Notes under the pieces: model-generated
Databases searched by the model: none
The model's input: only the letters and a program-made list of their open reading frames with translations
What the model was told of the DNA's origin: nothing
Part shown: positions 1 through 24,000 of the stretch, piece by piece
How positions within the stretch are numbered: position 1 is the stretch's first letter
Layout of the letters: each line of letters starts with the position of its first letter
Made by a program: the position numbers and the translations under genes
NCBI GenBank assembly: GCA_019057375.1
Contig: DXJF01000097.1
Span: 48,101 to 72,100 of the forward strand
DNA from: Candidatus Heimdallarchaeota archaeon
GTDB taxonomy: Archaea > Asgardarchaeota > Heimdallarchaeia > Heimdallarchaeales > Heimdallarchaeaceae
Direction of reading: 5' to 3'
DNA length: 24,000 nt

Positions 1-371
1 GATCCAGAAGATTTGATGGGACCTAAAATATTAGCATCTTGACCAATTTTTGCAGAGCCACTAAACCTAGCAGAAGATTCGCTCACAAGTCCACCAGATA
101 TACCAAAGGATCCAGAACTTCTAACTGTACCCAAAGAAGTTAAGTTTCCTTCACCTTTTAATGATCCTGAGGTTTTTATTCCAGCACATTTAAAATCTCC
201 AGCAAGTCTTCCTGAACCTGAAATTTTGACAAATTTAGGAATAACTCCACCGGATATATTTGATGATCCAGAGATTTTAACTAAATCTTCTGATTCCTTT
301 AAACTTCCAGCAGAGCTGATTGTAGCTCTCTGTTCAACATTTTCGTTTGTTTCTTTAATTGTTTTTTCCAT
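1..371 (-). CDS. Bactofilin-like polymer-forming protein, partial (C-terminus runs off the window start)
   Basis: Absent from the ORF track because it has no stop inside the window. My minus-strand translation from ATG (371-369) reads MEKTIKETNENVEQRATISSAGSLKESEDLVKISGSSNISGG...KCAGIKTSGSLKGEGNLTSLG...FSGSAKIGQDANILGPIKSSG. This is the same G/S-rich short-period repeat as the gene immediately upstream. It starts 30 nt after that gene's stop. Confidence 0.55.
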   Translation of the reverse strand, partial: MEKTIKETNENVEQRATISSAGSLKESEDLVKISGSSNISGGVIPKFVKISGSGRLAGDFKCAGIKTSGSLKGEGNLTSLGTVRSSGSFGISGGLVSESSARFSGSAKIGQDANILGPIKSSG

Positions 372-401
372 TTATTTCACCTTTCTGTTTCATTATCTTA
401 A

Positions 402-1307
402 TTACAATCTTAGTTTTTCATGGCTTATTTTTACTGGCTCATTAGCTAAATCTGCTCTCTTGTTAACATCTATGTAATCAACATAAAAAACAGTACCTTC
501 TACATTGGTAAATGGTCCAATCTCGACTTTGAGACCTTTAACATCGCCGTCTACATTGGTATTAGCCAAATAAACTTCCCCAGTACCTAAAACATGCCCT
601 TCAATTATTGATTTCTTAAGAGATCGAAATCTTAGACCAAGGAAATCCTTTCCTTTATTGATAAGAATATCATCGCCTACTAAATCACCTTCGACCATAA
701 TTCGTCCAGCCGCTTCAACAATTCCTTGAGATAATAGGTTACCTTCAATTCTAGCAGAACCTGAAAATTTTGCTCCGCTTTCAGCTTGTAAAAGTCCTCC
801 AGTAGTAAAACTACCAGCTGCTACAATTCTGCCTTTGAGAATAGTTTCTAAGCCTACTTTTGTAGAACCTGCGAATTTTGCATCTTGATCTCCATGTAAG
901 AAACCAGCGCACTTAAAAGATCCAGCAGTATTGATGTCTCCATGGGCAGTAATGCTACCATTACTCTTTAGGGAACCAGCAGATTTCAAGTTGTTACATT
1001 CAACATCATTTTCAATTTTTCCAGAACCTGCGATGCGAATATCCTTTCCAACATACCCTCCTGAGATTTTAGTTGATCCAGCAACTGATAGAGATTTATC
1101 AGTTGATACCTTAACTCCTGAAGTATAAATCTGAGAAGCTTCTTTGTGTTGTTCAAAATTTTCTTTAGCATCATCAAGCTTTTGGAGATAACGTTCTTTT
1201 AATTCAACATAGTTTTGTTTATCGATTTCTCCTTTGTCAAACCTCTTTTCCAAGAGTTCTAATAATTCTTCATACATTTTGACTTCGTTTTTAGACAATT
1301 GTATCAC
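402..1307 (-). CDS. Bactofilin-like polymer-forming cytoskeletal protein with an N-terminal SHOCT-like coiled region
   Basis: 301-aa ORF. The N-terminus ELLEKRFDKGEIDKQNYVELKERYLQKL resembles SHOCT-type helices. The remainder is repeated xGSxKxxGxIxxxGDIxxAGS / VEGDLVGDDILI / VEGTVFYVDYIDV units typical of bactofilin beta-helix proteins. Confidence 0.6.
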   Translation of the reverse strand: MIQLSKNEVKMYEELLELLEKRFDKGEIDKQNYVELKERYLQKLDDAKENFEQHKEASQIYTSGVKVSTDKSLSVAGSTKISGGYVGKDIRIAGSGKIENDVECNNLKSAGSLKSNGSITAHGDINTAGSFKCAGFLHGDQDAKFAGSTKVGLETILKGRIVAAGSFTTGGLLQAESGAKFSGSARIEGNLLSQGIVEAAGRIMVEGDLVGDDILINKGKDFLGLRFRSLKKSIIEGHVLGTGEVYLANTNVDGDVKGLKVEIGPFTNVEGTVFYVDYIDVNKRADLANEPVKISHEKLRL

Positions 1308-1465
1308 TATGATACCAATAACATCGCTTTATTTAATCATTTTTTTAATTGGTTAGAACAAGTGCTTAATCGCCAGGTTAAACGTTTTTAATATCAAGGT
1401 AAAGAGGATAAACCATATAGCTTAAGGTTAAACCAACCAGTGAAAAAATCCACAAAAGGTAAGAA

Positions 1466-1507
1466 TGGTGCGGGGAGGGAGATTCGAACTCCCGAACCAC
1501 TAAGGAA
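1466..1507 (-). repeat. tRNA-Leu(UAA) 3'-end fragment (CCA, acceptor 3' strand, T-arm, variable arm); distal att-like direct repeat
   Basis: tggtgcggggagggagattcgaactcccga is identical over the first 30 nt to 6073-6102 of the intact tRNA gene. The next 12 nt (accactaaggaa vs actactaaagaa) have 2 mismatches. Similarity then degrades at about 1508. Confidence 0.85.
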
Positions 1508-1525
1508 AGGTGTTTTTTTATCGTG

Positions 1526-1533
1526 TTTAAATA
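1526..1533 (+). promoter_or_regulatory. Possible archaeal TATA box for a leaderless TnpB-like transcript
   Basis: tttaaata is centred about 26 nt upstream of the first ATG (1556) of the ORF, which is the spacing expected for archaeal TATA-to-TSS and a leaderless mRNA. AT-rich background makes this weak. Confidence 0.25.
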
Positions 1534-1555
1534 TCAAATTACAGATATAAAAGTG

Positions 1556-3481
1556 ATGAATTCTGTGCTTGTAAAAGATCTCGAAGAAGAAAAGGAAGTT
1601 CAAAAAACCTATTCCTTAGTTCTTAGATTTCAAAATCTAGCACAAAGAAAAGAAGCTAACCATCGAGTCAGCGATTTAGAAGATAAACAATCACTATTAC
1701 TATATGATACTTCTACTCAAAAAATTGCAAGAGATTTAGCTCGCGAAAATCCAAATGTTTCATTTCCTATTTCTAAAATCCAAAAATCTTCGAGGAGCAG
1801 TTCAAATATCTCTTTCAGTGCTTATAATTGGTTGTTTGCAGCATCAAAAGTGTCTGTTGATAAGGAAAAGAAAGTAGCTGATTTATTCCAGTTTCTGTTA
1901 CAAAATCCACAGCAAGCAATTGAATGGGTGATTCTTGGACGTTCTCCCTATACTGAAATTTCTCTTTCGAAGAAATGGAGAGTAGATTATGTATATGTTA
2001 TAAATCTCTTGACAAGTACTAGACGAAAAACTAACACTTATTGGAAAAAGAATTTTACTATGAGCTTTAAAGAAAAGCAACTAGAGTTCAATTCAAAGCT
2101 TCCAAAGACAACACAATTTGAAGTTGAACAAGCAATACAAGACTGCTATGAAGTAAAGGTAGAAGAGTATGCAAAATTGAAGAAAACTACTGAAAAACAA
2201 TATACTTTTCTTGATAAATTAGCTTTGGTAGTGAAACATAAGTATGTTATAGCTCCATATGTAACTTCTTGGATTAATCTTTCTCAAAAAGCTCGGTGGA
2301 AAAGCTTAAAGCAACTGAGTAAACAACTTGCTGAAACGATTGGTCAAATCAATGAAAAACTCCATTCTACAATAAGATTGATAGTAGTTTTTGCACTCTT
2401 CTCAAAACTGTGGGGGACTGTATCTAAATTAATTGATTCAACTAATCCAGAAGAAGTTGTAAGTTCTCCGTTTGAAAGAAAAAAAGCGAATTTACCAATT
2501 AAAATGTTAATGAAACATGAATATGACATAATTCGACCTGGTAACTCTCAAAAGATGACACAACTTGCTAAAGAACAAGGATGCTTTGAACTTGGATTTC
2601 CATGTAAAGGAAAAAAAAGAATAACAGGTAATCTTCTGTTTACAGAAAAAATTATCGAATATCTGAAAAATGGTGCTAGTGTAAGAATCTTACAAATTAA
2701 AAGTGGAAAAGCTCCTAACTACAAACCCAAGATTTCAGTTGTTCTTCATGGTACTCCTAGCATGTTTGTGAGCACCAAACTAGCACAAAAATATGCTAAC
2801 AGTATGAATCTCACTGCTGCTAATATCTTAGGGCTAGATGTCAATAGAGTAGGAAAACACATGTTGTCGTTCTCTAATGAAGTTCCATTGGATTCTAGAT
2901 TGAGATCTTTATCAAACCATTACCTCTCCTTAACAAGAAAAGAAATTCCAAGATTGAGTAACTCACTAAAAACTAAAGGTAAGCAAAAAGATAGTTATGG
3001 TTATATTAAAACAAAGGGTGAGCTAAATAGGATATATAACAAAAGAACTAATATAATTAAGGAAATTAAGAGAATAATACCACATTACATTGCGGGAGTT
3101 ATTATCAAGAGTAAGTGTAAATTTTTTTGTATAGAAGAGTTTCGTAAGAATCCAAGAGGGAAAAGAGGTGCATTAGCAAAAGCAATATACAACATGCCTT
3201 ACGAAGACAATATTTTTGAAAAAGCAGTCCAGATTGCGACTCACATTCTTAGTTATAAAGTGAAACTTGTATATGTAAGTGCTCGTAACACAAGTAAATA
3301 TCATTATAGTTGTAGAGGTGTGATTCAAAGAGATCTTAAAAATTATGATTATGCTCTCTGTAAAAAATGTGGTGAACGAGTAAATACACATATTAATGCT
3401 GCTAAAAACATTGCGAAGAAAGGAGAAACAATAATAAAGCAAATCAAGCTTCCCCTAGACGCCGCTAAGGGGACGGGGTAA
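1556..3481 (+). CDS. Large TnpB/Cas12-like RuvC-fold protein (putative RNA-guided effector) with a non-canonical RuvC-III motif
   Basis: ORF track 1523..3481 starts at a GTG; the first ATG is 1556. The C-terminal core contains ILGLDVN (RuvC-I), FFCIEEF (RuvC-II), ARNTSKYHYSC...CKKCG (zinc finger) and NTHINAAKNI (RuvC-III signature xxDxNAAxNI, with His in place of Asp). About 430 aa precede RuvC-I. Confidence 0.75.
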   Translation: MNSVLVKDLEEEKEVQKTYSLVLRFQNLAQRKEANHRVSDLEDKQSLLLYDTSTQKIARDLARENPNVSFPISKIQKSSRSSSNISFSAYNWLFAASKVSVDKEKKVADLFQFLLQNPQQAIEWVILGRSPYTEISLSKKWRVDYVYVINLLTSTRRKTNTYWKKNFTMSFKEKQLEFNSKLPKTTQFEVEQAIQDCYEVKVEEYAKLKKTTEKQYTFLDKLALVVKHKYVIAPYVTSWINLSQKARWKSLKQLSKQLAETIGQINEKLHSTIRLIVVFALFSKLWGTVSKLIDSTNPEEVVSSPFERKKANLPIKMLMKHEYDIIRPGNSQKMTQLAKEQGCFELGFPCKGKKRITGNLLFTEKIIEYLKNGASVRILQIKSGKAPNYKPKISVVLHGTPSMFVSTKLAQKYANSMNLTAANILGLDVNRVGKHMLSFSNEVPLDSRLRSLSNHYLSLTRKEIPRLSNSLKTKGKQKDSYGYIKTKGELNRIYNKRTNIIKEIKRIIPHYIAGVIIKSKCKFFCIEEFRKNPRGKRGALAKAIYNMPYEDNIFEKAVQIATHILSYKVKLVYVSARNTSKYHYSCRGVIQRDLKNYDYALCKKCGERVNTHINAAKNIAKKGETIIKQIKLPLDAAKGTG

Positions 3482-3546
3482 ATAAACCCCTCAAGTAAAC
3501 CTAAAGTTTCTACGAGAACCTAGTAAACTTCATTACGTGCGTGGAA
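3440..3546 (+). ncRNA. Candidate omega-RNA/reRNA-like scaffold overlapping the 3' end of the TnpB-like ORF
   Basis: Four G4/C4 tracts lie within 40 nt in an AT-rich context. Hairpin 1 is cccctag(3452-3458)/ctaagggg(3465-3472). Hairpin 2 is gggg(3475-3478)/cccc(3487-3490) and spans the stop codon (3479-3481). The position is analogous to TnpB omega-RNAs. There is no expression evidence. Confidence 0.2.
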
Positions 3547-3558
3547 CGGATGACTTAT
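3543..3558 (-). repeat. Short tRNA-Leu-derived fragment (anticodon-stem 3' strand plus intron start)
   Basis: ggaacggatgacttat compared with copy 2 ggaacggatttcttat (3649-3664) gives 14/16 matches, including a 9-nt exact core. Confidence 0.5.
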
Positions 3559-3610
3559 TATTTTAATAAATAATAGTTAGCTTAGATAAGAAAAATAGAT
3601 TTGAAAAAAT

Positions 3611-3714
3611 TGGTGCGGAGAGGGAGATTCGAACTCCCGAACTACAAAGGAACGGATTTCTTATCTATTCTCTAACCCTTATCTTAGGTTTAAAACTAAG
3701 ATCTTAAGTCCACC
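3611..3714 (-). repeat. Truncated tRNA-Leu(UAA) copy (3' exon, intron, anticodon loop and 5' anticodon-stem strand; no D-arm or 5' acceptor); att-like direct repeat
   Basis: It aligns column by column with 6073-6176 of the intact gene. The exon part has about 3 mismatches in 47 nt. The intron part has about 10 mismatches plus a 1-nt indel in 44 nt. It diverges completely after tcc(a/g)cc. The acceptor 3' strand is mutated (TCTCCGC). Confidence 0.85.
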
Positions 3715-3760
3715 TTGAAACATAAAAGTATTAAAGGTTTAAAAGACAAAATAGGATTAA

Positions 3761-4639
3761 ATGTCTAGTAAAAATTGGGACACTGTAATAGAGTTACTAG
3801 AAACAATCACGCCCTCATATTACTTAGAAAAGGAGCTTAAAGCTACATTCAAATCTAATCTCCAATATAGAATAGGAAAATACTCTGAGAATTGTCGATA
3901 TTTCTTTCAGGAAGGTTTCGAAAAAAAATATTCAAATATTATTCCATCAGCAATAATTGTACCAAGGAAGTCAGGAACTAATATAAGCAAAATCGCAAAT
4001 GAAGCTGTTATATATTTTAAACAAAGCTTGGAATTGTTTAAAACATTGGATAACGTTGAAGAAAATGTGAGTCCATTATTGGAATATTATGGATTATTAC
4101 AATGTGTTAAGGGAGTAGTAATTTTAGAATTAGATGTGAAAAGTGACAAGATATTTAGTAAGCATGGTTTAACTCAAGAAACAAGATTTCATTCAAAAAT
4201 AGATGAACCAAAATCAACAAAAAAATATAAACTAAAAATGATTAAGAGAATTAAGCCATCAAAATATATCAACGCTAAAATTATGCCTTATGGTGTTTTA
4301 ACATCTTTAATCATTCGTTTCACAGATCATTATGATGAACTTTATTCTGACAGAGACATATACAAAATAAGTAAGCATTCTATGGATAAATACGTAACAG
4401 GATACTATAGACCTTCATTAGAAGAAATAACAACCAATCATCATGTAGATCCAATAATTGCTTTCATAGGTTCTTGGATGTTATCAACATTGGTAAGATA
4501 TAAAGCAAAAATGTGGCAAGAAATATGTTTGGGAGAAAAAGATGACATAATAAATAATATTAGAAAATTTAGGAGGGAAAAAATACCTAAAGCAGTAGAA
4601 ACTATGCTAATGGATTATGTAAGAAAGAGCTCTTGGTAA
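3761..4639 (+). CDS. YaaC-like protein (uncharacterised family)
   Basis: 292 aa. The blocks KYSENCRYFFQEG, SPLLEYYGLLQCVKGVVIL, SKHGL and LSTLVRYKAKMWQEI parallel, in the same order, the blocks I recall from B. subtilis YaaC (NCYRFLYYLEHG, PVLLFYGLSQLIKACLL, AHGV, ICRYETEWWSEL). The comparison is from memory. Confidence 0.5.
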   Translation: MSSKNWDTVIELLETITPSYYLEKELKATFKSNLQYRIGKYSENCRYFFQEGFEKKYSNIIPSAIIVPRKSGTNISKIANEAVIYFKQSLELFKTLDNVEENVSPLLEYYGLLQCVKGVVILELDVKSDKIFSKHGLTQETRFHSKIDEPKSTKKYKLKMIKRIKPSKYINAKIMPYGVLTSLIIRFTDHYDELYSDRDIYKISKHSMDKYVTGYYRPSLEEITTNHHVDPIIAFIGSWMLSTLVRYKAKMWQEICLGEKDDIINNIRKFRREKIPKAVETMLMDYVRKSSW

Positions 4640-4721
4640 CAGCTTAAAGAGTATTCATAAGTACTACAAAAGCTTAAAAAATAATGAATGAAAAAGGAAG
4701 GAGAGAAAGGAGGGGAGACAA

Positions 4722-6065
4722 GTGCAAGAGGATAATAGCGAAAATTTAGCTGAGCCAATAGGAATTAAAGAATTAGGAAAGAGAATAATTCTTCTCCCTT
4801 ATCACATTATAAGGCTCATAGTAAATAATGTTTTACTATTTATTTTAGGAAGTATAGAAAATGGAGTAATAATTGTAAGAGCAAAAAAAAGTATCAAGAT
4901 TGAAGAAGGAATAAAAAAACTCATACAGGAAAACGAATGTATTCTAAGAAAAAGTATCTACTTAAAGAAAAACGATAGTATAGACGAGATTAAACCAGAA
5001 GAGGAAGAAGAGCAAGAAGTAAAACGAATAAATGTTTTGAATAGAATAATGGCTATAGTAGTAATTTCAATAGTTTGGTCGTTTCAAATTGTGTTGAGAG
5101 TCATAGTTTGGATATTTATCTTGATTAATTGTTTAACCATTAGAAAGAAAGTAGGTTTAAAGGAGTGGGAAGAGAATAATTTGGGATATTACAGAGAAAC
5201 CATAAAATATCTTACAGGTATTAGTGAAGAAATACCTTTTTGGAAAGAATTAGGTGGTTGGGGCGAAGGTTTATTATTTATATTAGTATTTGATTTGGTT
5301 GTTATTAGGAATGGATTCTTAAGATTGTGTAGGATAATTCTTGGAGATACTTACAGTTATTATTTGATTATTTCGTTAGTATATATCATAATTTTCGTAA
5401 TTCTTATACCAAAATATCTGAAGTTTCCAAGTAAAAGTGGGGAAAGGAAAACTAAGCAAATAGTAAGAAGAATAGGAGTAAAAAAACCAAAAAGTATAGC
5501 AAGGACTCTCTTAATTGTGATTCTACTATTAGCAATTAAATTAGGAATTATTTATGGAATATCCTTGCTAATAGATTATAATGTAGAAAATTTTATTTTC
5601 CCAGTAAATACAGGTTATATAATTGCAGTAAGTATGAGTGCAGGTATTGCTGAAGAAATAATATACAGGGGATATGTAATAGAAGTAACAAAAAGAAAAT
5701 ATGGAACTTTAGTAACTATGATAATTTCAGGGTGTCTTTTTGGACTTGCACATTTTGCGCTTAATCCATCCATTTATAGTTTTGTTCAGATGTTGTTCGT
5801 AACCTTTATAGGAATAACATATGCGTATTTCAGAATTCTATCAGATTCATTGATAGGACCAATAGTCATGCACACAATATATGACATAATTGTACTATCA
5901 GTAGTATATACAACAGAAAAAATACCTGATTATGTCGTGTATTTGATAGCAATTACATTGAGTATTATAATAACAATAATTTCAATTAATTTGCTGAAAC
6001 TAATATACAAAGACAAAGAACTATTGATATTTAAGAAAAGAGGGAAAGAACAGAAGGAAGGATAA
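4722..6065 (+). CDS. Polytopic membrane protein with a C-terminal CPBP (CAAX protease / bacteriocin-processing, Abi) intramembrane metalloprotease domain
   Basis: 447 aa with a GTG start preceded by the purine-rich aggaggggag. There are many hydrophobic segments. The three CPBP motifs occur in order: AEEIIYRGY (EExxxR), LFGLAHF (FxxxH) and MHTIYD (HxxxD/N). Confidence 0.7.
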   Translation: MQEDNSENLAEPIGIKELGKRIILLPYHIIRLIVNNVLLFILGSIENGVIIVRAKKSIKIEEGIKKLIQENECILRKSIYLKKNDSIDEIKPEEEEEQEVKRINVLNRIMAIVVISIVWSFQIVLRVIVWIFILINCLTIRKKVGLKEWEENNLGYYRETIKYLTGISEEIPFWKELGGWGEGLLFILVFDLVVIRNGFLRLCRIILGDTYSYYLIISLVYIIIFVILIPKYLKFPSKSGERKTKQIVRRIGVKKPKSIARTLLIVILLLAIKLGIIYGISLLIDYNVENFIFPVNTGYIIAVSMSAGIAEEIIYRGYVIEVTKRKYGTLVTMIISGCLFGLAHFALNPSIYSFVQMLFVTFIGITYAYFRILSDSLIGPIVMHTIYDIIVLSVVYTTEKIPDYVVYLIAITLSIIITIISINLLKLIYKDKELLIFKKRGKEQKEG

Positions 6066-6072
6066 AGGAAAA

Positions 6073-6201
6073 TGGTGCGGGGAGGGAGATTCGAACTCCC
6101 GAACTACTAAAGAACGGATGGCTCATCTGACTTCTAACCCTTATCTTAGGCATAAACCAAGATCTTAAGTCCGCCGCCGTTGGCCACTTGGCTATCCCCG
6201 C
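6073..6201 (-). tRNA. tRNA-Leu(UAA), class II, with a 44-nt intron at the canonical 37/38 position and encoded CCA
   Basis: Hand-folded. Acceptor GCGGGGA/TCCCCGC; D-stem GCC/GGC with an 11-nt loop; anticodon stem GCGGA/TCCGT; loop CT-TAA-G[intron 6120-6163]A; 13-nt variable region; T-arm GGGAG-TTCGAAT-CTCCC; discriminator A; CCA at 6075-6073. Confidence 0.85.
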
Positions 6202-6285
6202 CAACAAAGTCTCAATGTTTGACTATTATAATGAATTTCATTCTTCTTTTAAGATTTTTCATCTTGATTTGAAATTGATTGAAGA

Positions 6286-7599
6286 TCATGGATGGAGTCT
6301 TGTTGGATCTCTTGGTAGTAATCTCGCTTCTCTAATATTAGGTAAATCAAGGATCTTTTGCACAAATCTTTCAATTCCTGTACCACTTCCTCCATGTGGA
6401 GGTGCTCCATTTCTAAAGAACTGCAGATAACTGTCAACCTCTTCAAGCTTGAAATCCTTTTCAACAGCTTGCTTGGCTAAAATATCTACTCTGTGTTCTC
6501 TTTGTCCTCCAGTGGTTAATTCTTGTCCTTTGAATAAGAGATCAAAAGATTTTGTCAATCTTGGATCTTCATCATCCTTCATAGTATAGAATGGTCTAAT
6601 TTTCCAAGGATATTGGTCTACGAATACAAAGTCTGAATTCCATTTCTCTTTTGCATACCTACCAATTATTCCCTCTGCTTCAGCGTCTAAATCTTCATAG
6701 AGGTCTAGTTCTTTTCCTTCACTTGCTAAAACTTCATTACATTCAGGAATTGTAATTATTGGCCATTCTTTGGGTTGATCATCAATTTGAACTCCCAATA
6801 CTTCAAGAGAATTAGCTCTAGATGTTTTTATTGTTTTGAGAGCAAAACCAATTGCGCCTTGTATTACTTTCATGACATCTTTTTGATCATTAATGTATGA
6901 AATCTCAAAATCTATAGAAGTATATTCGCATAAATGACGATTAGTGTGGTGTTTCTCAGCTCTAAAAACAGGCCCTATTTCAAAAACTCTTTCAAATCCT
7001 GCCATTAACATCATTTGTTTATAGAATTGAGGGGATTGTGCTAAGTATGCTTTTTTATCAAAATAATTTATTTCAAAAACACTAGCGCCACTTTCTGTTG
7101 CTGAACCAACAATTTTAGCTGAAAAGAACTGTAAGAAGTCGTTATCTCTAAAATATTGTTGAATTGCATAAGCAGCAGTACTCTCAATTTCGAAAATGTG
7201 AGCAATCTTTTTATCTCTTAAATCTAGAAACCTATAATCGTATCTCTTATCAGGATTTGTTTCAATCTTATCACCAACTGAAATTGGATATTCTTGAGCT
7301 CTTTTATTGATAATTTCAATCTCAGACGGAAGGATTTCCTTTCCATTTGGGGCACTTTCATTGGTTACGACATTTCCAGTAACTGCAATTATATCTCCTT
7401 CTTGAAAATCTAAAGCAAATATCTCTTCAGATACTTTCTTTTTGGGTAAAACTATTTGTACAATCCCTGTTCTATCTTGTAATTGAATGAATCGTAATCC
7501 TCCAAGATTGCGAACTTGTTGAACCCATCCTGCAATCGATATCTTTTCACCTGTTGTAGAAAAAACCTTCTCAATAGGATTTCTTTGACTAAAGTCCAT
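6286..7599 (-). CDS. aspS: Aspartyl-tRNA synthetase, archaeal/eukaryal type
   Basis: 437 aa. It has an N-terminal OB-fold-like region, class II motif 2 FRAEKHHTNRHLCEYTSIDFE, and motif 3 GGSGTGIERF. Confidence 0.9.
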   Translation of the reverse strand: MDFSQRNPIEKVFSTTGEKISIAGWVQQVRNLGGLRFIQLQDRTGIVQIVLPKKKVSEEIFALDFQEGDIIAVTGNVVTNESAPNGKEILPSEIEIINKRAQEYPISVGDKIETNPDKRYDYRFLDLRDKKIAHIFEIESTAAYAIQQYFRDNDFLQFFSAKIVGSATESGASVFEINYFDKKAYLAQSPQFYKQMMLMAGFERVFEIGPVFRAEKHHTNRHLCEYTSIDFEISYINDQKDVMKVIQGAIGFALKTIKTSRANSLEVLGVQIDDQPKEWPIITIPECNEVLASEGKELDLYEDLDAEAEGIIGRYAKEKWNSDFVFVDQYPWKIRPFYTMKDDEDPRLTKSFDLLFKGQELTTGGQREHRVDILAKQAVEKDFKLEEVDSYLQFFRNGAPPHGGSGTGIERFVQKILDLPNIREARLLPRDPTRLHP

Positions 7600-7744
7600 G
7601 TTACAGTCCTCAGTTTATTTGTTTGCACCTTTGAAAGTTTATTAAAAAAGATTCTCTTCTTTGTTGTATAAAAATGTGAAAAAAATGACTTTCTGAGAAA
7701 AAACGTTATTTAGCTATTATCCTAATAACTTTGTAGCGATACTA

Positions 7745-8434
7745 ATGAAGAAGATTGTACTAAAGTTTGGTGGTTCTGTTTTATACAAAGAAGAAATGGT
7801 TCTAAATGTTGAGAGAATAAAGGAAATTGTTGAAACCATTAACACCCTCCATGATGCAGGGCATAAAGTTGCTGTGGTTGTTGGAGGAGGAAAATTAGCG
7901 AGAGTTATCATTCAAGCAAGCGATGTCCTTGGACATGTATCTACTTTCAAAGACATTCTTGCAGTGGAATCAACTCGAATTCATGCTTTGCTAGTAATTG
8001 CTTCACTCCAAAATAAAGCATATTTGCTTGTTCCTCGTTCATTCGAAGAAATTGGTAAAGCACTCTCGACTGGAAAGATTGTTGTTACTGGAGGTCTTCA
8101 ACCAGGGCAATCTACAAATGCTGTTGCAGCTCTTGTAGCAGAATACTGGGGCGCTGATTTACTGATAAATTTGACAAATGTAGATAAGGTCTATGATAAA
8201 GATCCCAACCTGTTTGAAGATGCTAAACCTTTAGATGAACTTTCAGCGGATGAACTGTTGGAGATTATATCAAAACAAGATGAAGAACCAGGTAAATATG
8301 CCCTCTTTGACAGAGTAGGATGTGAAATAGTGAAAAGATCCAATTTAAGACTAATATTTACAAATGGTTCTGATCCTAAGAACATTTTGAGAATTGTTGA
8401 TGGAGAAAATATTGGAACTGTAGTTAATGGATAA
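7745..8434 (+). CDS. pyrH: Uridylate (UMP) kinase, archaeal type
   Basis: 229 aa. Amino-acid-kinase fold signatures LKFGGS and VAVVVGGGKLAR, followed by VVTGGLQPGQSTNAVAAL. Confidence 0.85.
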   Translation: MKKIVLKFGGSVLYKEEMVLNVERIKEIVETINTLHDAGHKVAVVVGGGKLARVIIQASDVLGHVSTFKDILAVESTRIHALLVIASLQNKAYLLVPRSFEEIGKALSTGKIVVTGGLQPGQSTNAVAALVAEYWGADLLINLTNVDKVYDKDPNLFEDAKPLDELSADELLEIISKQDEEPGKYALFDRVGCEIVKRSNLRLIFTNGSDPKNILRIVDGENIGTVVNG

Positions 8435-8449
8435 GTCTTTCTTTTTTTT

Positions 8450-9721
8450 CTAATAACTATCATATGTTTTGTATCGGAGAATTGCTGCTATCCCACCAAA
8501 TGCATTGTATAACATAGCCCCATCCTCATGATCGGATGAAATGACCTCTAGTGTGGCACCAGTATTCTCGGCTTTTTCATTCAATTCAGTTATTAAATCA
8601 CTTTCACTTTCAATATACAATTTGGAATTTCCGCAATCAGGACATTTTTTATCAGATAATTTTTTTACGAAATCATTGTAATCTTTGCTTTTTACCGACT
8701 CAATGGTTGAGTAATCACACCCATCACATCTAATTTCCATATTAATTCTATCTACATCCTCACTTACTAAAACAATATCAACAGCTGCTTTTTCTAATGC
8801 TTCCAAAACTTCCTTTTCTCCATAAGTAACTAGTCCTGTGTCTTTTCCCAAATGTTCCATGAATTTTTGTGTGAGTTGGCGCTCCTTAACTAACTCAAAA
8901 TCAGACAATTTATCTGCAGCTTTATCTAGAAGTTCTCGAATCCCTACTGAGCCCAAATATCCAATATCATAGATTCCTATGACTTTTTCAAGCAATCGAT
9001 AATCAATTTCCTTACTTTCCAAAAATTCTGCTTTTGATAAAGCTGGACCACCAACAACTATTGCTTCAACAGGATAATCTTCAAGATAAACAGTATTCAT
9101 GATATCTGCAATTTTGCCATACCATCTTTGAGCCGCTTCTTCAGTTAATCTTTGAAAACGAGCTTGAGACTGACCACCCATTTTATGTTTACCAGGAACA
9201 TTAGATTCTTCTTCACGAATTATATCTAATCGGGAGCCTTGAACAGTTGCTAGTGTTGCTCCTCCTCGAGCAATTAATGCTAACCCATACCTTTGTTTGC
9301 TTTCTAACATCTCTTTAAGATGATCAATATGAAATACATAATCACAGAGATAGAGCTTAATTCCTACGGGATCTGGAGGGCTAATTAGGAAAAACTCCAC
9401 CTTATTGTTTTGAGTAATTCCACAGAAGATAACAAGACCATTTACTCCAGAATCAGGAATAGTTTTTATCCTAGACATGATAGAGGAAAGCGCAGATTGG
9501 ACAGCTTTTCCAGTGCTTTTGTCTTTAATATTTGTTGCAGTTCCGTATTCATCACGCAACTGGGCATTAACATCAGATAACCTAGTACCGGGAGGAATAT
9601 ATAGGGTAACTAAACTTGTAGACATGTTAAAACTTTTTTTGGACTCTAATTTGTCTATTTCATGTTTTAACATATAACGTTCTACTGATGTTCTTTTCTT
9701 TTCTTCCTGTTTCTTTGTCAT
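8450..9721 (-). CDS. prf1: Peptide chain release factor aRF1
   Basis: 423 aa. GGQSQARF (GGQ), TATNIKD (NIKS-like), YLCDYVF (YxCxxxF), and a CDGC...CPDC zinc-ribbon-like insert in the C-terminal domain. Confidence 0.9.
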   Translation of the reverse strand: MTKKQEEKKRTSVERYMLKHEIDKLESKKSFNMSTSLVTLYIPPGTRLSDVNAQLRDEYGTATNIKDKSTGKAVQSALSSIMSRIKTIPDSGVNGLVIFCGITQNNKVEFFLISPPDPVGIKLYLCDYVFHIDHLKEMLESKQRYGLALIARGGATLATVQGSRLDIIREEESNVPGKHKMGGQSQARFQRLTEEAAQRWYGKIADIMNTVYLEDYPVEAIVVGGPALSKAEFLESKEIDYRLLEKVIGIYDIGYLGSVGIRELLDKAADKLSDFELVKERQLTQKFMEHLGKDTGLVTYGEKEVLEALEKAAVDIVLVSEDVDRINMEIRCDGCDYSTIESVKSKDYNDFVKKLSDKKCPDCGNSKLYIESESDLITELNEKAENTGATLEVISSDHEDGAMLYNAFGGIAAILRYKTYDSY

Positions 9722-9887
9722 GGTATCTCCTCGGAGTAAGGTAAACTAAAGAACTATGCTTCAGTATAGCACTTTAGACAAAATTTCAAGATTTGTTATT
9801 ATCTTTTTGGTTATGAGTCTTTAGAAATGATGAGAAATAATAGGGAAATATTTTTAGAAAGAACAAATAGTTAACATTCTGATAATA

Positions 9888-10142
9888 ATGGTAGAGAAAC
9901 AACAGATAGAAATTGATTTATTAGATATTTTTGTTTCGCTAAATAGGGGTTTGAATCTCTCAGATGTAATGTTTCAGCTAAATAATCTTTATGCTCCTAA
10001 AGGAGAAAGTGTGGAGCAAGAAGTGCTCATGGAAGTTTTAAATTCATTAACAGAAAAAGATTATTTGAAGAATTTTCAGGTGGGAGCATTAGATAGTTGG
10101 AAAATCACTGATGAAGGAGAAGATTATTTCTATAATCTCTAA
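9888..10142 (+). CDS. Small hypothetical protein (possibly winged-helix-like)
   Basis: 84-aa ORF, 26 nt upstream of the next same-strand gene. No recognisable motif. Confidence 0.4.
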   Translation: MVEKQQIEIDLLDIFVSLNRGLNLSDVMFQLNNLYAPKGESVEQEVLMEVLNSLTEKDYLKNFQVGALDSWKITDEGEDYFYNL

Positions 10143-10168
10143 TTGTAAATAAGTAAGAGAAGAGTAGA

Positions 10169-10927
10169 ATGGAATTAAGGGAAAGTACAGGATTACCTAT
10201 TATTAGTGAAGAGACTGTACTAAAATATAGTGAAAGTGAAATTAGTGTAAAAGATGTAATAATTCACAGAACCAAGGACATTTCCAACTTCTTGTTGAAA
10301 AAAGAATGGGAAGGAAAAGATGAGGAAGAAGAAGTGTTTAGAATCTATAAAGGAATAAGGAAAGTAGTAGATAAACACCTTTGGGATGTAATGAGATTTG
10401 ATTTCTTAATTATCCAAGCTGGAAAATTAGGAGAAGAATGTTACAAGACTTCTGGTTACTATAGATCCTTTGCAGGTACAGGATACCGTTTTTCCGAGAT
10501 CTATCAAGTTGTTGAAGGATATTCGGAATTCTTAATCCAACAATTCGGGGAGACCCATGAGAAAATTAAAGATGCTGTAATGATAAGGGCACAAAAATTT
10601 GATACTGTTATTGTACCTCCTTCTTACGGAGTTTCGATAATTAATCCAAGTGACCAAAAAGTTGTTCTTGCAAGAATCCGTGCAGACGATGCTAAGGAAA
10701 TTAAGGATGACTATGAAAGAACAAAAGGGGAATGTTATATTAGGGGAGAAGAAGGGAGATGGATGTATAATGAGAACTATCATGAAATACCCAATCTGAG
10801 ATTAGAACCACCTCAAAATAAATGGAGATCTTTGAAAAGAGGTATTCCGATTTATAGTATATATGTATACAAACCAAGAATATTTGCACCTTTATTAGAA
10901 CCAGACCCAGCTGACTATGTTATTTGA
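10169..10927 (+). CDS. Cupin-type phosphoglucose isomerase-like protein with the metal ligands apparently not conserved
   Basis: 252 aa. AGKLGEECYKTSGYYRS...SEIYQVVEGYSEFLIQ...DTVIVPPSYGVSIIN parallels, from my memory of Pyrococcus cupin PGI, PGKVGKEFFFTKGHFHA...AEVYVALKGKGGMLLQ...GTVVYVPPYWAHRTVN. Confidence 0.4.
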   Translation: MELRESTGLPIISEETVLKYSESEISVKDVIIHRTKDISNFLLKKEWEGKDEEEEVFRIYKGIRKVVDKHLWDVMRFDFLIIQAGKLGEECYKTSGYYRSFAGTGYRFSEIYQVVEGYSEFLIQQFGETHEKIKDAVMIRAQKFDTVIVPPSYGVSIINPSDQKVVLARIRADDAKEIKDDYERTKGECYIRGEEGRWMYNENYHEIPNLRLEPPQNKWRSLKRGIPIYSIYVYKPRIFAPLLEPDPADYVI

Positions 10928-10936
10928 TTTTCTCAT

Positions 10937-11419
10937 TTAATCATCTTTTCCATAGATTTCTTCGTCAGTCCAACCTGTTGAACGTTTTAGTAACCATTGT
11001 ATTTGTCCTAAGTGTCTATGTTCATGATTAATTAGTCTAATTAAATAAATTCGTCGTTGCATTTTACCTTTCCACATGTCAATATATTCTTCTTCTTGCT
11101 CAGATGTTAAAGAGGATAGGTTTTTACTTAGTAATGGTGATATTTTGTCAAATTCCTCGATTAAATTATCTAAAGATACTTGATCATGTATTTCTTCTTC
11201 AAGATCAATTGCAAGTTGAGATGGTTTTTGTGATTCAGTGGGGAGTTTGTCTAACATCCATTGAATGTTCATTAAGAGATGCCTGAAAATTAGTTCCGGA
11301 CTCCAAGTTTTTTCAGTTTGTTTATAATGAAAGTGCTTTTTGAGAACTTTAGAAAAAAAACCAAGAAGTTTTTTCCTATCCTCTTCAACAATGCTATAGA
11401 GTTGTTGTATTGAAACCAT
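10937..11419 (-). CDS. DinB/YfiT-like four-helix-bundle metalloprotein
   Basis: ORF track 10937..11428 begins at a TTG; the first ATG is 11419. LINHEHRHLGQIQWLL is the C-terminal DinB-family His motif. It also has the N-terminal FRHLLMN. Confidence 0.6.
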   Translation of the reverse strand: MVSIQQLYSIVEEDRKKLLGFFSKVLKKHFHYKQTEKTWSPELIFRHLLMNIQWMLDKLPTESQKPSQLAIDLEEEIHDQVSLDNLIEEFDKISPLLSKNLSSLTSEQEEEYIDMWKGKMQRRIYLIRLINHEHRHLGQIQWLLKRSTGWTDEEIYGKDD

Positions 11420-11557
11420 AACTATCAACTAGATTTAGTATTCATACACTCTTATAATTTTTCTACAAATGAGAGCAAAAGAAGTAAGGAAAGAACAAAA
11501 TAACTAAAAAGAGAAGTGTAAAAAGATAATAGTAGAATGCGACTAGATAACAAGAAG

Positions 11558-11667
11558 TGGTGGGGCATAGCAGATTTGAACTGCCGACCCCCCGGTTTTT
11601 GAGTTAAATGCTTAACAAACAAATAACATATCAGCCGAGTGCTCTAACCAAGCTGAGCTAATGCCCC
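11558..11667 (-). tRNA. tRNA-Ile(GAU) with a 32-nt intron at 37/38 and encoded CCA
   Basis: Hand-folded. Acceptor GGGGCAT/ATGCCCC; D-arm GCTC-AGCTTGGTTA-GAGC; anticodon stem CTCGG/CCGGG (one G.U); loop CT-GAT-A[intron 11597-11628]A; variable GGGTC; T-arm GGCAG-TTCAAAT-CTGCT; discriminator A; CCA at 11560-11558. Confidence 0.85.
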
Positions 11668-11853
11668 GTTCTTACTGCATTCTTCCTAATTTATTACTTT
11701 TAAAAATGTTTTCTTATAATTCTAAAAAAGAAAAGAAAATGCATAGTAATAAATTAAAGCACCCATACTTTCACGTTACAAGCTAAAGAAAGAAGGAACA
11801 TGGTTAGTCTATTGTAAGACATTTTTTTATGCTAATCTCTCCTAAGAAGAGTT

Positions 11854-12075
11854 CTACTCACTGTCATTCTTTGAGGTGTAAAATGGAGATTTTTTTTCGT
11901 TTTTCAACATTCGAATCAATCTATCCATCCCTTCAATTTCTTCTACACTTACTCTTGGTTTTTCCTGTAATAAATCCTGAAATCTTAAAATCTTATTTCT
12001 ACTGTCCACACTAATCTCTATCTTAGGGTTTGATTCTGTTAATTTTTCAGATTCCTCTATCATTTGCATAACCAT
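11854..12075 (-). CDS. Small hypothetical protein, paralog A (possible mini-HTH)
   Basis: 73 aa. ILRFQDLLQEKPRVSVEEIEGMDRLIRMLKN aligns with ILKIEDLLTEKPRASVREIDDTYKLIKMLKN of 12272..12481. Confidence 0.55.
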   Translation of the reverse strand: MVMQMIEESEKLTESNPKIEISVDSRNKILRFQDLLQEKPRVSVEEIEGMDRLIRMLKNEKKSPFYTSKNDSE

Positions 12076-12191
12076 TTGTTACTTTAGTTCCCAACCCTAT
12101 TTTGCATAATGATAGGATGTATTACTTACGTATTTGCCAGATGAATATAAAGGACAATTAAAATTCTATACTGTACTTCTTTTGTAACTTT

Positions 12192-12258
12192 ATGAGACCA
12201 TCAAATGAATTTGATGATTCCATTGAAGCTGGTGCTGATTTTTTTCTTTTTTTGGGCA
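12192..12258 (+). pseudogene. 5' remnant of a duplicated UPF0148-like gene
   Basis: ATG at 12192 gives MRPSNEFDDSIEAGADFFLFLG, versus MSPSKESDASVAAGADLLLKGW of the intact gene at 12615. The upstream DNA is also homologous (12110-12190 vs 12533-12614). Homology ends before the zinc-ribbon cysteines, and the frame runs antisense into 12272..12481. Confidence 0.6.
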
Positions 12259-12271
12259 GAACACTAAGTAA

Positions 12272-12481
12272 TTATTTTCCAGTACTTTTTGGAGGCTTAT
12301 ACGAGAATTTTGCAGCGTTTTTTAGCATCTTTATCAGTTTGTAGGTATCGTCTATCTCTCTTACACTAGCTCGAGGTTTTTCTGTAAGCAAATCTTCTAT
12401 TTTGAGAATAACTCTCCCTTTATCTGGTTTTGCAGACAACTTAGGAATAGATTCAAGTGTTCGTTCTATTTTTTTAACCAT
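12272..12481 (-). CDS. Small hypothetical protein, paralog B
   Basis: 69 aa. Paralogous to 11854..12075 and divergently oriented to the UPF0148-like gene. Confidence 0.55.
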   Translation of the reverse strand: MVKKIERTLESIPKLSAKPDKGRVILKIEDLLTEKPRASVREIDDTYKLIKMLKNAAKFSYKPPKSTGK

Positions 12482-12614
12482 TCAGAATCACAGTACTTAT
12501 TTCTTAGTCTTAAGAGCTTAACTATTTTCTTTTGATAGAATGTATTACTTGGATATTCATTATTTGCTTGTGAAAGACAATTAACGTTTTATAGTAACTT
12601 TTCACTGTTTTCAT

Positions 12615-13034
12615 ATGTCTCCATCAAAAGAATCAGATGCTTCTGTCGCTGCAGGAGCTGACTTACTTCTAAAGGGTTGGAAGATGATCAATAAGGCATG
12701 CCCTGTTTGTGTAGAACCTCTTTATGAAAAAGATGGAAAAGTTGTTTGTGTAAAATGTAAAAAAGAATATGTTCTGGTGGATTCAAAATCTGAAATGCCC
12801 CCAACTAAAACATCAGAAGCTCAACAACCAGCAGCAAGTTCTTCACCAAACAATTTCAGTTCATATGATTTCAGCTCTTTACCTCCTGCTTTAGCAGATA
12901 CCGCAAAGATAATGCTGGAAAAAATAACCGATCTGAATGCCAAATTAAAAGAAACATCAGATCCCAAAGAGATATCATCAATTTCTTCTTCAATTCGTTC
13001 TCTTATTGATTCTCTCCGTTCTCTGAATTCTTAG
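12615..13034 (+). CDS. UPF0148 / autoantigen-p27-like zinc-ribbon protein
   Basis: 139 aa. GADLLLKGWKMINKACPVCVEPLYEKDGKVVCVKC matches the archaeal UPF0148 (Auto_anti-p27) pattern LL.G..ML...C..CG.PLF...G...CP.C, followed by a low-complexity S/P tail. Confidence 0.65.
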   Translation: MSPSKESDASVAAGADLLLKGWKMINKACPVCVEPLYEKDGKVVCVKCKKEYVLVDSKSEMPPTKTSEAQQPAASSSPNNFSSYDFSSLPPALADTAKIMLEKITDLNAKLKETSDPKEISSISSSIRSLIDSLRSLNS

Positions 13035-15474
13035 GTTCTTTTTTTACTTTTTCTCTTTTTAAGAACTCTAATTCATCCTTCATACCCTTTATCTCTTCTC
13101 CCGTCTCAATTTCGTTATAGTTTGTATAAATAAAATCAACTATGTCAGAAGCTATTTTCTCACCAACACCACGTACTTCAAAGAAGTCCTCTAATTTCGC
13201 ATTCATAATTTCTTTAACCGACCCAAAATGCTTCAACATTCTACTAGCTATCTTGTGGTCGACATGTGGTAACGAAGCAATAGCTTCCTCTAACTGCGAC
13301 TTAAGACCTATTCCCTTTCTCTTACCAATTGAAATACTTCTTTTTCTCTCTTCTTGTTCTCTTCTTGCCAAAGCAAATAGAATTTCTGCTGTTTCTTTCT
13401 GATTTTGAGTGTGAATAATTGGGAGTCTGAAATCTGTAGCTAAAGAAGTTAAAGCTCCAGCAAGTGCATGTGGGTGAAGTGACGAACTGAATAAATTGAA
13501 GTCTCCTTCTAAAATCATTACAGGTTTTGCACAACTCTCAACTAACACTTTTGTTTGTGAGAATAATCTCTTATCTAGAATTGATTTGATGAAATCATCA
13601 CCTGTTTTTCTCTCAACTACAACTTGGTCTGAACAAATGTAGTCACCAATATCCAATCTTTCAAATCCTAGTTCTACATCTTTGTTCATCAATTCTTTAA
13701 TAACGACTGAATTTCTTTCTCTACTATCACAAATTACTTTGATTTTTCCCTTTTCTTTAACGAATTTAACATCTTTAGTTTCTTTTTCGAGGTTTTCTGG
13801 TTCTTCTAGTTTTTCTTCTTGATATTCTTGTGTCTTGGTTGAAACTTTTTCTGCTTCTTTGAGAAAATCCATAATTCCCTTTTGTTTATCTTTCGTTGCT
13901 GTTTCTTTCTTTTTTAAGGGTCTTTCAAGCCTCTTCACGAGTTTTTTCATTTTTTGTGCTTGTCTCTTAGATGCCCACATGTATGCTTCATCTCTAGTTC
14001 CCTCAGCGATGAGCATAATTACTTTTCCTTCCTTTCTTCTTCCTGTCCGTCCCTTTCTCTGAATTAATCTGATAGCACTTGGGACAGCATCATAGAAAAT
14101 TACTAACTCACACTCACCAATGTCTAACCCTTCTTCTGCAACACTAGTTGAAACTAATGAGTTGTAAGTTCCATCTCGAAAAGATTGCATAATTTCAATT
14201 TGTTCTTTCTGGGAAAGACCTTTGTCACCTCTTGCGGAAGATTGCCCCACAAACCAATGGGATTTTATTCCATTTATTTTGTTTAGTTCTTCACTAATTA
14301 TTTTGGCAGTTACTCTGAAATGTGCAAAAATAAGTATTCTGTTGTTTGGATTATTCGATAATTCCTCAGTTACAATCTCTTTTAATCTTTCAATTTTCGG
14401 GTGAATATTTTTCTCTTCTTGAAGAATTTGAACAGATTCTACAACTTGTCGCATTTCATCTGAGAACATTAATTCTTTTAGTGCTCTACTTCCTTTCCCA
14501 AACTTAATCTCATTAATTTGTTTTTCTAAATATTTACTCAATGAAGGTATTCCTTGTGTTTCAATAAGTTCTATGGCATGAGATAATCGAATTGAATTAC
14601 CTACTAAAGACATGGCTCTGAAGAATTCTGTTCTATCTTCTTGATCTGAATTACTGTAGATTTCATTTACCCTTGCTCTTAACTGTAATAATTCCCTCCT
14701 AGGATTATTTTTTGGGGAGACCGATTTAATAATTTTAAGTTCTTTTAATCCCTCCAGGATAACCTTGAAGAGATCATTTAGCGTATCAATAATTGTTTTA
14801 AATTCGTCTGATAGTGGAATAATTTCCCAGCTTTCATCAATTTTATGTATATATTGCCTAACATCATCTGAACTTTCATCACGCATTTCGATGTTAGTGA
14901 TTCCAAGATTAGATTGAACTTCATCAATTCTTTCAATTTTTGAACCAGGACTAGCGGTTATACCAAGCAATAAAGGATTGGTTGCTCTTTTAAGATATTG
15001 TTCCGCGATGAAAACATAGCTATGGTCTCCGACAGCTTTATGTGCTTCATCTAAACACAGAAAAATAATTTCTTCCAATTTGACTCTTCTTTGAATTATG
15101 TCATTCTGTATAGTTTGAGGCGTAGTAATGAACACTTGGCCATTATCCCAAATCTCCTTGCGTTTCTTTGGATCAATTTGTCCAGAAACTTGAACAATCT
15201 TATCTTGATCAATATTTAGTGATTTACGGGTTGTACGCTCATGCTGGTCAAGTAAGGGTTTTGTTGGAGCACAAAAAACGATTTTTCCTTCTGGAAATTT
15301 CTCTAATCTCTGTGCAGTAATCATCAGATAAAGAACTGTTTTACCTAACCCTGTTGGTAAAATAACAAGGGAATTTTCCTTTATACAAGAAGCAAAAAGA
15401 GTCTGTTGGTATAATCTTGCTTCAATTGTATTTTGCTTAATCAAAGGATGATTTAGGTATTCAGTCTGGTTCAT
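13003..15474 (-). CDS. hef: Hef: helicase-associated XPF-family endonuclease for fork-structured DNA
   Basis: ORF track 13003..15492 starts at a TTG; the first ATG is 15474. SF2 helicase motifs LPTGLGKT, CLDEAH and QRKGRTGR. C-terminal ERCC4/XPF nuclease motif DIGDY...VVERKTGDDF. Terminal HhH-like region (LPHVDHKIASRMLKHFGS...VRGVGEKIA). Confidence 0.9.
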   Translation of the reverse strand: MNQTEYLNHPLIKQNTIEARLYQQTLFASCIKENSLVILPTGLGKTVLYLMITAQRLEKFPEGKIVFCAPTKPLLDQHERTTRKSLNIDQDKIVQVSGQIDPKKRKEIWDNGQVFITTPQTIQNDIIQRRVKLEEIIFLCLDEAHKAVGDHSYVFIAEQYLKRATNPLLLGITASPGSKIERIDEVQSNLGITNIEMRDESSDDVRQYIHKIDESWEIIPLSDEFKTIIDTLNDLFKVILEGLKELKIIKSVSPKNNPRRELLQLRARVNEIYSNSDQEDRTEFFRAMSLVGNSIRLSHAIELIETQGIPSLSKYLEKQINEIKFGKGSRALKELMFSDEMRQVVESVQILQEEKNIHPKIERLKEIVTEELSNNPNNRILIFAHFRVTAKIISEELNKINGIKSHWFVGQSSARGDKGLSQKEQIEIMQSFRDGTYNSLVSTSVAEEGLDIGECELVIFYDAVPSAIRLIQRKGRTGRRKEGKVIMLIAEGTRDEAYMWASKRQAQKMKKLVKRLERPLKKKETATKDKQKGIMDFLKEAEKVSTKTQEYQEEKLEEPENLEKETKDVKFVKEKGKIKVICDSRERNSVVIKELMNKDVELGFERLDIGDYICSDQVVVERKTGDDFIKSILDKRLFSQTKVLVESCAKPVMILEGDFNLFSSSLHPHALAGALTSLATDFRLPIIHTQNQKETAEILFALARREQEERKRSISIGKRKGIGLKSQLEEAIASLPHVDHKIASRMLKHFGSVKEIMNAKLEDFFEVRGVGEKIASDIVDFIYTNYNEIETGEEIKGMKDELEFLKREKVKKEPKNSENGENQ

Positions 15475-15618
15475 TTTAGACCACAATAACAATTTGCATA
15501 TGATGTTTTATATTTGAATATATAAATAATAGTTCTTTTCTTATCCATTGCTCAAGTTAATGCATCTTGGATACAAAAGTCTTATAATGAAGAAATAATA
15601 GAAAGGAGGATATCCATT

Positions 15619-17115
15619 ATGAGCTCTAACAACAATGATTCTGAAATACCTTCAGGAACCCAGTTGAAAATCTTTACTCTGGTGAGCGCTGTAGGTGTAG
15701 GAGTTTTCATGTCTTCCTTAGATGCATCTATTGTAGTAGTGATTCTAGAACAGATTGGAGCAGATTTCGATGTTTCTCCACCTATATTACAATGGGTAAT
15801 ACTTTCCTATCTTCTAACTATGATGGCTTTTACAATGGTTGCAGGAGATTTAGGAGATAGATATAGCAACAAAAGAATTTTCCAATATGGGATGGTTCTT
15901 TTTGCAATAGGATCCCTTTTCTGTTATTTGTCAATTGAGTTCCTTCTTAGATCAATATGGTATTTAGTCTTTAGCAGAGTAATACAAGCAGTTGGAGCCA
16001 CTGGAATGATGGCAAATGGGATGGCATTAGTAACAAGATTTACAACAAAAAAGAATAGAGGAACTGCAGTAGGAATAAACAATGTTGTTATTTCTCTAGC
16101 TGTAATCTCAGGACCTGTTTTTGGATCTGTTATAAGTCAGTATTGGCATATTGGTGGTGTGTTTTTGATTAATCTTCCAATTGCGGTTATTGGATTGGCG
16201 CTGGTACATTTTAATATTCCAAAAACTCCACCATTAACAGAAAGGAGAACAGCAGATTATCTTGGGTCTTTTCTATTTGCAGTATTTCTAATGATTTTAG
16301 TTTTAAGCTTCAGCGTCTTTCCTGAAACAGACACTATACCTAATGCAAGAATGTGGGCGGGGATAGCCTTTGGTTTCAGCCTTTTTATTCTTCCATTTTT
16401 CATATTGTGGGAAAGAAAAACGTCTTCTCCTCTGATTGATTTCAAGATGTTAAAGAACAGGAAGATTTCAATAGGTTTAGTTACCGCTATATTAAAACAT
16501 CAAGGGTATATAGTTATTATTTTTCATTTTGTCTTGTTTTTACCGGAATTTGGAATAACGCATACTCCAATAGAACTTGGTTTGGTGCTTGCAGGAGTAG
16601 CTGTTGGTATGGCAATTTTTGCAGCAGTTTCAGGAAAATTATCGAACACAGTTGATGCAAGATATTTATGTACTGGAGCAATGTTGTGTGTTGCTATAAT
16701 GCTTGCTGTTCTTTCAGCATTAATTGATGTTAATGCTCATCTGTCACTATATATTGTCTCAGCAATTGTGGTAGGTATCTCTATAGGAATGTTTCAATCC
16801 CCCAATGGCAATAGTATTATGAGTGCTGCACCAAAGGAAAAACTTGGGATTGCAAGTGCTTTACATGGTTTAACAACTAGTGTAGGGATAAGTTTGGGAA
16901 CAGCACTTTCTACAGCTATTCTTGCTTTGGTAGCAAGTCTTGCTTCAACTAAAAATGGTCTACCTATGTATGGAGAAGTAAATTGGGCAATTGGACTCAA
17001 ATGGGTATTTGGAGTATATGCGGTAATGACCTTTTTGGGAGCAGTTCTATCCTATTTCAGAGGACCAGAAGATAGAAGTGATGATGAACCTATAGAAAAA
17101 GTAATGAAAACTTAG
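15619..17115 (+). CDS. MFS transporter (DHA2/EmrB-like, about 14 TM by eye)
   Basis: 498 aa and very hydrophobic. MFS motif A-like GDLGDRYSNKR lies between predicted TM2 and TM3. Confidence 0.75.
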   Translation: MSSNNNDSEIPSGTQLKIFTLVSAVGVGVFMSSLDASIVVVILEQIGADFDVSPPILQWVILSYLLTMMAFTMVAGDLGDRYSNKRIFQYGMVLFAIGSLFCYLSIEFLLRSIWYLVFSRVIQAVGATGMMANGMALVTRFTTKKNRGTAVGINNVVISLAVISGPVFGSVISQYWHIGGVFLINLPIAVIGLALVHFNIPKTPPLTERRTADYLGSFLFAVFLMILVLSFSVFPETDTIPNARMWAGIAFGFSLFILPFFILWERKTSSPLIDFKMLKNRKISIGLVTAILKHQGYIVIIFHFVLFLPEFGITHTPIELGLVLAGVAVGMAIFAAVSGKLSNTVDARYLCTGAMLCVAIMLAVLSALIDVNAHLSLYIVSAIVVGISIGMFQSPNGNSIMSAAPKEKLGIASALHGLTTSVGISLGTALSTAILALVASLASTKNGLPMYGEVNWAIGLKWVFGVYAVMTFLGAVLSYFRGPEDRSDDEPIEKVMKT

Positions 17116-17262
17116 TTTGTTTTCATTCTTTCTTTCTAGTTAAGAAAAGTTGACGAAGTTTTTAAAATGGTTTTTATCTTCATGAAAACATAGAGGCTTT
17201 ATATTAATTGGGTGTAATCACTCCATTTTTAAAGCAACAAAAAACAGCAATATTAAAGGTTG

Positions 17263-19737
17263 ATGACTGTGAGTGAATTCGTTCCTAGACTAACAGAAAA
17301 AACATATGACCCCCAAACAAAGGATATAGAACTATTCAATATTTGGCAAAAGGAAAAACTGTTTGCATTTAACAAAAACTCAGGAAAGCCAATCTATAGT
17401 ATAGATACCCCTCCACCTTATGCAAATGCTCCTTGGCATATGGGTGGCGCTATTCATTATAGTGGAATAGATATGATTGCTAGATATAAACGGATGTCTG
17501 GAAATGAAATATTGTTTCCAATGTGTTTGGATCGAAATGGATTACCAATTGAAGTTCAAGCTGAGAAAGAATTCAAGGTATCCATGCATGATGTTCCAAG
17601 AGAAGAGTTTCTGAAAATGTGCAAAGGAATATTAGACCGTGTAGGTGATCAAATACTCCATGTATGCAGAATTTTAGGATTCAGTAATAATTCCTTTGAA
17701 TGGGACGAAGTTTACAAAACTGACGAAGAACAGTATAGAGCACTAACTCAAGCAACTTTCATTAAGTTGTTCAATGAAAACCAAATTTACGAAGATAATC
17801 GCCCTAATAATTATTGTACTCGATGTAAAACAACCATAGCAGATAATGAAATTGATTATAAGTCAGGTTCACATTTACTTTATGATATTAGGTTCAAAGT
17901 AAAAGAAACAGGTGAGGAGTTAATTATCTCAACATCAAGACCTGAGTTGATACCAGCTATAGGGGTAGTAATTTTTAACCCAAAAGATGAAAGGTATTTG
18001 CATTTAAAGGGGAAGACCGCTATATCTCCTATATTTGAAGATGAAGTGCCGATTATGCCCCATCATTATGCAAAAGCTGAATTTGGAACCGGTATAATGA
18101 TGGTATGTGCCTATGGAGATTCAGGAGATGTTCAAATATTTAGAGAACTTCAATTAAATCCCCAAACTGTAATAGATACAGATGGTAAGATAACAGAACA
18201 AGTACCTGCTTATACTGGTTTAACAGTGAAAAAAGCAAAAAAACAAATTGCTATTGATCTTGAAGAACAGGGTTTTATTCTTGAGAAAGCAGATGCACCT
18301 CATAATTTTCCAACATGTTCTAGATGTAAGAAAGAAGTAGAATTTCTGGCAATGCCTGAGTATTACCTAAAACAAGTAGAATATGTTCCAAAGTTACATA
18401 AGTATGCGCAAGAGATGAATTTTTTCCCACCTTTCATGAGACAGGTTTGGATAGATTGGTTGAACATTGTTTCGATTGACTGGCCAATAAGCAGAAGACG
18501 GTATTATGGAACAGAAGTACCCATATGGTATTGCAAAAAATGTAATCATCCCAATGTACCTGAACCAGGACCTTATTATCAACCTTGGAAAGATGACCCT
18601 CCCTTTGGTACATGTGAAAAATGCAATAGCTCTGAGGGTTTTGAAGGTGATTCACGTACTTTTGATACTTGGATGGATTCTTCAATTAGTGAAATATACA
18701 TAACTAAACATCCTCACAACAAGAAAGATGAAGAACTATTTAAGGAATTGAACAGCAGACCCTTTATATGTGATATAAGGCCTCAAGGTAAGGATATAGT
18801 ACGAACATGGTTACATTATACTATGTTAAGGGGTCTTCAACTTCATAATAAACCCGCATTTAATCATGCTTGGATTTCAGGACACGTGGTAAATAGTAAA
18901 GGCGAAAAGATGTCAAAAAGCAAAGGAGCTGTTGTACAACCTGAGAAAATGATTGAAAAATATGGTGGTGATGCTGTGAGATTTTATGGAGCAGCTGAAG
19001 CAAGTCATGGCTCTGATATCAGATTCAATCAACAGAGATTACAAGGTATTTCAAAATTCATAAACAAATTTTACAATATTGCAAAATTTGTTAGTAGATT
19101 TCCTATAATCGAAAACGAATCAGAAATTTCTTTACAACCAGCTGATGAATGGATACTATCTGAATTAGCTAAGACAATAGAAGAATCTCAAAAAGGTTAT
19201 GAGATATATGATTTTCAAATACCTGCTAAAACTCTTCGGAATTTTGCTTGGGAAACATTCGCTTCACATTATGTAGAACTTGTAAAAGGAAGAGCTTACA
19301 ACAGAAATGACACATACAACAGCAAAGAACAAAAAGCTGCTTGGTTCACCCTTCATAAAGTTATAAAAGAATTAACTAAAGCTTTTGCTCCTATCATTCC
19401 ATTTGTTACAGATTTGATCTATAGAGGGATTTATGATTCAAGCGTTCACACACAAGCTTTTCCAAAACCTGAAGAGATAATTAAAAAATCAGTGTTCACA
19501 AATCTAACATCATTACTATTAGAAATAAATTCTGCAATTTGGAAGTTTAAGAAAGATAAGAAACTGCCTTTGAACACTCCGATAAAACAAGCATACTTAC
19601 CCACAGAACTATCTCCTTTGATAGGTGACCTTCAATCGATGCATGGTGTTGAGAGTATAGTAGAAAATATGGATAGTATACAGGAAGGAGAAATAATACA
19701 CCTCACAGAAGAAACCATCATAAACTTGAAATTATAG
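17263..19737 (+). CDS. valS: Valyl-tRNA synthetase (class Ia)
   Basis: ORF track 17260 is a TTG immediately followed by ATG at 17263. IDTPPPYANAPWHMGG (HIGH region), GTGIMMVCAYGDSGD (editing domain, ValRS-like GTGxVMVCTFGD), DTWMDSS, and KMSKSKG. Confidence 0.75.
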   Translation: MTVSEFVPRLTEKTYDPQTKDIELFNIWQKEKLFAFNKNSGKPIYSIDTPPPYANAPWHMGGAIHYSGIDMIARYKRMSGNEILFPMCLDRNGLPIEVQAEKEFKVSMHDVPREEFLKMCKGILDRVGDQILHVCRILGFSNNSFEWDEVYKTDEEQYRALTQATFIKLFNENQIYEDNRPNNYCTRCKTTIADNEIDYKSGSHLLYDIRFKVKETGEELIISTSRPELIPAIGVVIFNPKDERYLHLKGKTAISPIFEDEVPIMPHHYAKAEFGTGIMMVCAYGDSGDVQIFRELQLNPQTVIDTDGKITEQVPAYTGLTVKKAKKQIAIDLEEQGFILEKADAPHNFPTCSRCKKEVEFLAMPEYYLKQVEYVPKLHKYAQEMNFFPPFMRQVWIDWLNIVSIDWPISRRRYYGTEVPIWYCKKCNHPNVPEPGPYYQPWKDDPPFGTCEKCNSSEGFEGDSRTFDTWMDSSISEIYITKHPHNKKDEELFKELNSRPFICDIRPQGKDIVRTWLHYTMLRGLQLHNKPAFNHAWISGHVVNSKGEKMSKSKGAVVQPEKMIEKYGGDAVRFYGAAEASHGSDIRFNQQRLQGISKFINKFYNIAKFVSRFPIIENESEISLQPADEWILSELAKTIEESQKGYEIYDFQIPAKTLRNFAWETFASHYVELVKGRAYNRNDTYNSKEQKAAWFTLHKVIKELTKAFAPIIPFVTDLIYRGIYDSSVHTQAFPKPEEIIKKSVFTNLTSLLLEINSAIWKFKKDKKLPLNTPIKQAYLPTELSPLIGDLQSMHGVESIVENMDSIQEGEIIHLTEETIINLKL

Positions 19738-19763
19738 GCTATTAAGAACTGGTAATCTGGAAT

Positions 19764-20069
19764 TTACCAGCGGGAAATTTTTTTCTTTACTCTTGTTTCT
19801 GGAGTCCCTTTAATTATATGTCCTTCAACTAAGATTACTGTTCCATCTGCAATTTTGATTTGAAAAATTTGATTTGACTTAGGAATCCATAAAACCTTTT
19901 TTTCAGTTAAAACTCTTAAAAGATTAGAAGTTTCCTCTTCAATAATACCTCTTACGCCAATTAAATCTTCAGAGGAACTATGTTTTACTTCTATTTCTAA
20001 ACCTACCAGTGACGAGGAAAGATTTCGCCAAACTCTAGATTTTCGTTTATTACGATTTTCTTTTGACAT
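19764..20069 (-). CDS. rnp1: RNase P protein component 1 (Rpp29/Pop4)
   Basis: 101 aa. LIGVRGIIEEETSNLLRVLTEKKVLWIPK...ILVEGHIIKGTPETR is the Rpp29 Sm-like barrel pattern. Its start ATG overlaps the uL29 stop (TAATG). Confidence 0.8.
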   Translation of the reverse strand: MSKENRNKRKSRVWRNLSSSLVGLEIEVKHSSSEDLIGVRGIIEEETSNLLRVLTEKKVLWIPKSNQIFQIKIADGTVILVEGHIIKGTPETRVKKKISRW

Positions 20070-20272
20070 TAAATCTCATCTAGTTCAGTCATAATAGTCA
20101 CAATTCTTGCAATAGCTTTCTTATATTCTTGAATTTGACCTGGATTTTCGATTGAACCACCAGATGATAATTCGGATTGAATTGTAAATAGTTTCTTCTT
20201 AAATTCGTCCAGTTTCTTGAGTCTTTGATTTTTATTCAACTTTCTAATTTCACTTGATTTTATTAGTGCCAC
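20069..20272 (-). CDS. rpl29: Ribosomal protein uL29
   Basis: 67 aa. IRKLNKNQRLKKLDEFKKKLFTIQSELSSGGSIENPGQIQEYKKAIARI. It sits in the conserved position after uS3. Confidence 0.9.
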   Translation of the reverse strand: MALIKSSEIRKLNKNQRLKKLDEFKKKLFTIQSELSSGGSIENPGQIQEYKKAIARIVTIMTELDEI

Positions 20273-20286
20273 ATCATTTCACTCCT

Positions 20287-21204
20287 TCATTTCTTCTTGG
20301 ACTTTTCTTTTGGTTTTTCTTCCACCTTATCTTCTTTCTTTGGTTTAGAAGCTTTATCGTCTTTCTTTGGTTTTTCTTCTACCTTATCTTCTTTCTTTGG
20401 TTTAGAAGCTTTATCAACTTCTTCCAGTTCTTCAAACTCGTCTTTAGGTTTCTTCTTTTTCTTCTTACTCTCTTCTTCTGTGATTTTTTCGAGTTCTTCA
20501 TCGATATCTGGAAACTCTTCTAATTCTTCAATAACTTCTTCGCTAACTTCTTCGATGATTTCAGGTTCTTCTTCTATACCAGTATCCACTATCATGGATG
20601 TTGAAGTTGGTTCAGCTTCAATAGTAATGTCATCCGGTAAAATTGCATCGCCTCTCATGATTCGAACTTGAACCCCTATTAATCCTCGTCGTATGAGGGC
20701 TGTTGCTTTTCCTAAATCGACATATCGCTCTGCAGGGTCTCCTGCCTTTGCAACAAAACCAGCTCTGAATGTTTCAACTCTTGCTCTTTGACTAGTGATT
20801 TTTCCACTAATCTTTATTTCAATACCTTTGGCTCCAACTGACAATATACGTCTAATTATACCATGAGCGCTTCTACGAAAATGACGTCCCCTCTCTAAAG
20901 AAGATGCTAAACGATAAGCCATAATACGGGCATCAAGTTCTGGATTTTCTACTTCGGTTACTTCAATTTGTGGATTATCTAACTCGTATTGCTCGCGTAA
21001 AGCTTCAGTGATCCTGTGGATGTTTCTTCCTCTTCCCCCAATCGCTAATCCTACTCTCCCCACTCTAAGAATAACACGATCTCCCAAAGGTGTTCTTCTA
21101 AGTTCAACCCCACCATATTCAGCATTTTTCAACTCCTCAGCTAAATATTCATCAATTGCATTTCTTTGGTATTTTTTTAATAGATAGTCTTTTGTTGTAG
21201 GCAT
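20287..21204 (-). CDS. rps3: Ribosomal protein uS3 with a roughly 100-aa acidic-then-lysine-rich C-terminal extension
   Basis: The ORF track starts at GTG 21213; the ATG at 21204 lies 5 nt after the uL22 stop. KH-domain core RVGLAIGGRGRNIHRITEALR. The C-terminus ends ...DKASKPKKEDKVEEKPKKDDKASKPKKEDKVEEKPKEKSKKK. Confidence 0.9.
   Translation of the reverse strand: MPTTKDYLLKKYQRNAIDEYLAEELKNAEYGGVELRRTPLGDRVILRVGRVGLAIGGRGRNIHRITEALREQYELDNPQIEVTEVENPELDARIMAYRLASSLERGRHFRRSAHGIIRRILSVGAKGIEIKISGKITSQRARVETFRAGFVAKAGDPAERYVDLGKATALIRRGLIGVQVRIMRGDAILPDDITIEAEPTSTSMIVDTGIEEEPEIIEEVSEEVIEELEEFPDIDEELEKITEEESKKKKKKPKDEFEELEEVDKASKPKKEDKVEEKPKKDDKASKPKKEDKVEEKPKEKSKKK
20302..20415 (-). repeat. 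Two tandem 57-nt (19-codon) repeats inside the uS3 C-terminal tail
   Basis: ggtttttcttc(c/t)accttatcttctttctttggtttagaagctttatc occurs at 20312-20358 and again at 20369-20415 (offset 57 nt). It encodes DKASKPKKEDKVEEKPK(K/E) twice. Confidence 0.85.
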
Positions 21205-21209
21205 AATTA

Positions 21210-21674
21210 TCACATCTCAGCTACTTCTGCTACTAATTCAACATGGATGAATTGTCTCATTTTAGGTGAAGAACTTCCATGAGCTCGGTAAAACATACCT
21301 TGTTGTCTTGTTCCTTGTAGAGTTACAGCATGAGTAATCCTACATTTATCTAACTGTAATTGATTATTTTCAGCATTGTTTTCTAGATTTCTTACAACTT
21401 TAAGAATCTCTGTTGCAGCTTTTACAGGATATCTGCCACCTGTCCAACCAACTACGCTACTTTTGTGTCCTACATTATTTTTGAATCGTCTATATGGGAC
21501 TGCAAGTTTTTTATCAATTACAGCCTCAAGATACTCAATAGATTGATGAATTGTCATACCCTTAATTGTGTTACAAACTTCGCGAGCTGCCTTTCTACTA
21601 ACATCTATACCTCTTGCAGAGGCTTTGGCTGATCTGTCAGGATCTGTTTGAACTGAATATTTGTATTTTGGCAA
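21210..21674 (-). CDS. rpl22: Ribosomal protein uL22
   Basis: 154 aa. AKASARGIDVSRKAAREVCNTIKGM...AVPYRRF...GRYPVKAA...LLKVVRNLENNAE, in the conserved position upstream of uS3. Confidence 0.9.
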   Translation of the reverse strand: MPKYKYSVQTDPDRSAKASARGIDVSRKAAREVCNTIKGMTIHQSIEYLEAVIDKKLAVPYRRFKNNVGHKSSVVGWTGGRYPVKAATEILKVVRNLENNAENNQLQLDKCRITHAVTLQGTRQQGMFYRAHGSSSPKMRQFIHVELVAEVAEM

Positions 21675-21994
21675 TCTTATATCTCCTGTATATTCTTGTT
21701 ACTATTAACTACATTAGCGAGTAAGAGTACAATTTTTAAGGTTTATTAACGAATACAAATTGTATTTATTATTACCCGGCAAGTAAAATCGACTATTTGT
21801 TATTTAAAATGGTTTTCTTTAATGAGCAAATAAAAGAAAGAACAATTAAATTATTTTCTGAAAGTTTTTCAGCATTTAATTTCAATTTTTGAAAAACTTA
21901 ACGATAACAACTATTAAAAAGATAAATGATGGAGGAAATCTGTCGATATAGTTTCGAATTAGATAAAAACTAAAAACAGGTATGTGACGTCTTA

Positions 21995-22014
21995 CTCCAA
22001 AAGAAGTTTTGGAG
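21995..22014 (+). promoter_or_regulatory. Perfect 8-bp hairpin in the putative leader of the uS17 operon
   Basis: ctccaaaa-gaag-ttttggag, 73 nt upstream of the uS17 ATG. Function unknown. Confidence 0.2.
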
Positions 22015-22086
22015 CCGAGATTGTTTTCCTGTGTTTTTAACATGGGGAAATATGGGTATAAGACGCTTTACCGAGGTGACAAAAAA

Positions 22087-22419
22087 ATGAGTGAAGTAAG
22101 GAATATAGGTGTTCCCGGAGTGGAACCACCTTCCACAGAATGTGAAGATCCACGTTGTCCTTTTCATGGTAAACTTCCGGTTAGGGGTAGGATATTCACA
22201 GGAAAAGTGGTTTCTGACAAAATGAGACGAACTGTCGTTATTAGGAGAGATTATCTTCAGTATGTGAAAAAGTACAGAAGATATGAACGTGCTCATGGAA
22301 AGATTTCTGCCCATAACCCTCCTTGTTTAAATGTTAAAGAAGGGGATATGGTTTTAGCAGCAGAATGCCGACCACTCGCAAAAACTGTGAGTTTTGTTGT
22401 TATACAAAAATTAAACTAA
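22087..22419 (+). CDS. rps17: Ribosomal protein uS17
   Basis: The ORF track starts at 22009; the conserved archaeal N-terminus begins at [34 protein letters not shown] (ATG 22087). Followed by ...[13 protein letters not shown]. Confidence 0.85.
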
Positions 22420-22428
22420 GGTGATAAA

Positions 22429-22845
22429 ATGGCAAAAAGAAAAACAGTCGGAAGGACTCAAGTTCATATCACTAAAGGATTGATGGTTGGTTCTAGAATA
22501 CGCTGCGCAGATAATTCTGGTGCAAGAATTGTGCAAATTATTGCAGTAAAACATTATAGAGGAAGATTAAACAGGATTCCTAAAGCTTCTGTTGCAGATA
22601 TGGTTATAGTATCTGTGAAGCAAGGAACTCCTCAAAGAAGAAAACAAATCTTCCCTGCAGTGGTTGTAAGACAACGTTCCGCTTATCGTAGAAGATCAGG
22701 AGATTGGATACAATTTGAGGAAAATGCAGTGGTTCTTACAAATGAAGTAGGAGATCCACTAGGAAGCGAGATTAGAGGACCAGTTGCTAAGGAAGCAGCA
22801 GAAAAATGGCCAAGAATAGCTCATCAAGCTTCCATAATCGTATAG
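22429..22845 (+). CDS. rpl14: Ribosomal protein uL14
   Basis: 138 aa. ITKGLMVGSRIRCADNSGARIVQIIAV...VVVRQR...FEENAVVL, in the conserved position. Confidence 0.9.
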   Translation: MAKRKTVGRTQVHITKGLMVGSRIRCADNSGARIVQIIAVKHYRGRLNRIPKASVADMVIVSVKQGTPQRRKQIFPAVVVRQRSAYRRRSGDWIQFEENAVVLTNEVGDPLGSEIRGPVAKEAAEKWPRIAHQASIIV

Positions 22846-22854
22846 GTGATTAAA

Positions 22855-23421
22855 ATGAAACAATCAAAGTCAATACAACCTCGTAAGCAGAGGAAGAGTC
22901 ATTTCAAAGCTGAATATCATATCCGAAATCGTAAAATGACTGCGCCATTATCTCATGCATTAAGAGAAAAATATGGTGTCCGCCGTTTACCTATACATAG
23001 AAACGATAAGGTAACAGTCTTCAAAAACAAATCACTAGACGAAGAAATTAAAGGAAAAGTCATTAGGGTTTTACCACAAAGATATGCCGTTCATATTGAA
23101 GGACACAGTAAAGAAAAAGCAGATGGAACTATTGTCAGCTTTCCAGTTCATCCAAGTAATATTGTGATAACCTCATTAAATTTAAGAGATAAAAAGAGAC
23201 GTGCTATTATTCAGCGAAGGTCTAGAAAAGAAATAACTGATGAAGAGTTAGCTGAAGATATTTTTGACGAAGATGAAGAGTTAGCTGAAGAACTAGAAGA
23301 TCTCGATATGCTAGAAGATGAAGATATCCTCGAAGAAGATTTCGAAGATCTTGATATAGATGAATTAGATGAAGGAGAAGAAGAAACTCCTGACACTGAA
23401 GCCAAGGAGGAATCAGAATGA
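22855..23421 (+). CDS. rpl24: Ribosomal protein uL24 with a roughly 60-aa poly-acidic C-terminal extension
   Basis: The ORF track starts at GTG 22846; the ATG is at 22855. KOW-type core LPIHRNDKVTVFKNKSLDEEIKGKVIRV. The tail is EITDEELAEDIFDEDEELAEELEDLDMLEDEDILEEDFEDLDIDELDEGEEE... Confidence 0.85.
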   Translation: MKQSKSIQPRKQRKSHFKAEYHIRNRKMTAPLSHALREKYGVRRLPIHRNDKVTVFKNKSLDEEIKGKVIRVLPQRYAVHIEGHSKEKADGTIVSFPVHPSNIVITSLNLRDKKRRAIIQRRSRKEITDEELAEDIFDEDEELAEELEDLDMLEDEDILEEDFEDLDIDELDEGEEETPDTEAKEESE

Positions 23422-24000
23422 CCAAGGGCGGTGGAAAAAGACATCTGAAGAGATATGTGGTATCTAAACATGTCCCCATCAGTAAAAAAACTGATAAATA
23501 CGCTGTCAGACCTTCCCCAGGTCCTCATGCAGCATATGATTGTATTCCTGTAGCTATTCTACTAAGAGATATGTTCCATGTTGCAAGAAACATGAGTGAA
23601 GTTAAACGTATTCTCTATGAAAGAAATGTTATCGTTGATGGAAGAGTTAAAACAAACAGAAAATACCCTCTAGGGTTTATGGATGTTTTATCTTTGCCCA
23701 AAATGCAGAAGCACTATAGGATGATTTACACAATTAAGAAAGGATTAAGAGCTATCCCAATCGATGAAAACGAAATAACTGAAAAACTGTGTCAAATAAA
23801 GAACAAAACCACAATTAAAGATGGTTTAATACAACTAAATTTACATGACGGAAGAAATATAGTTCTTAGCAAAGAAGAAAATAAAAATGCAACTTATGCT
23901 ACTCATGATACACTAAAAATTTCTCTACCTGAACAAAAGATTCTAGAAAAATTCGAGCTTAAAGTAGGAACTTATGGATTTGTTACTAGTGGAAGATGGA
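23418..24000 (+). CDS. rps4e: Ribosomal protein eS4, partial (continues past the window end)
   Basis: Not in the ORF track because it has no stop in the window. ATG 23418 overlaps the uL24 stop (ATGA). My translation reads MTKGGGKRHLKRYVVSKHVPISKKTDKYAVRPSPGPHAAYDCIPVAILLRD...YPLGFMDVLSLP, which is typical eS4. Confidence 0.85.
   Translation, partial: MTKGGGKRHLKRYVVSKHVPISKKTDKYAVRPSPGPHAAYDCIPVAILLRDMFHVARNMSEVKRILYERNVIVDGRVKTNRKYPLGFMDVLSLPKMQKHYRMIYTIKKGLRAIPIDENEITEKLCQIKNKTTIKDGLIQLNLHDGRNIVLSKEENKNATYATHDTLKISLPEQKILEKFELKVGTYGFVTSGRW

Follow-up and report, generated by a model that had tools for sequence, protein, structure and literature searches.

A candidate RNA-guided TnpB module fitting foreign tRNA-Leu alleles, in an insertion beside a Heimdallarchaeal tRNA-Leu(UAA) gene

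The 4.6 kb between a tRNA-Leu(UAA) gene and a bactofilin gene in a Heimdallarchaeota MAG (an Asgard archaeon) is strain-specific accessory DNA at a polymorphic tRNA-flank hotspot. From sequence comparison we tentatively read part of it (probability roughly 0.45) as an RNA-guided module that is now stranded, has foreign tRNA alleles as its targets and works in homing or retention; it would have colonised the site without an integrase in cis. The window, the whole stretch of DNA that was analysed, is 24 kb long. In order, the locus consists of the intact tRNA, cassette A (islet A), a 104-nt tRNA copy, a spacer, a 22-nt tRNA piece, the TnpB module, a 42-nt tRNA copy, and the flank. The features are as follows.

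402..1307, minus strand: bactofilin-like gene (Pfam Bactofilin), conserved chromosomal DNA bordering the insert distally
1466..1507, minus strand: tRNA-Leu 3'-end copy of 42 nt, most of exon 2 plus CCA, 'CCTTAGTGG' allele
1508..3542, plus strand: tnpA-less IS607-family module (promoter, TnpB-like gene, and omegaRNA scaffold)
3423..3542, plus strand: omegaRNA-like scaffold that starts within the 3' part of the ORF and terminates in ...TTCATTACGTGCGT
3543..3564, plus strand: putative guide segment GGAACGGATGACTTATTATTTT, 22 nt, antisense of the tRNA-Leu(UAA) exon-2 start and intron 3' end, non-resident allele
3565..3610, no strand: AT-rich spacer with T-runs, read from the sequence, a possible guide-RNA terminator
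3611..3714, minus strand: tRNA-Leu copy of 104 nt, running from the anticodon stem (5' strand) across the intron and on to CCA; the allele is foreign and distinct
3761..4639, plus strand: YaaC-like gene (Pfam YaaC, 3.9e-14)
4722..6065, plus strand: CPBP/Rce1-like intramembrane protease, its N-terminal part a DUF4389 (Pfam and NCBIfam)
6073-6201, minus strand: intact tRNA-Leu(UAA) including the encoded CCA, intron of roughly 44-47 nt
6286..7599, minus strand: aspartyl-tRNA synthetase (AspRS; Pfam), the conserved proximal flank

The Rfam tRNA model matched 6076-6201 on the minus strand with 44.2 bits and a 47-nt insert within the anticodon loop; the loop sequence is CUUAAGA, and the tRNA was therefore identified as Leu(UAA). 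An ARAGORN run on the window gave no call for the tRNA at 6073-6201. A repeat search of the window returned a direct repeat family with three copies (1462-1549, 3607-3694, and 6069-6156) and a further pair (3693-3714 with 6154-6175), and BLAST of the tRNA against the window matched 3611-3714 (86% over 101 nt, E=1e-17) and 1466-1507 (97% over 38 nt, E=1.5e-13). When aligned to the tRNA, the shorter copy matches at 44 of 45 positions, a score reached by 0 of 2,000 shuffles, and its homology may extend to about 1512. By these alignments both repeats are far beyond chance; the intact tRNA and the 3' repeats of the preliminary description are thus confirmed by Rfam, the repeat search, and BLAST. 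A fourth tRNA-derived piece is present, the 22-nt segment 3543-3564; it had been overlooked in that description, as had the IS607-family TnpB nature of islet B. This piece and the copy at 1466-1507 are contiguous in tRNA coordinates, are of the same allele type, and lie on opposite sides of the TnpB module.

Using AspRS as a query, 20 syntenic loci were retrieved. In three of them (L002, L003, and L013), with an AspRS 96 to 98% identical to that of the window, the site is empty: AspRS, the tRNA, ~160 nt, and bactofilin follow one another. The sequence after the 1466 copy is the same as that following the intact tRNA in these three relatives, which supports the view that the segment was truly inserted and has tRNA 3' repeats at its borders; deletion between repeats could be an alternative origin of the empty sites. 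A fourth relative, L001, carries an unrelated single-gene cassette (SBP_bac_5) between the tRNA and the same 42-nt repeat, so that relatives hold both empty and differently occupied sites. A second assembly (L078) is 100% identical to the window over 9.9 kb, and the arrangement is therefore not an assembly artefact.

As first described, the insert contains only three genes, TnpB-like, YaaC-like, and CPBP; Pfam agrees, and the remaining ORFs of at least 50 aa are antisense, within the three. The stop codon of the CPBP gene lies 7 nt from the tRNA CCA end. Three homologues of the YaaC-like gene were found in all, one of which adjoins a different partner gene. Islet A is compositionally deviant (GC 28%; 3-mer distance above that of all 52 control windows); it would be a passenger or trans-mobilised cassette, mobilisation in trans being possible. 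We regard as very unlikely the explanation that both islets are stripped remnants, left from larger viruses or plasmids after internal deletions took the integrase and most genes. The repeats do persist, each islet carries very little cargo (2.1 and 2.4 kb), islet A is foreign in composition, and YaaC-like partner genes resemble defence-island content. However, at least three independent cassettes (A, B, and that of L001) hold complete genes only, with their own promoters, the cassette genes come within 7-57 nt of the repeats with no pseudogene or integrase fragment, and the boundaries of islet B are those of a defined TnpB/omegaRNA unit. Among the relatives and homologue loci searched, neither the TnpB-like nor the YaaC-like gene had a larger relative, and neither islet had a larger integrase-bearing version; the stripped-remnant proposal of the preliminary description is therefore left without positive evidence.

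Sequence comparison identifies islet B as a tnpA-less IS607-family TnpB module inside a tRNA-Leu 3' fragment. The TnpB-like ORF has 652 aa counted from GTG 1523, with its stop at 3481; its true start is probably ATG 1556, with a TATA-like TTTAAATA (1526-1533) about 26 nt ahead of it. The protein has Pfam and NCBIfam TnpB/Cas12f matches (Cas12f1-like_TNB) and a zinc ribbon, and its AF2 model (pLDDT 83.6) matches the Cas12f/TnpB/Fanzor fold. At L081, an IS607 transposase (NF033518, 1.6e-48) of the canonical MerR-HTH/resolvase type lies directly upstream of a 43%-identical homologue, and tnpA remnants were seen at the family loci L077 and L041. Comparison of L006 with L005 revealed a clean 2155-nt insertion of a family member, without duplication, and GG is found at both window junctions, as reported for IS607 (PMC6188088). 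Unlike IS607, the window protein, of 650 aa, has a roughly 400-aa N-terminal part without sequence-family matches, and the window copy has neither tnpA nor a recognisable left end, so that its excision is unlikely. A search of the three tRNA-Leu modules found neither a left end nor a tnpA remnant; their persistence must therefore be transposase-independent. The tRNA-linked copies also differ from simple insertions in always adjoining an intact tRNA of a different allele. Of the two tandem integrase footprints originally proposed, the repeat-bounded insertion stands, but a footprint is too simple an account of islet B, given its derivation from IS607.

The omegaRNA-like scaffold overlaps the 3' end of the gene, and it is kept in 12 loci at 41-62% protein identity, with 17 predicted pairs and compensatory changes in 8. 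Its covariance model, run over 0.72 Mb, retrieved TnpB-linked copies only; the L001 cassette and cassette A have the same repeat architecture, yet by this search carry no TnpB or scaffold, which speaks against the homing reading. When L045 is compared with the empty L026, homology starts precisely where the scaffold ends, and on this alignment the scaffold end is the true element/flank junction, in likeness to IS607.

The predicted guide directly follows. It matches tRNA-Leu alleles exactly in L050 (17/17) and in L005, L006, and L051 (16/16), and at 20/21 positions in L003 and L013; the alleles matched come from genomes without this module. Against the equivalent site of the resident tRNA (6111-6132) it has 7 mismatches in 20, in the intron part, and no other site was found in the 24-kb window at up to 3 mismatches. 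The resident allele is common to L001 and L002 over the guide-target region; the 5' part of the L002 intron differs. The same foreign-not-resident pattern is seen in L021 and L072, which have 62%-identical relatives of the module at the same tRNA (60-62% protein identity among the three modules): the L021 guide matches tRNA-Leu of L040 and L064 (19/19), and the L072 guide that of L021 (16/16). All five tRNA-linked members have guides that mismatch their own intact tRNA (2/7, 1/5, 3/4, 1/5, and 3/6 mismatches in the first 12/first 20 nt, counted by eye). In all three tRNA-Leu modules, the 16-22 nt adjoining the scaffold are a near-perfect match to a tRNA allele, while the tRNA fragment on the far side has decayed in L021 to about 68% (19 matching columns in an alignment of 28) and is undetectable by alignment search in L072, and the spacer at 3565..3610 could not be aligned with those of L021 and L072. 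This retention of the guide in a small sample of three modules, as spacers and opposite fragment diverge, is evidence of constraint. Antisense tRNA pieces occur at the right ends of 5 of the 14 family members with known flanks, likewise a small sample (Leu three times, and Val and Ser in two more distant members); the score of the Val match was reached by 0 of 2,000 shuffles. The tRNA association of right ends is, by these matches, non-random. No consistent TAM was readable from the four target sites compared. The earlier suggestion that the TnpB-like RNP itself acts at this site gains specific evidence, a conserved omegaRNA scaffold and then a tRNA-Leu guide. For any TnpB landing in a tRNA fragment the guide is automatically the right flank, however, so the match alone is no proof of trans-targeting.

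That caveat bears on an explanation we consider rather unlikely, in which a tRNA-Leu-specific recombinase encoded elsewhere placed every cassette (A, the SBP gene of L001, and a small earlier element of which only the spacer is left), as in a CIME, and an ordinary IS607 later ended up passively in an attR-type tRNA remnant, where it lost its tnpA, the guide being mere flank by construction. Direct repeats of a tRNA 3' end with downstream cargo are the classic footprint; Heimdallarchaeal elements are known to enter tRNA genes through integrases (PMC8813620), foreign alleles are normal on attP-borne tRNA pieces, and other TnpB family members are decaying IS copies. The 42-nt fragments of L001 and the window begin at the same tRNA position despite unrelated cargo, and this common boundary, as expected if a site-specific recombinase used a fixed att site, counts against homing. 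The locus further resembles tandem tRNA-integrating islands or CIMEs in having cargo and partial repeats of the tRNA 3' end downstream of an intact tRNA, no internal recombination module, and relatives with empty sites; it differs in that no cognate integrase or helper element was found, the cassettes are one or two genes long, and one carries a putative RNA-guided module directed at the same tRNA. No recombinase was found in the 24 kb, either by Pfam, under which the rest of the window genes are housekeeping, or by tblastn with an IS607 TnpA query; this bears out the reported lack of an integrase, and none was found beside 12 other family members. An attP-bearing element with the 31-nt tRNA core was likewise not found: the core had 0 matches in viral contigs and 47 in metagenomes, where all with a readable upstream look like a tRNA-Leu gene and not a free attP, 5 of the 47 being at contig or locus edges and thus not classified. 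Against passive placement, minimal target specificity is reported for IS607 transposases (PMC4058570, PMC6188088), yet tRNA pieces recur at the right flanks and three diverged modules occupy one and the same tRNA position. The guide piece is perfect whereas neighbouring neutral sequence has decayed, and the inverted arrangement in L022 is impossible by simple integration.

Throughout the family, in contrast to IS607, the RuvC-III Asp is replaced by His (NTHxNAAxNI versus NADYNAARNI in CnCas12f1), and nuclease activity is therefore only putative. A protein that binds DNA without cutting could be a regulator, or a 'site guard' blocking or marking sequences that resemble tRNA-Leu in competing elements as they come in, such as attP sites with foreign intron alleles like the 104-nt copy, to which the L072 guide is close. 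Inactivated TnpB/Cas12 relatives (Cas12k, Cas12m, and others) are known that work as RNA-guided repressors or that direct transposition (PMC10691335). We give this reading little credence: the Asp of RuvC-I and the Glu of RuvC-II vary little or not at all, a survey rates conserved D-to-H branches as probably active (PMC10691335), no conserved partner gene was found among the family loci examined, and family members otherwise behave like insertion sequences. With no target for the guide in the host window, a role in regulating the host is unlikely.

Under RNA-guided homing or retention, the reading we favour, the TnpB-like RNP would recognise, and probably cut, sensitive tRNA-Leu alleles, which it would meet after inter-strain DNA exchange or where a polyploid cell is heterozygous. 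Repair by recombination, with an occupied chromosome as template, would then bring into the empty site the resistant tRNA allele, any cargo in between, the module, and the distal tRNA fragment. The tRNA repeats would serve as homology arms, preserving one intact tRNA copy, so that no integrase would be needed in cis. Islet A and the L001 SBP cassette would be cargo entering the same repeat-bounded site, possibly by a single crossover at a tRNA-like arm of their own or with the help of an integrase provided in trans; such cargo, once installed, could hitch-hike.

A homing role of TnpB, as an endonuclease acting on vacant sites, has published precedent (10.1101/2023.11.20.567912; PMC8612924). 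As in TnpB homing and retention (IS200/IS605 ISDra2, IS607 IStrons), the guide immediately 3' of the scaffold is the right-end flank, and the proposed role is vacant-site cleavage followed by recombinational copying; here, however, the module would target other genomes' alleles of an essential tRNA gene and not its own excised donor site, and the resident copy is apparently protected by intron polymorphism. The 'intronless homing' of free-standing endonucleases (phage T4 SegB, which cuts tRNA genes) is similar in that a putative nuclease gene lies beside a conserved gene, the recognition site is in alleles without the nuclease gene, the resident allele differs there, and flanking markers would be co-converted. 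The window module, proposed from sequence for an archaeal host, would differ in recognising its site by guide RNA and not by protein. In type V-K CRISPR-associated transposons (Cas12k with a tRNA homing guide), a TnpB descendant with a fixed tRNA-complementary guide also places a mobile element beside that tRNA, but the window has no Tn7-like TnsB/TnsC/TniQ genes, CRISPR repeat, or transposon ends, and its insertion geometry has tRNA 3' duplications. A guide that fits the tRNA-Leu of related strains, and not that of its own host, may explain how this site was colonised without an integrase.

The locus is a polymorphic tRNA-flank hotspot, one unit of which is a stranded IS607-type TnpB/omegaRNA module with a foreign tRNA-Leu guide; in kind, it is a variation on known systems, IS607/TnpB and tRNA-site islands. 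The nested tRNA repeats and tandem islets of the preliminary description are real, and the structure proved richer than it had been drawn. tRNA genes are classic landing sites for integrase-bearing elements, and here direct repeats of the tRNA 3' part are found at both ends, together with a restored, intact tRNA. The features, in coordinates of the whole window, are as follows.

402-1307, bactofilin-like gene (distal flank)
1466-1507, distal 42-nt repeat of the tRNA-Leu(UAA)
1508-3610, islet B, TnpB-like module
3423-3542, plus strand, putative omegaRNA scaffold
3543-3564, plus strand, predicted guide position
3565-3610, AT-rich spacer
3611-3714, 104-nt copy of the tRNA
3715-6072, islet A, YaaC-like and CPBP/Rce1-like genes
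6073-6201, minus strand, intact tRNA-Leu(UAA)
6286-7599, AspRS gene (proximal flank)

The Rfam tRNA model matched 6076-6201 (minus strand; 44.2 bits), the anticodon loop holding an insert of 47 nt; with its encoded CCA the gene occupies 6073-6201. The anticodon loop reads CUUAAGA, which identifies the gene as tRNA-Leu(UAA). ARAGORN called no tRNA in the window, and Rfam was needed for detection; likewise missed by ARAGORN was a second intron-bearing tRNA at 11561-11667 (minus strand; Rfam, 52 bits; 33-nt insert; loop CUGAUA), read as Ile(GAU). A repeat search gave a three-copy direct-repeat family (1462-1549, 3607-3694, and 6069-6156), with a continuation pairing 3693-3714 with 6154-6175; by BLAST, the tRNA aligned with the middle copy over 101 nt (86%) and with the distal copy over 38 nt (97%). 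A second public assembly is identical to the window over 9.9 kb. Elsewhere in the window, a 57-nt tandem duplication (20309-20422; 91% identical) lies in the Lys/Glu-rich C-terminal tail of ORF 20287-21213 (minus strand), which from its translation is probably a ribosomal protein gene.

Three genes and no recombinase had been reported for the islets. Profile searches identified all three, a TnpB-like protein (652 aa, with a Cas12f1-like TNB domain), a YaaC-like protein, and a CPBP/Rce1-like protein; the remaining ORFs of the interval are all antisense and lie inside these genes. Nor is a recombinase encoded anywhere in the 24 kb, and ORF, domain, and homology searches of the window revealed no integrase gene within the element.

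A search with AspRS identified 20 syntenic loci, all in Heimdallarchaeota or Asgard MAGs. In three close relatives (L002, L003, and L013; AspRS 96 to 98% identical) the tRNA is followed by ∼160 nt and then by the bactofilin gene. These ∼160 nt are the sequence found after the distal repeat in the window, and the intervening 4.6 kb is therefore accessory. Empty attB sites were found in these three loci and in many more distant ones. In another relative, L001 (97%), the space between the tRNA and a 42-nt repeat is occupied by a single unrelated gene, SBP_bac_5, which is encoded on the opposite strand to the tRNA. An identical arrangement in all relatives, which the preliminary description took to speak against insertion, was thus not found, the site being empty in the first three and variant in L001. 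The L001 repeat (13548-13589) and the distal repeat of the window (1466-1507) start at the identical tRNA position, each abutting an unrelated cassette (the SBP_bac_5 gene and the TnpB module, respectively). In L005 the site holds a small YdeI/OmdA-family gene (4965-5866), between tRNA-Leu and the bactofilin gene and without a clear tRNA repeat, which may be an older cassette with a decayed repeat. The contig of L004, a relative with 95% AspRS identity, breaks off inside the tRNA (6258-6298); it reaches nt 41 of tRNA-Leu(UAA), the point from which the intron alleles diverge, and heterogeneity of the population at this site probably broke the assembly there. Three loci (L007, L012, and L019) lack tRNA-Leu after AspRS and are uninformative.

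Islet A has a GC content of 28%, against 34 to 36%, and its 3-mer distance is above that of all 52 control windows, so that the k-mer comparison proposed earlier marks it as compositionally distinct. Its two complete genes lie 46 nt and 7 nt from the repeats. YaaC-like homologues are rare; the nearest (47%; L079:392-3132) is paired with a gene for an RNase HII-like protein of 508 aa, and DUF4145 and DUF6602 genes lie nearby. This context suggests a module of the defense-island type, and the YaaC-like protein with a variable partner may constitute an uncharacterized defense-type pair; PADLOC gave no defense-system match for the YaaC-like, CPBP, or SBP proteins.

Islet A (104-nt arm), the L001 cassette (42-nt arm), and islet B taken as a whole all have the repeat geometry expected if circular DNA with a tRNA-Leu 3' arm recombined with the tRNA gene by a single crossover; either homologous recombination or an integrase in trans could provide that crossover. 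Supply of an integrase in trans, alongside a passive insertion sequence, is a live rival to guided homing because Heimdallarchaeal elements integrate at tRNA genes via integrases (PMC8813620). In its favor, the tRNA fragments of L001 and of the window share one boundary, a point left unexplained by the guided-homing model that we prefer. No helper element with an integrase was found at this site in the 20 related loci, and the window's islets are themselves att-flanked and carry no recombination or transfer genes, two traits of a cis-mobilizable element (CIME). We rate the reading of a passive insertion sequence with a trans-acting integrase somewhat below guided homing. The 31-nt core of the tRNA-Leu 3' part had no match in viral contigs, and its 47 metagenome matches were, where upstream sequence was readable, tRNA-Leu genes of several isoacceptors, not attP-like copies or new repeat pairs. 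We found no integrase-bearing relative of either islet, and the search for larger, integrase-bearing versions proposed in the preliminary description yielded none in the contexts of 12 TnpB-like and 2 YaaC-like homologues; it seems improbable to us that the islets are stripped remnants of larger elements. We rejected an integron-like reading, there being no IntI and no attC-like structure, and likewise an SSV-type split integrase, there being no partial ORFs that run into the repeats; both rejections draw on the 7 to 57 nt that separate the complete genes from the repeats.

The TnpB-like protein has 53 full-length homologues (41 to 62% identity); those with a named source are from Asgard archaea, and the contexts fetched are Heimdall-type loci. 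It is a TnpB protein with RuvC-like and zinc-ribbon (TNB) regions, as judged by PF07282 (27.6 bits), weak matches to NF040570 and NF038280, and a profile match to CnCas12f1 (1.3e-07). An AF2 model (pLDDT 83.6) gave structural matches to Cas12f, Cas12h, CasX, Fanzor2, and TnpB. The RuvC residues D439 and E538 are conserved, and the third position, in RuvC-III, is H623 (NTHxNAAxNI) in every aligned member covering the region, where the canonical D-E-D triad has Asp. Conserved D-to-H branches are regarded as probably active in a published survey (PMC10691335), and we think it improbable that the protein binds its target without cutting. Tn7-like TnsB, TnsC, and TniQ genes and a Cas12k using a CRISPR-derived guide, the marks of a type V-K CAST, were absent from the window and from the surroundings of the homologues.

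Domain and homology searches found no IS607 TnpA (MerR-like HTH plus resolvase domain) in the window. An IS607 serine transposase (NF033518, 1.6e-48) is encoded immediately upstream of one homologue, at L081, C-terminal tnpA fragments are kept in L077 and L041, and further copies have decayed upstream remnants; islet B is, by these signs, an IS607-derived module of TnpB with a predicted omegaRNA. GG(AA) flanks the module on both sides in the window, and GG is missing at several other right junctions in the family.

Past the stop codon, a common scaffold is found at 12 loci; it is built of a hairpin (CCCCT...AGGGG), a second, covarying hairpin, and a terminal motif, TTCATnnCGTG(C/T)G(T/C), beyond which similarity ends. 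RNAalifold gave 17 pairs, 8 of them with compensatory changes, and a covariance model found only these 12 copies in 0.72 Mb; support for the structure comes from covariation only, because the scaffold by itself gave no significant MFE fold (z = -0.9). No orphan scaffold copies were found near cassette A or the L001 cassette with this model, and a hidden TnpB relic in either was rejected. Alignment of an occupied site (L045) with an empty one (L026) begins exactly at the scaffold end, and L006 differs from L005 by a clean 2155-nt insertion replacing 4 nt, with no target-site duplication. Since flank homology begins at the scaffold end, this is the right end of the element and the next sequence is the guide position, which in characterized TnpB systems directly follows the scaffold (PMC8612924). 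The scaffold at the tnpB 3' end apparently stops at the right end, and the guide would be drawn from the flank.

The 22 nt after the scaffold in the window (3543-3564), GGAACGGATGACTTATTATTTT, are antisense to tRNA-Leu(UAA), covering the 13 nt that close its intron and the 9 nt that open exon 2.

Matches of the window guide to tRNA-Leu(UAA) alleles of related loci and of the window
L050 allele: 17/17
L005, L006, and L051 alleles: 16/16
L003 and L013 alleles: 20/21
Intact tRNA of the window: 7 mismatches in 20, 2 of them within the first 12 (counted by eye)
104-nt copy of the window: no match

The target of the L013/L050 type reads ACTAA and then GGAACGGATGACTTATT..., and its resident counterpart is at 6106-6132. 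The module is absent at this site from every genome whose allele matches the guide, and the guide has no other site within 3 mismatches in the window. One allele type (CCTTAGTGG) is common to the guide piece and the distal 42-nt repeat, which are contiguous in tRNA coordinates; they overlap by 4 nt, GGAA, and this includes the GG dinucleotide at which IS607 is reported to cross over (PMC6188088). No common TAM was readable from four target sites. A TnpB-like member 44% identical to that of the window (L077) is found in the same MAG as the empty site L013, elsewhere in the genome, with a non-tRNA flank and a tnpA remnant; it thus shares a genome with one of the 20/21 alleles.

tRNA pieces make up 5 of the 14 known right flanks in the family. 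The two closest homologues, L021 and L072, have the order decayed or absent exon-2 fragment, module, tRNA piece of 16 to 19 nt, AT-rich spacer, and intact tRNA-Leu. The L021 guide matches the L040/L064 allele (19/19). L072, like the window's module a neighbor of AspRS, has a guide that agrees with the L021 allele (16/16), and each guide differs from its own resident tRNA. Of the left exon-2 fragment, L021 keeps a decayed version, with 19 matches in 28 alignment columns and a score reached by 46 of 2000 shuffles; in L072 it is undetectable. Similar flanks occur in two more distant members, L075 and L022. L075 has on its right side, in antisense, nt 37-1 of a foreign tRNA-Val(CAC) allele, which agrees with the resident tRNA in 31 of 40 alignment columns (a score reached by 0 of 2000 shuffles); an intact tRNA-Val lies ∼100 nt from the other end of the element. 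A giant intron or split tRNA was rejected for L075, because no pairing is possible between the acceptor 3' strand of the neighboring tRNA-Val and the 5' half beside the element (GGGGCAG...). An HgcG-like H/ACA RNA match (8085-8371, minus strand; 42 bits, below the gathering score of 77) adjoins this truncated 5' half. The right flank of L022 derives, in antisense, from the 5' end of a foreign tRNA-Ser(GCU) and the sequence upstream of it, with an intact tRNA-Ser on the other side; downstream of this guide, 6940-7110 resembles 5S rRNA pieces in permuted order (3'-like and then 5'-like), with no Rfam match at E ≤ 1. Recurrent tRNA-directed guides mismatched to the resident allele appear to be undescribed in the searchable literature.

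TnpB serves as a retention nuclease for its own transposon. The three tRNA-Leu modules (window, L021, and L072) cannot persist by transposition, because they have no left-end segment and no tnpA remnant. IS607 transposases show minimal target specificity (PMC4058570), and the transposase is therefore no explanation for the excess of tRNA flanks. The proteins of the three modules are 60 to 62% identical (host AspRS, 78% for the window and L072) and their spacers are not alignable; the 16 to 22 nt abutting the scaffold are a near-perfect match to extant tRNA alleles in all three. From these sequences, we think that the guide is functional, and we assign guided homing or retention by the TnpB module a probability of about 0.45. 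Only copies with a guide against a strain-conserved sequence, such as a tRNA gene, would spread between genomes, by putative cleavage and recombinational copying, and such copies would be tolerated only beside a mismatched, intact tRNA. The module shares with free-standing homing endonucleases (intronless homing), at the sequence level only, a recognition site that is present in alleles lacking the module and altered in the resident allele. A broader and more doubtful proposal is that this Asgard-specific, IS607-derived TnpB/omegaRNA lineage is a transposase-independent RNA-guided homing system for tRNA genes, with a resistant allele beside the module, a guide against sensitive alleles, intron or polymorphic positions as the discriminator, and spread by break-induced gene conversion that drags neighboring cassettes along. 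On that proposal, tRNA flanks would become cargo hotspots needing no integrase, and tRNA introns would come under diversifying selection, escaping RNA-guided cleavage.

Should the rival account prove right, the locus is an ordinary decayed insertion sequence in an ordinary tRNA island. The module's activity, TAM, and guide rules would also be of interest for the transition from TnpB to Fanzor and Cas12 and for genome-editing tools. If guided homing is true, a fixed guide against the essential tRNA gene of other strains, beside a mismatched resident allele, would join the topics of tRNA sites and TnpB and would represent a naturally occurring RNA-guided counterpart to homing endonucleases; small cassettes could accumulate at tRNA flanks without an integrase. 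The old proposal by Randau and Soll that introns shield archaeal tRNA genes against mobile elements (reviewed in PMC4090602) would then become testable.

Follow-up and report, generated by a model that had tools for sequence, protein, structure and literature searches.

A unit of about 2.04 kb that carries a tnpB-like gene interrupts a tRNA-Leu-derived sequence at a precisely located point in the genome of a Heimdall (Asgard) archaeon (assembly of 3.47 Mb, 89% complete). This was confirmed in the window, by which we mean the whole stretch of 24,000 nt analysed here. In our reading, which is probable though well short of certain, positions 1508-3542 are a transposase-less module of tnpB and guide RNA that comes from an IS607-type family restricted to Heimdallarchaeia and splits a leftover 3' fragment of a tRNA-Leu(TAA) gene beside the functional gene. 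The features are listed in Table 1.

Table 1. Positions of the tRNA-Leu-derived sequences, the tnpB unit and the adjoining cassette in the window
Feature	Position	Strand	Remarks
ACTAA, candidate transposon-adjacent motif (TAM)	1499..1503	+	ACY at -5..-3 before the tRNA sequence resuming at 3543
tRNA-Leu 3' fragment, copy 1	1466..1507	-	42 nt: CCA end, acceptor, T-arm, variable arm
Left GGAA	1504..1507	+	End of copy 1; seen directly in the window sequence
Left edge of the unit	1508..1555	+	Remnant resembling the last tnpA codons, plus tnpB promoter
tnpB-like gene	1556..3481	+	641 aa from ATG 1556; 652 aa if from GTG 1523
Guide-RNA (omega RNA) scaffold	3440..3542	+	Two predicted hairpins, conserved 3' end ...CTTCATTACGTGCGT; 44 sequences
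Guide-position segment	3543..3562	+	Continuation of tRNA-Leu(TAA): variable arm, 3' strand of the anticodon stem, 3' end of the intron; starts with the right GGAA
AT-rich spacer	3563..3610	+	Possibly the decayed rest of the split fragment
tRNA-Leu(TAA) 3' fragment, copy 2	3611..3712	-	3' end through the intron to the anticodon loop
Second inserted cassette	3713..6072	+	YaaC-like ORF 3761-4639; DUF4389 + CAAX-protease-like ORF 4722-6065
Intact tRNA-Leu(TAA), 44-nt intron	6073..6201	-	Rfam tRNA 44.2 bits; ARAGORN with introns

The split tRNA-Leu fragment and its uninterrupted counterparts

Copy 1 was identical at 42 of 42 positions to the 3' end of a tRNA-Leu(CAA) gene (C47:14587-14701), and the similarity ended at 1508. 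As a small correction, the left GGAA ends at 1507, which makes 1508 the first non-tRNA base. The tRNA sequence resumed directly after the tail of the TnpB unit, at 3543-3558 (GGAACGGATGACTTAT). The 12-mer CGGATGACTTAT occurs only once in the 3.47-Mb genome, at the split site, and a chance origin of the resumed sequence, already judged unlikely from the window alone, is therefore excluded. We also found the tetranucleotide GGAA at both of the junctions where it had been noticed before (1504-1507 and 3543-3546), and the uninterrupted alleles contain a single GGAA.

Uninterrupted tRNA-Leu sequence was present in genomes of the same genus, and one such allele (...CCACTAAGGAACGGATGACTTAT...) was identical over 54 nt. 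In the tRNA-Leu(TAA) allele of genome G007 (locus L120), GAACCACTAAGGAACGGATGACTTATC corresponds to copy 1 followed without a break by 3547-3558, 54 nt in total, which bears out the earlier claim that a unit of about 2.04 kb interrupts sequence derived from tRNA-Leu. The allele shared by G014, G018 and G024 matched 3544-3562 with one mismatch, and in the alleles of G007 and G014 the sequence that follows ACTAA is GGAACGGATGACTTATT. To judge from these alleles, both flanks of the module are shown to have formerly been contiguous tRNA-Leu sequence. In the nearest relatives the whole region of about 1508-6072 was absent and the flank continued straight into the intact tRNA-Leu(TAA). At the empty-site loci L115-L118 the left flank was 94-95% identical over the BLAST query (about 91-92% over the first 1.5 kb); the more distant empty-site loci were L120, L122, L123, L126 and L131-L133. 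All of these loci have the order left flank, intact tRNA-Leu(TAA) and aaRS-side flank (equivalent to the window from 6062 onwards), and their two BLAST segments overlapped only in the 42-45-nt tRNA 3' end. A tRNA fragment lying beside a tRNA without the module was seen in no genome compared.

Copy 2 is uninterrupted, with a length of about 102 nt including the intron, and it was 86% identical to the intact gene over 101 nt and 88-90% identical to the tRNA of relatives. The intact tRNA-Leu(TAA) of the window was nearly identical to the G016 allele; the tRNAs of the window were missed by ARAGORN without the intron option and found by Rfam and ARAGORN -i. The resemblance of the spacer 3563-3610 to tRNA was not significant (z at most 2.2). 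Taken together with this spacer, the split fragment would have a length of about 101 nt and match copy 2 in extent. The second cassette had no DNA match in the 24 other genomes of the genus. Neither a tyrosine nor a serine integrase was found in 1508-6072, where the Pfam scan of the ORFs returned only TnpB, the YaaC-like protein and DUF4389 with the CAAX protease.

The TnpB-like protein, its guide RNA and the ends of the unit

The TnpB-like protein matched PF07282 (TNB/zinc-ribbon domain) at 27.6 bits against a cut-off of 26.3, and its match to NF040570 (28.9 bits) was under the cut-off of 100. The top Foldseek matches of its AF2 model (pLDDT 81) were Cas12f/TnpB chains with a probability of 1.0, and the protein of about 650 aa has a large helical lobe. 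It belongs to a family of TnpBs of about 650 aa that is restricted to Heimdallarchaeia. The canonical RuvC triad D-E-D is replaced by D-E-H (D439, E538 and H623, invariant in 15 sequences), with His623 at the RuvC-III position. A D-to-H change at RuvC-III has been described as a conserved "rearranged" variant (PMC10691335), and the histidine could go along with altered or lost cleavage. A protein search of the genome gave 10 paralogues at 43-46%. A further homologue, P0004, stood at 53%.

Full-length relatives carry a MerR+Resolvase ORF upstream of tnpB (171 bits versus NF033518, cut-off 110), and the sequence comparisons support the IS607 (serine recombinase) type, not IS200/IS605, as the family of the window TnpB. 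The first-pass annotation had proposed single-strand transposition of the IS200/IS605 type and had advised looking for a Y1 tnpA elsewhere in the genome that could act in trans. We found no match to Y1 TnpA (PF01797) in the 3.47-Mb, 89%-complete assembly, while six control genomes were positive, and none adjoined tnpB at any of the 75 family loci; the proposed mechanism is not supported. A search with an IS607-type TnpA query found no IS607 TnpA in the window or in the 89%-complete genome either. Because tnpA is missing here and present in many relatives, the unit is a derivative of the IS607-type family and not a complete member of it. The module is single-copy: the search for further copies that had been recommended for finding the true termini yielded only partial matches to paralogues, of 64-71% identity, in the genome DNA, and since the genome holds only these diverged paralogues, the ends are not definable from near-identical copies.

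The right end was instead located from the guide-RNA scaffold, which overlaps the 3' end of tnpB and whose conserved sequence stops at GTGCG(T), 3541/3542. Forty-two of 53 family loci end in ...GTG[C/T]GT, and beyond this point the sequence varies across the 53 loci. The hairpin loop and the 3' end of the scaffold form a pseudoknot with compensatory changes; in the 44-sequence alignment its helix was 95.8% paired, with GC:33, AU:8 and GU:3 at one pair. Over the scaffold alignment 90% of the cells were paired, nine pairs had double changes, and the covariation score was reached by none of 500 shuffles. RNAalifold returned only the first hairpin of the tail; we placed the remaining helices, including the pseudoknot, by eye before counting the pairs, and we drew no conclusion from helix 4, where the alignment was poor (57% paired). 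The Rfam search gave no match to a guide-RNA family. The alignment shows the conserved end of the predicted scaffold to be 3541/3542, and scaffold conservation together with the pseudoknot puts the right boundary at 3542, inside the range of 3542-3546 that had been suggested. As the scaffold ends there, GGAA at 3543-3546 falls in the variable guide position, outside the conserved right end, and the earlier view of it as the last bases of the right end is not supported.

On the left, a mere 15 nt (AGGTGTTTTTTTATC) separate the tRNA piece from the TATA box of the tnpB promoter (TTTAAATA, 1523-1530), which leaves no room for a left subterminal hairpin, and the hairpins near the right end belong to the scaffold; subterminal hairpins, to which the first-pass annotation had directed attention, are thus not a feature of this unit. 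The left edge aligns with GAGAAGAGGGATTTTATCGAGTTTAAATA of paralogues and orthologues, a stretch that forms the end of the tnpA reading frame in full family copies, and the left AGGAA may in part be element sequence (a remnant of the tnpA tail), blurring the junction. The left-end flank of the family is AC[C/T]GT in 20 of 20 loci, its Y agreeing with the Y of the right end in all 14 family loci compared. One paralogue with an empty site has its junction at AC|CG in a tRNA-Val; the tRNA-Val empty site reads ACCGC|CGACTT and the tRNA-Ser site ACCAC|TTGAGT. A CG serine-recombinase core at the junction in the window would need CG in the tRNA at that point, and GG or AA as the core would each require an extra 2-nt coincidence, so that no clean fit was obtained. 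Without such an additional coincidence the 4-nt GGAA repeat fits neither the apparent CG/TG core of the family nor a 2-nt serine-recombinase core, and for a unit that lacks both tnpA and the left end of the family no known transposase reaction accounts for the clean junction.

The 16-20 nt that follow the scaffold are tRNA-Leu sequence. This guide-position segment had 0 mismatches in 16 positions to the G007 allele, 2 in 20 to the G014 type and 7 in 20 to the intact tRNA of the window. Sequences derived from tRNA recur in the guide position of the family (Leu, Val twice, and Ser). The second tRNA-Val locus lies at C145:90735, and the tRNA-Ser locus is L024. ACTAA is a candidate transposon-adjacent motif, and ACTAA plus GGAACGGATGACTTAT would be the corresponding target.

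Orthologous loci and competing explanations

Orthologues occupy the same tRNA-Leu site in four other assemblies (L021, L022, L023 and L142), with a TnpB amino acid identity of 58-62% and intact ORFs of 640-690 aa, and the TnpB module was found in only 4 of 25 genomes of the genus, the closest relatives being without it. In the three orthologues for which a downstream flank is available, the scaffold is still followed by [G/A]GAACGGATnnCTT.T; the short tRNA-like guide is thereby kept in 4 of 4 loci with such a flank (the window and three orthologues), which come from three lineages. The first-pass annotation would have given up the insertion if 3543-3558 proved to belong to the conserved right end of the element. 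The conservation among the four orthologous loci speaks for that possibility, but in the wider family the position is variable, and the segment matches host tRNA alleles. The left tRNA piece of the orthologues has shrunk to 16 or 12 nt or has degenerated. With about 60%, TnpB is intermediate in divergence between the neighbouring aaRS (78%) and a bactofilin-like gene (55-57%), which points to long residence under selection.

By analogy with characterised TnpB systems, the protein would load an RNA whose 3' end carries GGAACGGAUGACUUAU..., and the complex would recognise an uninterrupted tRNA-Leu(TAA) allele with ACTAA upstream and a matching 3' end of the intron. Cutting of an unoccupied allele, followed by recombination with an occupied one, would restore or spread the module (homing or retention). 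The intact tRNA of the window itself would escape cutting because it differs from the guide at positions 1, 11 and 14 and from 17 on. The whole insert could be lost if the 42-nt tRNA repeats recombined with each other, and an empty site like that of the relatives would be left.

Every occupied locus also has a complete tRNA alongside, which simple insertion does not explain. The order of fragment, module, short tRNA-like guide, spacer and complete tRNA at each of these loci would be understandable if the module had arrived in tRNA-Leu(TAA) as cargo of an integrative cassette, through site-specific or homologous (Campbell-type) recombination. The att repeat would then be copy 1, as a displaced or hybrid 3' end of the tRNA; GGAACGGATG... 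would be a guide that the element brought with it and not a flank made by insertion; and the tRNA would have been restored by the element's own 3' portion. In keeping with this, 1508-6072 behaves as one indel between repeats of 42-45 nt, a second integrase-less cassette is stacked likewise behind copy 2, the variable arm of copy 1 is of the CC/GG variant, against CT/AG in the closest relatives and in the intact tRNA of the window, and the guides match the alleles of empty-site genomes better than the adjacent tRNA. However, 1508-6072 contains no integrase, gene conversion among tRNA-Leu copies could also explain the allele pattern, and a guide that starts exactly where copy 1 ends would be an added coincidence, while it is expected for a simple split. 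We consider this origin unlikely. An element of the IS200/IS605 type, moved as single-stranded DNA by a Y1 (HUH) TnpA, inserted 3' of GGAA and ending in GGAA on the right as well, has hardly any probability left: it would account for GGAA at both junctions and once in the empty allele, and the architecture of TnpB and guide RNA is common to IS605 elements, but PF01797 was unmatched in the genome with positive controls, the full-length family members carry a serine-recombinase TnpA and never Y1, 15 nt are too few for a left-end hairpin, and GGAA extends 4 nt past the conserved right end.

The unit is single-copy and transposase-free, its ORFs have stayed intact at one locus through deep divergence, and His replaces the RuvC-III Asp; it might also be a domesticated, immobile TnpB kept by the host, either to guard the integration hotspot at tRNA-Leu(TAA) by RNA-guided cutting of incoming elements with a tRNA-copying attachment site, or as a nuclease-impaired binder. 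This seems very unlikely for a module that only 4 of 25 genomes of the genus contain and that the closest relatives lack; moreover, D-E-H is common to the whole family, including transposase-bearing and multi-copy members, and a foreign cassette has integrated alongside. That the unit is an inert relic, its gene and RNA non-functional and the tRNA-like segment after the scaffold merely undecayed flank, would agree with its immobility in this genome and with the decay of the spacer and the left fragments in the orthologues. It is highly improbable, because every orthologue, at about 60% identity, retains an intact reading frame of 640-690 aa in which the catalytic and zinc-finger residues are invariant, and because the scaffold is conserved with compensatory changes.

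The transposase-less IS607-type module splitting a leftover tRNA fragment is the reading that we prefer, and it invites a speculative extension for which our expectation is low. A transposase-free TnpB lineage might exploit a single tRNA gene in the manner of a homing endonuclease gene, with a guide fixed on the variable arm, anticodon stem and intron end of tRNA-Leu(TAA); it would cut unoccupied alleles, and recombination would copy it into them along with a substitute for part of the tRNA. Alleles would in that case gain immunity through variation at the 3' end of the tRNA intron, and the family members with tRNA-Val and tRNA-Ser guides would be parallel cases. Should this hold, archaeal tRNA introns would be tied to a conflict with RNA-guided mobile elements.

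Significance and comparison with known systems

The locus provides a well-delimited natural TnpB module with a guide from a tRNA gene and with empty and occupied alleles in related genomes, and it offers a ready target/TAM hypothesis (ACTAA + GGAACGGATGACTTAT) for an Asgard D-E-H TnpB. In addition, tnpB and its guide RNA persist here transposase-free at one site in lineages that have diverged to as little as 78% identity in a neighbouring housekeeping gene. If the recurrent tRNA guides reflect targeting and not survival bias, they are relevant to a long-standing idea according to which tRNA introns, and the disruption of tRNA genes, interact with mobile elements in archaea.

Known biology explains most of the finding. 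IS607 elements with TnpB (the IStron of C. botulinum, bioRxiv 10.1101/2023.11.20.567912, and IS607 of H. pylori) resemble the relatives of the unit in having a MerR+resolvase TnpA upstream of tnpB, and they resemble the unit in a guide-RNA scaffold that extends from an overlap with the 3' end of tnpB to the right end, the guide being the sequence just beyond. In the family of the unit and in the IStron alike, the left-adjacent motif has bases in common with the right terminus (AC[Y]GT against TG[Y]GT in the family, TGGG against TCGG in the IStron; bioRxiv 10.1101/2023.11.20.567912). The earlier suggestion that a TAM-like 5' motif resembles the right end therefore has an IS607 precedent, but its attribution to IS200/IS605 is not supported. 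Unlike these elements, the unit of the window is without tnpA or left end and encodes a protein of about 650 aa in which a large helical lobe is present and RuvC-III carries His; the apparent core of its family is CG/TG rather than GG, and its host is an Asgard archaeon. The IS200/IS605 elements (ISDra2, IS608), whose TnpB acts as a homing or retention nuclease, likewise combine TnpB with an omega RNA, have a guide equal to the right flank and a TAM 5' of the left end, and share the empty donor site as the predicted target, but here there is no Y1 TnpA, there are no subterminal hairpins, and the partner in the family is a serine recombinase. The RIIIr branches of TnpB (Asp to His; PMC10691335) have the same conserved His at the position of the RuvC-III Asp. 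The TnpB/Cas12 census also describes archaeal branches linked to serine recombinases (PMC10691335); solo TnpB copies linked to tRNA are not described in this census, whose text does not contain "tRNA". The integrative elements of archaeal tRNA genes, which duplicate the 3' part of the tRNA as att, are similar in the direct tRNA 3' repeats that flank the insert, in the stacking of cassettes at a single tRNA and in the intact tRNA that remains at one end. In contrast to these elements, the locus described here has no integrase, and its TnpB unit lies inside a repeat and not between repeats.

A tRNA-Leu sequence split by a tnpB-like module

The source assembly comprises 3.47 Mb (33% GC, 89% complete), and the window (contig C47:48101-72100) is archaeal because it contains eRF1 and intron-bearing tRNAs; the names of its homologues assign it to Heimdallarchaeia. 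The first-pass annotation had noticed a tRNA fragment that is interrupted and resumes 2 kb further on, and our comparison confirmed this. Copy 1, the fragment left of the module, agrees with the 3' end of a tRNA-Leu(CAA) elsewhere on the contig at 42/42 nt; that tRNA continues GGAA-CGGATG, and positions 3543-3558, 3' of the TnpB-like ORF and its tail, read GGAACGGATGACTTAT. In genome G007 of the genus, the tRNA-Leu(TAA) allele GAACCACTAAGGAACGGATGACTTATC equals copy 1 plus 3547-3558 without a gap over 54 nt and with one GGAA, and the allele of G014, G018 and G024 matches the guide segment at 18/20 positions. Since relatives carry uninterrupted alleles and the 12-mer CGGATGACTTAT occurs once in the source genome, the split and the duplicated GGAA are real and chance is excluded.

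The proposed insertion was right in outline. The bactofilin-like gene and its intergenic flank were present in 24/24 other genus genomes, and at the 11 loci whose sequence was followed as far as the tRNA this flank was joined directly to an intact tRNA-Leu(TAA), beyond which came the flank that starts at about 6062 in the window. Four of these loci (L115-L118) showed 94-95% DNA identity over the flank query; L120, L122, L123, L126 and L131-L133 were more distant. The tRNA-Leu(TAA) intron 3' end is highly polymorphic among close relatives (L115-L133 alleles), being GGATGACTTATTTTTTTT in G014, G018 and G024 versus GGATGGCTCATCTGACTT in G016 and the source genome, and the variable arm shows compensatory variants (CC..GG / CT..AG). 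No DNA match to the second insert, between copy 2 and the intact tRNA, was found in the 24 other genus genomes.

Features of the window and of the related elements with tRNA sequence in the guide position
Feature	Position	Strand	Remarks
Two adjoining bactofilin-like repeat proteins	3-1307	minus	301 aa and partial, at least 123 aa
Copy 1	1466-1507	minus	tRNA-Leu 3' fragment
Module	1508-3542	plus	tnpB-like gene and guide-RNA scaffold
TATA box	1523-1530		
Guide segment	3543-3562		
Second insert	3713-6072		no integrase; between copy 2 and the intact tRNA
Copy 2	3611-3712	minus	tRNA-Leu(TAA) 3' fragment, 102 nt, intron included
YaaC-like ORF	3761-4639		second insert
DUF4389 + CAAX-protease-like ORF	4722-6065		second insert
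Intact tRNA-Leu(TAA)	6073-6201	minus	44-nt intron; tRNA predictions
L013, paralogous TnpB + tnpA 3'-end remnant	G000:C65:38335-40790		source genome; between two tRNA-Val pieces
L012	G000:C145:90576-92813		source genome; guide position: tRNA-Val 5' half to anticodon loop
L024	L024:2804-5010		guide position: first 15 nt of tRNA-Ser(GCT) + promoter-like piece

An IS607-lineage family and its guide-RNA scaffold

The ORF starts at ATG 1556 (641 aa) or GTG 1523 (652 aa). Its product carries a Cas12f1-like TNB domain (Pfam scan) and aligns with Cas12f/TnpB chains around the zinc ribbon, and its AlphaFold model (pLDDT 81) matched Cas12f, TnpB and Fanzor structures in a structure search. D439 and E538 are invariant in the family alignment, and the RuvC-III Asp position is an invariant His (CGERVNTHINAAKNI vs CGYKVNADYNAARNI in 8hr5), a conserved "rearranged" state described for several branches of TnpB, including archaeal ones associated with serine recombinases (PMC10691335). 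The family comprises 55 proteins at 65 loci, among the matches found exclusively from Heimdallarchaeia MAGs, one record being labelled Thorarchaeota. The source genome holds ten paralogues with 43-46% identity, three with an in-frame stop codon. Many contigs from other Heimdall MAGs (L071-L085 and further loci) break within or at the edge of the tnpB/tnpA pair, which suggests multi-copy, recently active elements there, unlike the 43-46% copies here.

At many loci of other MAGs an ORF of ~200-220 aa, with the C terminus ...SFAGRLHRQRRGK, lies directly 5' of tnpB; it contains MerR and Resolvase domains and scored 171 bits against the NCBIfam IS607-transposase model (cut-off 110 bits). Neither an IS607-type nor a Y1 TnpA, the latter envisaged by the first-pass annotation as acting from elsewhere, was detected in the source genome. 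Because relatives carry this MerR/Resolvase TnpA and none was found in the source genome, the family is IS607-type and all ten copies are stranded; the IS200/IS605 mechanism proposed earlier found no support. Full copies begin with AC[C/T]GT...CAATCTT and end with ...CATAACGTG[C/T]GT, and the C/T identity agrees between the ends in 14/14 full elements, as expected if both ends share crossover bases. The family's apparent core CG/TG is absent at the tRNA-Leu junction with its repeated GGAA. GG or AA as core would need an additional 2-nt coincidence, and part of the left AGGAA may belong to the element.

Between copy 1 and the TATA box there are only 15 nt. This stretch aligns with the tnpA tail and tnpB promoter of paralogues and orthologues (GAGAAGAGGGATTTTATCGAGTTTAAATA) and does not continue the tRNA, which settles an earlier caveat about the left junction. 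The unit thus lacks both tnpA and the family left end. The tnpA-less state is old, because a degenerate version of this junction is present in orthologue L021 (...ACTACTTT - GAGAAGAG...).

At the right end, conservation across 44 sequences covers the last coding bases and ~60 nt past the stop codon. This region contains a CCCCT...AGGGG hairpin and a second helix, and a pseudoknot pairs the loop of the hairpin, CGCACG, with CGTGCG at the very 3' end. Pseudoknot pairing is 95.8% over these sequences and falls to 23-46% when the partners are slid; one pair is GC (n=33), AU (n=8) or GU (n=3), and the observed covariation score was reached by 0/500 shuffles. The sequence 3' of ...GTG[C/T]GT is wholly different between loci. 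Since this conserved end corresponds to 3541/3542 and variable sequence follows, GGAA (3543-3546) occupies the guide position, outside the conserved right end to which it had been assigned. Positions 1508-3542 hold a stranded module of tnpB and guide RNA that is of IS607 lineage and sits within tRNA-Leu sequence.

Occupied loci and tRNA sequence in the guide position

The module is present in only 4/25 genus genomes. Four orthologues, with TnpB 61-62% identical to that of the window, form two further lineages (58-60% identical to each other). L022 and L023 share the upstream bactofilin-like gene and have left tRNA pieces of 12 and 16 nt, L142 shares the downstream aaRS and has no recognisable piece, and L021 has another upstream gene and a degenerate piece; the window has both neighbours and a 42-nt piece. 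After the scaffold follow CAGAACGGATGGCTTCTC (L023), CAGAACGGATTTCTTCTC (L142), CGGAACGGATATCTTATC (L021) and TGGAACGGATGACTTATT (window), and the L022 contig ends. Between lineages the aaRS is 78% and the bactofilin-like gene 55-57% identical, so the module has diverged about as much as its hosts while its ORF stayed intact. By these values the bactofilin-like repeat proteins are fast-evolving relative to the neighbouring aaRS.

Empty sites occur in close relatives of both occupied lineages (G014, G016, G018 and G024 for the source genome, G025 for L023). Because a complete tRNA lies beside the split fragment at every occupied locus, and a fragment without the module was not seen in any genome compared, the module may have arrived as cargo of a larger integrative cassette that entered tRNA-Leu(TAA) and carried the tRNA 3' portion. 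In the orthologues whose downstream flank is available, ~20-65 nt of AT-rich spacer precede the complete tRNA-Leu(TAA), whereas in the window copy 2 follows the spacer. Split fragment and spacer together span ~101 nt, matching the 102 nt of copy 2; this agrees with a pair of att-like repeats of a single kind, but the spacer shows no significant resemblance to tRNA.

The guide position holds tRNA sequence in four independent lineages among ~53 loci, namely Leu, Val at C65:38714 (L013), Val at C145:90735 and Ser at L024, and L082, related to L024, adjoins the same tRNA-Ser; tRNA genes make up only ~0.1% of the genome. The two candidate explanations are that the elements target tRNA genes, or that insertions survive better at these hotspots. 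L013 has an intact intron-bearing tRNA-Val(GAC) upstream and, directly after the scaffold, the 5' 50 nt of an intron-less tRNA-Val(GAC) with 78 nt of its promoter. In G014 and G018 this site is empty (intact intron-less tRNA-Val(GAC), ...GAACCGCCGACTTCC...); the source genome reads ...CATAACGTGCG - CCGACTTCC, with the precise junction AC-CG, and G023 has the intron-bearing allele at this place. L013 thus looks like an IS607-type insertion into the T-stem, rescued by a second tRNA allele. At L012 and L024 an intact tRNA lies at the opposite side of the element.

Guide mismatches and a candidate TAM

The window guide showed 0/16 mismatches to the G007 allele, 2/20 to the G014 type, 5/20 to copy 2 and 7/20 to its own intact tRNA; the L142 guide showed 1/20 to G025 and 4/20 to its own tRNA, and the L023 guide 6/20 to its own, close to the bottom of the ranking. 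In these three independent lineages, the pattern would be expected of a homing or retention nuclease, and would fit equally well a split resident allele accompanied by a second, diverged tRNA copy.

ACY at -5 to -3 from the start of the guide match is a possible TAM: the main clade has AC[C/T]GT in 20/20 loci, and the tRNA sites read ACTAA-GGAACGG (Leu), ACCGC-CGACTT (Val) and ACCAC-TTGAGT (Ser), with TGCGT at this place in the module's own locus. For an IS607 TnpB, distinction of self from non-self has been shown with TGGG vs TCGG (10.1101/2023.11.20.567912), which parallels the candidate ACY and the own-locus TGCGT here.

Follow-up and report, generated by a model that had tools for sequence, protein, structure and literature searches.

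The DNA analysed here, a 24-kb stretch of a Candidatus Heimdallarchaeota contig that is called the window below, encodes a large TnpB-like protein in which a histidine stands where RuvC nucleases of this kind usually carry a catalytic aspartate. Is this an inactivated RNA-guided protein or a nuclease with an altered active site, and what kind of element is it that lies beside a tRNA gene? The features on which an answer depends are the following.

1464–1505, minus strand: orphan 3′-end fragment of a tRNA-Leu(UAA) gene (T arm, acceptor 3′ strand and variable arm), direct-repeat family D1
1525–1533, plus strand: TATA-like box of archaeal type, GTTTAAATA, some 26 nt ahead of the ATG, as read from the sequence
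1556–3481, plus strand: tnpB-like coding sequence (641 aa) with WED, expanded REC, RuvC (D428, E527, H612) and a zinc ribbon (H583/C586/C602/C605)
3448–3544, plus strand: 3′ part of a predicted omegaRNA scaffold, recognised by a flank conserved in orthologs, a terminal block and covariation
3543–3558, plus strand: segment in the predicted guide position, GGAACGGATGACTTAT, a 16-nt degenerate copy of the junction between the anticodon stem (3′ strand) and the intron of tRNA-Leu
3607–3714, minus strand: some 108 nt from the 3′ part of the tRNA-Leu gene, intron included, now displaced (repeat families D1 and D10)
3715–6068, plus strand: separate insertion in the tRNA gene, outside the TnpB unit, with a YaaC-like gene (3761–4639) and a CPBP/CAAX-protease + DUF4389 gene (4722–6065)
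6073–6201, minus strand: intact tRNA-Leu(UAA) gene with a 44-nt intron (Rfam RF00005, 44.2 bits; ARAGORN with intron search)

The product of the large reading frame is a genuine protein of the TnpB/Cas12f-fold family, as a preliminary description made from the sequence alone had proposed. The frame runs from the ATG at 1556 to a stop codon at 3479–3481; its stop-to-stop extension begins at a GTG at 1523, and the alignment of orthologs begins at the ATG. Pfam PF07282 matches at 27.6 bits, above its cut-off of 26.3, and PADLOC Cas12f models match down to 5e-10, while the NCBIfam guided_TnpB model stays at 29 bits, below its cut-off of 100. With an AF2 model of the 641-aa protein (pLDDT 84), Foldseek retrieved Cas12f structures at E 3.6e-9 and the ISDra2 TnpB structure 8h1j at E 6.5e-4, and every one of the 38 PDB matches at E ≤ 1e-3 was a Cas12, TnpB, Fanzor or TranC. 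Cas12f and ISDra2 TnpB (8j3r, 8hr5, 7l48 and 8h1j) are the best structure and profile matches, over WED, RuvC and TNB. The N-terminal part had been described as expanded to about 430 residues; in fact 427 residues precede RuvC-I, and the model helices of the expanded REC span residues 28–301.

The D-E-H triad and the H-C-C-C zinc finger that had been read by eye are both present. Asp428 lies in the RuvC-I motif GLDVNR (codon 2837–2839), Glu527 in the RuvC-II motif FCIEEF (3134–3136) and His612 in the RuvC-III region CKKCGERVNTHINAAKNI (3389–3391), and the zinc ligands are His583, Cys586, Cys602 and Cys605. When the family profile was compared with PDB sequences, D428 (GxDxNR) and E527 (IE) aligned with RuvC motifs in chains of Cas12f and TnpB, and the stretch “CkkCgkkvnthlnaakni” aligned to “CKKCGYKVNADYNAARNI” of CnCas12f1 and “...NADYNAALNI” of Un1Cas12f1. 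RuvC-III thus reads NTHxNAA and not DRDxN or NADxN; the usual catalytic Asp is absent, and in this alignment His612 takes its position. The same placement was obtained in comparison with LaTranC. The aligned residue of Un1Cas12f1 is the catalytic D510 of the Cas12f literature.

This histidine is clearly not a peculiarity of one copy. Among 85 relatives, taken from the two clades and from 14 distantly related 50%-cluster representatives, D428, N430, E527, H612, C586, C602 and C605 are found in 85 of 85 and H583 in 84, so that the substitution is a conserved one and not the decay of a single gene. The family profile matches 535 proteins at E ≤ 1e-3. Judged from these alignments, the RuvC-III histidine and the His-Cys3 zinc ribbon are ancestral, invariant traits of the entire lineage. 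Work on TnpB diversity has previously described a clade, RIIIr-4, with a D-to-H change at RuvC-III and a lost C4 finger, and conserved D-to-H clades of this kind were judged likely to be active, an inference from conservation (Altae-Tran et al. 2023, PMC10691335). The combination of D-E-H with a non-C4 finger is therefore already known, and the protein is a further example of a known TnpB type. The likeness to RIIIr-4 is one of description and not of a tree; it extends, as does the likeness to the archaeal MazE/RHH-linked TnpBs of the same study, to a strong archaeal component, and two distant relatives of the present family (P0068 and P0075) have weak MazE/AbrB matches. In contrast to those groups, the present family is about 640 aa long with a helical REC expansion of about 270 aa, and is linked to an IS607 TnpA and not to an antitoxin gene. 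No experimental test of any TnpB with His at RuvC-III was found in the literature searched.

The preliminary description had also reported no CRISPR array, cas gene or transposase in the window. No CRISPR-like array occurs anywhere in the 24 kb, and no cas gene or transposase was found among the other ORFs of at least 140 aa, which are housekeeping genes or neighbours of the insert; here the array scan and the ORF survey agree with what had been claimed, and both absences distinguish the locus from type V CRISPR-Cas. The absence of TnpA holds for the window copy but not for its family. Full-length relatives encode an IS607 TnpA (NF033518, 170.9 bits against a cut-off of 110) with Resolvase (6e-21) and MerR HTH domains, found so far in at least 15 relatives, with tnpB downstream as in other IS607 transposons. 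The protein does not represent an orphan Cas12-like lineage; it comes from a family of transposons that have a clear omegaRNA. Left ends of full-length copies start ACCGT...ACTG, and the copy number reaches at least seven in one MAG. The left flanks of mobile copies show neither a shared consensus nor a GG preference. To date the family is known from Asgard MAGs that carry the label Heimdallarchaeota or Thorarchaeota; of two metagenome scans, the first was without any locus and the second yielded one, L090.

The sequences flanking the coding region point to a guide RNA. The TATA-like box, kept upstream of nearly all family members, is a candidate tnpB promoter, and because it lies only about 26 nt before the ATG, a leaderless mRNA is predicted. 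The 3′ flank of tnpB is conserved in orthologs. It contains one hairpin within the final tnpB codons (3452–3472), a second spanning the stop codon (3475–3490), a third stem thereafter and a conserved terminal block, CTTCATTACGTGCG(T)GG, at 3528–3544, which is present in all copies (66 loci). The scaffold ends ...CGTGCG/T in all copies, the slash marking the boundary from which hypervariable sequence begins; in 44 mobile copies, positions past +1 carry about 0.1–0.3 bits of information, against about 2 bits before it. This sharp boundary and the position of the omegaRNA at the right end are those of IS607 transposons. Hairpin 1 covaries, and its loop pairs with the 3′ end of the scaffold in a pseudoknot in which 7 of 8 pairs change on both sides and 86.6% of cells are paired; covariation is also seen between sub-lineages of the immobile tRNA-Cys group described below. 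RNAalifold alone gave only hairpin 1, and the pseudoknot was specified by hand. A guide-RNA pseudoknot adjoining the guide is likewise a feature of Cas12f and ISDra2 TnpB; the lack of a CRISPR array, the expanded REC and the histidine in place of the catalytic Asp (D510 in Un1Cas12f1) set the window protein apart from these. Single-sequence folding of the scaffold (z = −0.88, no better than shuffles) was uninformative, and the pseudoknot of the window's own subgroup is weaker, with 4–5 pairs, which counts against the main reading given below. Taken together, the predicted 3′ guide RNA has a conserved scaffold followed by a variable guide, as TnpB requires. The downstream GTTCACTCA motif reported for aCas1-linked Asgard TnpBs is absent here, and Rfam found only tRNA in the region and in the related loci scanned.

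Unlike its full-length relatives, the window copy is a tnpB-only derivative that has neither TnpA nor a left end, its left homology boundary lying at the promoter; its TnpB is about 1.6 times the usual size. It occupies the same locus as four orthologs, in the order bactofilin-like gene, tnpB, tRNA-Leu and AspRS, with a synteny common to L007, L012 and L013. Intact ORFs of 641–656 aa occur in all five syntenic or related copies, dN/dS between orthologs is 0.10–0.16, and dS for the pair L007/L013 is 0.53. The copy is immobile and vertically inherited at one locus under purifying selection.

What follows the scaffold of this immobile copy is derived from tRNA-Leu and conserved. The only near-matches of the guide-position segment in the window lie in the displaced tRNA portion (3649–3664, 2 mismatches) and in the intact tRNA-Leu gene, which is antisense to tnpB (6111–6126, 3 mismatches); the chance expectation was 0.16, and three or more matches arose in 0 of 100 shuffles. 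Identity is exact over the first 8–9 nt only, a stretch that reads GGAACGGAT when compared with the displaced copy and GAACGGATG when compared with the intact gene. Among orthologs, the segment has 70% pairwise identity and the next 24 nt 36%. The 2–3 differences in 16 positions from the resident tRNA-Leu count against the main reading. The displaced portion (BLAST identity 86% over 101 nt) shows how the locus was built: the tRNA-Leu gene originally followed tnpB, and a later 2.35-kb insertion split off its 3′ part, whereas L007, L013 and L006 have an intact tRNA at that position. PADLOC had no match to the YaaC-like and CPBP genes of the insertion. On the other side of tnpB, directly upstream of its promoter, lies the orphan fragment (38–44 nt), which ends ...CTAAGG and over 1466–1503 is 97% identical by BLAST to tRNA positions 92–129; L013 and L006 retain a decayed counterpart. 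IS607 elements typically end in GG and insert after a GG with no target-site duplication. In the window the left flank ends ...TAAGG and the right end ...GCGTGG, which resembles this, but the left flanks of mobile copies have no such GG, and segments of tRNA are duplicated around the immobile copies. The omegaRNA and this tRNA context, absent from the earlier sequence reading, are more unusual features than the histidine. An immobile copy beside a tRNA gene, with a partial copy of that tRNA in the predicted place of the guide, looks new, and tRNA-linked immobile paralogs are absent from the text of PMC10691335.

The same tRNA-linked arrangement is found in sister lineages at tRNA-Pro, Cys, Asn and Ser, so that the pattern is seen at five or six different tRNAs, each with an intact tRNA beside it. 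In the tRNA-Cys group, the guide differs from the tRNA at up to about 5 of 18 positions, with the mismatches in the TAM-proximal part, and in the tRNA-Pro group a 19-nt repeat of the tRNA end lies 2.8 kb upstream. No common TAM upstream of the matched segments was seen across the groups in the tRNA sequences inspected, and this, like the Cys-group differences, counts against the main reading. Co-evolution or gene conversion between a guide and its own tRNA was looked for and not found: in the Cys group the own tRNA scored 9.7 on average against 11.3 for those of other genomes, and own tRNAs ranked roughly at random. That guides fit their own tRNA no better than the alleles of other genomes counts against the main reading. 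Targeting of tRNA or pre-tRNA as RNA was rejected, because in the Asn group, where the tRNA shares its strand with tnpB, the guide is identical to the tRNA and not complementary to it.

How, then, might such a locus work? We consider it somewhat better than an even proposition that the protein is the TnpB of an IS607-type Asgard lineage whose histidine-containing site likely cuts DNA, and that the window holds an immobilised copy with a fixed, tRNA-derived guide. The conserved TATA box would drive transcription; the mRNA's 3′ end, together with some 60 nt beyond it, would fold into the omegaRNA scaffold; and the 16–20 nt that follow ...CGTGCGTGG would act as the fixed guide. Since this guide comes from the anticodon-stem/intron junction of tRNA-Leu, the ribonucleoprotein would be directed at tRNA-Leu-like DNA. 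Nuclease activity, the role of the segment as guide and its natural target are all inferred here from sequence; the target could be the resident gene through the exact TAM-proximal match of 8–9 nt, other alleles, or nothing at all. The preliminary description had left open whether the protein is active or nuclease-dead. The active variant is better supported, since mobile copies that bear TnpA, some of them multicopy elements with the IS607-type serine recombinase, have this triad without exception, and D-E-H is most likely a conserved variant active site with predicted DNA cutting and not an inactivated one.

Several other explanations have to be set against this one. It is conceivable, if rather doubtful, that the protein is a nuclease-dead or self-target-silent binder comparable to TldR, Cas12m and Cas12k, which would bind the tRNA-Leu gene through the 8–9-nt TAM-proximal match and modulate transcription or the use of the integration site without cutting. 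The replaced catalytic Asp would fit such a role, as would an immobile, syntenic copy under purifying selection whose fixed and conserved guide resembles the adjoining host gene; TldRs are likewise immobile domesticated TnpB derivatives with ortholog-conserved guides like a nearby host gene (PMC10705468), and their guides can be short, one being of 9 nt (10.1101/2025.08.27.672191), as is the exact match here. D428 and E527 are nevertheless strictly kept, and the histidine is invariant in mobile copies that by current models are maintained via cleavage-driven homing. Moreover, the putative target lies inside an archaeal tRNA gene, with 2–3 mismatches, and not in a host promoter, the Cys-group mismatches are TAM-proximal, and there is no shared TAM. 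TldRs are truncated at the C-terminus, whereas the window protein has its full-length TNB and C-terminus. Type V-K CAST, another TnpB/Cas12-family system, is said (Saito and colleagues, 2021) to home to tRNA genes with an atypical, mismatched guide, and there too an element with a tRNA-like fixed guide resides by that tRNA; the window element differs in having no Tn7 machinery and in lying on the TAM-proximal side of the match.

The tRNA-like segments may alternatively be scars, left by insertion into a duplicated tRNA gene or tRNA-like att remnant or by recombination through a tRNA segment, with TnpB kept for a reason unrelated to tRNA; we regard this as unlikely. That the flank could be a mere footprint of insertion into a tRNA-like site does count against the main reading: in IS605 and IS607 elements the guide is the DNA flanking the right end (PMC13565253), so any such insertion would make it look tRNA-like. 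To the left the flank stops at ...CTAAGG and to the right it picks up again with AACGGAT, in colinearity with the tRNA; the window element has a right end in ...GCGTGG and a left flank ending GG, as is usual for IS607; the Pro-group repeat resembles an integrated element; and guides have not co-evolved with their own tRNAs. On the other hand, identity within the guide is 70–74% against 33–36% in the adjacent DNA, a retention that speaks against a neutral scar because neutral DNA should be randomised at dS ≥ 1.7. Recurrence at five or six tRNAs, always with an intact tRNA alongside, and continuing selection on the protein and omegaRNA structure argue in the same direction. As for a decaying pseudogene of a dead transposon, the missing TnpA and left end and the non-canonical catalytic residue might suggest one, yet with five intact ORFs and a conserved promoter and omegaRNA this can hardly be credited, and dN/dS of 0.10–0.16 together with H in 85 of 85 relatives effectively refutes it.

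The protein adds an Asgard, IS607-linked lineage of about 640 aa to the TnpB clades with His at RuvC-III, and offers a natural test case of whether a D-E-H RuvC site can cut DNA. Less expected, at the level of the locus, are several ancient paralogs, every one of them fixed beside a tRNA gene of its own (Leu, Pro, Cys, Asn, Ser), in which selection within the same genomes maintains protein, omegaRNA structure and tRNA-derived guide alike. Were the guides used, the loci would amount to an RNA-guided system, domesticated or self-stabilising, that has tRNA genes as its targets in the archaea closest to eukaryotes, and would be a source of compact effectors with expanded REC lobes for engineering. 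Were they not, the loci would still be a record of how tRNA genes can be colonised by IS607-type elements and yet stay intact.

A more speculative idea, and an improbable one, sees in the tRNA-linked copies natural “cleave-and-rescue” or guard modules: an active His-type TnpB would carry a fixed guide that matches the consensus allele of some essential tRNA gene, while the tightly linked intact copy of that tRNA would be spared by its mismatches. In recombining Asgard populations, the module would drive or stabilise both itself and the tRNA allele linked to it, and it might in addition keep watch over tRNA genes as hot-spots of integration. The clearest candidate is L002, where half of a tRNA-Val has been displaced and differs from the intact tRNA-Val next to it by compensatory changes in stems.

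The tnpB gene of the window (+ strand, from the ATG at 1556 to a stop codon at 3479–3481, 641 aa) is established as an immobilised, selected copy with tRNA-Leu-derived sequence at its guide position, i.e., directly after the scaffold of the omegaRNA, the guide RNA at the tnpB 3′ end. Ortholog alignments begin at this ATG and not at the GTG further upstream (1523), and the motifs and codon positions read in the preliminary description (D428, E527, H612 and the zinc ligands) proved exact. The features concerned are as follows:

~1464–1505, − strand: 3′ fragment of tRNA-Leu(UAA), 38–44 nt, directly upstream of the tnpB promoter
2837–2839, + strand: codon of Asp428 in RuvC-I, GLDVNR
3134–3136, + strand: codon of Glu527 in RuvC-II, FCIEEF
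3389–3391: codon of His612 in the zinc ribbon/RuvC-III, TSKYHYSC...CKKCGERVNTHINAAKNI (ligands H583, C586, C602, C605)
3607–3714, − strand: 3′ portion of tRNA-Leu(UAA), 108 nt including the intron
3715–6068: insertion, between direct repeats at 3607–3714 and 6069–6175 (108 nt, including the tRNA intron)
3761–4639: YaaC-like gene within the insertion
4722–6065: CPBP/CAAX-protease and DUF4389 membrane protein, within the insertion
6073–6201, − strand: intact tRNA-Leu(UAA), the third of three direct copies, with a 44-nt intron next to the anticodon loop (ARAGORN position 39)
11558–11667, − strand: tRNA-Phe(GAA), with a 32-nt intron next to the anticodon loop (ARAGORN position 37)

Elsewhere the window is a typical stretch of archaeal chromosome, with genes for aRF1, Hef, a class I aminoacyl-tRNA synthetase, AspRS and the ribosomal proteins S3, L22 and L24; across the 24 kb, neither a CRISPR array nor any cas gene or transposase was found, just as had been read by eye. 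Both tRNAs encoded here contain introns; they were missed by default ARAGORN and detected by Rfam and by ARAGORN with its intron option.

Membership of the protein in the TnpB family, in an Asgard IS607 lineage, is established. In profile searches, Pfam gave the Cas12f1-like TNB domain alone as a marginal pass (27.6 bits vs. a threshold of 26.3), PADLOC Cas12f models matched down to 5e-10, and NCBIfam guided_TnpB matched residues 388–622 at 29 bits, far under its 100-bit cut-off. A confident AlphaFold2 model (16 homologs as input, pLDDT 84) was matched by Foldseek exclusively to Cas12f, Cas12h/k/m/lambda, Fanzor2, TranC and ISDra2 TnpB (best E of 3.6e-9; 38 matches at E ≤ 1e-3). In the model, the WED β-sheet is split by an all-helical region (residues 28–301), which is why 427 residues precede RuvC-I, close to the ~430 proposed as an N-terminal expansion. 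When the family profile was compared with PDB sequences, CkkCgkkvnthlnaakni was paired with CKKCGYKVNADYNAARNI of CnCas12f1 and ...NADYNAALNI of Un1Cas12f1, thereby placing His612 at the catalytic Asp position and bearing out the earlier hand alignment. In the Cas12f literature, this Asp is D510 of Un1Cas12f1.

A word-indexed search yielded 16 close relatives (40–62% identity), a profile run against 1.84 billion cluster representatives yielded 535 proteins at E ≤ 1e-3, and a scan of GTDB species genomes yielded 79 loci, nearly all in MAGs labelled Heimdallarchaeota and a few labelled Thorarchaeota, with at least seven copies in some MAGs. All of 52 complete copies have GxDxNR, IE, (V/I)N(T/S/V)H and HxxC. 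Across 85 aligned sequences, including 14 distant representatives, D428, N430, E527, H612, C586, C602 and C605 are invariant and H583 occurs in 84. The D-E-H triad and His-Cys3 finger are established as conserved traits of the lineage, and the alternative of a decaying copy is rejected because all 85 sequences have the His.

The preliminary description had weighed a nuclease-dead binder against an active His variant. His takes part in RuvC/Cas9 and PIWI active sites, and this precedent, together with the invariance of the residue in mobile copies, suggests that the site would on balance be catalytically competent; the nuclease-dead binder is still live but less favoured. The literature searched contained no report of a His-type TnpB being tested experimentally. 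At the protein level, this is another example of a TnpB variant described before. The major clade RIIIr-4, which includes archaeal MazE/RHH-linked TnpBs, has a conserved D-to-H change at RuvC-III and has lost the C4 finger, and its authors inferred retained activity from conservation (PMC10691335). Both RIIIr-4 and the present family have the RuvC-III His and no C4 finger. Several distant relatives (P0068, 1669 aa; P0075, 1784 aa; P0040, P0044 and P0055) are two to three times longer and may be fusions or tandem arrangements; weak MazE/AbrB-like matches in two of these, near residue 650–700 and upstream of the TnpB-like part, would fit the RIIIr-4 clade. Separately, Asp598 (codon 3347–3349) is conserved in 84 of 85 relatives; it lies in the zinc-ribbon motif YD..C..C, 14 residues ahead of His612, and might contribute a carboxylate close to the changed RuvC site.

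In an all-against-all comparison of the loci, homology stops sharply on the right, a few bases past the conserved sequence AACCAAGTTTCATAACGTG(C/T)G|T, which sits 20–60 nt past the tnpB stop codon; among 44 distinct mobile copies, information content falls from ~2 bits to ~0.1–0.3 bits past position +1. The left boundary lies either ~795 nt upstream of the conserved N-terminal codon or, in a truncated form, near the tnpB promoter. The long form begins with (T/A)AC(C/T)GTnnnnnACTG and encodes a 200–250-aa protein with MerR HTH and resolvase domains (Resolvase, 6e-21), which scores 170.9 bits with the NCBIfam model of IS607 transposases, above the cut-off of 110, so the family is an IS607-type element. 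The claim that TnpA is absent therefore held for the window copy but not for the family.

The window copy lacks both the left end and TnpA, its homology to relatives starting at the TATA-like GTTTAAATA (1525–1533), 26 nt before the ATG. A bactofilin-like gene upstream is common to the window, L012 and L013 (55–58% identity), and tRNA-Leu and AspRS (78% identity) follow tnpB in L007 as in the window. Same-locus TnpBs are 58–86% identical with dN/dS of 0.10–0.16; the unsaturated pair L007/L013 gives dN 0.080 and dS 0.53. Given the shared locus and these ratios, a recent insertion or pseudogene is rejected, and the gene is vertically inherited under selection.

Among the window orthologs, the DNA sequence is conserved from the last codons across the stop codon and for 60 nt beyond it, and conservation of the omegaRNA is established. 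The C-terminal codons encode a hairpin (CCCCUC...GAGGGG) that is kept, with compensatory changes, across 40 diverse copies. Its loop ACGCACGU forms a pseudoknot with the scaffold 3′ end ACGUGCGU, directly before the variable sequence, with changes on both sides in seven of eight pairs. Of the cells, 86.6% are paired vs. 24–64% for slid controls over the whole structure, and no shuffle reached the observed covariation. Immobile Cys-group sub-lineages also covary (CGCAUGU/ACAUGCG vs. CGCAUAC/GUAUGCG); thus, the RNA structure has been under selection since immobilisation. The window subgroup has a shorter pseudoknot (ACGC/GCGU, possibly CCGC/GUGG), the single-sequence fold of its scaffold is unremarkable, and no Rfam family matches it.

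After the scaffold end ...CGTGCGTGG, the guide segment GGAACGGATGACTTAT (3543–3558) copies the 3′ strand of the tRNA-Leu anticodon stem and the intron end. Within the window, only two of the tRNA copies come close to it, with two and three mismatches (chance expectation 0.16; at least three matches in 0 of 100 shuffles). The upstream tRNA-Leu fragment ends ...CTAAGG, at the point where the guide segment starts in the tRNA. Comparison with L007, L013 and L006 gives an ancestral order with the intact tRNA ~40–90 nt after tnpB; the unrelated 2.35-kb insertion, absent at the orthologous locus L007, later entered the tRNA, giving rise to the 108-nt duplication. It lacks an integrase, and PADLOC gave no match in it.

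A neighbour-joining tree separates a multicopy clade, often with TnpA and with unrelated flanks, from tnpB-only lineages that are each linked to a single tRNA:

Leu(UAA): window, L006/L011, L007, L012, L013; guide position at the anticodon-stem/intron junction; intact antisense tRNA 40–90 nt past the right end in L006/L011, L007 and L013 (in L012 the contig stops 16 nt past the gene)
Pro(UGG): L003–5, L032; guide position from anticodon loop to D arm, first 12–13 nt identical
Cys(GCA): nine loci; guide position in the D arm, 13–16 of ~18 positions matching
Asn(GUU): L015, L018, L030, L031, L082 (partial, contig-truncated); intact same-strand tRNA 60–110 nt upstream
Ser(GCU): L014, L090; in L014, an intact tRNA upstream and 14 identical nt (the contig of L090 does not reach the upstream region)

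The Asn and Ser groups carry a duplicate of the tRNA end at the guide position. Several such paralogs can occur in single MAGs, e.g., Leu, Cys and Asn copies in BPTM01. This series of tRNA-linked, fixed-guide paralogs in Asgard archaea is apparently undescribed in the literature searched.

Among orthologs, the scaffold is 93–94% identical, the guide segment 70–74% and the next 24 nt 33–36%, a gradient indicating that the tRNA-like segments are apparently fixed guides under constraint. The guides are no closer to their own tRNA than to other genomes' alleles, and no TAM shared among the loci was seen. The fixed tRNA-like guide may direct binding, through its partial match, to the resident tRNA gene without cutting it; it may act on other alleles or on DNA entering the cell, by homing or cleave-and-rescue; or it may be a constrained scar. 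RNA–RNA targeting is excluded by the guide/tRNA orientation in the Asn group. In the tnpB-only L002 of the mobile clade, an intact tRNA-Val(CAC) lies on one side and a displaced tRNA-Val 5′ half on the other (5821–5898, 7990–8029); their acceptor and anticodon stems differ in a compensatory manner (GGGGCAG/CCACT vs. GGGGTGG/TCTCG), as if two different alleles had been juxtaposed.

Other observations concern the tRNA-linked groups. In the Pro group (L003, 3225–3243 and 8012–8110; also L004 and L032), the tRNA-Pro 3′ end recurs as an exact 19-nt repeat 2.8 kb upstream of tnpB; the enclosed stretch holds two unannotated genes (456 and 250 aa) as well as tnpB and resembles a larger integrated element, with no recognisable integrase. 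The Ser loci (L014 ~6060–6150, L090 ~1970–2060) share a conserved block of ~90 nt, GCCTAGTAAGGTCAGA...GGAAAGTTAAGTCCTTC, ~150 nt past the guide position. Rfam gave no match to it at gathering score, and it may represent a structured RNA that lacks annotation or the beginning of a gene. Finally, a conserved CGGAGCTAGCAAAAC ~150 nt upstream of tnpB in L048, L051, L054 and L060 is like the sense-strand 5′ part of tRNA-Cys, inverted relative to the D-arm copy at the guide position, and may be either a chance likeness or a second tRNA-derived fragment.

Follow-up and report, generated by a model that had tools for sequence, protein, structure and literature searches.

The window analysed here, a 24,000-nucleotide stretch of Heimdallarchaeota DNA, contains a tnpB-like gene set among two partial copies and one intact copy of a tRNA-Leu(UAA) gene (Table 1). 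The 641-residue product scored 27.6 bits with Pfam PF07282 (cutoff 26.3) and matched NCBIfam guided_TnpB over residues 388 to 622 (E = 6e-7; 29 bits, under that model's cutoff of 100). PDB profile search aligned TnpB and Cas12f to the protein (E = 1e-7), and PADLOC indicated a Cas12f match at E = 5e-10. Foldseek analysis of the AF2 model (pLDDT 84) retrieved Cas12f, Cas12h, Cas12k, Fanzor2 and TnpB with a probability of 1.0 and E values down to 4e-9, and the predicted fold was the bilobed WED-REC-RuvC arrangement. RuvC motifs were found at D428 (LGLDVNR), at a Glu (CIEEF) and at a third position that was occupied by His (NTHINAAKNI); the catalytic D-E-D triad is thus altered to D-E-H, with His in place of the third Asp across the whole family. 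The His aligned with the catalytic Asp of 8hr5, 9nzq and LaTranC in the PDB profile search, and an earlier study describes a TnpB branch with such a D-to-H change and suggests that it is still active (PMC10691335). We conclude that the protein, by sequence and by modelled fold, is a member of the TnpB/Cas12 superfamily of RNA-guided nucleases, with a RuvC-like domain bearing a TNB/zinc-ribbon insertion.

Table 1. Features of the tnpB/tRNA-Leu locus in window coordinates
Feature	Position	Strand	Evidence or detail
Native tRNA-Leu(UAA) 3′ end, displaced by the insertion	1466-1507	-	42/42 identical to the uninterrupted L147 empty-site tRNA-Leu
Left junction and tnpB promoter region	1508-1555	+	TATA-like TTTAAATA at 1526-1533
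tnpB-like gene, 641 aa, enlarged helical REC insertion	1556-3481	+	Pfam, NCBIfam, PDB profile search, AF2/Foldseek
Omega-RNA-like scaffold, 3′ limit at the element's right end	3448-3542	+	Covariance model, 75 bits, E = 2e-17
Hairpin P1, T3451-CCCC-T3456 with A3468-GGGG-A3473	3451-3473	+	93.5% of cells paired, 54 loci
Pseudoknot 5′ strand in P1 loop (ACGCCG)	3459-3464	+	Pairs with 3536-3542, T3538 bulged
Hairpin P2, GGGG 3475-3478 with CCCC 3487-3490, holding the stop codon	3475-3490	+	Covariation, 14 members
P3 region, base helix A3493-T3496 with A3527-T3530 around a hairpin	3493-3530	+	Covariation between clades
3′ tail CATTACGTGCGT, pseudoknot 3′ strand, element right end	3531-3542	+	Information content 1-2 bits to -1
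Candidate guide GGAACGGATGACTTAT (16 nt) plus TATT	3543-3562	+	L147 naive allele, 16/16
AT-rich spacer between guide and next tRNA copy	3563-3609	.	Unalignable between homologous loci; identity ~0.3, the background level
Partial tRNA-Leu copy 2, 3′ end to anticodon-stem 5′ strand	3610-3715	-	86% identity to 6073-6178
Intact tRNA-Leu(UAA), 44-nt intron, encoded CCA; present functional gene	6073-6201	-	Rfam tRNA, 44 bits; ARAGORN

The tRNA-Leu sequences coincide with a direct-repeat family of three copies (1462-1549, 3607-3694 and 6069-6156). ARAGORN, when introns were allowed, read the rightmost copy as tRNA-Leu (taa) i(39,44); the default mode found zero tRNAs, and the intron-aware mode was required. 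The leftmost fragment contains the acceptor 3′ strand, the T arm and the variable arm, read as antisense on the plus strand. To its left, 1330-1465 aligned at about 75% identity with the 3′ flank of an uninterrupted tRNA-Leu gene in a sister genome (locus L147), at which AsxRS, tRNA-Leu and bactofilin genes occur with no insert. Copy 2, the distal part of which is similar to the naive allele, is an earlier functional tRNA-Leu that was truncated by the next insertion. An intron variant, "TTTCT", was considered as a marker of module-bearing tRNAs and failed because the naive allele at another locus, L152, also carries it. Upstream of tnpB, a (c/t)cgNgTTTAAATA motif is kept in nearly all loci.

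Two GC-rich hairpins had been predicted at the end of the tnpB-like gene, and both are present: the strand reads t3451, CCCC (3452-3455), tagacgccgcta, a, GGGG (3469-3472), ac, GGGG (3475-3478), taaataaa and CCCC (3487-3490), giving P1 as CCCC/GGGG and P2 as GGGG/CCCC. As the stop codon TAA occupies 3479-3481, the hairpins span the end of the ORF. When about 60 homologous Heimdallarchaeota loci were compared, all four helices (P1, P2, a third hairpin P3 and a pseudoknot) covaried, which bears out the original prediction of an omega-RNA scaffold overlapping the 3′ end of the gene. A covariance model gave a single match in the window, and it located the scaffold solely at tnpB 3′ ends, in 58 loci and in 0 empty sites. 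Moreover, the nine-residue protein tail PLDAAKGTG was, as had been supposed, incidental: the stop codon shifts between homologs while the nucleotides stay conserved.

Individual helices differed in their distribution. In P1, two pairs had changed on both sides from CG to UA. The pseudoknot, formed between the P1 loop and the 3′ tail (ACGCACG/CGTGCGT), had compensatory changes in 6 of its 7 pairs, as in ACACACG/CGTGTGT, ATGCACG/CGTGCAT, ACGCTCG/CGAGCGT and CGCATAC/GTATGCG. Together, P1 and the pseudoknot were 92% paired over 54 loci with double changes in 10 of 15 pairs, values reached in 0 of 500 shuffles, and only 36 to 55% of cells paired in slid controls. P2 was limited to the tRNA-linked subclade, where all 14 members form it from differing sequences with 3 to 5 double changes per pair. 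The P3 base helix alternates between AAAC/GTTT and AAGC/GCTT in different clades (14 double changes), and its inner hairpin was predicted at -6 to -10 kcal/mol in relatives versus -0.9 kcal/mol in the window, such that the window copy may be decaying. Folding energy was not counted as support because the region was not distinguished from shuffles (z = -1.05 for 3380-3640 and -0.91 for 3448-3562). A scan of Rfam 15 at E ≤ 1 assigned the scaffold to no family and found no described RNA family in 3440-3635; the sole matches in that interval were spurious plastid-UTR hits to the tRNA T arm at 3616-3658.

Two right ends had been proposed for the element, one near 3542 with a guide starting GGAACGGATGACTTAT and one at 3610. 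Sequence conservation breaks off after ...ACGTGCGT at 3542, where information content falls from 1 to 2 bits up to position -1 to about 0.1 bit from position +1, and the 3′ strand of the pseudoknot ends at the same nucleotide. The first proposal is upheld by that coincidence, and the second is abandoned, since 3610 only marks where a later, partial copy of the tRNA begins. We conclude that 3448-3542 is very probably an omega-RNA with its right end at 3542.

The nearest relatives of the window gene are IS607-type elements, in which a serine-recombinase TnpA with a MerR-HTH lies upstream of tnpB. As in the described IS607-family TnpB systems with their reRNA or omega-RNA (e.g., ISFba1; PMC11061315), the scaffold overlaps the tnpB 3′ end, includes a pseudoknot and stops at the right end, beyond which the flanking DNA supplies the guide. 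Unlike in those systems, the protein has about 640 rather than about 390 residues with a large helical insertion, and carries His instead of Asp in RuvC-III, and the window copy is without TnpA and a left end and has a fixed, tRNA-derived guide (PMC11061315). The main clade of relatives consists of multicopy IS607-type elements with TnpA and unrelated flanks. The window belongs to a subclade without TnpA and without a left end that adjoins tRNA genes (Leu, Cys, Pro, Asn, Ser and Val). Serine-recombinase TnpA is missing from the window, where the tRNA remnant directly adjoins the tnpB promoter, and an nhmmer profile built from 34 IS607-type left ends had no significant match here or at any of the tRNA-linked loci. 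A weak likeness to an IS607 left end at 1430-1465, seen by eye only, was rejected because nhmmer finds none in tRNA-linked loci.

The 16-mer at 3543-3558 is antisense to the end of the tRNA-Leu variable arm, the anticodon-stem 3′ strand and the intron 3′ end. Like the fragment at 1466-1507 (42/42), it is identical to the L147 tRNA-Leu (16/16), in agreement with the original prediction that the guide derives from tRNA-Leu; it matched copy 2 at 14 of 16 positions and the resident tRNA (6111-6126) at 13 of 16. The further claim that the effector is aimed at tRNA-Leu holds for the uninterrupted empty-site allele and fails for the resident functional gene. The element lies inside a former native tRNA-Leu(UAA) gene, and the guide continues the 1466-1507 fragment; as a continuation of the native gene, the guide would address the complex to the uninterrupted allele. 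With 3 of 16 positions differing, the predicted complex is not addressed to the present functional tRNA-Leu. We consider it likely that the guide matches the unoccupied allele.

Conservation past the right end was confined to the guide. In sister groups only flank positions 1 to 20 are conserved, with identities of 0.72 and 0.78 in the Cys group (n = 10), and identity drops to about 0.3 from position 21; the guide is therefore fixed in the window's subclade. Among 13 Leu and Cys modules aligned to their own tRNA, 0 guides matched their own tRNA perfectly, and the 12 that aligned over the whole guide had at least 3 mismatches. In the Cys group, the own-tRNA match (9 to 15 of 18) was not significantly below the cross-genome match (p about 0.13), with about 20% of cross pairs reaching 16 or more; as the difference is not significant, we do not claim that guides avoid their own tRNA.

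Occupancy of the tRNA-Leu site was polymorphic. Relatives with bactofilin identities of 86%, 61% and 57% have an empty site, and those at 55 to 57% are occupied at the same tRNA position; occupancy thus does not track host relatedness and the Leu module is sporadic among relatives. The two marks of a homing element, specificity for the unoccupied allele and polymorphic occupancy, are seen in the guide match and in the empty and occupied sites. In the Cys group, by comparison, modules are syntenic and TnpB identity (56 to 85%) runs parallel to that of neighboring proteins (53 to 87%), which looks like long vertical residence over active spread.

We estimate a probability of roughly 0.55 that 3448-3562 is the omega-RNA of an IS607-derived TnpB, without transposase and left end, whose guide is directed against the unoccupied tRNA-Leu allele and supports homing or retention; that homing is active is a more tentative proposition, a little short of even odds. 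By analogy with TnpB homing, the complex would recognize, and probably cut, unoccupied or restored tRNA-Leu alleles. Repair off the occupied chromosome could then copy the module along with the neighboring tRNA copy, which does not match the guide and would maintain viability. Homology arms would be provided by the conserved tRNA exons, making a recombinase unnecessary. A difficulty for this scheme is that the tRNA-like flank breaks off after 16 nt without going on into the remainder of the native tRNA; plain insertion leaves this unexplained, and an earlier rearrangement or cassette propagation is needed. The proposal resembles IS200/IS605 TnpB homing (ISDra2; PMC8612924; bioRxiv 10.1101/2023.11.20.567912) in that the guide equals the unoccupied-site sequence, here 16/16, such that an empty allele would be recognized and repaired from the occupied copy. 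It differs in that empty sites are not generated by a transposase, the targeted tRNA gene is essential, and a second, non-matching tRNA copy lies 50 nt downstream in the window. The selfish relation of a nuclease to the allele that lacks it, with host function preserved, is shared with intron homing endonuclease genes and IStrons (PMC4227781; PMC13565253), except that recognition here would be RNA guided and function would be kept by a duplicate tRNA segment and not by splicing.

The locus also has features of archaeal tRNA-integrating elements, for which Heimdallarchaeum examples are described and whose attP carries a partial tRNA gene (PMC8813620): a tRNA-gene site, flanking partial copies, a regenerated functional gene, and insertions that occurred in series and differ in cargo, as at L146 and in the second cassette of the window. 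Unlike in those elements (PMC8813620), the tRNA segment is of guide length and lies behind an RNA scaffold, and no integrase or recombinase was found when every ORF between the repeats, and the neighbors in four loci, were scanned with Pfam. Single-crossover integration was also considered, with the guide, the spacer and a 42-nt tRNA attP all supplied by the incoming element. The fit was poor, because differences between copy 2 and the native allele extend to about position 61, beyond the 42 nt of the left remnant.

One alternative, which we consider unlikely, is that the system is a domesticated, immobile RNA-guided DNA binder like the TldR nuclease-dead repressors, retained by the host with a fixed tRNA-like guide and binding without cutting, either for regulation or to guard the tRNA hot spot from elements with foreign tRNA-Leu attachment sequences. 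As in TldRs, the module is transposase free and at a fixed locus, with a guide that is conserved across orthologous loci and bears some relation to a neighboring gene (PMC10705468), and the absence of TnpA and of a left end, the conservation of the 20-nt guide but not of the spacer, and the vertical pattern in the Cys group all fit this account. The tRNA-Leu site is indeed a hot spot, and its cargo varies between close relatives. The catalytic Asp-to-His change might be read likewise, but the same D-E-H triad occurs in tRNA-linked copies and in clearly mobile multicopy IS607 relatives; RuvC residues have therefore not been lost relative to the mobile relatives, and the His is no sign of domestication. 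Unlike TldRs, the archaeal protein retains the catalytic D and E, its guide matches the neighboring gene imperfectly, and no promoter is matched (PMC10705468). The mismatches to the resident tRNA gene often fall in the TAM-proximal half of the guide, and the sporadic distribution of the Leu module speaks against this account. Viral contigs were also scanned for exact matches to a 15-mer of the window guide and an 18-mer of the Cys guide consensus, and nothing beyond chance hits and generic phage tRNA D arms was recovered.

Less probable still is an inert relic, in which an IS607-type tnpB copy landed by chance in a tRNA-Leu fragment left at an integration hot spot, its flank is tRNA-like through position alone, and its RNA is idle. 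At L146, the tRNA remnants that other insertions left behind stop at this same variable-arm position, and the tRNA-like flank in the window ends after 16 nt, as a remnant would. The degraded P3 hairpin and the missing transposase also favor a relic, but the 641-codon ORF is uninterrupted with all family-invariant residues present, and P1, P2 and the pseudoknot are intact. Moreover, genomes no more than 55 to 62% identical share this architecture at one tRNA position, it is seen at six different tRNAs, and in the Cys group (10 members) the 20-nt flank is conserved beside sequence at background identity.

A highly improbable account is that the guide acts on RNA, base-pairing with the tRNA-Leu transcript at the pre-tRNA 3′ splice junction, to which it is antisense, so as to modulate or cut it. 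The guide is complementary to the pre-tRNA-Leu boundary between intron and 3′ exon, but the resident pre-tRNA matches at just 13 of 16 positions, and characterized TnpB enzymes have DNA as their substrate (PMC8612924, PMC11061315). In the Asn group, part of the flank runs in the sense of the tRNA itself, and antisense pairing is therefore not a general rule; for the same reason the original suggestion that the tRNA molecule itself is targeted is unlikely. The least credible account, that the element extends to 3610, where a 3′ end copy of the tRNA begins, with guide TGGTGCGGAGAGGGAGATTCG, or that hairpins located at the stop codon only terminate or stabilize tnpB mRNA, is opposed by the conservation limit at 3542, by the unalignable 3563-3609 interval, by P1 loop pairing and covariation with the tail at 3536-3542 that a terminator does not need, and by the lack of a T-run after P1 or P2.

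Guide RNAs of TnpB are usually by-products of transposon position. In the transposase-free subclade the nuclease-like gene is nonetheless intact, the scaffold covaries, and the guide, taken from an essential tRNA gene, is fixed. Should the complex prove active, the tRNA-Leu module would show how, in nature, an element can spread to or stay at a specific site through RNA guidance and with no recombinase, in the archaea most closely related to eukaryotes, and would join TnpB persistence after TnpA loss, tRNA genes as insertion hot spots and archaeal tRNA intron variability. A broader version, possible though doubtful, is that this Asgard TnpB lineage comprises transposase-free RNA-guided homing cassettes for tRNA genes (Leu, Cys, Pro, Asn, Ser and Val). 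Each cassette would carry a fixed 16- to 20-nt guide copied from one tRNA gene, module-less alleles would be cut and, with the conserved tRNA exons as homology arms, repaired to contain the module, and the module would travel with a tRNA copy unmatched by its own guide. Variation at the tRNA intron 3′ end and D-loop would then represent escape from RNA-guided cutting, a concrete selective reason for archaeal tRNA intron and allele diversity. The system is compact and testable, with a predicted RNA of about 95 nt plus a 16- to 20-nt guide, natural matching and non-matching targets, and a putative D-E-H active site.

No TAM could be derived from the 34 left-end flanks, in which only an A at -1 was invariant and possibly the element's own. 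We note that AAGGAA beside the window target resembles the bacterial IS607 TAM AGGAG, which we treat as a lead only.

The double hairpin across the stop codon of the tnpB-like gene, attributed in the original prediction to an omega-RNA scaffold overlapping the 3′ end of that gene, agrees with the sequence: CCCC at 3452-3455 can pair with GGGG at 3469-3472 (hairpin P1), and GGGG at 3475-3478 can pair with CCCC at 3487-3490 (hairpin P2). The folding energy of the window region was ordinary (z = −1.05 and −0.91 relative to dinucleotide shuffles), and all further claims rest on comparison with other loci. In scans of Heimdallarchaeota and other Asgard genomes, the tnpB family turned up at 79 loci, and metagenomes added 35; single genomes carried up to seven or more copies. 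Among about 60 nonidentical loci, the last ~95 nt before a common end were conserved, with an information content of 1 to 2 bits per position through ...TTCATAACGTGCGT that fell to about 0.1 bit immediately beyond it. Conservation places the right end of the element at 3542 in the window. Of the two right ends proposed originally, the one at about 3542, with the guide directly after it, was borne out, and the one at 3610 was discarded because conservation already ends at 3542.

P1 was CCCCT(CA)/(TG)AGGGG, and its 7-nt loop pairs with the 7 nt that immediately precede the right end in a pseudoknot that showed compensatory changes at 6 of 7 pairs (variants ACGCACG/CGTGCGT, ACACACG/CGTGTGT, ATGCACG/CGTGCAT, ACGCTCG/CGAGCGT, ACGCATG/CATGCGT, and CGCATAC/GTATGCG). 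For P1 and the pseudoknot together, 92% of cells were paired and double changes occurred at 10 of 15 pairs, values that were reached by none of 500 shuffles; slid controls were paired in 36 to 55% of cells. P2 was restricted to the subclade of the window, where it was formed by all 14 members from differing sequences, and the short base helix of hairpin P3 was either AAAC/GTTT or AAGC/GCTT, depending on the clade. The window copy retained P1, P2, and the pseudoknot, the latter as 6 bp with one bulge, and its P3 was weak (−0.9 kcal/mol, versus −9 kcal/mol in the closest relatives). Fifty-eight loci had a covariance-model match to the scaffold at the tnpB 3′ end, the empty sites had none, and no Rfam family matched the scaffold. 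The predicted scaffold was thus upheld, as P1, P2, P3, and the pseudoknot are conserved and covary across homologous loci and end at the right end. Moreover, the stop codon shifts position between homologs while the underlying nucleotides stay conserved, and thus the protein tail is incidental, as had been suspected. We conclude that 3448-3542 and its flank are, as judged by comparison, organized like a TnpB omega-RNA, with a pseudoknot beside the guide like that in solved TnpB and IS607 reRNA complexes (PMC11061315).

The ORF encodes a distant member of the TnpB/Cas12 family, 641 aa in length. It scored barely over the cutoff for PF07282 (Pfam) and, with residues 388-622 aligned, under the cutoff for NCBIfam guided_TnpB, and a profile from 16 homologs matched solved TnpB and Cas12f structures. 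The AlphaFold model (pLDDT 84) contained a big helical insertion at residues about 28-300, and its best structural matches were Cas12f, Cas12h, Cas12k, Fanzor2, and TnpB. RuvC motifs I (LGLDVNR) and II (CIEEF) were both intact. The third catalytic position, Asp in the aligned solved enzymes, was His family-wide (VNTHxNAAxNI; NTHxNAA at window residues ~583-590, nt ~3385-3410), including the multicopy IS607 copies, which are evidently mobile; the sole exception named was Gln in P0007/L084. A TnpB branch with the Asp-to-His change is known, and retained activity has been suggested for it (PMC10691335). The zinc ribbon of the family has HxxC in place of the first CxxC.

Features of the tRNA-Leu locus in the window
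Feature	Coordinates	Strand	Remarks
Partial tRNA-Leu copy	1466-1507		
tnpB-like ORF	1556-3481	+	641 aa; TAA stop 3479-3481, between GGGG and CCCC strands of P2
Scaffold	3448-3542		single covariance-model match in window, 75 bits
Guide 16-mer	3543-3558		GGAACGGATGACTTAT
Partial tRNA-Leu copy (copy 2)	3610-3715	-	
YaaC-like protein	3761-4639		in second cassette
CPBP/Rce1-type intramembrane protease with DUF4389 domain	4722-6065		in second cassette
Intron-containing tRNA-Leu(UAA), encoded CCA	6073-6201	-	Rfam 44 bits; ARAGORN with introns

Orthologous loci were fetched via the bactofilin-like neighbor (402-1307). L147/L148 (86% bactofilin identity), L151 (61%), and L152 (57%) contained AsxRS, tRNA-Leu(UAA), and bactofilin with nothing inserted; unrelated cargo occupied the same tRNA in L146 (94% relative), and a tnpB module was found at the same tRNA position in L005/L006 (55 to 57% relatives). 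The uninterrupted tRNA-Leu of L147 reads, in antisense, TGGTGCGGGGAGGGAGATTCGAACTCCCGAACCACTAAGGAACGGATGACTTATCTAACCC..., the first 42 nt of which are window 1466-1507 (42/42) and positions 39 to 54 of which are window 3543-3558 (16/16). GGAA occurs at both module junctions, and the sequence preceding 1466 could be aligned with the 3′ flank of the tRNA in L147. The two matches and the aligned left flank indicate that 1466-1507 is the native 3′ end of a tRNA-Leu gene, and thus the module lies inside a former tRNA-Leu gene of which the guide is the native continuation. The tRNA-Leu-derived pieces listed in the table are thus real, as originally claimed. As for the claim that the guide would be directed against the tRNA-Leu locus, its sequence fits the empty-site L147 allele better than the resident gene, which matched at only 13 of 16 positions (copy 2, 14 of 16); GGAACGGATGACTTAT continues as (CTAA) in the L147-type target, and its resident counterpart is AGAACGGATGGCTCAT. 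The mismatches concern the variable-arm position and the 3′ intron end, where these tRNA genes vary the most. Likewise, the L001 guide matched its own tRNA at 15 of 20 positions versus 18 of 20 in alleles of other genomes, and the L006 guide at 14 versus 17 of 20. The L151 allele was left out of the comparison because 10 N (~8780-8800) lie exactly over the anticodon-stem/intron 3′ end, the guide-homologous stretch. We conclude that the predicted guide perfectly matches an observed empty-site allele and imperfectly matches the resident gene.

The majority of tnpB copies were of the IS607 type, with a serine recombinase directly upstream (MerR-like N terminus GVSASTLRRWEKEEK, C terminus ending ...LVEDMIALVTSFAGRLHRQRRGK) and a conserved left end, (A)C(C/T)GT...CAACTGAAGAGTAAAAACTTACCCAATCTTGCC. 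No TnpA, IS607 left end, or nearby integrase was found in the subclade of the window. Its members adjoin tRNA genes, and directly past the right end comes a fragment of the adjoining gene: Leu(UAA) in the window, L001, and L005/L006; Cys(GCA) in 11 loci; Pro(UGG) in L025 and L092, and the same module in L089, where the contig ends before the tRNA; Asn(GUU) in L008, L011, L023, L024, and L075; Ser(GCU) in L007, with the same tRNA-Ser-like flank in L083, where the tRNA side is off the contig; and Val(CAC) in L003. Flank positions 1 to 20 were conserved within each tRNA group (identity of 0.72 and 0.78 in the Cys group [n = 10] and of 0.87 and 0.57 in the Leu group), and identity was at background, about 0.3, from position 21. 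Thus, homolog flanks derived from tRNA genes, as the original prediction implied, were found in this subclade, whereas the flank after the right end carried zero information in the IS607 clade. We conclude from the extent of conservation that the tRNA-linked subclade carries a putative fixed guide of about 16 to 20 nt, which is the guide length of characterized TnpBs. In the Pro group (L025, 4772-4790), the guide begins precisely where tRNA intron and exon meet (position 37/38), and in the Val locus (L003, 6990-7030) it begins between anticodon-loop nucleotides 36 and 37; both are the classical position of archaeal introns and element integration. In the IS607 clade, the flank TTTGGAATGACTTATTC of L002 (6997-7020) has the 10-mer ATGACTTATT, which overlaps the start codon of the next ORF, in common with the window guide, probably by chance. 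An extra scaffold match on the opposite strand of L032 (7778-7863), about 2 kb downstream of the tnpB copy there, probably represents another IS copy or a right end on its own.

The Cys-group loci were syntenic, and TnpB identity tracked that of neighboring proteins, which speaks for a long-standing presence with purifying selection. L154 lacked the module though its MBL-fold neighbor was 89% identical to that of module-bearing L012, and the more distant L155 lacked it also. The empty-site tRNA-Cys D arm, CGCATGGCCGCTTTGCTAAC, had ≤2 mismatches to several guides (L041, L047, and L053). No guide perfectly matched its own adjacent tRNA; 9 of 10 aligned guides differed at ≥3 positions (two with a 2-nt indel), and the L074 guide aligned partially (12 nt with 2 mismatches). 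The difference between own-tRNA and cross-genome matches was not statistically significant in this group (about 0.13) and was not used as support. Between L012 and L154, the tRNA-Cys genes diverge strongly in acceptor stem, T arm, and anticodon stem, and L154 shares an identical tRNA-Cys with the more distant L020, which suggests that the gene was replaced together with module gain or loss.

The module thus combines a TnpB-family gene, a covarying scaffold that ends at the right end, and a predicted fixed tRNA-derived guide; it contains no recombinase, and its occupancy is sporadic relative to host relatedness. In the favored reading, tRNA-Leu alleles that lack the module would be recognized, and probably cut, by the predicted ribonucleoprotein. 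An occupied chromosome would then serve as the repair template, so that the module is copied along with the adjacent nonmatching tRNA segment, the invariant tRNA exons providing the homology arms. A domesticated guardian or regulator, possibly noncutting, is the chief alternative; the His at the third RuvC position and the vertical pattern in the Cys group speak for it, and the triad shared with mobile relatives and the mismatch of the guides with resident targets speak against it. A single-crossover model with a 42-nt attP was rejected, as copy 2 does not fit. The layout of right end, 16 to 20 nt of tRNA, AT-rich spacer, and complete tRNA could have arisen either by entry of the module into a tRNA fragment left over from an earlier insertion or by spreading of the composite as a unit. 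An omega-RNA with a flank-derived guide is a known principle. The searchable literature yielded no account of TnpB modules whose fixed guides come from tRNA genes, TldRs being the nearest concept. Such modules, their function being predicted from sequence, are of real interest to researchers of TnpB/OMEGA systems and archaeal mobile elements.

The tRNA-Leu gene also holds a second cassette, about 2.4 kb long (3716-6072), between direct repeats of 105 nt derived from tRNA-Leu (3610-3715 and 6073-6178) that are 86% identical; neither an integrase nor a PADLOC match was found within it. In the closest relative, L146, the cargo at this site encodes SBP_bac_5, an AsnC-type HTH protein, an E1-E2 ATPase, and a SHOCT protein, and two tRNA remnants there both end in the variable arm. 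We conclude that this tRNA is a hot spot at which cassettes lacking an integrase insert serially. A second intron-containing tRNA gene of the window, tRNA-Phe(GAA) at 11558-11667 on the minus strand (ARAGORN; Rfam 52 bits), had no TnpB scaffold or tRNA remnant nearby. Lastly, the intergenic stretch that separates the bactofilin-like gene from the 3′ end of the tRNA in the window (1330-1465), L006, and L147 has three conserved GGTTAAAC(C/G) motifs; the octamer also makes up the P3 stem in IS607-clade scaffolds, which may be a coincidence.
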